Virus record (IMG/VR): IMGVR_UViG_2541047944_000003
Location: 1-44,708 of that record
Reading direction: 5' to 3' (one strand)
Source: a virus
Lineage: Duplodnaviria > Heunggongvirae > Uroviricota > Caudoviricetes
DNA: 44,708 bases
How positions within the stretch are numbered: position 1 is the first letter of the stretch; each line of letters starts with the position of its first letter. The notes under the pieces are model-generated. The model was not told where the DNA came from. It saw only the letters and a list, made by a program, of their open reading frames with translations, and ran no database searches. A program made the translations under genes and the position numbers. Below are positions 1-44,708 of this stretch, in pieces.

Positions 1-237
1 TCATCCGTCGTTGACATGTGTGATTGTCTTCACTTCATATCCGTCATACGGAACATCAATTCTGCGACTGGAATCGTCGCGCTTCGGATATCCCTTTGTG
101 ATAATCAGGCGGTCATATTCCCGGAACATAATTCGCTTATTCCAGTAGTCATTACACAAGCGATACTCTTCCGTTTTCTCTCCGCGAATCATGGCATCGA
201 AGTATTCACCTTTGACGGCAAGTTGCAGGTTAGCCAC
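1..237 (-). CDS. hypothetical early-left operon protein (78 aa)
   Basis: Complete ORF with stop at 1-3; part of a tightly packed leftward gene string overlapping the next ORF. Confidence 0.45.
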   Translation of the reverse strand: MANLQLAVKGEYFDAMIRGEKTEEYRLCNDYWNKRIMFREYDRLIITKGYPKRDDSSRRIDVPYDGYEVKTITHVNDG

Positions 238-517
238 GACCTTCCTCCTTTGGCTTGTGAATTTGTATCGTCATGCCGCTTTGAGTGGTGACTACAACGA
301 CAGAACCAGGCTGAAGGCTGTTAAGATTGAATGCTTCGTAAAACGAATCCAATGCCAGTGCTTTTTTATTCTTTCGGTTCCACCAACGACATCCCTTGCT
401 ACAGGCTACATCGACAATCCACTGTCCACTCCTGTAAGCCATATAAAACCAGATGAGCAAAACCTGAAGGAATGCTATCCAGTCAATAATCGTATATTTC
501 GCGAAGGAGTCCATCAC
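230..517 (-). CDS. hypothetical small membrane protein (95 aa)
   Basis: ORF with hydrophobic segment (IIDWIAFLQVLLIWFYMAY); overlaps neighbours by a few nt. Confidence 0.4.
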   Translation of the reverse strand: MMDSFAKYTIIDWIAFLQVLLIWFYMAYRSGQWIVDVACSKGCRWWNRKNKKALALDSFYEAFNLNSLQPGSVVVVTTQSGMTIQIHKPKEEGRG

Positions 518-1227
518 TTCACCTCCTGTGGCGGTTCTGGTAGTGGCATCCAGTGAGTTGCCTGCTCAATACTATTACCCGGCTTAATCGTTACATCTCC
601 GCGCCGAAAGGTGCTTCCGGTATAGCGTGCGGCGCATATTAGCGGTTCAACCAGAGAGCTATCGAAATTCACCGAAATAAGCACGTTCTGGCCCTTTTCA
701 GGCATTCGATCACTACAGCTTATCCAACTATCCGGAGTTCCCGGATAGTTGCCATTTACATCGAAGTTTGGCTCTGCGTCCTGAACCAGGAGGATGTAAC
801 CATTCTTGGCTGTATCAAGTTCTAACGCCTCGGTGACGGTGCCGAAATAGCGATTACCTAAATCAGCATCACAAGTGCTTACATCAATGGAAACTTCCAT
901 GCCTTCGATTAATTCTGGCAAGTTGTAAGTTTGGCTTACAGGTTGGCTACCCTGAAGCATGGCGGCGCGGTGACACCAGATAATCCAGCCAAGCGCCATA
1001 TCCCATGCCATGTATTCTCTATCGCCATTTTTTGCCCTACGGCGATCTACAGATTCCCCGAAACGCTTCTCCATAAATAATTCATAGGCTGCTCGTTCAT
1101 CCGATACTGCTGCCAGTGATGCCAGTGCAATTTCATAAGCCCGGCGCTCAATATTGTCTCGCACGTCCAGGCTGCCTATGCGCTCTTTGATTTCTTTAAT
1201 CAATTCTTTGTCGGTAAAAGTAGTCAT
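514..1227 (-). CDS. DUF551-like prophage protein (237 aa)
   Basis: C-terminal W...HWMPLPEPP segment resembles DUF551 prophage proteins (from memory); operon context. Confidence 0.5.
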   Translation of the reverse strand: MTTFTDKELIKEIKERIGSLDVRDNIERRAYEIALASLAAVSDERAAYELFMEKRFGESVDRRRAKNGDREYMAWDMALGWIIWCHRAAMLQGSQPVSQTYNLPELIEGMEVSIDVSTCDADLGNRYFGTVTEALELDTAKNGYILLVQDAEPNFDVNGNYPGTPDSWISCSDRMPEKGQNVLISVNFDSSLVEPLICAARYTGSTFRRGDVTIKPGNSIEQATHWMPLPEPPQEVK

Positions 1228-1230
1228 GTG

Positions 1231-1539
1231 TTAGTCCTCATCCACTTCAACCCCATCTTTCAGCGTGATGCCGTGCCAATCATCAGCCCAACTGGTTAGC
1301 CCTGGCGCATCAATGCTAGGCATATAAACACTTGCAGTGTGGTAGCCCTTATCGTTATCAATGCTGGCAACGTGCTCGCCGTTGTATGCGCTCAGCGTGT
1401 CCAGGACGCTATAAAACTTTCCTCCGGCTGCCCTGAAATCCTTTACAGCCTTCACAAGGCGATTCCACGCTTTTTCCTGTTCTGGCGTCAGGTCGATTAA
1501 TTCCTGCAAAGTTGCCATATCACTCTCCTTTGATGTCAA
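1231..1539 (-). CDS. hypothetical protein (102 aa)
   Basis: ORF in leftward operon, 20-nt overlap with downstream ORF start. Confidence 0.45.
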   Translation of the reverse strand: MTSKESDMATLQELIDLTPEQEKAWNRLVKAVKDFRAAGGKFYSVLDTLSAYNGEHVASIDNDKGYHTASVYMPSIDAPGLTSWADDWHGITLKDGVEVDED

Positions 1540-1879
1540 TGTTTACAGCTTGGCAAGCCTCTTTGAGCACCAAGTCAACAGCGTCTTTCCATGCTCCGGT
1601 TTCGACTGGCGGATTTTCACGCTTAACCTGTTCATAGAAGCGCACTGCTTTAACCAGTCCTTCTGATGTCACCGGGACTGGCGGGGCAGTGAATAAGGCC
1701 TGAATCTCATAGCTCGGCCTGTCGTTGCAATCCTCTTTTGTCGGTACATATTTCCAGTCACCAACCCACGCCCCCCCCTGAGAGTCCGTAACGCCTTTTT
1801 TCACGTAGCGATATCGCCATGCAACTGGTTTTGCCCGCCCTGCCGTTTCATGTCCTTCCTGATAATTAATCTCGCTCAT
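1520..1879 (-). CDS. hypothetical protein (119 aa)
   Basis: ORF in leftward operon; its ATG overlaps the stop of the upstream mini-ORF (ATGAATGA). Confidence 0.45.
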   Translation of the reverse strand: MSEINYQEGHETAGRAKPVAWRYRYVKKGVTDSQGGAWVGDWKYVPTKEDCNDRPSYEIQALFTAPPVPVTSEGLVKAVRFYEQVKRENPPVETGAWKDAVDLVLKEACQAVNIDIKGE

Positions 1880-2052
1880 TCATAGCCCCACTCATCACAA
1901 TATGCTTCGACAGGTGTTTTTCCTGCTTCGTAGTCATCACGCCAGGCTTCAGCATCAGCAGCACTTCCACCACGTAACTCTGCATAATCCATTAACAGTT
2001 CATGCCATTCTTCAAAACTGACGTTGTATTTAGTTGAACCAAAATCAGCCAT
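1876..2052 (-). CDS. hypothetical small protein (58 aa, MADFGSTKYNVSFEEWHELLMDYAELRGG...)
   Basis: Translated by hand, below the ORF-track cutoff; stop overlaps next start, upstream ORF stop overlaps its start (translational coupling). Confidence 0.3.
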   Translation of the reverse strand: MADFGSTKYNVSFEEWHELLMDYAELRGGSAADAEAWRDDYEAGKTPVEAYCDEWGYE

Positions 2053-2227
2053 TTTGTTCTTCCTCCTCGTCTTTTATTTCGTGATATGAGTAATTGCAGT
2101 AGTTAAAGAAAATTTCTTTTGCTTCGTCATGAATTTCATCTGGTGTTGCGTCATCATCCACTTCGAATTCATCCTCGAAATCTCCACCGGCTATTCCCGT
2201 TTCAATAATTATTTTGAATTTTCGCAT
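2045..2227 (-). CDS. hypothetical acidic small protein (60 aa)
   Basis: ORF rich in Asp/Glu in the leftward operon. Confidence 0.3.
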   Translation of the reverse strand: MRKFKIIIETGIAGGDFEDEFEVDDDATPDEIHDEAKEIFFNYCNYSYHEIKDEEEEQNG

Positions 2228-2322
2228 TTCACTACCGCCCTTTCGGACGGCCTCCTGATGTTCTGAGGGTGCAGAAATCCCTCCGGTTAAGGATTAAATT
2301 TTATTTACAACACTAAGTTTAA

Positions 2323-2955
2323 TTATTCAGGCGAGCGAATCTGTTCCGCACAATGCAACAATGCTTCTGTCACTTCCTTAAGCGTTACGGTATCGGCATC
2401 ATCCAGTCCTGCAACTTTTACGTGCCTGACAAACGCCGCGCGAAGTTCGTCAAACGCCACCGCCCGTACATCAGCCAGGAAAGCATCGGTAGCTGGAGTT
2501 TCGCTGTGGTGTAGGGCATCGTTGATAATCATTGCAGCAACACCAGCCTGCCCTGCATCCGTGACCGACACATGCTCAAGAGTTACGGCCATTGCGTGTT
2601 TCAGCCCGGCGTTCTCTGCCACCAGCGCCGCGAGATTAGTCTCAAGCTCTGAAATTCGGCACGTGGCATCAATATTTGTGTCCTCCAAGCACTTAATTTC
2701 ACCAAGCAGCTCCAGTGCAACCTTTGGGTTGAAAGCTGCGATATAACGAGCATTGTTCTCTGCGTTTTTCTGTTCGTCGAATCCAGGCCAGTCGACAATA
2801 TCTCCGTGATGATTATCTCCTGGTGTGTGCACGGCGTACGTGCCGTATTTGCCCGGCGAAATAAATGCGACCCATTCGCCTTGTGTTGCCTTTTCTGCCG
2901 CCTCACGCAGTGCCTGATAGTCAATTTCGCTCACTGGTTGCCTCCTTTGCGCCAC
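2323..2955 (-). CDS. Ea22-like family prophage protein (210 aa)
   Basis: Central coiled-coil segment [17 protein letters not shown] resembles Ea22-like proteins (from memory). Confidence 0.5.
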
Positions 2956-3131
2956 ATCGCATTCAGATATTTGTTTTTATTCACTGAAGGAAAAGAATTT
3001 CTCTTAAGTAATTCCTCTCTCGATGGCATTGGCTTTACGCGTTGACGAATAATCATTTCCGCCGGAAGAATGCCGGGATTGTATGCAAGTCCTCTCATGG
3101 TAAATTCCTCAGTCATTACTGATAGCGCCAT
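2931..3131 (-). CDS. hypothetical small protein (66 aa)
   Basis: ORF in leftward operon, overlapping neighbours. Confidence 0.3.
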
Positions 3132-3405
3132 AGCGTGAGCGGTAATTACGCAGGCGCGGGTCGATATATTCAGGGAATTTGTCTATTGTCGCTTTTCGCA
3201 ACGGTCTCATTGCTGTTTCGTTTGTTCGGTCCTTCTCCTGTTTTAGCGCGAGTTGTATATCGCGTCGGTACATCCGTTCTGCTTTTGTTTCTGGTGGCAG
3301 AGTAAGAAATGCATCGAAATTGTTTTTGATATTTTCCAGCACCTCCAATACGGAATTGCCGGAACAGCGGCGCGCGTCGTCCGCACCATACAGAGGCGCT
3401 GGCAT
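3109..3405 (-). CDS. hypothetical protein (98 aa)
   Basis: ORF with AGGAGA ribosome-binding site upstream of ATG at 3405. Confidence 0.45.
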
Positions 3406-3418
3406 GATTTTCTCCTGA

Positions 3419-3934
3419 TTAAATTGCGTGAATAGCGTGACGAGGGAAGGGGAGGGTTACTGGCGCAAAAGGTATATCGTCGTCAAACTCCATAGGTGGT
3501 TCGCTGTGATTTACCTGCTTCTGAGGCTGCTGTTTTTGTTGCTGACCGTTATTTCGCTGAGGTGAAGACTGTTCATTGATTCCTTGCTTGCCACCAAGCA
3601 TTTGCATGGTTCCACCAACGCCCACGATAACTTCGGTAGTGAACCGATCCTGTCCGCTTTGATCCTGCCATTTTCTTGTCCGCAATTTTCCTTCAAGATA
3701 AACCTCAGAGCCTTTTCGCAGATATTCGCTGGCAATTTCTGCCAGTTTCCCGCTCATTACCACACGGTGCCACTCCGTCTGCTCCTTTTGCTCTCCAGTT
3801 TGCTTATCACGCCATTGTTCTGACGTAGCAACTGTAAGGTTTGCAAATGCCGTTCCTGATGGTGAATATCTGATTTCTGGATCATGCCCAAGGCGACCAA
3901 TAATGATCACCTTATTTACGCCTCTACTTCCCAT
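3419..3934 (-). CDS. ssb: single-stranded DNA-binding protein with 15-aa extension past the DDDIPF tip
   Basis: N-terminal OB-fold sequence ([39 protein letters not shown]...TEWHRVV), Gly/Gln-rich linker and acidic EFDDDIPF motif; ORF then continues [15 protein letters not shown] before the stop. Confidence 0.85.
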
Positions 3935-4642
3935 TTATGCCGCCTGTTTTAGTTCGTTAACTCTGATGTTCATTACCTGAACGCATTTAGCCTGCGCCTC
4001 CTCGTTGCCAGCCATTAATTGCCAGTCATGCTGATAACGCGCGATGAGTTTTTTCTTGTCAGTTTCTGTTGACGCATAATCGCTGAAGTCTTTCAGGATT
4101 TGTTCGCAGTCAACCGATGGAGATTTCTGGTTGGTATTTTCTGGTGATGGTTTGTTATCTGATGCTGGGATTGCCCATCCCGGCAGCGATGGAGGGAGCC
4201 AGTAAAATCCTGTTCCATCCTTCAGTTTTGCCCTGTGCCATCCCTGCTTTTTATCGATAGATGTTTGTGCGAAACCTTCCTCAAGGTTATACAGATACCG
4301 ACCGATTCCCCACTGAACGGCAGCGCGCTTCATTGCACCGGAACGACCACCTTTGACGGCTTCTACCTGCGTGTTTTCAGCAGCATCCCATTTGGTTACC
4401 CATTCGGAATCAATCTTTATTGATATGCCGCATTCAACGCCGCCGTTGTTGGGAATATCGCGGTATTCATTGCGCCATCCTGCTTTGCCGCAAACATCGT
4501 CCAGGCGTTTCATGATTGCCCGGTTCGTGACATAAGCCAGCACCATAGCCCACACTTTGCCATCGCGTGTTTTACCGCTTTGCTGTATTCGCCATTCGAT
4601 ATCTTCAGGGCTGAATGGCTCATTGAATTTATTCAAATCCAT
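3935..4642 (-). CDS. single-strand annealing recombinase (Rad52/Erf superfamily)
   Basis: Motif KGGRSGAMKRAAVQWGIGRYLY typical of Rad52-like annealing proteins; directly adjacent to ssb as a recombination module. Confidence 0.55.
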   Translation of the reverse strand: MDLNKFNEPFSPEDIEWRIQQSGKTRDGKVWAMVLAYVTNRAIMKRLDDVCGKAGWRNEYRDIPNNGGVECGISIKIDSEWVTKWDAAENTQVEAVKGGRSGAMKRAAVQWGIGRYLYNLEEGFAQTSIDKKQGWHRAKLKDGTGFYWLPPSLPGWAIPASDNKPSPENTNQKSPSVDCEQILKDFSDYASTETDKKKLIARYQHDWQLMAGNEEAQAKCVQVMNIRVNELKQAA

Positions 4643-4729
4643 AATTCACCTCAGAATGGACACGGCCCAAGTAAATAACGCTGATTTAATACTTCGGTCT
4701 TTGCCGCATTTAAAAATACGCGAACACCT

Positions 4730-4900
4730 TCACGATCTCCCTTCTGGCGATACATTAACGCCTGCTGCGTGTACATGCGTCTCTGTAACTTGCTCTCCTT
4801 CACTGTGGTTGCAAGTGACATGAATATCTCCTTCGTTACCGATTAATTCTTTCATCTGACGAATGAATTCTTCGTCTGACCAGTTATCTGTAAAACTCAT
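4730..4900 (-). CDS. hypothetical small protein in the kil position (56 aa)
   Basis: ORF starting MSFTDNW, ATGA overlap with the cIII-like stop; positional analogy only. Confidence 0.35.
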   Translation of the reverse strand: MSFTDNWSDEEFIRQMKELIGNEGDIHVTCNHSEGEQVTETHVHAAGVNVSPEGRS

Positions 4901-5067
4901 GGACGGCCTTGTTGTTTCAAAATATCCCAAAGCTTTTCGAGCAAACTTTTCATTCTTGGTTGTTTAAAGTCTGCTCCGGTTAAAATGTTTTTTCGTGAAT
5001 GCTGCACCGATAAAATTGGGTTGAAAGGGCGAACCGATGCCGCCCCTGCAATAGCGAACTGTTGCAT
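4897..5067 (-). CDS. cIII: CIII-like protein (FtsH inhibitor family)
   Basis: MQQFAIAG...LLEKLWDILKQ resembles lambda CIII (MQYAIAGW...LIDILNQ) from memory; AAGGAG RBS before ATG at 5067. Confidence 0.5.
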   Translation of the reverse strand: MQQFAIAGAASVRPFNPILSVQHSRKNILTGADFKQPRMKSLLEKLWDILKQQGRP

Positions 5068-5293
5068 AGGATGCTCCTTCTGTTTGATTGCATAACGAAA
5101 ACGCCTCGAGTGAAGCGTTATTGGTATGCATATAAAAAGGCCATCACATTGGAGGGCAAAAAAGATTTCCAATAATCAGAACAAGTCGGCTCCTGTTTAG
5201 TTACGAGCGACATTGCTCCGTGTATTCACTCGTTGGAATGAATACACAGTGCAGTGTTTATTCTGTTATTTATGCCAAAAATAAAGGCCACTA

Positions 5294-5494
5294 TCAGGCA
5301 GCTTTGTTGTTCTGTTTACCAAGTTCTCTGGCAATCATTGCCGTCGTTCGTATTGCCCATTTATCGACATATTTCCCATCTTCCATTACAGGAAACATTT
5401 CTTCAGGCTTAACCATGCATTCCGATTGCAGCTTGCATCCATTGCATCGTTTGAATTGTCCACACCATTGATTTGTATCAATAGTCGTAGTCAT
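5294..5494 (-). CDS. hypothetical Cys-rich small protein (66 aa)
   Basis: ORF with CxxxxxxCxxC pattern; overlaps upstream mini-ORF stop. Confidence 0.4.
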   Translation of the reverse strand: MTTTIDTNQWCGQFKRCNGCKLQSECMVKPEEMFPVMEDGKYVDKWAIRTTAMIARELGKQNNKAA

Positions 5495-5707
5495 ACGGAT
5501 AGTCCTGGTATTGTTCCATCACATCTTGAGGATGCTCTTCGAACTCTTCAAATTCTTCTTCCATATATCACCTTAAATAGTGGATTGCGGTAGTAAAGAT
5601 TGTGCCTGTCTTTTAACCACATCAGGCTCGGTGGTTCTCGTGTACCCCTACAACGAGAAATCGGATAAACTCTATTCACCCCTACAGAGAGCAAAAGAGA
5701 AACGCCG

Positions 5708-6289
5708 ATGAACAACTCATGGTGGCAGGAACTAATGCATTTTTTCCTGCAAGGAATGACACTTAAACAGTTGATTCATATGCTAATCATCCTGATCATA
5801 TTGATTATTGTTATGCCGGTAAGCGTAAAAGAATGGATAAACCTGCATAATCCAGAAATCCTTCCTCATTACTGGATGTATTACATCCTGTTGTTTTGCG
5901 TTAGCTATGTGCTTAACGGCGTTGTTAATTCCGCTTATCACGCTGTGACTGAAAGAATTGAGGTATTCGCTGCTCAGAAGCGCAAATCTAAAGAAGAAAA
6001 ATATGTGCAAGATTTGTTTGATTCGTTAACTCTTGGAGAAAGAGCGTATTTGGCATTCGCTGTAGCCGCTAATAACCAGCTACAAACGGAAAAGGGCGCT
6101 CATGAATCAATTTCATTGCTCAAAAAAGGACTCCTCGTTCGAAGGCCTCCTGCTGTTGGATATCCTGATACCGACCGTTTCGTTATCCCTGAAAGCTATA
6201 GACATGAGTGCTACATTAGGTTTGCCGGGAAGGCAGACAGCCTTATGGATGAACTTATCGCTCAGGATAAGCATGGCAAAAACAAGTAA
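5708..6289 (+). CDS. sieB: superinfection exclusion protein B-like membrane protein
   Basis: 193-aa protein with two strongly hydrophobic helices; rightward gene embedded in the leftward early operon between N and cIII, as sieB is in lambda. Confidence 0.55.
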   Translation: MNNSWWQELMHFFLQGMTLKQLIHMLIILIILIIVMPVSVKEWINLHNPEILPHYWMYYILLFCVSYVLNGVVNSAYHAVTERIEVFAAQKRKSKEEKYVQDLFDSLTLGERAYLAFAVAANNQLQTEKGAHESISLLKKGLLVRRPPAVGYPDTDRFVIPESYRHECYIRFAGKADSLMDELIAQDKHGKNK

Positions 6290-6305
6290 TTAGCAAATGA
6301 ATTTA

Positions 6306-6578
6306 TCATCTCGCCGTCAGTTGTTTTGATTTCCGGTAGCCTGCCGCGTAAAGAGCTACGTTCGGAAGACAAGTTGAACCTTCATATTTTCTGGTCAACG
6401 TTGTCAGAGTTATCACTTCTGCTCTCATTGCTGGTTTGCGCTTGCATTGCAAGACCACTCGTGAAGGGGTTGGCCTGTGTAGCTTGTCGGAGCTGATCGC
6501 CTCCTGACTTTGCAGATTTGCGCGACGAGCTCTACGGCGAGAAGCTGCGGTGCCTTTAAATTCTGTTTTTCTGGACAT
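6306..6578 (-). CDS. N: N-like transcription antitermination protein
   Basis: Arginine-rich motif TAASRRRARRANLQ near the N-terminus; GGAGGA RBS before ATG at 6578; sits between nutL and the early-left genes. Confidence 0.6.
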   Translation of the reverse strand: MSRKTEFKGTAASRRRARRANLQSQEAISSDKLHRPTPSRVVLQCKRKPAMRAEVITLTTLTRKYEGSTCLPNVALYAAGYRKSKQLTAR

Positions 6579-6676
6579 GGATTCCTCCCGAATAAACTTT
6601 GGCGATGCAATCTCGAAGCTCCTCCTGAGACGGTTGCTTCGGCATTGCATCCCACAGCTTATGTGGTTGGGTGATC

Positions 6677-6722
6677 TGGCTTTTCAGCCACGTAGTCGAG
6701 AGTCGACGTTGTTTAAAGAGCC
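6677..6722 (-). promoter_or_regulatory. nutL candidate (boxA GCTCTTTAAACAAC, boxB hairpin GGC-TGAAAA-GCC)
   Basis: On the minus strand; boxA and the TGAAAA-loop hairpin recur with the same spacing at nutR. Confidence 0.55.
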
Positions 6723-6769
6723 TGCCAGTCTGCTCCATTTGGCTTCCAGCGTCCTGCTGACGGTTAAAT

Positions 6770-6788
6770 AGTACGATATGTACTTTAC
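6770..6788. promoter_or_regulatory. OL operator site (GTAAAGTACATATCGTACT on minus strand)
   Basis: 16 of 19 positions identical to a site in OR at 9084-9102; contains inverted AGTAC half-sites. Confidence 0.5.
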
Positions 6789-6983
6789 GGGATCAATACA
6801 ATTTGTTGTAATTTGGCGTGGTTTTTTATAACGCTTTGTATTTAATAGTGTTGTTTTTTAGCGTGGATGTATTGCCTCGGCGATGTAAGGAGAGATCAGA
6901 ATTGCGTGGTTTAGTGGGTTGCATCTATTTATTTTTCAATAAATATAATTGGTTATGTGTTTTTAGGTGGGCGAACGTGAGGC

Positions 6984-7009
6984 AAAGAAAACCCGGCGCT
7001 GAGGCCGGG
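6984..7009 (-). terminator. intrinsic terminator after the cI-operon cargo genes
   Basis: Hairpin CCCGGC-gctgag-GCCGGG followed on the minus strand by a T-run, immediately after the stop at 7015. Confidence 0.6.
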
Positions 7010-7014
7010 TTGTA

Positions 7015-7767
7015 TTATGCTGCAAGTCTCTTAACCCAAGTCTCTCTTTTGGAGAATGGTAGAACTTGGCTTGATTCATGGAAGAGTAAGGAGAGTTGTT
7101 GCATTTGATCACCAATTGCTTCGCTGTCTATAACAACAAATCTGTTGTTATACTCCTCACTTGAAGCTTTAAGATCAATTAGTTTCCCAAGCAATGAGTA
7201 AGCACTATTCCAGCTTCCTCCGTGTTTCACGCTTGATGTAAAAACGTATTTAGGTATGTCGGTTTTTATTGTTACAGGGACGGTAATTTGATGTCCACTC
7301 AAGCCATATACGTTTTCACGAAGAGAAAGTGCGTCTCTAAGCTCTGTGTGATATAGATAATCAATAACCATACTTTCAAACTTTTCAGCTTGAACTGGCT
7401 GATACCAGTCTAACGACAAAGTTGATGCGAGTATACCAGCTCTAATTATGTTCGATGTAATCGCACCGACATCCTTTTCTGTTGCCCAAGCAATGATTTC
7501 TCCTCGAGCATTGAGTTCTGCGCCTTCTTTAAGCAGTAATTGTCGTATCTCATCAAGTCGTTTTTTGGTAAGCGAGATCCCTCTTGCCTCCATATTCATT
7601 AAGGCATCGCATCTGTCACTAACTAAATACCTACCATTGACTTCACGGATAAAGGCACCGACATGCTCTCCATCATCACAGTAAGTGAATGGACTGATAA
7701 TTCTCAAGGTCTTGCCTATTGGATGGCATTCGAAACCTAGTTGTGAGATCACTGTTGAGCACATCAT
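7015..7767 (-). CDS. hypothetical protein (250 aa), immunity-region cargo
   Basis: ORF downstream of cI, 4-nt overlap with upstream ORF, AT-rich codon usage unlike backbone; no recognisable motif. Confidence 0.6.
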   Translation of the reverse strand: MMCSTVISQLGFECHPIGKTLRIISPFTYCDDGEHVGAFIREVNGRYLVSDRCDALMNMEARGISLTKKRLDEIRQLLLKEGAELNARGEIIAWATEKDVGAITSNIIRAGILASTLSLDWYQPVQAEKFESMVIDYLYHTELRDALSLRENVYGLSGHQITVPVTIKTDIPKYVFTSSVKHGGSWNSAYSLLGKLIDLKASSEEYNNRFVVIDSEAIGDQMQQLSLLFHESSQVLPFSKRETWVKRLAA

Positions 7768-8321
7768 ATTCCAAACCCCATTTGCCCCGACTCATCTTCA
7801 AGCGGTAAAGGTATTCTCCCAGAGTAAGTTATGTTCAGATGTTTACAGAAGTAATTCCAATACCCTACCAGGTCATCTGGGTTTATGTCATCTTCGATTG
7901 GAAACGCTATTCTATCACTATAGTATCCAGCTTCTTCATAGTATACATGGTAGTGAGCACCGTAAATGATATCTTGGTACTTCGGATGATCGACCTTGTA
8001 ACTATTCGTGTGTTTGTCAAAGTGATAGGTATCTACCGCGAAAACCCTCTTGTTATGATAGAAAGCAATAATATTTATTTTAGGGTAAGAAATCGGGTCA
8101 TCAGGTTCTGAATCCTGATCTGGTTTCCATTTCAGTTCAAACTTTAGCCCTTGTATAGGTATACAATCCTCATCCAAGGGGATGATATGGGCTTGTAGCC
8201 ACATATCAGAGCGACTTGGTTTCTGTTTCCATTTAACGCCAGAAAAGTTAACTATTTTTTTACAATAAAGTACTTTATCAACTTCTACTTGGCTTGGCTG
8301 ATAATCATCTATTTTTGCCAA
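7764..8321 (-). CDS. hypothetical Tyr/His/Asp-rich protein (185 aa), immunity-region cargo
   Basis: ORF 40 bp downstream of cI stop, co-oriented with cI; no recognisable motif. Confidence 0.6.
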   Translation of the reverse strand: MAKIDDYQPSQVEVDKVLYCKKIVNFSGVKWKQKPSRSDMWLQAHIIPLDEDCIPIQGLKFELKWKPDQDSEPDDPISYPKINIIAFYHNKRVFAVDTYHFDKHTNSYKVDHPKYQDIIYGAHYHVYYEEAGYYSDRIAFPIEDDINPDDLVGYWNYFCKHLNITYSGRIPLPLEDESGQMGFGI

Positions 8322-8360
8322 TGTTTACCGCCCTGTAAATTGTAGATAAAAGTGGTTTCA

Positions 8361-9020
8361 TCACCCAAACGTCTCTTCAGGCCATTGGCTGGCGATAACT
8401 TTCCCCACAACGGAACAACTCTCATTGCATGGGATCATTGGGTATTGTGGGTTTAGTGGCTGTAGAAACACCTGACCGCTATCCCTGATCAGTTTCTTGA
8501 AGGTAAATTCATCACCACCAAGTCTGGCTATGCAGAAATCGCCGGGCTCAACAGCTTGCTCAGGGTCAACCAGAATTAACATCCCGTCAGGAAAGCTGGG
8601 TTTGGAACCTGTTGGTGCGGTCATTGAGTTACCTTCAACCTCAAGCCAGAATGCAGAGTCACTGGCTTTTTTGGTTGTGCTTACCAATCTCTCCGCATCG
8701 CCTTTGGTAAAGGTTCTGAGTTCTGGAGAGAACATCCCAGCCTGAACATGAGAAAAAACAGGGTACTCATATTGTTTTTTAACTGGGGCCGATGAGTATT
8801 CGCCAACAGGTGAAAATGTCCCGTCGTGGTTGAATGATATGTTATCAATACCAAGGTATTTAAACACCACACCAATATCACTAAGAGATGGATGACGAGA
8901 TCCGCGCAACCAGTGTCCAATCCCACCCTGCGTCATACCTAGCTCTTCGGCTAACTTCTCTTGAGTTATGCCGAGCTCTTTCATTCTGGATCTAGCCAGT
9001 TCATACCATTTCATTTTCAT
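8361..9020 (-). CDS. cI: CI-type prophage repressor (HTH DNA-binding domain plus S24 peptidase domain)
   Basis: C-terminal domain matches lambda CI as remembered ([19 protein letters not shown]...[12 protein letters not shown]); N-terminal HTH differs; TAAGGA RBS before ATG at 9020. Confidence 0.9.
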
Positions 9021-9131
9021 GTCCTTATTATTACGCTCTGTACTGGAACCATCCATGCACAATGTGTATTTTTATTTGTATTCGTAAAGTACATATTGTA
9101 TTTTTTTATTCGTGTTTACTATGGAGGGCAT
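9021..9131. promoter_or_regulatory. OR region with divergent promoters for cI and cro
   Basis: AT-rich 111-bp divergent intergenic region containing operator-like site at 9084-9102. Confidence 0.6.
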
Positions 9132-9347
9132 ATGAGCAACCTACGAAAATATCGAGAGTCACTGAATATCTCTCAAACAACACTTGCTAAGGCAGTTGGA
9201 TGCACACAGGGAGCTATCGGACATTGGGAATCTGGTCGTCGCTTCCCAGACCTTAAAACATGCCGTGCTCTTGTTGCGTGCCTAAACAAGTTAGGCGCAA
9301 AAGTCAGTCTTGATGACGTGTTCCCGCCGGAACACAAAGCCGCTTAA
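9132..9347 (+). CDS. cro: Cro-like HTH repressor (71 aa)
   Basis: HTH motif ISQTTLAKAVGCTQGAIGHWESG; GGAGGG RBS; divergent from cI. Confidence 0.75.
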   Translation: MSNLRKYRESLNISQTTLAKAVGCTQGAIGHWESGRRFPDLKTCRALVACLNKLGAKVSLDDVFPPEHKAA

Positions 9348-9357
9348 TAAGCGGATC

Positions 9358-9403
9358 CGCTCTTTGTAACAACGGACATTCGTCCTACGTCGCTGAAAAG
9401 CGA
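9358..9403 (+). promoter_or_regulatory. nutR candidate (boxA CGCTCTTTGTAACAAC, boxB hairpin TCGC-TGAAAA-GCGA)
   Basis: Immediately downstream of cro; same boxA core and TGAAAA loop as nutL. Confidence 0.55.
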
Positions 9404-9488
9404 GTTCCAAGATATCTGACCAACTAAGGCCATATGCGTTTCCACGCATACCTTTCAACTAACTATTCACTATTGGAAATCTTAAGAA

Positions 9489-9785
9489 ATGGAAAGAACA
9501 AGTTACAGCAAACTATCACAGCGTGACGTTGATCGCGCAGAAACAGATTTACTTATCAATCTGTCAGCTATTACCCAGCGCGGTCTGGCAAAGATGATTG
9601 GCTGTCATGAATCGAAGATAAGCAGAACGGACTGGAGATTTATTGCTTCGGTCTTGTGTGCTTTCGGGATGGCATCAGACATCAGTCCGATTAGCAGGGC
9701 TTTTAAGTATGCGCTTGATGGACTCACCAATAAAAAACGCCCGGCGGCAACCGAGCGTTCTGAACAAATCCAGATGGAATTCTGA
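9489..9785 (+). CDS. cII: CII-like transcriptional activator
   Basis: C-terminal 20 aa LTNKKRPAATERSEQIQMEF match lambda CII as remembered; N-terminal part differs. Confidence 0.8.
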   Translation: MERTSYSKLSQRDVDRAETDLLINLSAITQRGLAKMIGCHESKISRTDWRFIASVLCAFGMASDISPISRAFKYALDGLTNKKRPAATERSEQIQMEF

Positions 9786-9817
9786 GGTCATTACTGGATC
9801 AATCCACAGGAGTCATT

Positions 9818-10717
9818 ATGACAAATACAGCAAAAATACTCAACTTCTGCAGAGGTAACTTTGCCAAACAGGAGCGTAATGTGGCAGATCTCGATGATGG
9901 TTACGCCAGACTATCAAATATGCTGCTTGAGGCTTATTCAGGCGCAGATCTGACCAAGCGACAGTTTAAAGTGCTGCTTGCCATTCTGCGTAAAACCTAT
10001 GGATGGAATAAACCAATGGACAGAATCACCGATTCTCAACTTAGCGAGATTACAAAGTTACCCGTCAAACGGTGCAATGAAGCGAAGTTAGAACTCGTCA
10101 GAATGAATATTATCAAGCAGCAAGGCGGCATGTTTGGACCAAATAAAAACATCTCAGAATGGTGTATCCCTCAAAACGAGGGAAAATCCCCTAAAACGAG
10201 GGATAAAACATCCCTCAAATTGGGGGATTGCTATCCCTCAAAACAGGGGGACACAAAAGACACTATTACAAAAGAAAAAAGAAAAGATTATTCGTCAGAG
10301 AATTCTGGCGAATCCTCTGACCAGCCAGAAAACGACCTTTCTGTGGTGAAACCGGATGCTGCAATTCAGAGCGGCAGCAAGTGGGGGACAGCAGAAGACC
10401 TGACCGCCGCAGAATGGATGTTTGACATGGTGAAGACCATCGCGCCATCAGCCAGAAAACCGAATTTTGCAGGGTGGGCTAACGATATCCGCCTGATGCG
10501 TGAACGTGACGGACGTAACCATCGCGACATGTGTGTACTGTTCCGCTGGGCATGCCAGGACAACTTCTGGTCCGGTAACGTGCTGAGCCCGGCCAAACTC
10601 CGCGACAAGTGGACCCAGCTCGAAATCAACCGTAACAAGCAACAGGCAGGTGTGACAGCCTGCAAACCAAAACTCGACCTGACAAACACTGACTGGATTT
10701 ACGGGGTGGATTTATGA
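9818..10717 (+). CDS. O: replication initiator O (lambda-type)
   Basis: Near-identical to lambda O as remembered (MTNTAKILNF...TDWIYGVDL); contains ori iterons. Confidence 0.95.
   Translation: MTNTAKILNFCRGNFAKQERNVADLDDGYARLSNMLLEAYSGADLTKRQFKVLLAILRKTYGWNKPMDRITDSQLSEITKLPVKRCNEAKLELVRMNIIKQQGGMFGPNKNISEWCIPQNEGKSPKTRDKTSLKLGDCYPSKQGDTKDTITKEKRKDYSSENSGESSDQPENDLSVVKPDAAIQSGSKWGTAEDLTAAEWMFDMVKTIAPSARKPNFAGWANDIRLMRERDGRNHRDMCVLFRWACQDNFWSGNVLSPAKLRDKWTQLEINRNKQQAGVTACKPKLDLTNTDWIYGVDL
10166..10290. repeat. ori-lambda iterons (four ~18-bp repeats) plus adjacent AT-rich tract
   Basis: Repeats TCCCTCAAAACGAGGGA / TCCCCTAAAACGAGGGA / TCCCTCAAATTGGGGGA / TCCCTCAAAACAGGGGGA inside O, followed by AAAGAAAAAAGAAAAG. 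Confidence 0.85.
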
Positions 10718-11424
10718 AAAACATCGCCGCACAGATGGTTAATTTTGACCGTGAGCAGATGCGTCGGATCGCCAACAACATGCCGGAACAGTACGACGAA
10801 AAGCCGCAGGTACAGCAGGTAGCGCAGATCATCAACGGTGTGTTCAGCCAGTTACTGGCAACTTTCCCGGCGAGCCTGGCTAACCGTGACCAGAACGAAC
10901 TGAACGAAATCCGCCGCCAGTGGGTGCTGGCTTTTCGGGAAAACGGGATCACCACAATGGAACAGGTTAACGCTGGAATGCGCGTAGCCCGTCGGCAGAA
11001 TCGACCATTCCTGCCATCACCCGGGCAGTTTGTCGCCTGGTGCCGGGAAGAAGCATCCGTTACCGCCGGGCTGCCAAACGCCAGCGAGCTGGTTGATATG
11101 GTTTACGAGTATTGCCGGAAGCGTGGCCTGTATCCGGACGCAGAGTCTTATCCATGGAAATCAAACGCGCACTACTGGTTGGTTACCAACCTGTACCAGA
11201 ACATGCGGGCCAATGCGTTGACTGACGCGGAATTACGGCGCAAGGCTGCCGATGAACTGGCCTGTATGACCGCGCGAATTAACCGTGGTGAGGCGATCCC
11301 TGAACCGGTGAAACAACTTCCTGTCATGGGCGGCAGGCCGCTTAATCGTGTTCAGAGCTTGGAAAAAATTAAACAATTGCGTGCTAAACATGGATTATGT
11401 AGAGGGAAAAGGTTTAGTGGATGA
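10714..11424 (+). CDS. P: replication protein P (DnaB helicase loader)
   Basis: Near-identical to lambda P as remembered up to about residue 205; last ~30 aa differ. Confidence 0.9.
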   Translation: MKNIAAQMVNFDREQMRRIANNMPEQYDEKPQVQQVAQIINGVFSQLLATFPASLANRDQNELNEIRRQWVLAFRENGITTMEQVNAGMRVARRQNRPFLPSPGQFVAWCREEASVTAGLPNASELVDMVYEYCRKRGLYPDAESYPWKSNAHYWLVTNLYQNMRANALTDAELRRKAADELACMTARINRGEAIPEPVKQLPVMGGRPLNRVQSLEKIKQLRAKHGLCRGKRFSG

Positions 11425-11469
11425 AAGTAATGAGGTGATTTCCTTCTCTCCCACACTTCAAAAGATAGA

Positions 11470-11500
11470 GTTTATTATTTGAATTTACTATAATTTACTG
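11470..11500 (+). promoter_or_regulatory. putative promoter of the low-GC cassette
   Basis: Perfect TATAAT at 11488-11493 in AT-rich DNA about 55 bp upstream of the ATG; -35 element not clear. Confidence 0.3.
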
Positions 11501-11547
11501 ATAAAACAAAAGAATTGTAGAGCAATTTTCATTTGAGGATGAAGTAA

Positions 11548-13194
11548 ATGTGTGAAACCTATATTTTTAGGTTCCGTGACCTAGGAAAAAGTGAAGGATT
11601 TACCATCGAACAACACAATAACATTGCTCGCCAAGAAGGGAATGTTTGGTGGGGGTGGTGGGCTAAATCTGGTGAGCGTTTCCCATCACTGGAACTAAAA
11701 AATGCGGCAGAAAAAAATAAACAAATATATTTTTTTGATTCAGGGCGGCTTAAATTTTATACCGCTGTATTAAAGGATACTTGCTCGTCAGCTTTAGGGG
11801 ATATAAAAAAACAATCTCCTAAGGATGGTCGCAGAACCCCAGCATATTATAATGAGAATGAGTTGCTGGGATGGTTAAATGTTTCTGAGATTACAGAAAT
11901 TGATGCTTGTGATATCCTCAGAAAATTCACATATATTCCATTGGATGCATTGTTTGCAGGTAATAAAGATTTAGATGAGCAACTTTTCAACAAAATTGTC
12001 TTTTCTTCAGCTGAATTAAAAAAACAAGATAGAACTATTTGGAAGATTAGACCTGCAAATGATAAAGATTTACAGCATGAGTCATTAGCATCTCATTATG
12101 TTCCTTATAATTTCAGTCGGAAGTATAGCCAAAAAAAAGGGGAGTTTATAATTTGGCTTTCGGATATTCATTTTGATGGCGGAAATGGGAAACATGCATT
12201 TCCGACACAAGATAATGATCAGCTAAAATGTTTATCCTCTCGAGTGGTGGAGTTGGCTGGAAAATATAATAATGGGAGTAAATGTGCTGGGTTGGCTATT
12301 TCAGGTGATTTGACGTGGCAGTCACAGAAAGAGGGATTCAAGCAAGCTTTGAATTTTATCAAAGATGTTAGTTCTTCTCTTAGCCTGACAACGGATGATA
12401 TAATTATTTGTCCTGGGAATCACGATGTAGGTCTGGTTTCTAAAGATGAGTACTTTAAAATCGTGGGTAAGCCTGTAACGGATAAACCATGGAAAATTCT
12501 GGCGGAAAACTACCATAGAGAAAGTAAACTTAATTATATAAAATTTTATCGAGATTTTTTTCAAAGGGAACCTGAAGAAAATTTATCACAAGGAAGGAAA
12601 TTTTTACTAGGTGGCCATAAAGTTGTTGAAATAGCCGCATTGAACTCATGCGTATTACAACAAGTAAAAGATTCATTTTTGGGCATGGGATTTGTCGGTG
12701 AGCAACAACTCAGTGATGTTGCAAAATCTATGGGATGGATGAATGATAGCGGAGGTGATATACTCAAAAAGAAAGGTGTTATAAGAATTGCTATGCTTCA
12801 CCATCACCTAACTTCTATTAATGAAGTTGAAGATGCCTATCTTGATTCAAGATATAGTGTAACATTAGATGCAGAGCGATTATTACGTTGGGTAGTAAGG
12901 CATAAAGTTGATTATATTCTGCATGGTCATATGCACAGAAGTAGTTCTATTACAATAACAAAAAAACTATCTCCGTTAGAACCAGTGACGGATTCAAATC
13001 CTGAACATACATTCCAAATTGTTTCTTTGGGAAGTTCAGGAGTTGTTAGTTCGGAATTGCCAAGTCAGGATTGTGCTAACTATGCATGCGTACTGGATTT
13101 TTCTGGCGAAAAGCTAACTTTTAATTTTTTCAAGCTTGATAAACAGAGCGGAGAAAAAGTGGCGGCTACTTATATTGTTGAAGGTTTATTATGA
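11548..13194 (+). CDS. calcineurin-like metallophosphoesterase with unknown ~190-aa N-terminal domain (548 aa)
   Basis: Ordered motifs SDIHFDGG (DxH), ISGDLTW (GD), CPGNHD (GNHD), MLHHH, LHGHMH (GHxH); GAGGA RBS; AT-rich. Confidence 0.7.
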   Translation: MCETYIFRFRDLGKSEGFTIEQHNNIARQEGNVWWGWWAKSGERFPSLELKNAAEKNKQIYFFDSGRLKFYTAVLKDTCSSALGDIKKQSPKDGRRTPAYYNENELLGWLNVSEITEIDACDILRKFTYIPLDALFAGNKDLDEQLFNKIVFSSAELKKQDRTIWKIRPANDKDLQHESLASHYVPYNFSRKYSQKKGEFIIWLSDIHFDGGNGKHAFPTQDNDQLKCLSSRVVELAGKYNNGSKCAGLAISGDLTWQSQKEGFKQALNFIKDVSSSLSLTTDDIIICPGNHDVGLVSKDEYFKIVGKPVTDKPWKILAENYHRESKLNYIKFYRDFFQREPEENLSQGRKFLLGGHKVVEIAALNSCVLQQVKDSFLGMGFVGEQQLSDVAKSMGWMNDSGGDILKKKGVIRIAMLHHHLTSINEVEDAYLDSRYSVTLDAERLLRWVVRHKVDYILHGHMHRSSSITITKKLSPLEPVTDSNPEHTFQIVSLGSSGVVSSELPSQDCANYACVLDFSGEKLTFNFFKLDKQSGEKVAATYIVEGLL

Positions 13195-14027
13195 AATTAC
13201 TTATTACTGATTTGGATAATACACTGTACGATTGGGTGAGTTTTTACTCCCAGTCATTTAGTGCCATGGCAGAGCAATTATCTAAGGATATTGATGTGCC
13301 TTTGGATACGCTCCTGTCAGAATATAAAACCATTCATCAGAAGTTTGGTAACTCAGAAAAACCATTTGCTACTTTAGAGCTACCATCTGTGATATCTTAC
13401 TTTGGAACTAATGATAAAACGATTTTGCAGGAAAAACTTACTAATGTTTTTCAGGCGTTTAGCACAAAACGTAACCAGACATTAATGTTGTATCCTACTG
13501 TAAAAGAAACGCTGGAATTATTGAAGAAACGGGGGGTAAAAATTGTAGGGCATACTGAAGCTTTGGAGTTTAATTCTTTATATCGTCTGAATAAGCTTGG
13601 TATAATTGATTTTTTTGATCATCTTTATACATTGGAAGATATTCATAATATCCACCCGAATCCCAAAAATGCGAAAAAAATACCTGTGAAGGATGACTTT
13701 GTAATTAGATTGTCCTGCGCTGAGTCAAAGCCAAACCCTAAATTGCTTGAGCACATATGTTCTTTTGAAGGAGTTAGTGTTGAAGATGCGGTATACATTG
13801 GCGATTCTATAACTAAAGATATGTCCATGGCTAAAGCTGTGGGGGTTACTGCTGTTTGGGCTAATTATGGGCGACAGTTTTCACCTGAATTGTGGAAAGT
13901 TTTAGTGAAAATCACACACTGGAAAGATGCAGATGTGGAGAGGGAGGAACAACTTAGAAAAGCATTCTCCAATGTTAGACCTGATTATGTTGTTAATAGT
14001 TTTTCAGAGCTGCTGAATTTGAAATGA
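13191..14027 (+). CDS. HAD-superfamily phosphatase/hydrolase (278 aa)
   Basis: Motif I LITDLDNT (DxDxT), motif IV IGDSITKD; ATGA start/stop overlap with upstream gene. Confidence 0.7.
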   Translation: MKLLITDLDNTLYDWVSFYSQSFSAMAEQLSKDIDVPLDTLLSEYKTIHQKFGNSEKPFATLELPSVISYFGTNDKTILQEKLTNVFQAFSTKRNQTLMLYPTVKETLELLKKRGVKIVGHTEALEFNSLYRLNKLGIIDFFDHLYTLEDIHNIHPNPKNAKKIPVKDDFVIRLSCAESKPNPKLLEHICSFEGVSVEDAVYIGDSITKDMSMAKAVGVTAVWANYGRQFSPELWKVLVKITHWKDADVEREEQLRKAFSNVRPDYVVNSFSELLNLK

Positions 14028-14559
14028 GCATGTGCAGGCTCTAAATTTTTAATGATTTGGAGCTCTTTATGGGGTTGTTTTTTAATTTGGTGATTTTTCC
14101 CAATGTTGAGATGTTGTTGAACTCGTGAGTTATATTTAACGTATTTGATGTTAATGAAATAATAATATCACAATGCAAGCTCCCTGCATTTTCTTGTAGG
14201 GGCATGCTATTTAGAATAAGCTTATGGTCAAGATTAAATTATGAACTGCTATTTTGATGGGCTGTTTATTATCTTGGGGTTGTTTTCTTTTTGAGTTTTT
14301 ATGGTTGAGATGAACGTTTGTTAAATGTTTTAATACCCTTTGTTACAACATTCATCATTTTACTGTTTACTATCATGATGTTAGACTGAAATTATTAATT
14401 TGTGAAACTAATCATCTAATTTAACAATACAAAATTGAGATCCAATAATCAAAATGCCATAATAATGTCATCGGAGCCTGAACAACTCCGGTGACTTCTG
14501 CGCTAAACGGGGACGTTTATGCGCACACACAATCCAAACTCACTTCTTCCGTCACAGAT

Positions 14560-14583
14560 GCAGAAATGCACCTGCGTTTTTTT
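14560..14583 (+). terminator. weak intrinsic terminator candidate upstream of ybcN
   Basis: Short GCAG...CTGC stem followed by GTTTTTTT. Confidence 0.3.
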
Positions 14584-14616
14584 GCATCCAGCGTTTGACC
14601 TCTGCGGAGGTGAATC

Positions 14617-15072
14617 GTGAACCTCCTACAAGATGGCATCAAATTGCATCGTGGTAACTTCACCGCTATCGGTCAGCAGATCCAGCCTTATCTGGAGGAC
14701 GGCAAATGCTTTCGCATGGTGCTTAAACCGTGGCGCGAGAGACGCAGTCTTTCCCAGAATGCACTTAGCCACATGTGGTACAGCGAAATCAGTGAATACC
14801 TCATAAGCAGGGGGAAATCGTTCGCTACTGCAGCATGGGTAAAAGATGCTCTCAAACACACTTATCTCGGTTATGAAACCAAAGAACTGGTTGATGTCGT
14901 AACCGGTGAAATCACCACCATTCAGTCATTACGTCATACCTCCGATCTCGATACCGGAGAGATGTATGTCTTCCTGTGTAAGGTTGAAGCCTGGGCGATG
15001 AATATTGGCTGCCACCTGACTATTCCGCAGAGCTGCGAGTTCCAGCTGCTGCGCGACAAGCAGGAGGCGTAA
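14617..15072 (+). CDS. ybcN: YbcN-like protein (DLP12 nin-region protein)
   Basis: 151-aa product matching DLP12 YbcN as remembered; GTG start after GGAGG. Confidence 0.6.
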
Positions 15073-15242
15073 TGGCTACACCGCTTATTCGTGTCATGAA
15101 CGGACACATCTACAGAGTACCAAATCGTCGTAAGCGTAAACCGGAGCTGAAGCCTTCCGAAATACCAACACTGCTCGGATATACCGCCAGCCTGGTTGAT
15201 AAAAAATGGTTGCGACTGGCAGCAAGGAGGAATCATGGCTGA
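15072..15242 (+). CDS. ninE: NinE-like small protein (56 aa)
   Basis: Small basic ORF ([25 protein letters not shown]...) translated by hand between ybcN and ybcO; stop overlaps ybcO start. Confidence 0.4.
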   Translation: MATPLIRVMNGHIYRVPNRRKRKPELKPSEIPTLLGYTASLVDKKWLRLAARRNHG

Positions 15243-15525
15243 TTTGAGAAAAGCAGCGCGTAGTCGGGAATGCCAGGTAAGAATCCCTGGCGTATGTAAT
15301 GGCAATCCTGAAACGTCAGTACTGGCACATATCCGGCTGGCTGGATTGTGCGGCACCGGTATCAAACCGCCAGACCTGATTGCCACCATTGCATGTTCTG
15401 CCTGCCACGACGAAATCGACCGTCGCACGCATTTTGTTGACGCTGGATATGCAAAAGAATGTGCGCTGGAAGGTATGGCGAGAACACAGGTTATCTGGCT
15501 GAAAGAGGGGGTAATTAAGGCGTGA
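15235..15525 (+). CDS. ybcO: DUF1364-family protein YbcO
   Basis: [37 protein letters not shown]... with four Cys; AGGAGG RBS. Confidence 0.65.
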
Positions 15526-15884
15526 ATACTTACTGCATCACACTACCCTGGCCGCCGAGCAATAATCGCTATTACCGCCATAATCGCGGACGCACGCATA
15601 TCAGCGCAGAGGGGCAGGCATACCGCGATAATGTCGCCCGAATCATTAAAAACGCAATGCTGGATATCGGCCTGGCTATTCCTGTGAAAATCAGCATTGA
15701 GTGCCACATGCCGGATCGCCGTCGCCGTGACCTTGATAATCTGCAAAAGGCCGCTTTTGACGCACTCACCAAAGCAGGTTTCTGGCTGGATGATGCTCAG
15801 GTCGTTGATTACCGCGTTGTGAAGATGCCCGTTACCAAAGGTGGGAAGCTAGAGCTGACTATCACTGAACTGGGAGATGAATGA
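15522..15884 (+). CDS. rusA: Holliday junction resolvase RusA
   Basis: 120-aa product matching DLP12 RusA as remembered ([23 protein letters not shown]...). Confidence 0.85.
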
Positions 15885-16021
15885 TGTTTGAGTCTTATAT
15901 GGCAGAACGTCTTCGCCGCCGCTGGGTGCGCCTGCGCTTATATCGTTTTCCTGGTTCTGTTTTGACCGATTACCGGATACTGAAGAATTACGCCAAAACA
16001 CTGAAAGGAGCATGTGTATGA
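15881..16021 (+). CDS. ylcG: YlcG-like small protein (46 aa)
   Basis: [41 protein letters not shown]..., ATGA overlap with rusA stop. Confidence 0.6.
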
Positions 16022-16106
16022 AGTCAGAGATAACAATCGACTAATACTGTTTTGTTGATTTTTGCTTGTAATTGGCGTTCTGGCCTAATTTTTGTGGAGT
16101 AAGTTG

Positions 16107-16490
16107 ATGCGTGATGTTCAGATGGTTCTTGAGCGTTGGGGGGCGTGGGCAGCTAATAATCATGAAGATGTGACCTGGTCGTCCATTGCTGCCGGTTTTA
16201 AGGGATTAATTCCTTCAAAAGTAAAATCTCGCCCGCAATGTTGTGACGATGACGCGATGATCATTTGCGGGTGCATGGCCCGTCTGAAAAAGAACAACAG
16301 CGATTTACACGATTTATTAGTAGATTATTATGTATGTGGTATGACATTCATGTCACTGGCAAGTAAGCATTGCTGCTCGGATGGTTATATCGGGAAAAGG
16401 TTACAGAAGGCTGAGGGCATAATTGAAGGGATGTTAATGGCATTAGATATCCGGTTAGATATGGATATCGTTGCTAATAATTCTAATTGA
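16107..16490 (+). CDS. Q: late-gene antiterminator Q (QuuD-like)
   Basis: [25 protein letters not shown]... with Cys cluster [12 protein letters not shown], matching DLP12 QuuD as remembered. Confidence 0.8.
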
Positions 16491-16514
16491 TATGCAATTA
16501 TTTACTAAAAGTTA

Positions 16515-16541
16515 TTAAAAATGGGGCGTGGAAACGCCCCC
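16515..16541 (-). terminator. intrinsic terminator candidate for the porin gene
   Basis: Hairpin GGGGCG-tggaaa-CGCCCC with a T-run on the minus strand. Confidence 0.45.
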
Positions 16542-16627
16542 AAAGTAAAGGGTAATATATAACAGAAGGTTTATATAGTAAGAAGCAAGGTAGTGCTTCT
16601 AAAGGAAGTGGCTTGAGGGCTCCACTT

Positions 16628-16668
16628 ATATGTTGCGGAGGCAAAGCCTCCCGCAACATATCTTTTTC
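16628..16668 (+). terminator. strong intrinsic terminator downstream of Q (tR'-like candidate)
   Basis: Long hairpin ATATGTTGCGGAGG-caaag-CCTCCCGCAACATAT followed by CTTTTT. Confidence 0.6.
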
Positions 16669-16678
16669 GTAAGTCAGA

Positions 16679-17761
16679 TTAGAACTGATAAACCAGACCT
16701 ACAGCGACGATGTCGTCGGTATCAATACCAGCTGTTTTGGTAAACTTACTATCGTCAATTAAGTTGATTTTGTAATCAACAAAAGTGGACATGTTTTTAT
16801 TAAAGTAGTAAGTAGCACCGACATCGACATACTTGACTAAGTCTCGGTCACCATGAACACCAAGGTCTTTACCTTTTGACTGAAGGTAAGCAACAGATGG
16901 GCGCAGACCGAAGTCAAACTGATATTGTGCTACTGCTTCAAAGTTTTGTGCTTTGTTTGCAATATGGTTATTACCAAAAACGGTCATATTCTGAGTTTCA
17001 GAATATGTGGTAGCCAGATAGATATTGTTCGCATCATATTTCAGGCCTGCAGCCCATACTTCCGCATTTTTGCCGGAGGCATTGAATTTGCTCTTACCAT
17101 AGGCGACCTGACCGTCAGTGCGATCTGATTTAGCATAGGTTGCACCCACGCCGAATCCTTCATACTCATAAGTAGTGGAGAAACCGAAACCATCACCATT
17201 GGCTTCAGTTACGTCAGTGCGGTCATTTTTACCCTGATACTGAGCAGCAAAGTTCAGGCCATCGACCAGACCAAAGAAGTCGTTGTTACGATAAGTTGCA
17301 ACACCAGTAGTGCGACCAGTCATGAACACATCTGTTTGGGTCCAGGTATCACCACCGAATTCTGGCAGAACGTCAGTCCACGCACCGATGTCGTATGCTA
17401 CACCGTAGTTACGGCCGTAATCGATTGAGCCGTAATCACCAAATTTCAGGCCTGCAAATGCAAGACGGGTTTTGTCTTTGGAAGAACCTTGAGATTCAGC
17501 ACGGTTGCCTTTGAATTCATATTCCCACTGACCGAAACCAGTCAGTTGATCGTTGATTTGGGTTTCACCTTTGAAGCCAAGACGGGCATAAGTAGTATCA
17601 CCATCATCTGCATCATTAGAGGAGAAGTAGTGCTTGGCATTAACTTTCCCGTATAGATCCAGCTTGTTACTGTCTTTATTATAAATTTCAGCTGCCTGAG
17701 CAGACATCGCCATCAGTACTGATGCAGCTACAGCAGAAATTGCCACTGTTAATTTTTTCAT
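16679..17761 (-). CDS. nmpC: OmpC-family outer membrane porin (NmpC/Lc-like)
   Basis: Signal peptide [39 protein letters not shown] start and C-terminal VGLVYQF typical of enterobacterial general porins; intact, no IS interruption. Confidence 0.85.
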
Positions 17762-18187
17762 TGTACGCCCTTTTTTTGAACTATTATTAAAAAATGATGT
17801 CACTGCGCGATAAATATTCATCTAATCAATGTGATTATTTCAAGATGTAAGTTTTAGTTTCTCATTTAATTTGTGAAGTAGATCTCTATTTTTATCTGAA
17901 CCTTTTCTATCTAATCCTATTCATGGCTCTTGTTTGAACGAAAATAAATCTATTAGCTAATTTATATTAATGGCACTTATTTATAAGCACTCTATAATTC
18001 TTTAGCTTAATTTAAACAAACTAAAAATAACATCGGAAATTATTCATTGGTTATTTGTTGAAGTTTTCTTATGTATTTGTGGTGGTGTTTTGAACACTCG
18101 GTGGCATTCTCACAAATATCATTTAGTAGTTTACGTACGTAAAAAATTGGTTATGCTGTTAAGAGTGGTTACTTCGTCACACAGCTT

Positions 18188-18220
18188 AAACCCGCCGTCG
18201 AGCGGGTTTTTCCATTTTTT
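18188..18220 (+). terminator. intrinsic terminator candidate upstream of the lysis cassette
   Basis: Hairpin AAACCCGC-cgtcga-GCGGGTTT followed by TTCCATTTTTT. Confidence 0.5.
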
Positions 18221-18349
18221 GAGTCTCGATATTAGCTGATAACCCAATACCTGAGTTATTCACTGACTCCGAATCTGTTACGTTTCTGCCTTTATTGCGA
18301 TACGTAGTATCCCCTTAATTTACACCCGCTTTGTCTGCGAGGTGGGGTT

Positions 18350-18565
18350 ATGAAATCCATGGATAAGTTAACAACGGGTGTCGCCTATGGCACCTCAGCA
18401 GGTAGTGCCGGGTACTGGTTTTTACAGTTGCTCGATAAAGTCACGCCCTCACAGTGGGCGGCAATAGGTGTGCTGGGTAGTCTGGTATTTGGCTTGCTGA
18501 CGTATCTGACAAACCTTTATTTCAAGATTAAAGAAGATAAGCGTAAGGCTGCGAGAGGTGAATAA
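18350..18565 (+). CDS. S: class II holin (pinholin, S21-type)
   Basis: 71-aa product with two TM segments and dual-start MKSMDK motif, matching phage 21 S as remembered. Confidence 0.85.
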
Positions 18566-19062
18566 TGTCGCCATCATTACGCAAGGCTATTGCTGCTGCT
18601 ATTGGTGGTGGGGCTGTTGCCATAGCGTCTGTGCTCATCACTGGTCCGAGTGGTGACGATGGCCTGGAAGGTGTCAGCTACATACCATACAAAGATATTG
18701 TTGGTGTATGGACTGTATGTCACGGGCATACAGGAAAAGACATCATGCTCGGTAAAACGTATACCAAAGCAGAATGCAAAGCACTCTTGAATAAAGACCT
18801 TGCCACTGTCGCCAGACAAATTAACCCGTACATCACAGTCGATATACCGGAAACAACGCGCGGCGCTCTTTACTCATTCGTTTACAACGTGGGCGCTGGC
18901 AATTTCAGAACATCGACGCTTCTTCGCAAAATAAACCAGGGCGATATCAAAGGCGCATGTGATCAGCTACGGCGCTGGACATACGCTGGCGGTAAGCAAT
19001 GGAAAGGGCTGATGACTCGCCGTGAGATTGAGCGTGAAGTCTGTTTGTGGGGGCAACAATGA
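18565..19062 (+). CDS. R: SAR endolysin (lysozyme with N-terminal signal-anchor-release domain)
   Basis: Gly/Ala-rich hydrophobic N-terminus ([18 protein letters not shown]) then lysozyme-like domain; follows holin with 1-nt overlap. Confidence 0.8.
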
Positions 19063-19502
19063 GCAGAGTAACCGCGATTATCTCCGCTCTGGTTATCTGC
19101 ATCATCGTCTGCCTGTCATGGGCTGTTAATCATTACCGTGATAACGCCATCGCCTACAAAGAGCAGCGCGACAAAGCCGCATCTACTATCGCTGACATGC
19201 AGAAGCGTCAACGTGATGTAGCAGAACTCGACGCCAGATACACAAAGGAGCTTGCTGATGCTAACGCGACTATCGAAAGTCTACGTGCTGATGTTTCTGC
19301 TGGTCGTAAGTGGCTGCACGTCAAAGCAGTCTGTCCGGACAAGCATAAAACCACCGCCGCCTCCGGCGTGGATGATGCTTCCAGCCCCAGACTTACTGAC
19401 ACCGCTCAACGGGATTATTTCGTTCTCAGAGAGCGCATCGAAACCATAACTAACCAATTGAATGGCCTGCAAGAGTATGTGAGATCACAGTGCTCATATT
19501 AG
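19059..19502 (+). CDS. Rz: i-spanin Rz
   Basis: N-terminal TM helix then coiled-coil; ATGA overlap with endolysin stop. Confidence 0.75.
19252..19449 (+). CDS. Rz1: o-spanin Rz1 (lipoprotein) embedded in Rz in the +1 frame
   Basis: Lipobox LVVSGC followed by proline-rich [10 protein letters not shown], as in lambda Rz1. Confidence 0.7.
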
Positions 19503-19576
19503 AAAAGTCGTATCATAAGATTTTTGTATATGGATGCATTATGTCTGTAAGCGACTCGTCAGAACCGTATTGATAT

Positions 19577-21148
19577 TTACTGAGAGCTCAGATCAACTTT
19601 CCAGGGCAACAGATCGCGTACCCGGTTTGCCGGCCAGTCCTGGATATGTTCAATGACGTAACGCAGCCACTTTTCTGGCTCCACATTGTTCAGACGGCAT
19701 GTGCCGATCAGCGAGTACAACACCGCCGCATGTTCACCACCGCTGTCGGAACCCGCGAACATCCAGTTTTTCCGGCCTACGGCCACTCCCCGTAAGGCGT
19801 TCTCTGCGATGTTGTTGTCGATTTCCACCCAGCCATTACTGCAGTACACGTTCAGTGCATCCCACTGTTTCAGCAGGTATGCGAACGCTTTTGCCGTATC
19901 TGAGTGACGCGACAGTGTTTTCATCTGTTGCTGTATCCAGTCATACAGTGACTGCATCAGTGGCGCGGCTCTGGCTTTTCTTGCCGCCAGACGCTGTTCT
20001 GCTGAACAGCCCCGGACCTCTGCCTCGATGGCATACAGTTCACCGATACGCTGCAGGGCTTCCGTGGTGATGTAGGTGGACGCTCTTGCATGCACATCGT
20101 GGATTTTTCTCCGGGCATGAGCCATACACGCGGCTTCCGTTATTCTGCCGGATTCGTATAACGCCCGGTAACCACCGTAAGCATCGGCCTGAAGCACACC
20201 GCTGTAACCGGCCAGGTGATTTTGTGGATGGATACCTTTCCGGTCCGGACTGTACGCGAACCAGACCGCCGGGGGCATCTGTGAACCGGCGTTACGGTCA
20301 TCACGGACGTAGACCCACAGCCGGGCTGTCCGGGTTTTACCGCTGCCCGGCTCCTGGACCGGGACGGGGATATCATCAGCATGGACTTTACCGGGCATCA
20401 GCACATACTGGCGCAGGACGTCATACAGCGGCTCCAGCAGTTCAGCAACAGCACCTGTCCAGCGCCCCAGTGTGGCACGGCTCAGCTCCACTCCCTGACG
20501 ACGGTATATTTCTGACTGGCGGTATAACGGCAGATGGTCTGCATATTTCCCGGTGACAACATGGGCCAGAAGCCCCGCTCCGGCATAACTGCGTGCAATG
20601 GGTTTTGAAGGTACTGGTGCCTGCACGATATGGTCGCACCGGCAACAGGCCTGTTTCGGACGTTGTGTTTCGATAACCTTAAAGGCGCTGCTGATAAGCT
20701 CCAGTTGCTCTGACACATCACATCCCAGAGAACTGAGTTCACCACCACAGGCAGGACAGCATTCCTCTTCCGGCCGGATAACCCGGGTTTCACGGGGAAG
20801 TGAGGCCGGTAACGGTTTACGGGCTGAAGACTGGCGCAGGGCGGATGGCAGTACCGGGTCATATTGCTCACCCAGCGTTTCCGCCATTTCTTCCTGAAGT
20901 GCGCTGATTCGCTCCTGTGCTTCCTGTATCTGCCGTTCGGTTTTTGCACGAAGTTTTTCTGAGCTTTTACCGAACTGCATACGTTGCAGTTTCGCAACCA
21001 GCGCCTTCAGCCGGTTGATTTCGGAAGCATAAGCCGCCACCCGCTGTGAGAGCAGGCGGTTGTATTCAGCCATCTGGCGGATGGTGTCCTGTTGCGTCTG
21101 CAACAGTGCCCGCAGGCGGGCGTTCTCATGAGCAAGTGAGGTGTCCAT
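19577..21148 (-). CDS. tnpC: IS66-family transposase TnpC (523 aa)
   Basis: Coiled-coil N-terminus, Cys-rich zinc-ribbon region and DDE-type core typical of IS66 transposases. Confidence 0.85.
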
Positions 21149-21167
21149 ATCCTCACTTTACAACGGG

Positions 21168-21515
21168 TTATATGCGGATTCCAGCGCGTTCCGTTCGTTT
21201 CGGGTGCTTCCAGTTGATACCTTCAAGAAGCATGGATAACTGAGCCGGAGTAAGGTGCACCTTGCCGTCACGGGTGACTGGCCAGACGAAGCGGCCCCGC
21301 TCCAGGCGTTTGGTGAAGAGGCACAGTCCGTCACTGTCAGCCCACAACACTTTTATCTGGTCACCCCGGCGTCCGCGGAAGATGAACAGGTGTCCGGAGA
21401 ACGGGTCATCCTTCAGGACGTTCTGAACTTTTGATGCCAGGCCGTTAAAGCCATTTCGCATATCGGTGATACCTGCAACCAGCCAGATACGCGAACCTGC
21501 AGGGAGAGATATCAT
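21168..21515 (-). CDS. tnpB: IS66-family accessory protein TnpB (Orf2)
   Basis: 115-aa product with GITDMRNGFNGLA...IFRGRRGDQIKVLW typical of IS66 Orf2. Confidence 0.8.
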   Translation of the reverse strand: MISLPAGSRIWLVAGITDMRNGFNGLASKVQNVLKDDPFSGHLFIFRGRRGDQIKVLWADSDGLCLFTKRLERGRFVWPVTRDGKVHLTPAQLSMLLEGINWKHPKRTERAGIRI

Positions 21516-22192
21516 CAGTGGCTGCTCCCTTTTATTTCGCGGATAAGTGTCTGTAATAACGCCGGCGTCAGTTTACCTTTAAGCCTGAGAGTTCCGGCCG
21601 GCAGAACCAGCTCACAACACAGACTGTCGGACGGTGTATTTATCTGCTCTGGTTCCTGTGCGGGGGCCGGGATTTTATTATCCGGCTCCGGCGTTAACGT
21701 CACGGGAAGCAGTGCCGGCATATTTTTTCCGGAAGGCAGCAGGCCACCTTTCCGGTATTGATGACGCCAGTTGAAGAGCAGGTTATCGTTGATTCCGTTT
21801 TCCCGGGCGATCTGCGCCACACAGGCTCCGGGCTGCAGTGACTGCTCCACTAAGGCGATTTTAAACTCATAAGGGAAGTTGGGCCGCCGGGGACGTTTTT
21901 TTACCACGGGGGCTTCGGATATAACGGTGCTTTCAGGACGTACGACTGGTACCGTGGAAAATTGTCCGTAAAGGCAGGCATCAAGTTCCTGCTCCGACAT
22001 GCCTGCGGGCAAAGGCCACGAAAGGCCAGCTCTCCGAAAGCGCACGAACATACTACAAACTGTTGATTTTGGTACACCCAGGCGACGCCCGGCCACAACC
22101 CGGGGTAAATGTTCTTCAAAGTGAAGACGTAAAGCTTCAGTGATCCAGGTCCGGTGTTTCATACGATAGTGTCCATTAAAAATGATGGACAT
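21515..22192 (-). CDS. tnpA: IS66-family accessory protein TnpA (Orf1) with extended N-terminal HTH-like region
   Basis: C-terminal half carries IS66 Orf1-like KRPRRPNFPYEFKIALVEQS segment; true start uncertain. Confidence 0.65.
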   Translation of the reverse strand: MSIIFNGHYRMKHRTWITEALRLHFEEHLPRVVAGRRLGVPKSTVCSMFVRFRRAGLSWPLPAGMSEQELDACLYGQFSTVPVVRPESTVISEAPVVKKRPRRPNFPYEFKIALVEQSLQPGACVAQIARENGINDNLLFNWRHQYRKGGLLPSGKNMPALLPVTLTPEPDNKIPAPAQEPEQINTPSDSLCCELVLPAGTLRLKGKLTPALLQTLIREIKGSSH

Positions 22193-22247
22193 TATTTTTG
22201 TAGAGCCGGAGGAAACAGACCAGACGGTTTAAATGAGCCGGTTACTT

Positions 22248-22622
22248 ATGTCTCAATACGCTCACGCCGCTTTAATCGCTTATCATTTGGTTGCTGATAG
22301 CTCAATGCATCCTCGTGATGCATGGGATGCAGCTGTCGCAGAGGTTACGGAAAGCGAATCGTCAAGAAAGAAGATATGCCCACGGGCAACATTTCTCGCC
22401 CTGGCGGATAGCGGTTATCTGAAGAATGTAAAACCACAGCATGGGGAGAGAAAGGGCGGTAAGTTGTATCAAAGGGCAATTGAAGTTGCGAATCTGATTC
22501 TTGATTTACCCGGAATCAGCAAAGCGGAGTTAGTTGATAAAACTTGCTATAAAGACAGGCAAGGGTCTTATGACATTGCTCTAACTCTCGCTCAGCACGG
22601 ATTACTCCAGCATCCTCAATAA
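22248..22622 (+). CDS. hypothetical protein (124 aa); start codon lies inside the IS66 target-site duplication
   Basis: ORF MSQYAHAALIAYHLV...; an in-frame upstream ATG at 22233 lies within the IS terminal repeat. Confidence 0.5.
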   Translation: MSQYAHAALIAYHLVADSSMHPRDAWDAAVAEVTESESSRKKICPRATFLALADSGYLKNVKPQHGERKGGKLYQRAIEVANLILDLPGISKAELVDKTCYKDRQGSYDIALTLAQHGLLQHPQ

Positions 22623-22639
22623 GATATTAAGTGATTTAT

Positions 22640-22663
22640 GGCCTCGCTTTTAGCGGGGCTTTT
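22640..22663 (+). terminator. intrinsic terminator after the 124-aa gene
   Basis: Hairpin GCCTCGC-tttta-GCGGGGC followed by CTTTTT. Confidence 0.5.
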
Positions 22664-23027
22664 TCATATCTGAATCTCACCATGCATATCATCACCTGAC
22701 TGGAACGTCAGGAGAATTCGTTACCGGGATTCGATAAAGGTATTCAAGCCTGACACATTATGCGCTGTATCGTCGCCGTATTCCTGCATTAACCATGACC
22801 GTAGCCCGACGGGGAACTCCTTCTGCGTGAGTGTGCGGGAATAATCAAAAACGATGCACACCGGGTTTTTACCGCGTTTATGGTTCGCGGGGGTGTCCCT
22901 CATGCTCGCCAGTCCTGTGCGGGGGTGGAAGAAACAGGACGTGTATTCAGGTCTGTCAGATATTGAATTCATTGCGAATAAACCAGAACGCCTGCGGGTC
23001 CTTTCCGGCGATCCGACAGGTTACGGG

Positions 23028-23039
23028 GCGGCGACCTCG
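23028..23039. other. cosN cohesive-end site (GGGCGGCGACCT)
   Basis: Matches the lambda 12-nt cohesive end as remembered, preceded by ...CGACAGGTTACG and followed by cosB-like sequence before Nu1. Confidence 0.85.
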
Positions 23040-23214
23040 CGGTTTTTCACTATTTATGAAAATTTTCCGGTTTAAGGCGTTTCCGTTCTTCTTCGCCGTA
23101 ACCTAATGTTTTTATTTAAAACACCCCCTGAAAAGAAAGGAAACGACAGGTGCTGAAAACGGGCTTTTTGGCCTCTGTCGTTTCCTTTCTCTGTTTTTGT
23201 CCGTGGAATGAACA

Positions 23215-23734
23215 ATGGAAGTCAACAAAAAGCAGCTGGCTGATATTTTCGGTGCGAGTATCCGTACCATTCAGAACTGGCAGGAGCAGGGAATGCCCGT
23301 TCTGCGAGGCGGTGGCAAGGGTAATGAGGTGCTTTATGATTCTGCCGCCGTCATAAAATGGTATGCCGAAAGGGATGCTGAAATTGAGAACGAAAAGCTG
23401 CGCCGGGAGGTTGAAGAACTGCGGCTGGCCAGCGAGGCAGATCTTCACCCCGGAACACTTGAATTTGAGCGCCATCGCCTGACCCGTGCTCAGGCGACGG
23501 CGCAGGAACTGAAAAATGCCAAAGAATCGGCTGAAGTGGTGGAAACCGCATTCTGTACTTTCGTGCTGTCGCGTATAGCAAGGGAAATATCCAGTATTCT
23601 CGACGGTATTCCTCTGTCGGTGCAGCGACGTTTTCCTGAGCTGGATAACCGGCATATTGATTTCCTGAAACGGGATATCATCAAAGCCATGAACAAAGCA
23701 GCCGCGCTGGATGAACTGATACCGGGGTTGCTGA

Positions 23735-23760
<26 letters not shown>
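23215..23760 (+). CDS. nu1: terminase small subunit Nu1
   Basis: Near-identical to lambda Nu1 as remembered (MEVNKKQLADIFGASIRTIQNWQEQGMPV...). Confidence 0.95.
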
Positions 23761-27441
<3,681 letters not shown>

Positions 27442-27461
<20 letters not shown>

Positions 27462-28761
27462 TCTCCCGCATATTGCCAGCATGGCCTTTAATGAGCCGCT
27501 GATGCTTGAACCCGCCTATGCGCGGGTTTTCTTTTGTGCGCTTGCAGGCCAGCTTGGGATCAGCCGCCTGACGGATGCGGTGTCCGGCGACAGCCTGACT
27601 GCCCAGGAGGCACTCGCGACGCTGGCATTATCCGGTGATGATGACGGCCCACGACAGACCCGCAGTTATCAGGTCATGAACGGCATCGCCGTGCTGCCGG
27701 TGTCCGGCACGCTGGTCAGCCGGACGCGGGCGCTGCAGCCGTATTCGGGAATGACCGGTTACAACGGCATTATCGCCCGTCTGCAACAGGCTGCCAGCGA
27801 CCCGATGGTGGACGGCATTCTGCTCGATATGGACACGCCCGGCGGAATGGTGGCAGGGGCATTTGACTGCGCTGACATCATCGCCCGTGTGCGTGACATA
27901 AAGCCGGTATGGGCGCTGGCCAATGACATGAACTGCAGTGCAGGGCAGCTGCTTGCCAGCGCCGCCTCCCGGCGTCTGGTCACGCAGACCGCCCGGACAG
28001 GCTCCATCGGCGTCATGATGGCTCACAGTAATTACGGTGCTGCGCTGGAGAAACAGGGCGTGGAAATCACGCTGATTTACAGCGGCAGCCATAAGGTGGA
28101 TGGCAACCCCTACAGCCATCTTCCGGATGACGTCCGGGAGACACTGCAGTCCCGGATGGATGCAACCCGCCAGATGTTTGCGCAGAAGGTGTCGGCATAT
28201 ACCGGCCTGTCCGTGCAGGCTGTGCTGGATACCGAGGCTGCAGTGTACAGCGGTCAGGAGGCCATTGATGCCGGACTGGCTGATGAACTTGTCAACAGCA
28301 CCGATGCGATCACCGTTATGCGTGATGCACTGGATGCACGTAAATCCCGTCTCTCAGGAGGGCGAATGACCAAAGAGACTCAATCAACAACTGTTTCAGC
28401 CACTGCTTCGCAGGCTGACGTTACTGACGTGGTGCCAGCGACGGAGGGCGAAAACGCCAGCGCGGCGCAACCGGACGTGAACGCGCAGATCACCGCAGCG
28501 GTTGCGGCAGAAAACAGCCGCATTATGGGGATCCTCAACTGTGAGGAGGCTCACGGACGCGAAGAACAGGCGCGCGTTCTGGCAGAAACCCCCGGTATGA
28601 CCGTGGAAACGGCCCGCCGCATTCTGGCCGCAGCACCACAGAGTGCACAGGCGCGCAGTGACACTGCGCTGGATCGTCTGATGCAGGGGGCACCGGCTCC
28701 GCTGGCTGCAGGTAACCCGGCATCTGATGCCGTTAACGATTTGCTGAACACACCAGTGTAA
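27442..28761 (+). CDS. C: head maturation protease/scaffold C (with in-frame Nu3 in its 3' part)
   Basis: GTG start at 27442 giving TAELRNLPHIASMAF... as in lambda C; the 484-aa ORF-track entry overextends upstream. Confidence 0.9.
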
Positions 28762-28770
28762 GGGATGTTT

Positions 28771-29103
28771 ATGACGAGCAAAGAAACCTTTACCCATTAC
28801 CAGCCGCTGGGCAACAGTGACCCGGCACATACGGCAACCGCGCCCGGCGGATTGAGTGCGAAAGCGCCTGCAATGACCCCGCTGATGCTGGACACCTCCA
28901 CCCGTAAGCTGGTTGCGTGGGATGGCACTACCGACGGTGCTGCCGTTGGCATTCTGGCGGTTGATGCTGACCAGACCAGCACCACGCTGACGTTCTACAA
29001 GTCAGGCACGTTCCGTTATGAGGATGTGCTCTGGCCGGAGGCTGCCAGCGACGAGACGAAAAAACGGACCGCGTTTGCCGGAACGGCAATCAGCATCGTT
29101 TAA
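28771..29103 (+). CDS. D: head decoration protein D
   Basis: [40 protein letters not shown]... as in lambda D. Confidence 0.95.
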
Positions 29104-29157
29104 CCTTACCCTTCATCACTAAAGGCCGCCTGTGCGGCTTTTTTACGGGATTTTTTT

Positions 29158-30183
29158 ATGTCGATGTACACAACCGCCCAGCTGCTGGCGGCAAATGAGA
29201 AGAAATTTAAGTTTGATCCGCTGTTTCTGCGTCTCTTTTTCCGTGAGAGCTATCCCTTCACCACGGAGAAAGTCTATCTCTCACAAATTCCGGGACTGGT
29301 AAACATGGCGCTGTACGTTTCGCCGATTGTTTCCGGTGAGGTTATCCGATCCCGTGGCGGCTCCACCTCTGAATTTACACCGGGATATGTCAAACCCAAG
29401 CATGAGGTGAATCCGCAGATGACCCTGCGTCGCCTGCCGGATGAAGATCCACAGAATCTGGCGGACCCGGCTTACCGCCGCCGTCGCATCATCATGCAGA
29501 ACATGCGAGACGAAGAGCTGGCCATTGCTCAGGTCGAAGAGATGCAGGCAGTTTCTGCCGTGCTTAAGGGCAAATACACCATGACCGGTGAAGCCTTCGA
29601 TCCGGTTGAAGTGGATATGGGCCGCAGTGCGGCGAACAACATCACACAGTCCGGTGGTACGGAGTGGAGCAAGCGTGACAAGTCCACGTATGACCCGACC
29701 GACGATATCGAAGCCTACGCGCTGAACGCCAGCGGCGTGGTGAATATCATCGTGTTTGATCCGAAAGGCTGGGCGCTGTTCCGTTCCTTCAAAGCCGTCA
29801 AGGAGAAGCTGGATACCCGTCGCGGCTCTAATTCCGAGCTGGAGACAGCGGTAAAAGACCTGGGCGAAGCGGTGTCCTATAAGGGGATGTATGGCGATAC
29901 GGCGATCGTCGTGTATTCCGGACAGTACGTGGAAAACGACGTCAAAAAGAACTTCCTGCCGGACAACACGATGGTGCTGGGGAACACTCAGGCACGCGGT
30001 CTGCGCACCTATGGCTGCATTCAGGATGCGGACGCACAGCGCGAAGGTATTAACGCCTCTGCCCGCTACCCGAAAAACTGGGTGACCACCGGCGATCCGG
30101 CGCGTGAGTTCACCATGATTCAGTCAGCACCGCTGATGCTGCTGGCTGACCCTGATGCGTTCGTGTCCGTACAACTGGCGTAA
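29158..30183 (+). CDS. E: major capsid protein E
   Basis: 341-aa product near-identical to lambda E as remembered. Confidence 0.95.
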   Translation: MSMYTTAQLLAANEKKFKFDPLFLRLFFRESYPFTTEKVYLSQIPGLVNMALYVSPIVSGEVIRSRGGSTSEFTPGYVKPKHEVNPQMTLRRLPDEDPQNLADPAYRRRRIIMQNMRDEELAIAQVEEMQAVSAVLKGKYTMTGEAFDPVEVDMGRSAANNITQSGGTEWSKRDKSTYDPTDDIEAYALNASGVVNIIVFDPKGWALFRSFKAVKEKLDTRRGSNSELETAVKDLGEAVSYKGMYGDTAIVVYSGQYVENDVKKNFLPDNTMVLGNTQARGLRTYGCIQDADAQREGINASARYPKNWVTTGDPAREFTMIQSAPLMLLADPDAFVSVQLA

Positions 30184-30224
30184 TCATGGCCCTTCGGGGC
30201 CATTTTCTCTCTGTGGAGGAGTCC

Positions 30225-30620
30225 ATGACGAAAGATGAACTGATTGCCCGTCTCCGCTCGCTGGGTGAACAACTGAACCGTGATATCAGCCTGACGGGGA
30301 CGAAAGAAGAACTGGCGCTCCGTGTGGCAGAGCTGGAAGAAGAGCTTGATGACACGGGCGACACTGCCGGTCAGGATACCCCTCTCAGCCCGGAAAATGT
30401 GCTGACCGGACATGAAAATGAGGTTGTATCAGCGCAGCCGGATACCGTGACTGATACGGCTGATCTGGTCACGGTTGTGGCACTGGTGACGCTGCATACT
30501 GATGCACTTCACGCCACGCGGGATGAGGCTGTGGCATTTGTGCTGCCGGGAACGGCGTTCCGTGTCTCTGCCGGTGTGGCAGCTGAAATGACAGAGCGCG
30601 GCCTGGCCAGAATGCAATAA
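30225..30620 (+). CDS. FI: DNA packaging protein FI
   Basis: MTKDELIARLRSLGEQLNRD... as in lambda FI. Confidence 0.9.
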   Translation: MTKDELIARLRSLGEQLNRDISLTGTKEELALRVAELEEELDDTGDTAGQDTPLSPENVLTGHENEVVSAQPDTVTDTADLVTVVALVTLHTDALHATRDEAVAFVLPGTAFRVSAGVAAEMTERGLARMQ

Positions 30621-30631
30621 CGGGAGGCGCT

Positions 30632-30985
30632 GTGGCTGATTTCGATAACCTGTTCGATGCTGCCATTGCCTGCGCCGATGAAACGATACGCGGGTACATG
30701 GGAACGTCAGCCACCATGACATCCGGTGAGCAGTCCGGTGCTGTGATACGTGGTGTTTTTGATGACCCTGAAAATATCAGCTATGCCGGACAGGGCGTGC
30801 GCGTTGAAGGCTCCAGCCCGTCCCTGTTTGTCCGGACTGATGATGTGCGGCAGCTGCGGCGCGGCGACACGCTGATCATCGGTGAGGAAAACTTCTGGAT
30901 AGACCGGATTTCGCCGGATGATGGCGGAAGCTGTCATCTCTGGCTTGGTCGGGGCGTACCGCCTGCCGTTAACCGTCGCCGCTGA
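30632..30985 (+). CDS. FII: head-tail connector protein FII
   Basis: MADFDNLFDAAIA...HLWLGRGVPPAVNRRR as in lambda FII. Confidence 0.95.
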   Translation: MADFDNLFDAAIACADETIRGYMGTSATMTSGEQSGAVIRGVFDDPENISYAGQGVRVEGSSPSLFVRTDDVRQLRRGDTLIIGEENFWIDRISPDDGGSCHLWLGRGVPPAVNRRR

Positions 30986-30996
30986 AAGGGGGATGT

Positions 30997-31575
30997 ATGG
31001 CCATAAAAGGTCTTGAGCAGGCCGTTGAAAACCTCAGCCGTATCAGCAGAACGGCGGTGCCCGGTGCCGCCGCAATGGCCATTAACCGCGTTGCTTCATC
31101 CGCGATATCGCAGTCGGCGTCACAGGTTGCCCGTGAGACAAAGGTACGCCGGAAACTGGTAAAGGAAAGGGCCAGGCTGAAAAGGGCCACGGTCAAAAAT
31201 CCGCAGGCCAGAATCAAGGTTAACCGGGGGGATTTGCCCGTAATAAAGCTGGGTAACGCGCGGGTTGTCCTGTCCCGACGCAGGCGTCGTAAAAAGGGGC
31301 AGCGTTCATCCCTGAAAGGTGGCGGCAGCGTGCTTGTGGTGGGAAACCGTCGTATTCCCGGCGCGTTTATTCAGCAACTGAAAAATGGCCGGTGGCATGT
31401 CATGCAGCGTGTGGCCGGGAAAAACCGTTACCCCATTGATGTGGTGAAAATCCCGATGGCGGTGCCGCTGACCACGGCGTTTAAACAGAATATTGAGCAG
31501 ATACGGCGTGAACGTCTTCCGAAAGAGCTGGGCTATGCGCTGCAGCATCAACTTAGGATGGTAATAAAGCGATGA
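30997..31575 (+). CDS. Z: tail assembly protein Z
   Basis: 192-aa product as in lambda Z. Confidence 0.95.
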   Translation: MAIKGLEQAVENLSRISRTAVPGAAAMAINRVASSAISQSASQVARETKVRRKLVKERARLKRATVKNPQARIKVNRGDLPVIKLGNARVVLSRRRRRKKGQRSSLKGGGSVLVVGNRRIPGAFIQQLKNGRWHVMQRVAGKNRYPIDVVKIPMAVPLTTAFKQNIEQIRRERLPKELGYALQHQLRMVIKR

Positions 31576-31967
31576 AACATACTGATATCCGTGCAGCCGT
31601 ACTGGATGCACTGGAGAGGCATGACACCGGGGCGACGTTTTTTGATGGTCGCCCCGCTGTTTTTGATGAGGCGGATTTTCCGGCAGTTGCCGTTTATCTC
31701 ACCGGCGCTGAATACACGGGCGAAGAGCTGGACAGCGATACCTGGCAGGCGGAGCTGCATATCGAAGTTTTCCTGCCTGCTCATGTGCCGGATTCAGAGC
31801 TGGATGCGTGGATGGAGTCCCGGATTTATCCGGTGATGAGCGATATCCCGGCACTGTCAGATTTGATCACCAGTATGGTGGCCAGTGGCTATGACTACCG
31901 GCGCGACGATGATGCGGGCCTGTGGAGTTCAGCCGATCTGACTTATGTCATTACCTATGAAATGTGA
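31572..31967 (+). CDS. U: tail terminator protein U
   Basis: 131-aa product as in lambda U. Confidence 0.95.
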
Positions 31968-31974
31968 GGACGAT

Positions 31975-32715
31975 ATGCCAACACCAAATCCTCTGGCACC
32001 GGTGAAAGGGGCCGGGACCACACTGTGGGTTTATAACGGGAGCGGCGACCCTTACGCAAACCCGCTTTCAGACGTTGACTGGTCGCGTCTGGCAAAGGTT
32101 AAAGACCTGACGCCCGGCGAACTGACCGCTGAGTCCTATGACGACAGCTATCTCGATGATGAAGATGCGGACTGGACTGCGACCGGACAGGGGCAGAAAT
32201 CAGCCGGAGATACCAGCTTCACGCTGGCGTGGATGCCCGGAGAGCAGGGGCAGCAGGCGCTGCTGGCGTGGTTTAATGAAGGTGATACCCGTGCCTATAA
32301 AATCCGCTTCCCGAACGGCACGGTCGATGTGTTCCGCGGCTGGGTCAGCAGCATCGGTAAGGCGGTGACAGCGAAGGAAGTGATCACCCGTACGGTGAAG
32401 GTCACCAATGTGGGCCGTCCGTCAATGGCAGAAGATCGCAGCACGGTAACAGCGGCAACCGGCATGACCGTGACGCCTGCCAGCACCTCGGTGGTTAAAG
32501 GGCAGAGCACGACGCTGACCGTGGCATTCCAGCCGGAAGGCGCAACCGACAAGAGCTTCCGTGCGGTGTCTGCGGATAAAACAAAAGCCACCGTGTCGGT
32601 CAGTGGTATGACCATCACCGTGAAAGGTGTTGCTGCAGGCAAGGTCAACATTCCGGTCGTATCCGGTAATGGTGAGTTTGCTGCGGTTGCAGAAATCAAC
32701 GTCACCGCCAGTTAA
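31975..32715 (+). CDS. V: major tail tube protein V
   Basis: Start [20 protein letters not shown] after GAGGA RBS; lambda V-like including C-terminal Ig-like domain. Confidence 0.95.
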
Positions 32716-32730
32716 TCCGGAGAATCAGCG

Positions 32731-33153
32731 ATGTTCCTGAAAACCGAATCATTTGAACATAACGGCGTGACCGTCACGCTTTCTGAACTGTCAGCCCTGC
32801 AGCGTATTGAGCATCTCGCCCTGATGAAACGGCAGGCAGAACAGGCGGAGTCAGACAGCAACCGGAAGTTTACTGTGGAAGACGCCATCAGAACCGGTGC
32901 TTTTGTGGTGGCGATGTCCCTGTGGCATAACCATCCACAGAAGACAAAGCAGCCGTCCATGAATGAAGCCGTTAAACAGATTGAGCAGGAAGTGCTTACC
33001 ACCTGGCCCGCGGAGGCAATTTCTCATGCTGAAAACGTGGTGTACCGGCTGTCCGGTATGTATGAGTTTGTGGTGAATGATACTCCTGAACAGGCAGATG
33101 ACGCCGGGCCTGCAGAGCCTGTTTCTGCGGGAAAGTTTTCGACGGTGAGCTGA
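32731..33153 (+). CDS. G: tail assembly chaperone G
   Basis: MFLKTESFEHNGVTVTLSELSALQRIEHLALMKRQ... as in lambda G. Confidence 0.95.
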   Translation: MFLKTESFEHNGVTVTLSELSALQRIEHLALMKRQAEQAESDSNRKFTVEDAIRTGAFVVAMSLWHNHPQKTKQPSMNEAVKQIEQEVLTTWPAEAISHAENVVYRLSGMYEFVVNDTPEQADDAGPAEPVSAGKFSTVS

Positions 33154-33569
33154 GTTTTGCCCTGAAACTGGCGCGAGAGATGGGGCGACCCGACTGGCGC
33201 GCCATGCTTGCCGGGATGTCATCCACGGAGTACGCCGACTGGCACCGCTTTTACAGTACCCATTATTTTCATGATGTTCTGCTGGATATGCACTTTTCCG
33301 GGCTGACGTACACCGTACTCAGCCTGTTTTTCAGCGATCCGGATATGCATCCGCTGGATTTCAGTCTGCTTAACCGGCGCGAGGCTGACGAAGAGCCTGA
33401 AGATGATGTGCTGATGCAGAAAGCGGCAGGGCTTGCCGGAGGCGTCCGCTTTGGTCCGGACGGGAATGAAGTTATCCGCGCTTCCCCGGATGTGGCTGAA
33501 ATGACGGAGGATGACGTAATGCTGATGACAGTATCAGAAGGGATCGCAGGAGGAGTCCGGTATGGCTGA
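32731..33569 (+). CDS. T: tail assembly chaperone G-T fusion made by programmed -1 frameshift
   Basis: Slippery heptamer G-GGA-AAG at 33129-33135 in the G zero frame; the -1 frame continues into the T reading frame (...GKVFDGELSFALKLAREMGRPDWRAML...). Confidence 0.85.
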
Positions 33570-36123
33570 ACCGGTAGGCGATCTGGTCGTTGATTTAAGT
33601 CTGGATGCGGCCAGGTTTGACGAGCAGATGGCCAGAGTCAGGCGTCATTTTTCCGGTACGGAAAGTGATGCGAAAAAAACAGCGGCAGTCGTTGAACAGT
33701 CGCTGAGCCGACAGGCGCTGGCTGCACAGAAAGCGGGGATTTCCGTCGGGCAGTATAAAGCCGCCATGCGTATGCTGCCTGCACAGTTCACCGACGTGGC
33801 CACGCAGCTTGCAGGCGGGCAAAGTCCGTGGCTGATCCTGCTGCAACAGGGTGGTCAGGTGAAGGACTCCTTCGGCGGGATGATCCCCATGTTCAGGGGG
33901 CTTGCCGGTGCGATCACCCTGCCGATGGTGGGGGCCACCTCGCTGGCGGTGGCGACCGGTGCGCTGGCGTATGCCTGGTATCAGGGCAACTCAACCCTGT
34001 CCGATTTCAACAAAACGCTGGTCCTTTCCGGTCATCAGTCGGGTCTGACGGCAGATCGTATGCTGGTCCTGTCCAGAGCCGGGCAGGCGGCAGGGCTGAC
34101 GTTTAACCAGACCAGCGAGTCACTCAGTGCACTGGTTAAGGCGGGGGTAAGCGGTGAGGCTCAGATTGCGTCCATCAGCCAGAGTGTGGCGCGTTTCTCC
34201 TCTGCATCCGGCGTGGAGGTGGACAAGGTCGCTGAAGCCTTCGGGAAGCTGACCACAGACCCGACGTCGGGGCTGACGGCGATGGCACGCCAGTTCCATA
34301 ACGTGACGGCGGAGCAGATTGCGTATGTTGCTCAGTTGCAGCGTTCCGGCGATGAAGCCGGGGCATTGCAGGCGGCGAACGAGGCCGCAACGAAAGGGTT
34401 TGATGACCAGACCCGCCGCCTGAAAGAGAACATGGGCACGCTGGAGACCTGGGCAGACAGGACAGCGCGGGCATTCAAATCCATGTGGGATGCGGTGCTG
34501 GATATTGGTCGTCCTGATACCGCGCAGGAGATGCTGATTAAGGCAGAGGCCGCGTTTAAGAAAGCAGACGATATCTGGAATCTGCGCAAGGATGATTATT
34601 TTGTTAACGATGAAGCACGGGCGCGTTACTGGGATGATCGTGAAAAGGCCCGTCTTGCGCTTGAAGCCGCCCGAAAGAAGGCTGAGCAGCAGACTCAACA
34701 GGACAAAAATGCGCAGCAGCAGAGCGATACCGAAGCGTCACGGCTGAAATATACCGAAGAGGCGCAGAAGGCTTACGAACGCCTGCAGACGCCGCTGGAG
34801 AAATATACCGCCCGTCAGGAAGAACTGAATAAGGCACTGAAAGACGGGAAAATCCTGCAGGCAGATTACAACACGCTGATGGCGGCAGCGAAAAAGGATT
34901 ATGAAGCGACGCTGAAAAAGCCGAAGCAGTCCGGCGTGAAGGTGTCTGCGGGCGATCGTCAGGAAGACAGTGCTCATGCTGCCCTGCTGACGCTTCAGGC
35001 AGAACTCCGGATGCTGGAGAAGCATGCCGGAGCGAATGAGAAAATCAGCCAGCAGCGCCGGGATTTGTGGAAGGCGGAGAATCAGTTCGCGGTACTGGAG
35101 GAGGCGGCGCAACGTCGCCAGCTGTCTGCACAGGAGAAATCCCTGCTGGCGCATAAAGACGAGACGCTGGAGTACAAGCGCCAGCTGGCTGCACTTGGCG
35201 ATAAGGTCACGTATCAGGAGCACCTGAATGCGCTGGCGCAGCAGGCGGATAAATTCGCACAGCAGCAACGGGCAAAACGGGCCGCCATTGATGCGAAAAG
35301 CCGGGGGCTGACTGACCGGCAGGCAGCGCGGGAAGCCACGGAACAGCGCCTGAAGGAACAGTATGGCGATAATCCGCTGGCGCTGAATAACGTCATGTCA
35401 GAGCAGAAAAAGACCTGGGCGGCTGAAGACCAGCTTCGCGGGAGCTGGATGGCAGGCCTGAAGTCCGGCTGGAGTGAGTGGGAAGAGAGCGCCACGGACA
35501 GTATGTCGCAGGTTAAAAGTGCTGCCACGCAGACCTTTGATGGTATTGCACAGAATATGGCGGCGATGCTGACCGGCAGTGAACAGAACTGGCGCAGCTT
35601 CACCCGCTCCGTGCTGTCCATGATGACAGAAATTCTGCTTAAGCAGGCAATGGTGGGGATTGTCGGGAGTATCGGCAGCGCCATTGGCGGTGCTGCCAGT
35701 GGTGGAGCATCAGCGTCAGGTGGTACAGCCATTCAGGCCGCTGCGGCGAAATTCCATTTTGCGACCGGGGGATTTACGGGAACCGGCGGCAAATATGAGC
35801 CAGCGGGGATTGTTCACCGTGGTGAATTTGTCTTCACGAAGGAGGCAACCAGCCGGATTGGCGTGGGGAATCTCTACCGGCTGATGCGCGGCTATGCCAC
35901 CGGCGGTTATGTCGGTACACCGGGCAGTCTGGCGGACAGCCGGTCGCAGGCGTCCGGGACGTTTGAGCAGAATAACCATGTGGTGATTAACAACGACGGC
36001 ACGAACGGTCAGATAGGGCCACAGGCACTGAAGGCTGTTTATGACGTAGCCCGTAAGGCGGCAATGGATGTTGTGACCGGGCAGATGCGCGATGGTGGTC
36101 TGTTCTCCGGAGGTGGACGATGA
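33562..36123 (+). CDS. H: tail tape measure protein H
   Basis: 853-aa product matching lambda H length and sequence. Confidence 0.95.
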   Translation: MAEPVGDLVVDLSLDAARFDEQMARVRRHFSGTESDAKKTAAVVEQSLSRQALAAQKAGISVGQYKAAMRMLPAQFTDVATQLAGGQSPWLILLQQGGQVKDSFGGMIPMFRGLAGAITLPMVGATSLAVATGALAYAWYQGNSTLSDFNKTLVLSGHQSGLTADRMLVLSRAGQAAGLTFNQTSESLSALVKAGVSGEAQIASISQSVARFSSASGVEVDKVAEAFGKLTTDPTSGLTAMARQFHNVTAEQIAYVAQLQRSGDEAGALQAANEAATKGFDDQTRRLKENMGTLETWADRTARAFKSMWDAVLDIGRPDTAQEMLIKAEAAFKKADDIWNLRKDDYFVNDEARARYWDDREKARLALEAARKKAEQQTQQDKNAQQQSDTEASRLKYTEEAQKAYERLQTPLEKYTARQEELNKALKDGKILQADYNTLMAAAKKDYEATLKKPKQSGVKVSAGDRQEDSAHAALLTLQAELRMLEKHAGANEKISQQRRDLWKAENQFAVLEEAAQRRQLSAQEKSLLAHKDETLEYKRQLAALGDKVTYQEHLNALAQQADKFAQQQRAKRAAIDAKSRGLTDRQAAREATEQRLKEQYGDNPLALNNVMSEQKKTWAAEDQLRGSWMAGLKSGWSEWEESATDSMSQVKSAATQTFDGIAQNMAAMLTGSEQNWRSFTRSVLSMMTEILLKQAMVGIVGSIGSAIGGAASGGASASGGTAIQAAAAKFHFATGGFTGTGGKYEPAGIVHRGEFVFTKEATSRIGVGNLYRLMRGYATGGYVGTPGSLADSRSQASGTFEQNNHVVINNDGTNGQIGPQALKAVYDVARKAAMDVVTGQMRDGGLFSGGGR

Positions 36124-36449
36124 AAACCTTCCGCTGGAAAGTGAAACCCGGTATGGATGTAGCTTCGGCCCCTTCCGTAAGAAAGGTGCGCTTTGGTGAT
36201 GGCTATTCCCAGCGAGCGCCTGCCGGGCTGAACGCTGACCTGAAAACGTACAGCGTGACGCTTTCTGTTCCCCGTTGGGAGGCCACAGCGCTGGAGTCGT
36301 TTCTGGCTGAGCACGGGGGCTGGAAAGCCTTTCTGTGGACGCCGCCTTATGAGTGGCGGCAGATAAAGGTGACCTGCGCAAAATGGTCGTCGCGGGTCAG
36401 TATGCTGCGTGTTGAGTTCAGCGCAGAGTTTGAACAGGTGGTGAACTGA
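36120..36449 (+). CDS. M: tail tip protein M
   Basis: 109-aa product as in lambda M. Confidence 0.95.
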   Translation: MKTFRWKVKPGMDVASAPSVRKVRFGDGYSQRAPAGLNADLKTYSVTLSVPRWEATALESFLAEHGGWKAFLWTPPYEWRQIKVTCAKWSSRVSMLRVEFSAEFEQVVN

Positions 36450-37147
36450 TGCAGGATATCCGGCAGGAAACACTGAATGAATGCACCCGTGCGGAGCAGT
36501 CGGCCAGCGTGGTGCTCTGGGAAATCGATCTGACAGAGGTCGGTGGAGAGCGTTATTTTTTCTGTAATGAGCAGAACGAAAAAGGTGAGCCGGTCACCTG
36601 GCAGGGGCGACAGTATCAGGCGTATCCCATTCAGGGGAGCGGTTTTGAACTGAATGGCAAAGGCACCAGTACGCGCCCCACGCTGACGGTTTCTAACCTG
36701 TACGGTATGGTCACCGGGATGGTGGAAGATCTGCAGAGTCTGGTCGGCGGAACGGTGGTCAGGCGTAAGGTTTACGCCCGTTTTCTGGATGCGGTGAATT
36801 TCGTCAACGGAAACAGCGATGCCGATCCGGAGCAGGAGGTGATCAGCCGCTGGCGCGTCGAGCAGTGCAGCGAACTGAGCACGGTCAGTGCCTCCTTTGT
36901 GTTGTCCACGCCGACGGAAACGGATGGTGCTGTTTTTCCGGGGCGCATCATGCTGGCCAACACCTGCACCTGGACCTATCGCGGTGATGAGTGCGGTTAT
37001 AGCGGTCCGGCGGTCGCGGATGAATATGACCAGCCGACGTCCGATATCACGAAGGATAAATGCAGCAAATGCCTGAGCGGTTGTAAGTTCCGCAATAACG
37101 TCGGCAACTTTGGCGGCTTCCTTTCCATTAACAAACTTTCGCAGTAA
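36449..37147 (+). CDS. L: tail tip protein L
   Basis: 232-aa product as in lambda L, including C-terminal Cys cluster. Confidence 0.95.
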   Translation: MQDIRQETLNECTRAEQSASVVLWEIDLTEVGGERYFFCNEQNEKGEPVTWQGRQYQAYPIQGSGFELNGKGTSTRPTLTVSNLYGMVTGMVEDLQSLVGGTVVRRKVYARFLDAVNFVNGNSDADPEQEVISRWRVEQCSELSTVSASFVLSTPTETDGAVFPGRIMLANTCTWTYRGDECGYSGPAVADEYDQPTSDITKDKCSKCLSGCKFRNNVGNFGGFLSINKLSQ

Positions 37148-37152
37148 ATCCC

Positions 37153-37896
37153 ATGACACAGACAGAATCAGCGATTCTGGCGCACGCCCGGCGATGTGCG
37201 CCAGCGGAGTCGTGCGGCTTCGTGGTGAGAACGCCGGAGGGGGAAAGATATTTTCCCTGCGTGAATATCTCCGGTGAGCCGGAGGATTATTTCCGGATGT
37301 CGCCGGAGGACTGGCTGCAGGCAGAAATGCAGGGTGAGATTGTGGCGCTGGTCCACAGTCATCCCGGTGGTCTGCCCTGGCTGAGTGAGGCCGACCGGCG
37401 GCTGCAGGTGCAGAGTGATTTGCCGTGGTGGCTGGTCTGCCGGGGGGCGATTCATAAGTTCCGCTGTGTGCCGCATCTCACCGGGCGGCGCTTTGAGCAC
37501 GGGGTGACGGACTGTTACACGCTGTTCCGGGACGCTTACCATCTGGCGGGGATTGAGATGCCGGACTTTCATCGTGAGGATGACTGGTGGCGTAACGGCC
37601 AGAATCTCTATCTTGATAATCTGGAGGCCACAGGGCTGTATCAGGTGCCGTTGTCAGCGGCGCAGCCGGGCGATGTGCTGCTGTGCTGCTTTGGTTCATC
37701 GGTGCCGAATCATGCCGCCATTTACTGTGGTGACGGCGAGCTGCTGCACCATATTCCTGAACAACTGAGCAAACGAGAGAGGTACACCGACAAATGGCAG
37801 CGACGCACACACTCCCTCTGGCGTCACCGGGCATGGCACGCATCTGCCTTTACGGGGATTTACAACGATTTGGCCGCCGCATCGATCTTCGTGTGA
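37153..37896 (+). CDS. K: tail tip assembly protein K (JAB/MPN plus NlpC/P60-like)
   Basis: 247-aa product as in lambda K with HSHP motif. Confidence 0.95.
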   Translation: MTQTESAILAHARRCAPAESCGFVVRTPEGERYFPCVNISGEPEDYFRMSPEDWLQAEMQGEIVALVHSHPGGLPWLSEADRRLQVQSDLPWWLVCRGAIHKFRCVPHLTGRRFEHGVTDCYTLFRDAYHLAGIEMPDFHREDDWWRNGQNLYLDNLEATGLYQVPLSAAQPGDVLLCCFGSSVPNHAAIYCGDGELLHHIPEQLSKRERYTDKWQRRTHSLWRHRAWHASAFTGIYNDLAAASIFV

Positions 37897-38465
37897 AAAC
37901 AGGGGCTGAAGCCATCCGGGCGCTGGCCACGCAGCTTCCGTCGTTTCGTCAGAAACTGAGCGACGGCTGGTATCAGGTACGGATTGCCGGGCGGGATGTC
38001 AGCACGTCCGGATTAACGGCGCAGTTACATGAGGCTCTGCCTGATGGCGCTGTGATTCATATTGTTCCCAGAGTCGCCGGGGCCAAGCCCGGAGGTGTAT
38101 TCCAGATTGTCCTGGGAGCAGCCGCCATTGCCGGATCATTCTTTACCGCCGGAGCCACCCTTGCAGCATGGGGGGCAGCCATTGGGGCCGGTGGTATGAC
38201 CGGCATCCTGTTTTCTCTCGGTGCCAGTATGGTGCTCGGTGGTGTGGCGCAGATGCTGGCACCGAAAGCCCGGACGCCCACAGCGACCAGCACGGATAAC
38301 GGTAAGCAGAACACCTATTTCTCCTCACTGGATAACATGGTTGCCCAGGGCAATGTTCTGCCCGTTCTGTTCGGTGAAATGCGCGTGGGGTCACGTGTGG
38401 CATCTCAGGAAATCAGTACAGCTGATGAAGGTGATGGTGGTGAAATCGTGGTGATTGGTCGCTGA
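37794..38465 (+). CDS. I: tail tip assembly protein I
   Basis: 223-aa product overlapping the K 3' end as in lambda. Confidence 0.9.
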   Translation: MAATHTLPLASPGMARICLYGDLQRFGRRIDLRVKTGAEAIRALATQLPSFRQKLSDGWYQVRIAGRDVSTSGLTAQLHEALPDGAVIHIVPRVAGAKPGGVFQIVLGAAAIAGSFFTAGATLAAWGAAIGAGGMTGILFSLGASMVLGGVAQMLAPKARTPTATSTDNGKQNTYFSSLDNMVAQGNVLPVLFGEMRVGSRVASQEISTADEGDGGEIVVIGR

Positions 38466-38525
38466 TGGAACATGTTTTATGTGAAACCGCCTGCGGGCGG
38501 TTTTGTCGTTTATGGAGCATGAGGA

Positions 38526-41500
38526 ATGGGTAAAGGCAGCAGTAAGGGGCATACCCCGCGCGAAGCGAAGGACAACCTGAAATCCACGCAGTTGCTGAGT
38601 GTGATCGATGTCATCAGCGAAGGGCCGGTTGAAGGTCCGGTGGATGGGTTAAAAAGCGTGCTGCTGAACAGTACGCCGGTGCTGGACAGTGAGGGGAATA
38701 CCAATATCTCCGGTGTCACGGTGGTGTTCCGGGCAGGTGAGCAGGAGCAGACACCGCCGGAGGGGTTTGAATCCTCCGGCTCCGAGACGGTGCTGGGTAC
38801 GGAAGTGAAATATGACACGCCGATCACCCGCACCATCACGTCGGCAAACATCGACCGTCTGCGTTTTACTTTCGGCGTGCAGGCACTGGTGGAAACCACC
38901 TCAAAAGGGGACCGGAATCCGTCGGAAGTCCGCCTGCTGGTTCAGATACAGCGTAACGGTGGCTGGGTGACGGAAAAAGACATCACCATTAAGGGCAAAA
39001 CCACCTCACAGTATCTGGCCTCGGTGGTGGTGGATAACCTGCCGCCGCGCCCGTTTAATATCCGGATGCGCAGAATGACGCCGGACAGCACCACAGACCA
39101 GCTGCAGAACAAAACGCTCTGGTCGTCATACACCGAAATTATCGATGTGAAACAGTGCTACCCGAACACGGCACTGGTCGGCGTGCAGGTGGATTCGGAG
39201 CAGTTCGGCAGCCAGCAGGTGAGCCGTAATTATCATCTGCGCGGGCGCATTCTGCAGGTGCCGTCGAACTATGATCCGGAAAAACGCACTTACAGCGGTA
39301 TCTGGGACGGAACGTTAAAACCGGCATACAGCAACAACATGGCCTGGTGTCTGTGGGATATGCTGACCCATCCGCGCTACGGCATGGGGAAACGTCTTGG
39401 TGCGGCGGATGTGGATAAATGGGCGCTGTATGTCATCGGCCAGTACTGTGACCAGTCTGTACCGAATGGTTTTGGTGGAACGGAGCCGCGCATCACCTGT
39501 AACGCTTACCTGACCACACAGCGTAAGGCGTGGGATGTTCTCAGTGATTTCTGCTCGGCGATGCGCTGTATGCCGGTATGGAACGGGCAGACGCTGACGT
39601 TCGTGCAGGACCGACCGTCGGATAAGGTGTGGACCTATAACCGCAGTAATGTGGTGATGCCGGATGATGACGCGCCGTTCCGCTACAGCTTCAGCGCCCT
39701 GAAGGACCGCCATAATGCCGTTGAGGTGAACTGGATTGACCCGAACAACGGCTGGGAGACGGCAACAGAGCTCGTGGAGGACACGCAGGCCATTCTCCGT
39801 TACGGTCGTAACGTCACGAAGATGGATGCCTTTGGCTGTACCAGCCGGGGGCAGGCACACCGCGCCGGGCTGTGGCTGATTAAAACAGAACTGCTGGAAA
39901 CGCAGACCGTGGATTTCAGCGTCGGCGCAGAAGGGCTTCGCCATGTACCGGGCGATGTTATTGAAATCTGTGATGATGACTATGCCGGTATCAGCACCGG
40001 TGGTCGTGTGCTGGCGGTGAACAGCCAGACCCGGACGCTGACGCTCGACCGTGAAATCACGCTGCCATCCTCCGGTACCACGCTGATAAGCCTGGTTGAC
40101 GGAAGTGGCAATCCGGTCAGCGTGGAGGTTCAGTCCGTCACCGACGGCGTGAAGGTAAAAGTGAGCCGTGTTCCTGACGGTGTTGCTGAATACAGCGTGT
40201 GGGGGCTGAAGCTGCCGACGCTGCGCCAGCGCCTGTTCCGCTGCGTGAGTATCCGTGAGAACGACGACGGCACGTATGCCATCACCGCCGTGCAGCATGT
40301 ACCGGAAAAAGAGGCCATCGTGGATAACGGGGCGCACTTTGACGGCGACCAGAGCGGCACGGTGAATGGTGTCACGCCGCCAGCGGTGCAGCACCTGACC
40401 GCCGAAGTCACCGCAGACAGCGGGGAATACCAGGTGCTGGCGCGCTGGGACACGCCGAAGGTGGTGAAGGGCGTGAGCTTCCTGCTCCGTCTGGCCGTGG
40501 CAGCGGACGACGGCAGTGAGCGGCTGGTCAGCACGGCCAGGACGACGGAAACCACATACCGCTTCAGGCAACTGGCGCTGGGGAACTACAGGCTGACAGT
40601 CCGGGCAGTAAATGCGTGGGGGCAGCAGGGCGATCCGGCGTCGGTATCGTTCCGGATTGCCGCACCGGCAGCGCCGTCGCGGATTGAGCTGACGCCGGGC
40701 TATTTTCAGATAACTGCCACGCCGCATCTTGCGGTTTATGATCCGACGGTACAGTTTGAGTTCTGGTTCTCGGAAACGCGGATTACCGATATCAGGCAGG
40801 TTGAAACCACAGCCCGCTATCTTGGCACGGCGCTGTACTGGATAGCCGCCAGTATCAATATCAAACCGGGCCGTGATTATTATTTTTACATCCGCAGTGT
40901 GAACACCGTTGGCAAATCGGCATTTGTGGAGGCTGTTGGCCAGCCGAGTGATGATGCATCCGGCTATCTGGATTTTTTCAAAGGAGAGATAGGGAAAACC
41001 CATCTGGCTCAGGAGTTGTGGACGCAGATTGATAACGGTCAGCTTGCGCCTGACCTGGCGGAAATCAAAACGTCCATCACGGATGTCAGTAATGAAATCA
41101 CGCAGACCGTCAATAAGAAACTGGAAGACCAGAGTGCAGCGATCCAGCAGATACAGAAGGTTCAGGTTGATACAAATAATAACCTGAACAGCATGTGGGC
41201 TGTGAAGCTGCAGCAGATGCAGGACGGACGCCTTTATATCGCGGGTATTGGTGCCGGTATTGAAAACACCCCTGACGGCATGCAGAGTCAGGTGCTGCTG
41301 GCGGCAGACAGGATTGCGATGATTAATCCTGCGAATGGCAACACAAAGCCGATGTTTGTTGGGCAGGGCGATCAGATATTCATGAACGAAGTGTTCCTGA
41401 AATATCTGACGGCTCCCACCATTACCAGCGGTGGCAATCCCCCAACGTTTTCACTGACACCTGATGGTCGATTTTCTGCGAAAAATGCGGATATCAGCGG

Positions 41501-42008
41501 TAACGTGAACGCGAACTCCGGGACGCTCAACAACGTCACGATTAATCAGAACTGTCGGATTCTGGGAAAACTGTCAGCTAACCAGATTGAAGGTGATATT
41601 GTCAAAACGGTGGGAAAAGCCTTTCCGAGAAATGGCAGTTATGCCAGCGGTACAATAACGGTCACTGTGTACGATGACCAGGCTTTTGACCGTCAGATAG
41701 TAGTCCCCCCCGTTCTGTTTCGTGGGGGTAAGCATGAAAACTTCAACAGCAACAACCAACAGTCATACTGGTATTCAACCTGTAAGCTGCAGGTACTGAA
41801 GAACGGACAGGAAATCTTTCAGCAACCCGCGACGGATGTCAGCAGGGTATTTTCATCAGTCATTGATATGCCTGCCGGACACGGCCATGTCACCCTGACT
41901 TTCAATGTTTCTTCATATGGTGCTAATAACTGGACGCCAACGACCAGTATCAGCGACCTTCTTGTTGTTGTGATGAAGAAATCTACAGCCGGTATCAGTA
42001 TCAGTTGA
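38526..42008 (+). CDS. J: central tail fiber / host specificity protein J with divergent C-terminal receptor-binding region
   Basis: N-terminal ~800 aa match lambda J as remembered; C-terminal ~350 aa differ and the protein is 1160 aa versus 1132 aa in lambda. Confidence 0.95.
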
Positions 42009-42027
42009 ATTTTATAACCCAGATACG

Positions 42028-42051
42028 GGCGCCAGAAATGGCGCCTTTTTT
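42028..42051 (+). terminator. intrinsic terminator downstream of J
   Basis: Palindromic stem GGCGCC-agaaat-GGCGCC followed by TTTTTT. Confidence 0.6.
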
Positions 42052-42066
42052 ATTTGTGGAGTGAAT

Positions 42067-44127
42067 ATGGCAGTACAGATTTCAGGCGTGCTGAAAGACG
42101 GTGCAGGAAAACCGATACAGAACTGCACCATTCAGCTCAAAGCAAAACGTAACAGCACCACGGTTGTGGTGAACACGGTGGCCTCAGAAAATCCGGATGA
42201 AGCCGGACGTTACAGCATGGATGTCGAGTATGGCCAGTACAGCGTTATCCTGTTGGTTGAAGGTTTTCCGCCTTCACATGCCGGGGCTATCACCGTGTAT
42301 GAGGATTCTAAGCCGGGGACATTGAATGATTTTCTGGGCGCTGCAACAGAAGATGATGTTCGTCCGGAGGCACTGTATCGTTTTGAAAAGATGGTGGAAG
42401 AGGTGGCACGCAACGCTGAAGCCGCCTCTCAGAGCGCAGCGGCAGCAAAGAAATCAGAAACAGCAGCGGCATCGTCCAGGAATGCGGCGAAAACATCAGA
42501 GACGAATGCAGGTAACAGCGCGAAAGCGGCAGCTTCTTCAAAAACAGCCGCACAAAACGCAGCAACAGCGGCAGAACGTTCAGAGACAAATGCCCGTGCG
42601 TCAGAAGAAGCCTCCGCAGACAGTGAAGAGGCTTCCCGCCGTAATGCAGAGTCAGCCGCTGAAAATGCCGGAGTCGCCACCACAAAAGCGCGGGAGGCCG
42701 CAGCAGACGCAACAAAGGCCGGGCAGAAAAAGGATGAGGCTCTGTCGGCAGCGACACGGGCTGAAAAGGCGGCAGACCGCGCAGAAGTCGCAGCGGAAGT
42801 GACTGCAGAGCCCTATGCGAATATAGTGCCGCCGCTGCCTGATGTGTGGATACCGTTTAACGATTCACTGGATATGATTGCGGGTTTTTCTCCGGGCTAT
42901 AAAAAAATAGCTATTGGTGACGATGTGGTTCAGGTCGCCAGTGATAAACAGGTTAATTTCAGTCGCGCATCAACGGCAACATATATCAACAAATCTGGCG
43001 AACTGAAAACGGCGGAAATTAATGAGCCGCGATTTGAGTGTGATGGCCTGCTTATTGAGGGACAAAGAACGAACTACATGCTCAATTCGGAAAGTCCAGC
43101 CAGCTGGGGGAAGTCATCAAACATGGATGTGCCCGAAACCGGGACGGATAGTTTTGGTTTTACTTATGGAAAGTTTGTCTGCAACGATTCTCTGGTTGGG
43201 CAAACTTCGGCTATTAATATGGCATCAATTGCTGCAACAAAGTCAGTTGATGTCTCAGGCGATAACAAGTACGTGACAACCTCATGCCGTTTTAAAACAG
43301 AACGACAGGTAAGGTTACGTATACGGTTTGATAAGTATGATGGTAGTGCAACAACTTTTCTTGGCGATGCGTACATTGATACGCAAACGCTTGAAATTAA
43401 TATGACAGGTGGTGCTGCCGGCAGAATTACGGCACGAGTCAGGAAGGATAAGACCACAGGCTGGATTTTTGCAGAGGCAACGATTCAGGCAATTGATGGT
43501 GAGTTAAAAATAGGCTCTCAGATACAGTATTCTCCTGAGCAGGGTGGGGCAACAGTATCTGGTGACTATATTTATCTTGCCACCCCACAAGTAGAGAATG
43601 GGCCGTGTGTATCATCATTTATTATTTCAGGAGGCAGCGCAACGACAAGAGCCAGTGATTTGGTTAGTATCCCCACCAGAAATAATCTTTATAAGTTACC
43701 ATTTACTTTTTTACTTGAGATTCATAAAAACTGGGATATTGCACCAAACGCCGCACCCCGCGTGTGGGATATAGCAGCAGCCAATACCGGGCAATCAGCA
43801 ATTGCAGCAATCAACAGAGGTAGTGGTAAGTTATATATGAGTCTGTCAAACCCTTCAGGCTCGTATGTTAATAGCGCAGCGACAGATGTATTTGCAGAGA
43901 AAACCACATTTGGATGTATTGCAAAAGCTGATGGTCACTTTCATGTGGTGACAAATGGTAAAGCGGTTAATGAAGTTTATTGTGAATATAATGGCGTGAC
44001 CGCTGATAAAAATATCCGATTTGGAGGGCAGACGAATACTGGAGAACGACATCTGTTTGGCCATATTCGCAATTTCCGCATATGGCATAAAGAATTAAAT
44101 GACAGGCAATTAAAAGAGGTCGTATGA
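42067..44127 (+). CDS. stf: side tail fiber protein with lambda Stf-like N-terminus and unrelated AT-richer C-terminal domain (686 aa)
   Basis: MAVQISGVLKDGAGKPIQNCTIQLKAKRNSTTVVVNTV... matches lambda Stf N-terminus as remembered; Ala/Ser-rich repeat then novel C-terminal region. Confidence 0.8.
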   Translation: MAVQISGVLKDGAGKPIQNCTIQLKAKRNSTTVVVNTVASENPDEAGRYSMDVEYGQYSVILLVEGFPPSHAGAITVYEDSKPGTLNDFLGAATEDDVRPEALYRFEKMVEEVARNAEAASQSAAAAKKSETAAASSRNAAKTSETNAGNSAKAAASSKTAAQNAATAAERSETNARASEEASADSEEASRRNAESAAENAGVATTKAREAAADATKAGQKKDEALSAATRAEKAADRAEVAAEVTAEPYANIVPPLPDVWIPFNDSLDMIAGFSPGYKKIAIGDDVVQVASDKQVNFSRASTATYINKSGELKTAEINEPRFECDGLLIEGQRTNYMLNSESPASWGKSSNMDVPETGTDSFGFTYGKFVCNDSLVGQTSAINMASIAATKSVDVSGDNKYVTTSCRFKTERQVRLRIRFDKYDGSATTFLGDAYIDTQTLEINMTGGAAGRITARVRKDKTTGWIFAEATIQAIDGELKIGSQIQYSPEQGGATVSGDYIYLATPQVENGPCVSSFIISGGSATTRASDLVSIPTRNNLYKLPFTFLLEIHKNWDIAPNAAPRVWDIAAANTGQSAIAAINRGSGKLYMSLSNPSGSYVNSAATDVFAEKTTFGCIAKADGHFHVVTNGKAVNEVYCEYNGVTADKNIRFGGQTNTGERHLFGHIRNFRIWHKELNDRQLKEVV

Positions 44128-44402
44128 AAGATTTAACTTTGAAGTTTCATGACAAACTGCAGTTTAAGGCCTTCCTGTCATCTCTTGGCTGGGCGGAAGA
44201 TGAAGACCTCCAGAATAAACTGTTAGTTGATGAAATTGGTTTCACCTACACAGAAACAGGGGTAACAGAAGAGGGAGAACCTGTCTGTATCCGGAATGAT
44301 GGTTATTTTGTCAACATTCGCATTCTTGATGACTTGTTTGATGTTTCTGTATTCTCTGATTATGTCGTGGAGCTGGAAACACCGCTTCGGGAATGGAGCT
44401 GA
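44124..44402 (+). CDS. hypothetical acidic protein (92 aa) downstream of stf, possibly fiber-associated
   Basis: ATGA overlap with stf stop; no similarity to lambda Tfa recognised. Confidence 0.45.
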   Translation: MKDLTLKFHDKLQFKAFLSSLGWAEDEDLQNKLLVDEIGFTYTETGVTEEGEPVCIRNDGYFVNIRILDDLFDVSVFSDYVVELETPLREWS

Positions 44403-44414
44403 AAGGAGGAAATA

Positions 44415-44708
44415 ATGGATATAAGCCCCTTACTTCATGCACTTTGTGCTGTGGCTGCGCAGATACTGGTTGGTCTTTTTACCGGAAACTGGGCTTACGG
44501 AGCGATAGCCGGTTGTACGTTCTTCATTGCGCGTGAACATACCCAGGCAGAATATCGCTGGATTGAAATGTTCGGGCATGGCAAGCGAATGAATATGCCG
44601 TGGTGGGGCGGTTTTGATCCGCGTGCTTGGGATGTGGCAAGCCTGATGGATTTTGCTGTGCCGGTGGTGGCGTGTCTGCTGGTCTGGCTGTTGGTTAATC
44701 GTGGGTGA
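44415..44708 (+). CDS. hypothetical membrane protein (97 aa)
   Basis: ORF with GGAGG RBS, two hydrophobic segments, stop at window end. Confidence 0.45.
   Translation: MDISPLLHALCAVAAQILVGLFTGNWAYGAIAGCTFFIAREHTQAEYRWIEMFGHGKRMNMPWWGGFDPRAWDVASLMDFAVPVVACLLVWLLVNRG

Follow-up and report, generated by a model that had tools for sequence, protein, structure and literature searches.

Which outer-membrane protein a lambdoid prophage would use for adsorption becomes a question when the C-terminal end of its central tail fibre protein J departs from that of phage lambda, where this end binds LamB. Such a departure occurs in the window, i.e. the whole 44,708-nt stretch of DNA analysed here (IMG/VR record IMGVR_UViG_2541047944_000003), in which the gene for J, the central tail fibre or tip attachment protein, lies on the plus strand at 38526..42008 and is intact, encoding 1160 amino acids, as judged from the open reading frame list, Pfam and the lambda J structures. 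An earlier note on this DNA, made from the sequence alone, proposed that the prophage has acquired a swapped host-range module and probably uses a receptor different from that of lambda. A 562-aa antisense open reading frame within J (39315-41003) was not considered further, as it was taken for a side effect of the long coding frame of J.

The Pfam domains found on the protein, all above curated cutoffs (Phage-tail_3, FNIII-A_GpJ, Ig_J, Ig_J_second, Phage_Tail_Tip and Ig_GpJ_C), follow the order seen in lambda gpJ, running from the hub domains to the C-terminal Ig-like receptor-binding domain (RBD). The match to the solved lambda J chains is full-length and colinear (PDB 8iyk, E=0), whole-length identity to lambda J is 85%, and the gene stands at the end of the tail operon, preceded by open reading frames (33562-38465) in the order H, M, L, K, I, as in lambda and phage 21. 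By domain content and alignment, the protein is a member of the lambdoid tip attachment protein J (gpJ) family; a role as trimeric tail tip and central fibre would follow from its homology to the solved lambda and A8 structures.

Likeness to lambda ends sharply within the gene. Over the lambda-like body (residues 1-816, 38526..40973, plus strand), which comprises the hub domains and two FNIII/Ig domains, 787 of 816 residues (96.4%) are identical to lambda J in a gapless stretch of the global alignment, and 96.8% are identical to phage 21 J. In the remainder of the same alignment, identity to lambda is 50% over residues 817-865, where 27-28 residues are inserted, 59.8% over residues 866-983 and 53.5%, with indels present, over residues 984-1160. 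At the nucleotide level the divergence is abrupt, at window ~40956-40971: in 90-nt bins, identity to lambda is 87-100% through the bin at 40866 and 50% in the bin at 40956, beyond which it ranges from 28 to 80% and does not recover before the J stop codon. Coordinate 40970, at which the earlier note starts the divergent stretch, is one base ahead of codon 816 (the D of LDFFKGE), i.e. on the breakpoint. The earlier description of a protein that tracks lambda J for its first ~800 residues, then differs, and is 28 residues longer (1160 aa compared with 1132 aa for lambda J in NC_001416) thus proved accurate.

The divergent part, delimited by alignment and, for the shaft, by the lambda domain boundaries of PMC11101478, comprises three plus-strand segments: an alpha-helical shaft (residues ~817-871, 40974..41138), the central straight fibre or beta-prism corresponding to Phage_Tail_Tip (residues 872-1000, 41139..41525; ~60% identical to lambda and 98-99% to phage 21), and the specificity region with the RBD (residues 984-1160, 41475..42005), within which Ig_GpJ_C covers residues 1038-1160. 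The net gain of 28 residues is made up of +28 in the shaft (window residues ~836-866, nt 41031-41123) together with -4, +5 and -1 in RBD loops, located at lambda 1011-1014, after lambda 1053 and at lambda ~1103-1107, respectively. The shaft insertion corresponds to four heptads, with hydrophobic residues at 75% of a/d positions and 15% of other positions in the best register, and we infer that it extends the trimeric shaft as a coiled coil by these four heptads, or roughly 4 nm. Of the distal loops that lambda inserts into LamB, L1-L4, not one is kept, the sequence differing in all four and the length in three, with loop positions taken from the indel and mutation hotspots of PMC6646904 rather than from structure coordinates. 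The pairwise alignment that had been suggested as a check therefore upholds the description of the C-terminal region as non-lambda, and the RBD is not of the lambda LamB-binding type sensu stricto. Whilst lambda J (P03749; PDB 8IYK, and 8XCJ with LamB) shares family, domain order, tail-operon position and the first 816 residues with the protein described here, the two RBDs are just ~50-53% identical, all four specificity loops differ and the shaft here is the longer; lambda also has lom after J and another stf C-terminus, unlike the window.

The divergent end is, however, far from lacking relatives, and its closest match is phage 21. A DNA search with 40970-42008 identified phage 21 (OL657228), mEp460_4F5, ev017 and PhiR57_1 at 98.7-98.8% identity. 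The J proteins of the window and of phage 21 (CPT_21_21, UMO75436.1) are both 1160 aa long and 97.4% identical, and all 30 differences between them precede residue 984, such that residues 984-1160 are identical at 177 of 177 positions and the final 536 nt of the gene agree base for base. A protein search with residues 984-1160 likewise gave 100% identity to phage 21 and mEp460_4F5, compared with 82% to A8 gpJ, 53% to lambda and 50% to phage 434. Phage 21 J carries the same 28-residue shaft insertion, and the indel signature relative to lambda (shaft +28, deletion at ~1012, insertion at ~1048-1053, deletion at ~1107) is that of the phage-21-type allele. In the first two thirds of J, lambda and phage 21 are about equally near (~95-96% each), the body of the window's J being a lambda/21 mosaic slightly different from that of phage 21. 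On the strength of these alignments, the gene is a phage-21 allele of the lambdoid central tail fibre J, in a recombinant whose first 816 residues are lambda-like.

Identity to phage 21 continues beyond J, amounting to 99-100% over window 40956-44708 and, for 42009-44708 against phage 21 19176-21875, to 99.4% across all 2700 nt. Only 52 nt separate J from stf, with no lom gene; this gap contains a terminator-like hairpin (42027-42046) that with its T-run occupies 42027..42056 on the plus strand and equals the terminator annotated in phage 21. The side tail fibre gene stf (42067..44127, plus strand) is of phage-21 type, with 99.7% amino acid identity; its longest open reading frame begins at GTG 42061, and the phage 21 annotation has it start at the equivalent of ATG 42067. 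The Stf N-terminus is lambda-Stf-like (phage_tail_N), being 74% identical to residues 1-158 of lambda orf-401 and unrelated beyond, and the C-terminus weakly resembles a ConA-like lectin fold, its Laminin_G_3 score of 24.5 bits falling short of the 27.6 set as the curated cutoff in Pfam. Two small open reading frames 3' of stf (44124..44708, plus strand), within the 99.4% stretch, follow the order of CPT_21_23 and CPT_21_24; the first, of 92 aa, has no Pfam match and the second, of 97 aa, is a putative membrane protein. The order of terminator, stf, 92-aa frame and small membrane protein, and the absence of lom, are thus common to window and phage 21. With an identical RBD, the indel signature and a linked stf without lom, the J shaft, beta-prism and RBD, together with the terminator, side tail fibre and two small frames, are by sequence comparison a phage-21-type host-range cassette. 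The proposed swap of a host-range module, with stf and without lom, is accordingly real when measured against lambda, but the module is not new, being that of phage 21.

Elsewhere the prophage departs from phage 21, in its early region, porin gene and IS66 alike, and the late region otherwise resembles that of the natural lambda-like gut phages 1H12, ev207 and Perceval. The IS66-family element, at 19577-22192 between the Rz lysis gene and a DUF6979 open reading frame upstream of Nu1, may impair the prophage, and J could in that event be the relic of a defective element whose adsorption role has been lost. We consider this very improbable: the J frame runs its full length uninterrupted by frameshifts, a viable phage has the identical RBD, and nothing is missing from the tail module, which as a whole shares 96% identity with those of plaque-forming phages.

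The allele carried by this E. coli prophage is also a common one. The exact J protein is present in NCBI as WP_021572567.1 / EQZ27100.1, 'host specificity protein J' of E. coli UMEA 3585-1, and around 1000 complete E. coli genome records, about a fifth of complete genomes, contain a copy 95-99% identical to 40970-42008. A search with the J protein gave thousands of matches, of which the top 120 each share ~99% identity and, where the source is named, are nearly all annotated as E. coli. The top-scoring homologue, P0001, is 86% identical and was rejected as a distinct variant, since it is this allele lengthened by a tandem duplication of 50 residues. Residues K848 and F983 of the present protein are absent from the 119 aligned closest homologues. 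Amongst 1207 natural J homologues, Maddamsetti et al. 2018 defined lineages by indels at lambda 1012, 1048-49, 1077-78 and 1107 (PMC6646904), and three of these changes are found here, i.e. the deletion at 1012, the insertion at 1048-53 and the deletion at 1107. This J is an already known, widespread and ordinary variant, not peculiar to this prophage.

Identification with phage 21 bears directly upon the receptor. For phage 21 (OL657228), Borin et al. name LamB as the native receptor, with lysis of delta-lamB cells absent until J was mutated, and describe the stepwise gain of OmpC and then OmpF (bioRxiv 10.1101/2023.04.13.536812). According to Gerbino et al. 2024, the first OmpC-enabling change in phage 21 was the single substitution I1025T (PMC11336670), which lies at the trimer interface, immediately N-terminal to the RBD. 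In the window, codon 1025 (41598..41600, plus strand) encodes the ancestral Ile and not the OmpC-enabling Thr. Because LamB is the documented receptor of phage 21, and use of OmpC and then OmpF requires one to a few mutations in J, LamB is also the most likely primary receptor here, an assignment that we regard as probably correct, and one in which the RBD would reach LamB through loops unlike those of lambda; lambda J and the present protein would then possibly have their receptor in common. The literature searched contained no independent or classical source on the phage 21 receptor, and receptor data for a 21-type J were absent from a 2026 receptor-prediction preprint and from papers on EHEC phi330, infant coliphages, SNIPE and Chi-site lambdoid phages. 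The expectation of a probably different receptor is weakened by an RBD identical to that of phage 21, reported as LamB-dependent (in a stock carrying E1071K), and by the retention of I1025, and a receptor other than LamB is the less likely reading. The full explanation, in which a phage-21 J allele acts in the manner of lambda J with LamB as its most likely primary receptor, is given a probability of roughly 0.6.

The manner of action proposed is modelled upon the lambda J mechanism of Ge and Wang 2024 (PMC11101478). As in lambda, the J trimer would close the tail tip, and its C-terminal Ig-like domains would place the distal RBD loops into the extracellular mouth of a trimeric outer-membrane porin. 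Spreading of the RBD bases would then cause the beta-prism to twist and the helical shaft to flip, freeing the FNIII domains and opening the tube. The longer 21-type shaft would lengthen the fibre, and should leave this scheme unchanged.

The assay that supports LamB carries a caveat at a single residue. Borin et al. noted one difference between their stock and GenBank phage 21, G18903A in J (bioRxiv 10.1101/2023.04.13.536812), which on the deposited phage 21 sequence we compute to be the first base of codon 1071, changing GAA to AAA (E1071K). In the window, codon 1071 (41736..41738, plus strand) is GAA, and Glu is likewise present in GenBank phage 21, in A8 and in 119 of 119 aligned close homologues. 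The residue belongs to the RBD loop in which five residues are inserted compared with lambda, at the lambda 1048-1053 indel hotspot, and this is presumed to be a surface loop. Since the stock had K1071 and the window has E1071, the LamB assay covers the E1071K RBD rather than the exact natural one, and the substitution may matter for receptor choice. The two Meyer-lab papers give, in their supplements, neither a full list of mutations in the evolved phage 21 J nor any comment on G18903A.

The nearest solved structure to the RBD is that of A8 gpJ 713, whose RBD is 82% identical. A8 is an engineered chimera in which lambda J gives way at residue 964 to a natural allele from an E. coli prophage, and was chosen for the delivery of DNA via OmpC into delta-lamB cells (PMC11338833); its gpJ is available in the closed state (PDB 9WCA) and, with OmpC of E. 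coli EDL933 bound, in the open state (PDB 9WCB). Its RBD fold, length, indel pattern relative to lambda and C-terminal strand are the same as those of the present J, and the loop at 1067-1083, with E1071, is identical. A8 differs in having OmpC as its receptor, in the absence of the 28-residue shaft insertion, and at 30 of 168 RBD positions, which cluster at 1036-37, 1047-53, 1087-92, 1099-1107 and 1119-22, with 1131 in addition; by loop, six changes lie in the loop-3 region (1099-1107), two in the loop-1 region and one in the loop-4 region. With the window the natural segment of A8 shares 82.1% identity, but with the alleles of PhiR70_1 and Stx1_8100 it shares 98-99%, a gap that places the window's RBD outside the A8 / PhiR70_1 OmpC-binding type, and by these identities the A8 allele belongs to a sister class of the 21-type allele. 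Given how the two RBDs differ, 21-type and A8-type proteins need not share a receptor, and different receptors are plausible. Phage 434 J (OL657226), another OmpC user, has a lambda-like body and fold as here, but its RBD is 50% identical with other indels, indicating a separate specificity lineage, and the present J is not of the 434 OmpC-binding type. AlphaFold2 modelling of residues 985-1160 from the sequence alone was of poor quality (mean pLDDT 52.8), the ~99% identity of the best 120 homologues affording no diversity for a better alignment; the model was rejected, and the Foldseek matches to 9WCB, 9WCA, 8XCK and 8XCJ, at an rmsd of 16-19 A, reflect sequence likeness rather than modelled structure, so that only entry titles and identities were used from them.

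These comparisons give some substance to the possibility that OmpC is the primary receptor for the natural E1071 RBD, either by itself or alongside LamB, and that the LamB-only phenotype of phage 21 is due to the E1071K substitution of the stock. The closest solved relative, with an 82% identical RBD and the same 1067-1083 loop, is in complex with OmpC and delivers DNA into delta-lamB cells through it (PMC11338833), and I1025T alone, at the trimer interface and outside the loops, confers OmpC use, which suggests a latent affinity for OmpC (PMC11336670). E1071 is invariant in the 119 aligned close homologues, none of the four lambda specificity loops is kept, and the prophage has an OmpC-like porin gene of its own. 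In phage PA-2, a similar porin gene goes with OmpC use. Conversely, the sole direct assay of a near-identical RBD, one residue removed from that of the window, found dependence upon LamB with no growth on delta-lamB cells, the Borin authors gave no effect of G18903A, and the A8 and 21-type RBDs are strongly different in the loop-3 region and differ also in loops 1 and 4. On balance we judge OmpC as the primary receptor of this J to be rather unlikely. The wider form of the proposal, that the natural E1071 21-type RBD, as shared by this prophage, GenBank phage 21 and the 119 homologues, binds OmpC or both LamB and OmpC, with the LamB-only phenotype arising from E1071K, we hold to be unlikely, and put forward with slightly more reserve.

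It is also conceivable that the RBD binds some other outer-membrane protein (OmpF or the prophage-type porin), or a variant of the receptor in the natural host, in which case results from K-12 would not transfer. J homologues of the same fold bind several trimeric porins, and a few mutations shift specificity between LamB, OmpC and OmpF; moreover, Mathieu et al. 2020 distinguished four J clusters in natural lambda-like phages and found that they did not predict host range (PMC6969025). Positive evidence for another receptor is nevertheless lacking, and phage 21, PhiR57_1, ev017 and mEp460 were all grown on ordinary laboratory E. coli, leading us to consider this improbable. LamB, reached through 21-type loops, is accordingly the reading that we prefer.

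Much of what surrounds this locus is already published, namely the allele itself, the lineage that its indels define, how abundant it is in E. coli prophages, the evolvability of LamB, OmpC and OmpF use, and the structure of an OmpC-bound relative. For the family, a J C-terminus unlike that of lambda does not alone predict a different receptor. Caution in predicting receptors is warranted because phage 21 reportedly reaches LamB with unrelated loops, and an 82%-identical allele binds OmpC. The modest point that is left concerns the effect of E1071K, which separates the assayed stock from the natural allele. If the wider OmpC proposal were true, a single residue would switch a widespread J allele between two porins, and the LamB-only phenotype on which published work on phage 21 coevolution rests would trace to a laboratory substitution, E1071K, in one distal loop.

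Within the receptor-binding domain of the phage-21-type central tail fibre protein J (1160 aa, 38526-42008, + strand), attention falls on a loop containing residue 1071 (codon 41736-41738), which is glutamate in all 119 of the aligned close homologues (drawn from the best 120 of thousands of protein-search matches to J). Relative to the GenBank record of phage 21 (OL657228), the stock used in published receptor and coevolution work carries the substitution G18903A, which by our computation gives rise to E1071K at this loop position. Two further residues are found in J of the window only, i.e. Lys848 (codon 41067-41069), located in the shaft, and Phe983 (codon 41472-41474), located in the beta-prism; all 119 aligned closest homologues carry Arg848 and Leu983, respectively, and both positions lie outside the receptor-binding domain.

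The top-scoring J homologue (P0001, a partial E. coli protein from NCBI that is 86% identical and of the same allele) contains a tandem duplication of a 50-residue segment (QQIQKV...GMQSQV), sited at the junction between shaft and beta-prism of the phage-21-type allele, that could be either an assembly artefact or a genuine length variant. The J gene itself also wholly encloses an antisense open reading frame of 562 aa (39315-41003, - strand), in all likelihood an incidental consequence of the length of the J frame.

Downstream lies a phage-21-type side tail fibre (42061-44127) with a lambda-like N-terminal anchor, whose C-terminus (residues 562-683) gives a weak match to Laminin_G_3, a concanavalin-A-like lectin fold, at 24.5 bits, short of the curated Pfam cutoff of 27.6 bits. 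Behind this fibre gene there is no recognisable gene for tail fibre assembly (Tfa), only a 92-aa open reading frame without a Pfam match.

Elsewhere in the prophage, an IS66-family insertion sequence (approximately 19577-22192, - strand) encodes three proteins, a DDE_Tnp_IS66 transposase (522 aa), TnpB_IS66 (114 aa) and HTH_Tnp_1 (224 aa), between the Rz lysis gene (19047-19502) on one side and a DUF6979 reading frame and Nu1 on the other. In the phage comparison, matches to related phages stop at 19433 and resume at approximately 23026, around this element, which may affect prophage viability.

The prophage additionally carries a general porin gene (16679-17821, - strand; Pfam Porin_1, E=2e-151), whose nearest solved relatives are OmpC, OmpK36 and OmpK37 and whose counterpart in the related phages ev017 and PhiR57_1 is annotated as OmpD, NmpC or OmpC. 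It is similar to porin genes that lambdoid phages carry as lc/nmpC morons, and in phage PA-2 use of OmpC goes together with a porin gene of the lc/nmpC kind.

What the first reader, a model, noticed from the sequence alone, without database searches (positions are those of the whole stretch)
42028..44402. No lom gene, and a chimeric side tail fiber with an AT-richer foreign C-terminal domain followed by an unknown 92-aa gene
In lambda, J is followed by lom, then stf and tfa. Here a strong terminator follows J and stf begins only about 60 bp later, so lom is absent. The Stf N-terminus matches lambda, followed by an Ala/Ser-rich repeat and then about 400 residues of different, AT-richer sequence. 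The overlapping downstream ORF (44124-44402) does not resemble Tfa and may be a fiber-specific chaperone or adhesin partner.
Basis: partly seen in the sequence, partly recalled or inferred. Interest (0 to 1): 0.45.

Follow-up and report, generated by a model that had tools for sequence, protein, structure and literature searches.

The report
Mosaic side tail fibre with partner gene
This prophage has a lambda-type side tail fibre whose outer half has been replaced by a sugar-binding-type module that always travels with a small uncharacterised partner gene; the arrangement is common in E. coli phages (it is the phage 21 allele), so it is ordinary, although nobody has shown what the partner does.

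Summary
J ends at 42008 and a strong terminator follows at 42027-42056. stf starts at ATG 42067 (686 aa), 58 nt after J, so lom is absent, and Lom has no match anywhere in the window. The first ~253 Stf residues match lambda: the collar domain plus an Ala-rich shaft. Residues 254-686 are unrelated to lambda Stf and have low GC (0.41-0.45). A 92-aa gene overlaps the stf stop codon (ATGA) and is unrelated to Tfa.

The region is 99.4% identical to phage 21, mEp460 and ev017, and about a third of complete E. coli genomes carry related DNA. The foreign part is a GTA head-spike-fibre domain (NCBIfam NF048003) followed by a ConA/LamG-like lectin tip, so it most likely binds a surface glycan.

The 92-aa protein (PHROG 1361, function unknown) directly follows a fibre gene with this tip in every locus I checked. 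These include lambdoid, P2-like, phage-plasmid, T1-, T5- and rV5-like phages, Nonagvirus, and Leclercia, Silvania and Atlantibacter prophages. It is acidic, under purifying selection, confidently folded, and has no solved structural relative.

It is most likely a dedicated assembly factor that takes the place of Tfa. That role is inferred, not shown. Interest is moderate to low.

The parts
42027..42056 (+). Intrinsic terminator between J and stf: an 8-bp G+C-rich stem, a GAAA loop and a T-run.
   Evidence: Found by the pattern scan. The fold is -22 kcal/mol, z = -4.0. The same feature is annotated in phage 21.
42067..44127 (+). stf, a mosaic side tail fibre of 686 aa. The true start is ATG 42067, with a GGAG RBS at 42058-42061.
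   Evidence: phage 21 CDS CPT_21_22. It matches PHROG 1419 along its C-terminal part.
42067..42411 (+). Stf residues 1-115: the lambda-type N-terminal collar/anchor domain plus linker. This part attaches the fibre to the tail tip.
   Evidence: PF08400 at E = 1e-68. PDB 9e7m residues 1-94 at E = 1e-49. 86% identical to lambda. The role of StfN comes from the Ur-lambda cryo-EM study (PMC12617516).
42412..42825 (+). Stf residues 116-253: the Ala-rich (36% Ala) low-complexity shaft, homologous to part of the lambda proximal coiled coil but about half as long.
   Evidence: Composition. Lambda orf-401 aligns up to window position 42783. No DNA tandem repeat is present.
42826..43701 (+). Stf residues 254-545 ('D1'): the imported module containing the GTA head-spike-fibre domain (NF048003, residues 329-529).
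   Evidence: NCBIfam score 55.7 bits against a cutoff of 36. Rcc01080 at E = 1.4e-9. DNA homology to the P2-like fibre starts at 42826. GC is 0.447.
43702..44124 (+). Stf residues 546-686 ('D2'): the ConA/LamG-like lectin tip. This is the most variable segment of the family and the likely specificity determinant.
   Evidence: Laminin_G_3 scores 27.1 bits, just under the gathering threshold of 27.6. 10 of 12 diverse homologues hit it, best E = 4.5e-8. Mean pairwise identity is 0.54, lower than D1 (0.63) and orf92 (0.65). A 'galectin-like domain' was predicted for the homologous IrisVonRoten Gp22 (PMC11990801).
44124..44402 (+). orf92: a 92-aa acidic (pI 4.2) partner protein, translationally coupled to stf through an ATGA overlap. 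PHROG 1361, function unknown.
   Evidence: AF2 pLDDT is 90.9. dN/dS is 0.22-0.34. Synteny is strict.
44415..44708 (+). orf97: a small membrane protein with an AAGGAGG RBS. It accompanies the cassette in lambdoid and P2-like prophages only, and its stop codon is the last base of the window.
   Evidence: PHROG 1443; phage 21 annotation: 'putative membrane protein'. It has no Pfam, NCBIfam or PADLOC hit.

Best explanation
The locus is an ordinary mosaic receptor-binding cassette of a lambdoid prophage.

The fibre keeps the lambda-type N-terminal collar domain, which anchors trimeric side fibres to the tail tip, and a shortened Ala-rich shaft. From residue ~254 onward, the lambda gp37-like tip and its Tfa chaperone have been replaced by a horizontally mobile unit. 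That unit consists of a GTA head-spike-fibre domain, a ConA/LamG-like lectin tip, and a translationally coupled 92-aa acidic protein.

The lectin-type tip most likely binds a surface polysaccharide (O-antigen or capsule) for the first, reversible adsorption step. J then engages the terminal outer-membrane receptor.

The 92-aa protein is most likely a cytoplasmic assembly or folding factor made in step with the fibre. It would act on conserved features of this tip fold and so take the place of Tfa.

Shown here: the domain homologies, the mosaic junction, the mobility of the cassette, the strict fibre-orf92 linkage, purifying selection on orf92, and the lack of any relation to Tfa.
Inferred: glycan binding, the trimeric state of the tip, and the chaperone role.
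For: Identity and context. The region is 99.4% identical to phage 21, ev017 and mEp460, where the genes are annotated as side tail fiber, hypothetical protein and membrane protein.

Function of relatives. The RcGTA head-spike fibre binds capsular polysaccharide (PMC7296036, PMC10218006). The homologous IrisVonRoten Gp22 was predicted to carry a protruding galectin-like domain, and that phage crosses the O16 O-antigen barrier (PMC11990801, PMC8594841).

Mobility. The same D1-D2-orf92-orf97 block, 88% identical in DNA across window 42826-44697, sits on a P2-type H fibre with a Caudo_TAP remnant left behind it. D1-D2 plus orf92 also occur on a PF03406-type fibre of a phage-plasmid.

Linkage. All 80 IMG/VR loci kept have orf92 starting at or up to 3 nt after the end of a D1-D2 fibre coding sequence. 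Homologues only 28-32% identical in Leclercia, Silvania and Atlantibacter prophages again follow NF048003 fibres. T1-like, T5-like, Nonagvirus and rV5-like phages show the same pairing.

orf92 properties. It has an ATGA overlap with stf and its own RBS, pI 4.2, dN/dS of 0.22-0.34 and AF2 pLDDT of 90.9. It shares the low GC of D1-D2 (0.42), unlike orf97 at 0.53.

Not allele-matched. Within E. coli phages, orf92 identity barely tracks D1 or D2 identity (Spearman 0.21 and 0.23). This fits a factor that reads conserved fold features rather than the receptor-binding surface.
Against: There is no experiment and no complex prediction for orf92.

In most non-lambdoid contexts orf92 sits between the proximal fibre and a second fibre gene. 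Several of those second fibres share an N-terminal 'T.IP.DIT.LK' motif. Two BASEL records label orf92 homologues 'tail fiber protein'. A structural or adaptor role is therefore not excluded.

The AF2 model of the Stf C-terminus is poor (pLDDT 52.9). The matched part of Rcc01080 is not resolved in the PDB entry. The fold and oligomeric state of D1-D2 therefore rest on sequence profiles.

The receptor is unknown, and ConA-like folds also include glycanases.
Confidence: 0.55

Rival explanations
1. orf92 is a structural virion component: a small adaptor or cap bound to the fibre tip. In branched fibres it would help dock a second, distal fibre onto the proximal D1-D2 fibre.
For: orf92 lies between the D1-D2 fibre and a second fibre gene in IrisVonRoten, SelmaRatti, BRET, KarlJaspers, the phage-plasmid L006 and the Leclercia, Silvania and Atlantibacter prophages. 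Five of those second fibres share the N-terminal motif T.IP.DIT.LK. BASEL records name two orf92 homologues 'tail fiber protein'. Humolli et al. model the distal T-shaped fibre as attached to the proximal Gp22.
Against: The window has no second fibre and no docking motif in any of its six frames. In phage 21 the next genes are orf97 and then sitABCD on the opposite strand. Even so, orf92 is kept under purifying selection among lambdoid and P2-like copies that lack a second fibre (dN/dS 0.22-0.34). The published multimer model joins Gp24 to Gp22 without mentioning the 92-aa protein.
Confidence: 0.25
2. orf92 is the actual distal adhesin, like T2-type gp38: it sits on the fibre tip and determines receptor specificity.
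For: Its position directly after the fibre gene is the same as that of gp38-type adhesins (established knowledge of T-even phages).
Against: orf92 is less variable than the D2 tip (mean pairwise identity 0.65 against 0.54). Nearly identical orf92 alleles (99%) accompany tips only 39-47% identical, and a 51%-identical orf92 accompanies an 80%-identical D2. The alignment shows no hypervariable loops. It is a small acidic protein with no lectin-like or Gly-rich receptor-binding features.
Confidence: 0.07
3. orf92 has nothing to do with the fibre. It is an accessory gene (for example an immunity or exclusion factor) that hitch-hikes next to a recombination hotspot.
For: It has no recognisable domain. 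Tail-fibre ends are known insertion sites for accessory genes in lambdoid phages (general knowledge). The neighbouring orf97 does look like such a gene.
Against: orf92 is conserved in the same position in strictly virulent T1-, T5- and rV5-like phages and Nonagvirus. It is translationally coupled to the fibre gene and shares its base composition. It has no PADLOC hit. The linkage persists down to ~30% identity.
Confidence: 0.08

Closest known systems
Phage 21 / mEp460 / ev017 side tail fibre locus (OL657228 CPT_21_22 to CPT_21_24)
   Same: The same allele: 99.4% DNA identity over 42000-44708, with the same J-terminator-stf-orf92-orf97 order and no lom.
   Different: Nothing of substance. The phage 21 record leaves the 92-aa gene as 'hypothetical protein' even after HHpred-assisted annotation.
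Lambda (Ur-lambda) Stf + Tfa
   Same: The N-terminal collar domain and Ala-rich coiled-coil shaft are shared. The gene position after J is the same. The expected role as an accessory fibre that speeds reversible adsorption is the same.
   Different: Lambda has lom between J and stf. Its tip is gp37-like with His-rich repeats, binds OmpC, and needs Tfa (Caudo_TAP). Here the tip is a GTA-spike-fibre domain plus a LamG-like lectin, the shaft is about half as long, and the downstream gene is unrelated to Tfa.
RcGTA head spike fibre GhsB (Rcc01080; NCBIfam NF048003)
   Same: Homologous domain: E = 1.4e-9 over Stf residues 297-543, and NF048003 above its cutoff. The RcGTA protein binds capsular polysaccharide.
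   Different: The RcGTA protein attaches as a single subunit to a capsid pentamer through an N-terminal Leu-Gly repeat. It has no LamG tip, and the related RcapMu58 has no orf92-like gene after it. Here the domain sits on a tail fibre.
IrisVonRoten (Bas32) lateral tail fibre Gp22-Gp23-Gp24, and related T5-like, T1-like and Nonagvirus fibres
   Same: The Gp22 C-terminus is homologous to D1 (55%) and D2 (45%), and Gp23 is an orf92 homologue (50%) in the same position. A galectin-like tip was predicted for Gp22.
   Different: Those fibres have a T5-type anchor and carry a second, distal fibre with its own intramolecular chaperone. The prophage here has an unbranched fibre and a membrane-protein gene instead.
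Other fibre-maturation solutions: T4 gp57A/gp38, and the T5/K1F C-terminal intramolecular chaperone (Peptidase_S74)
   Same: A dedicated folding aid is encoded with or next to the fibre tip.
   Different: There is no sequence or fold similarity. This Stf has no S74 domain, and orf92 has no PDB relative.

Membership tests
Lambda-type side tail fibre (Stf) | N-terminal collar/anchor domain homologous to lambda StfN (PF08400) | tested here: met
   PF08400 at E = 1e-68. PDB 9e7m at E = 1e-49 over residues 1-94.
Lambda-type side tail fibre (Stf) | Gene located just downstream of the central fibre gene J in the late operon | tested here: met
   J ends at 42008 and stf starts at 42067.
Lambda-type side tail fibre (Stf) | gp37-like C-terminal receptor-binding tip, followed by a Tfa (Caudo_TAP, PF02413) chaperone gene | tested here: not met
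   There is no similarity to lambda orf-314 or Tfa. No PF02413 hit. hhalign probability is 0.1%.
Phage head spike fibre domain family (NCBIfam NF048003, RcGTA GhsB) | Score above the curated cutoff of the domain model | tested here: met
   55.7 bits against a cutoff of 36, at residues 329-529. RefSeq names the E. coli copies accordingly.
Phage head spike fibre domain family (NCBIfam NF048003, RcGTA GhsB) | Binding of a surface or capsular polysaccharide | not testable with these tools
   Known only for RcGTA. Inferred here.
Phage head spike fibre domain family (NCBIfam NF048003, RcGTA GhsB) | Attachment to capsid pentamers through an N-terminal Ile/Leu-Gly repeat | tested here: not met
   The N-terminus here is the lambda Stf tail anchor. 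Only the domain is shared, not the whole-protein architecture.
ConA-like lectin / LamG (Pfam PF13385 Laminin_G_3), for the tip D2 | Pfam match at the gathering threshold | tested here: inconclusive
   27.1 bits against a threshold of 27.6 for the 200-aa fragment, and 24.5 bits for the full protein. 10 of 12 homologous tips match at E < 0.05, best 4.5e-8.
ConA-like lectin / LamG (Pfam PF13385 Laminin_G_3), for the tip D2 | Jelly-roll beta-sandwich fold | tested here: inconclusive
Tail fibre assembly chaperones (Tfa / Caudo_TAP), for orf92 | Sequence or profile similarity to PF02413 | tested here: not met
Tail fibre assembly chaperones (Tfa / Caudo_TAP), for orf92 | Encoded immediately after the fibre gene whose tip it serves | tested here: met
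   ATGA overlap with stf. Strict synteny holds in all contexts examined.
Tail fibre assembly chaperones (Tfa / Caudo_TAP), for orf92 | Required for folding or trimerisation of the fibre tip | not testable with these tools
PHROG 1361 (orf92 family) | Full-length match to the family profile | tested here: met
   E = 3e-42 over positions 1-91 of 92. The family is annotated 'unknown function'.

The most novel reading that the evidence does not exclude
The orf92 / PHROG 1361 proteins are a so far undescribed class of tail-fibre maturation factor, either a chaperone or a tip-bound adaptor. They would be specific to fibres ending in a GTA-spike-fibre domain plus a LamG-like lectin tip. They are unrelated in sequence and fold to Tfa, gp38, gp57A and intramolecular S74 chaperones, and are conserved from temperate lambdoid and P2-like phages to virulent T1-, T5- and rV5-like phages and Nonagvirus. 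If so, they would have to be co-transferred whenever such tips are used to retarget engineered phages.
Probability: 0.45. Interest if true: 0.5.

Novelty: new variant of a known kind. Interest (0 to 1): 0.35.

Why it matters
The locus itself is not a discovery. It is the phage 21 allele and is widespread in E. coli.

What has some value is the generalisation that came out of checking it. A lectin-type fibre tip is very common: 228 phage records carry it, and about a third of complete E. coli genomes have related DNA. In every case examined it comes with the same small protein of unknown function.

Side tail fibres and lateral fibres decide whether a phage can cross the O-antigen or capsule barrier, and chimeric lambda Stf proteins are already used to retarget DNA-delivery particles. 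If the 92-aa protein is needed to make these tips, it is a practical requirement for such engineering. It would also be a missing entry in annotation resources, since Pfam and NCBIfam have no model for it and PHROGs lists it as 'unknown'.

Tried and rejected
- A third homologue search, meant to deepen that alignment, returned only ~100%-identical sequences.
- The afdb50 fold library was not available.
- Long repeat proteins among the profile-search hits (P0184, P0192) are spurious low-complexity or repeat matches.
- The search for related loci with the very diverse alignment A4 failed because it had no conserved stretch. A narrower alignment worked.
- P0152 could not be located on a contig.
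- Several literature leads proved irrelevant. The DT57C LtfA/LtfB fibres and the Cronobacter CRES7/9 fibre are of the intramolecular-chaperone type, not this type. The Eligo lambda-P2 STF work does not use this tip. The lambdoid mosaicism paper does not discuss fibres. A search for rV5 virion proteomics covering the orf92 homologue found nothing usable.
- PADLOC gave no defence-system match for orf92 or orf97.
Full report
**What is in the sequence**

The central tail fibre gene J occupies 38526-42008. It carries the full set of Pfam J domains through the C-terminal receptor-binding domain.

After a 58-nt spacer, stf starts at ATG 42067 with a GGAG ribosome-binding site at 42058-42061. The mechanical ORF list had extended it to GTG 42061; the curated phage 21 record uses the ATG.

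The spacer holds a hairpin, GGGCGCCA-GAAA-TGGCGCCT, followed by a T-run at 42027-42056. As RNA the spacer folds at -22 kcal/mol, z = -4.0 against shuffles.

There is no room for lom, and lambda Lom has no tblastn match anywhere in the window (best E = 1.7).

stf encodes 686 residues and ends at 44127. A 92-codon ORF starts at 44124 in an ATGA overlap, preceded by GAGG. A 97-codon ORF with an AAGGAGG site follows at 44415 and ends on the last base of the window.

**Anatomy of the fibre**

- Residues 1-94 match the solved collar domain of lambda Stf (PDB 9e7m, E = 1e-49). Pfam PF08400 covers about residues 1-131 (E = 1e-68).
- Lambda orf-401 aligns at 60% identity up to window position 42783.
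- Residues 116-253 are 36% Ala and 12% Ser. TRF finds no DNA tandem repeat. This is the lambda-type low-complexity shaft, not a repeat array, and it is about half the length of the lambda proximal coiled coil described in the Ur-lambda structure paper (PMC12617516).
- From residue 254 on there is no similarity to the lambda Stf C-terminus, and the base composition drops. GC is 0.447 for residues 254-545 and 0.413 for 546-686, against 0.556 for J. GC3 is 0.39 and 0.32 against 0.66.

**What the foreign part is**

I call residues 254-545 D1 and residues 546-686 D2.

NCBIfam NF048003 ('phage head spike fiber domain') matches residues 329-529 above its curated cutoff (55.7 against 36 bits). The head spike fibre Rcc01080 of the Rhodobacter gene transfer agent matches residues 297-543 at E = 1.4e-9.

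That protein binds the capsular polysaccharide of its host (PMC7296036, PMC10218006). One caveat applies: only residues 2-10 of Rcc01080 are resolved in the PDB entries, so no experimental structure exists for the matched domain.

The last ~140 residues match Pfam Laminin_G_3 (ConA-like lectin/glucanase) just below the gathering score. 10 of 12 diverse homologous tips match it, best E = 4.5e-8.

Independently, Humolli et al. 2025 predicted a protruding 'galectin-like domain' at the C-terminus of IrisVonRoten Gp22 (PMC11990801). That C-terminus is 55% (D1) and 45% (D2) identical to this Stf.

**It is a known, common allele**

Positions 42000-44708 are 99.4% identical to phage 21, ev017, mEp460 and PhiR63_2. 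In the curated phage 21 record the three genes are 'side tail fiber', 'hypothetical protein' and 'putative membrane protein', with no lom. The accompanying paper says nothing further about them.

Of 5426 complete E. coli genomes, 1714 have a megablast match to D1-D2-orf92 and 453 carry it nearly full length. RefSeq calls the pair 'phage head spike fiber domain-containing protein | hypothetical protein'.

**The cassette is mobile**

- A P2-like prophage carries an H-type fibre (PF12571 N-terminus). From the position equivalent to window 42826 through 44697 its DNA is 88% identical to the window. The block includes the 92-aa and 97-aa genes at the same spacing, and a 74-aa Caudo_TAP remnant lies just behind it. 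This fixes the mosaic junction at Stf residue ~254 and shows that the imported block displaced the resident tip and its Tfa-type chaperone.
- A phage-plasmid-like element has the same tip on a PF03406-type fibre, followed by a 92-aa homologue but no orf97.

**The 92-aa gene always accompanies this tip**

A word-indexed search found homologues only in Escherichia and Shigella. An exhaustive profile search found 80 cluster representatives of 85-110 aa (a few long repeat proteins among them are spurious; see 'tried and rejected') with conserved motifs: M.DL.LKF, D.IG, GY.VN.R and P.R.W.

In IMG/VR, 244 loci encode a relative. In all 80 kept, the gene starts at or up to 3 nt after the end of the coding sequence of a fibre gene with D1-D2 homology.

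Homologues only 28-32% identical, in Leclercia, Silvania and Atlantibacter prophages, again abut fibres with an NF048003 domain (E = 1e-19 to 6e-47) and the same C-terminal RN.RIWH..LT..Q motif.

In the phage collection, 147 records have an orf92 match by tblastn and 228 have a D1-D2 match. The carriers include temperate lambdoids, Drexlerviridae, T5-like phages, Dhillonvirus, Nonagvirus and rV5-like myoviruses.

I sampled three D1-D2-bearing phages that did not appear in the listed part of the orf92 search output: EmilHeitz, SelmaRatti and BRET. Each has an 88-110-aa gene directly after the fibre that matches my orf92 HMM at E = 3e-14 to 2e-23. The EmilHeitz protein hits the lambdoid orf92 reciprocally.

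RcapMu58 has the D1-type domain only, with no LamG tip, and no such gene follows it.

**Properties of orf92**

- It is acidic (pI 4.17).
- It is under purifying selection (dN/dS 0.22-0.34).
- It folds confidently as a small alpha/beta protein (pLDDT 90.9).
- It matches no Pfam, NCBIfam or PADLOC model. It belongs to PHROG 1361, 'unknown function'.
- It shows no profile similarity to lambda Tfa (hhalign probability 0.1%).
- It shares the low GC of D1-D2 (0.42), whereas orf97 is at 0.53.

**Chaperone, adaptor or adhesin?**

Over deep divergence, orf92, D1 and D2 diverge together (Spearman ~0.8), as expected for a cassette. Among the E. coli phages the correlation collapses to about 0.2.

- A 99%-identical orf92 accompanies tips that are only 47% (D1) and 39% (D2) identical.
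- A 51%-identical orf92 accompanies an 80%-identical D2.
- orf92 is also less variable than D2 (mean pairwise identity 0.65 against 0.54).

It therefore cannot be the specificity determinant. It must recognise conserved features of the fold. That fits a general assembly factor and argues against a gp38-like adhesin.

The main live rival is a structural adaptor. In most non-lambdoid contexts orf92 lies between the D1-D2 fibre and a second fibre gene. Five of these second fibres share an N-terminal T.IP.DIT.LK motif.

Against an adaptor-only role: the window has no second fibre and no such motif in any frame, yet orf92 is maintained under purifying selection in lambdoid and P2-like copies.

**Mechanism proposed**

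Shown:
- A lambda-type anchor and shaft carry an imported tip made of a GTA-spike-fibre domain plus a LamG-like domain.
- The tip moves between tail types together with orf92.

Inferred:
- The tip binds a surface glycan for reversible primary adsorption before J engages its outer-membrane receptor. This rests on analogy with the RcGTA fibre and with O-antigen-targeting lateral fibres of siphoviruses.
- orf92 is made in step with Stf through translational coupling and helps the tip fold or assemble, replacing Tfa.
- The terminator after J would be read through by Q-modified late transcription. It may insulate the distal genes in the prophage state. This rests on established knowledge of lambda late transcription and was not tested here.

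**Verdict**

The locus is an ordinary, already sequenced and widespread mosaic fibre cassette.

The one point of modest novelty is that its small partner protein belongs to an uncharacterised family strictly linked to this tip type across many phage lineages. I found no paper that describes its function.

Noticed in passing
window 44415-44708: orf97 is a 97-aa protein with two or three hydrophobic segments and a strong AAGGAGG RBS, and it ends exactly at the window end. It belongs to PHROG 1443 (unknown function) and has no Pfam, NCBIfam or PADLOC hit. It follows orf92 in nearly all lambdoid and P2-like copies but not in virulent phages. Its GC (0.53) differs from that of orf92 (0.42). It may be a membrane accessory gene expressed in lysogens (superinfection exclusion?), but this is untested.
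   Followed up: partly
L002 (Lambda_4C10, LR595861) 5078-7494: Three 'mobile element protein' ORFs (by their layout an IS66-family element; the family assignment was not tested) are inserted in the 3' end of this same stf allele, truncating Stf near residue 643. orf92 and orf97 still lie downstream. Three other phages (4A7, 1W, 3W) lose homology to the window at the same position, so they probably carry the same insertion, but I did not inspect them.
   Followed up: no
L004 (P2-like prophage, GCA_031791655) 8612-8836: A 74-aa Caudo_TAP remnant lies just behind the imported D1-D2/orf92/orf97 block. It is a scar of the replaced P2 G-type chaperone gene.
   Followed up: partly
window ~40800-42008: GC within J falls from about 0.60 to about 0.48 over its last ~1.2 kb. 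This suggests the receptor-binding C-terminus of J is itself a mosaic import.
   Followed up: no
L094 4270-4947; L095 5289-7013; L097 4087-5835; L098 4088-5827; L006 8163-9203: The genes after orf92 in T1-like, T5-like, Nonagvirus and phage-plasmid contexts share an N-terminal motif (M.T.T.IP.DIT.LK), although their remaining sequences differ. This is probably a docking peptide for branched fibres. The KarlJaspers gene annotated 'putative lateral tail fiber chaperone' carries this motif, so it may be a short distal fibre.
   Followed up: partly
protein P0143 (public protein set): P0143 contains the peptide EMCIRDR followed by a duplicated stretch of the fibre. From memory this peptide is a translated Nextera adapter (AGATGTGTATAAGAGACAG), which I did not check with a tool. 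If so, the entry is an assembly chimera.
   Followed up: no
phage records MG065692, MG065666, OR848352: Records labelled Campylobacter or Listeria phages carry fibres and orf92-family genes that closely match those of E. coli phages: tip 72% and orf92 46% identical to the window in C13, orf92 homologue 99% identical to EmilHeitz in A12a, and tip 49% and orf92 42% identical to the window in LM 4-14-1. They look like mislabelled or contaminant records.
   Followed up: no
window 42552-42565 (- strand): The phage 21 annotation marks a CII-binding-site-like motif (TTGYN6TTGY) inside stf at the equivalent position. It is probably only a pattern match.
   Followed up: no
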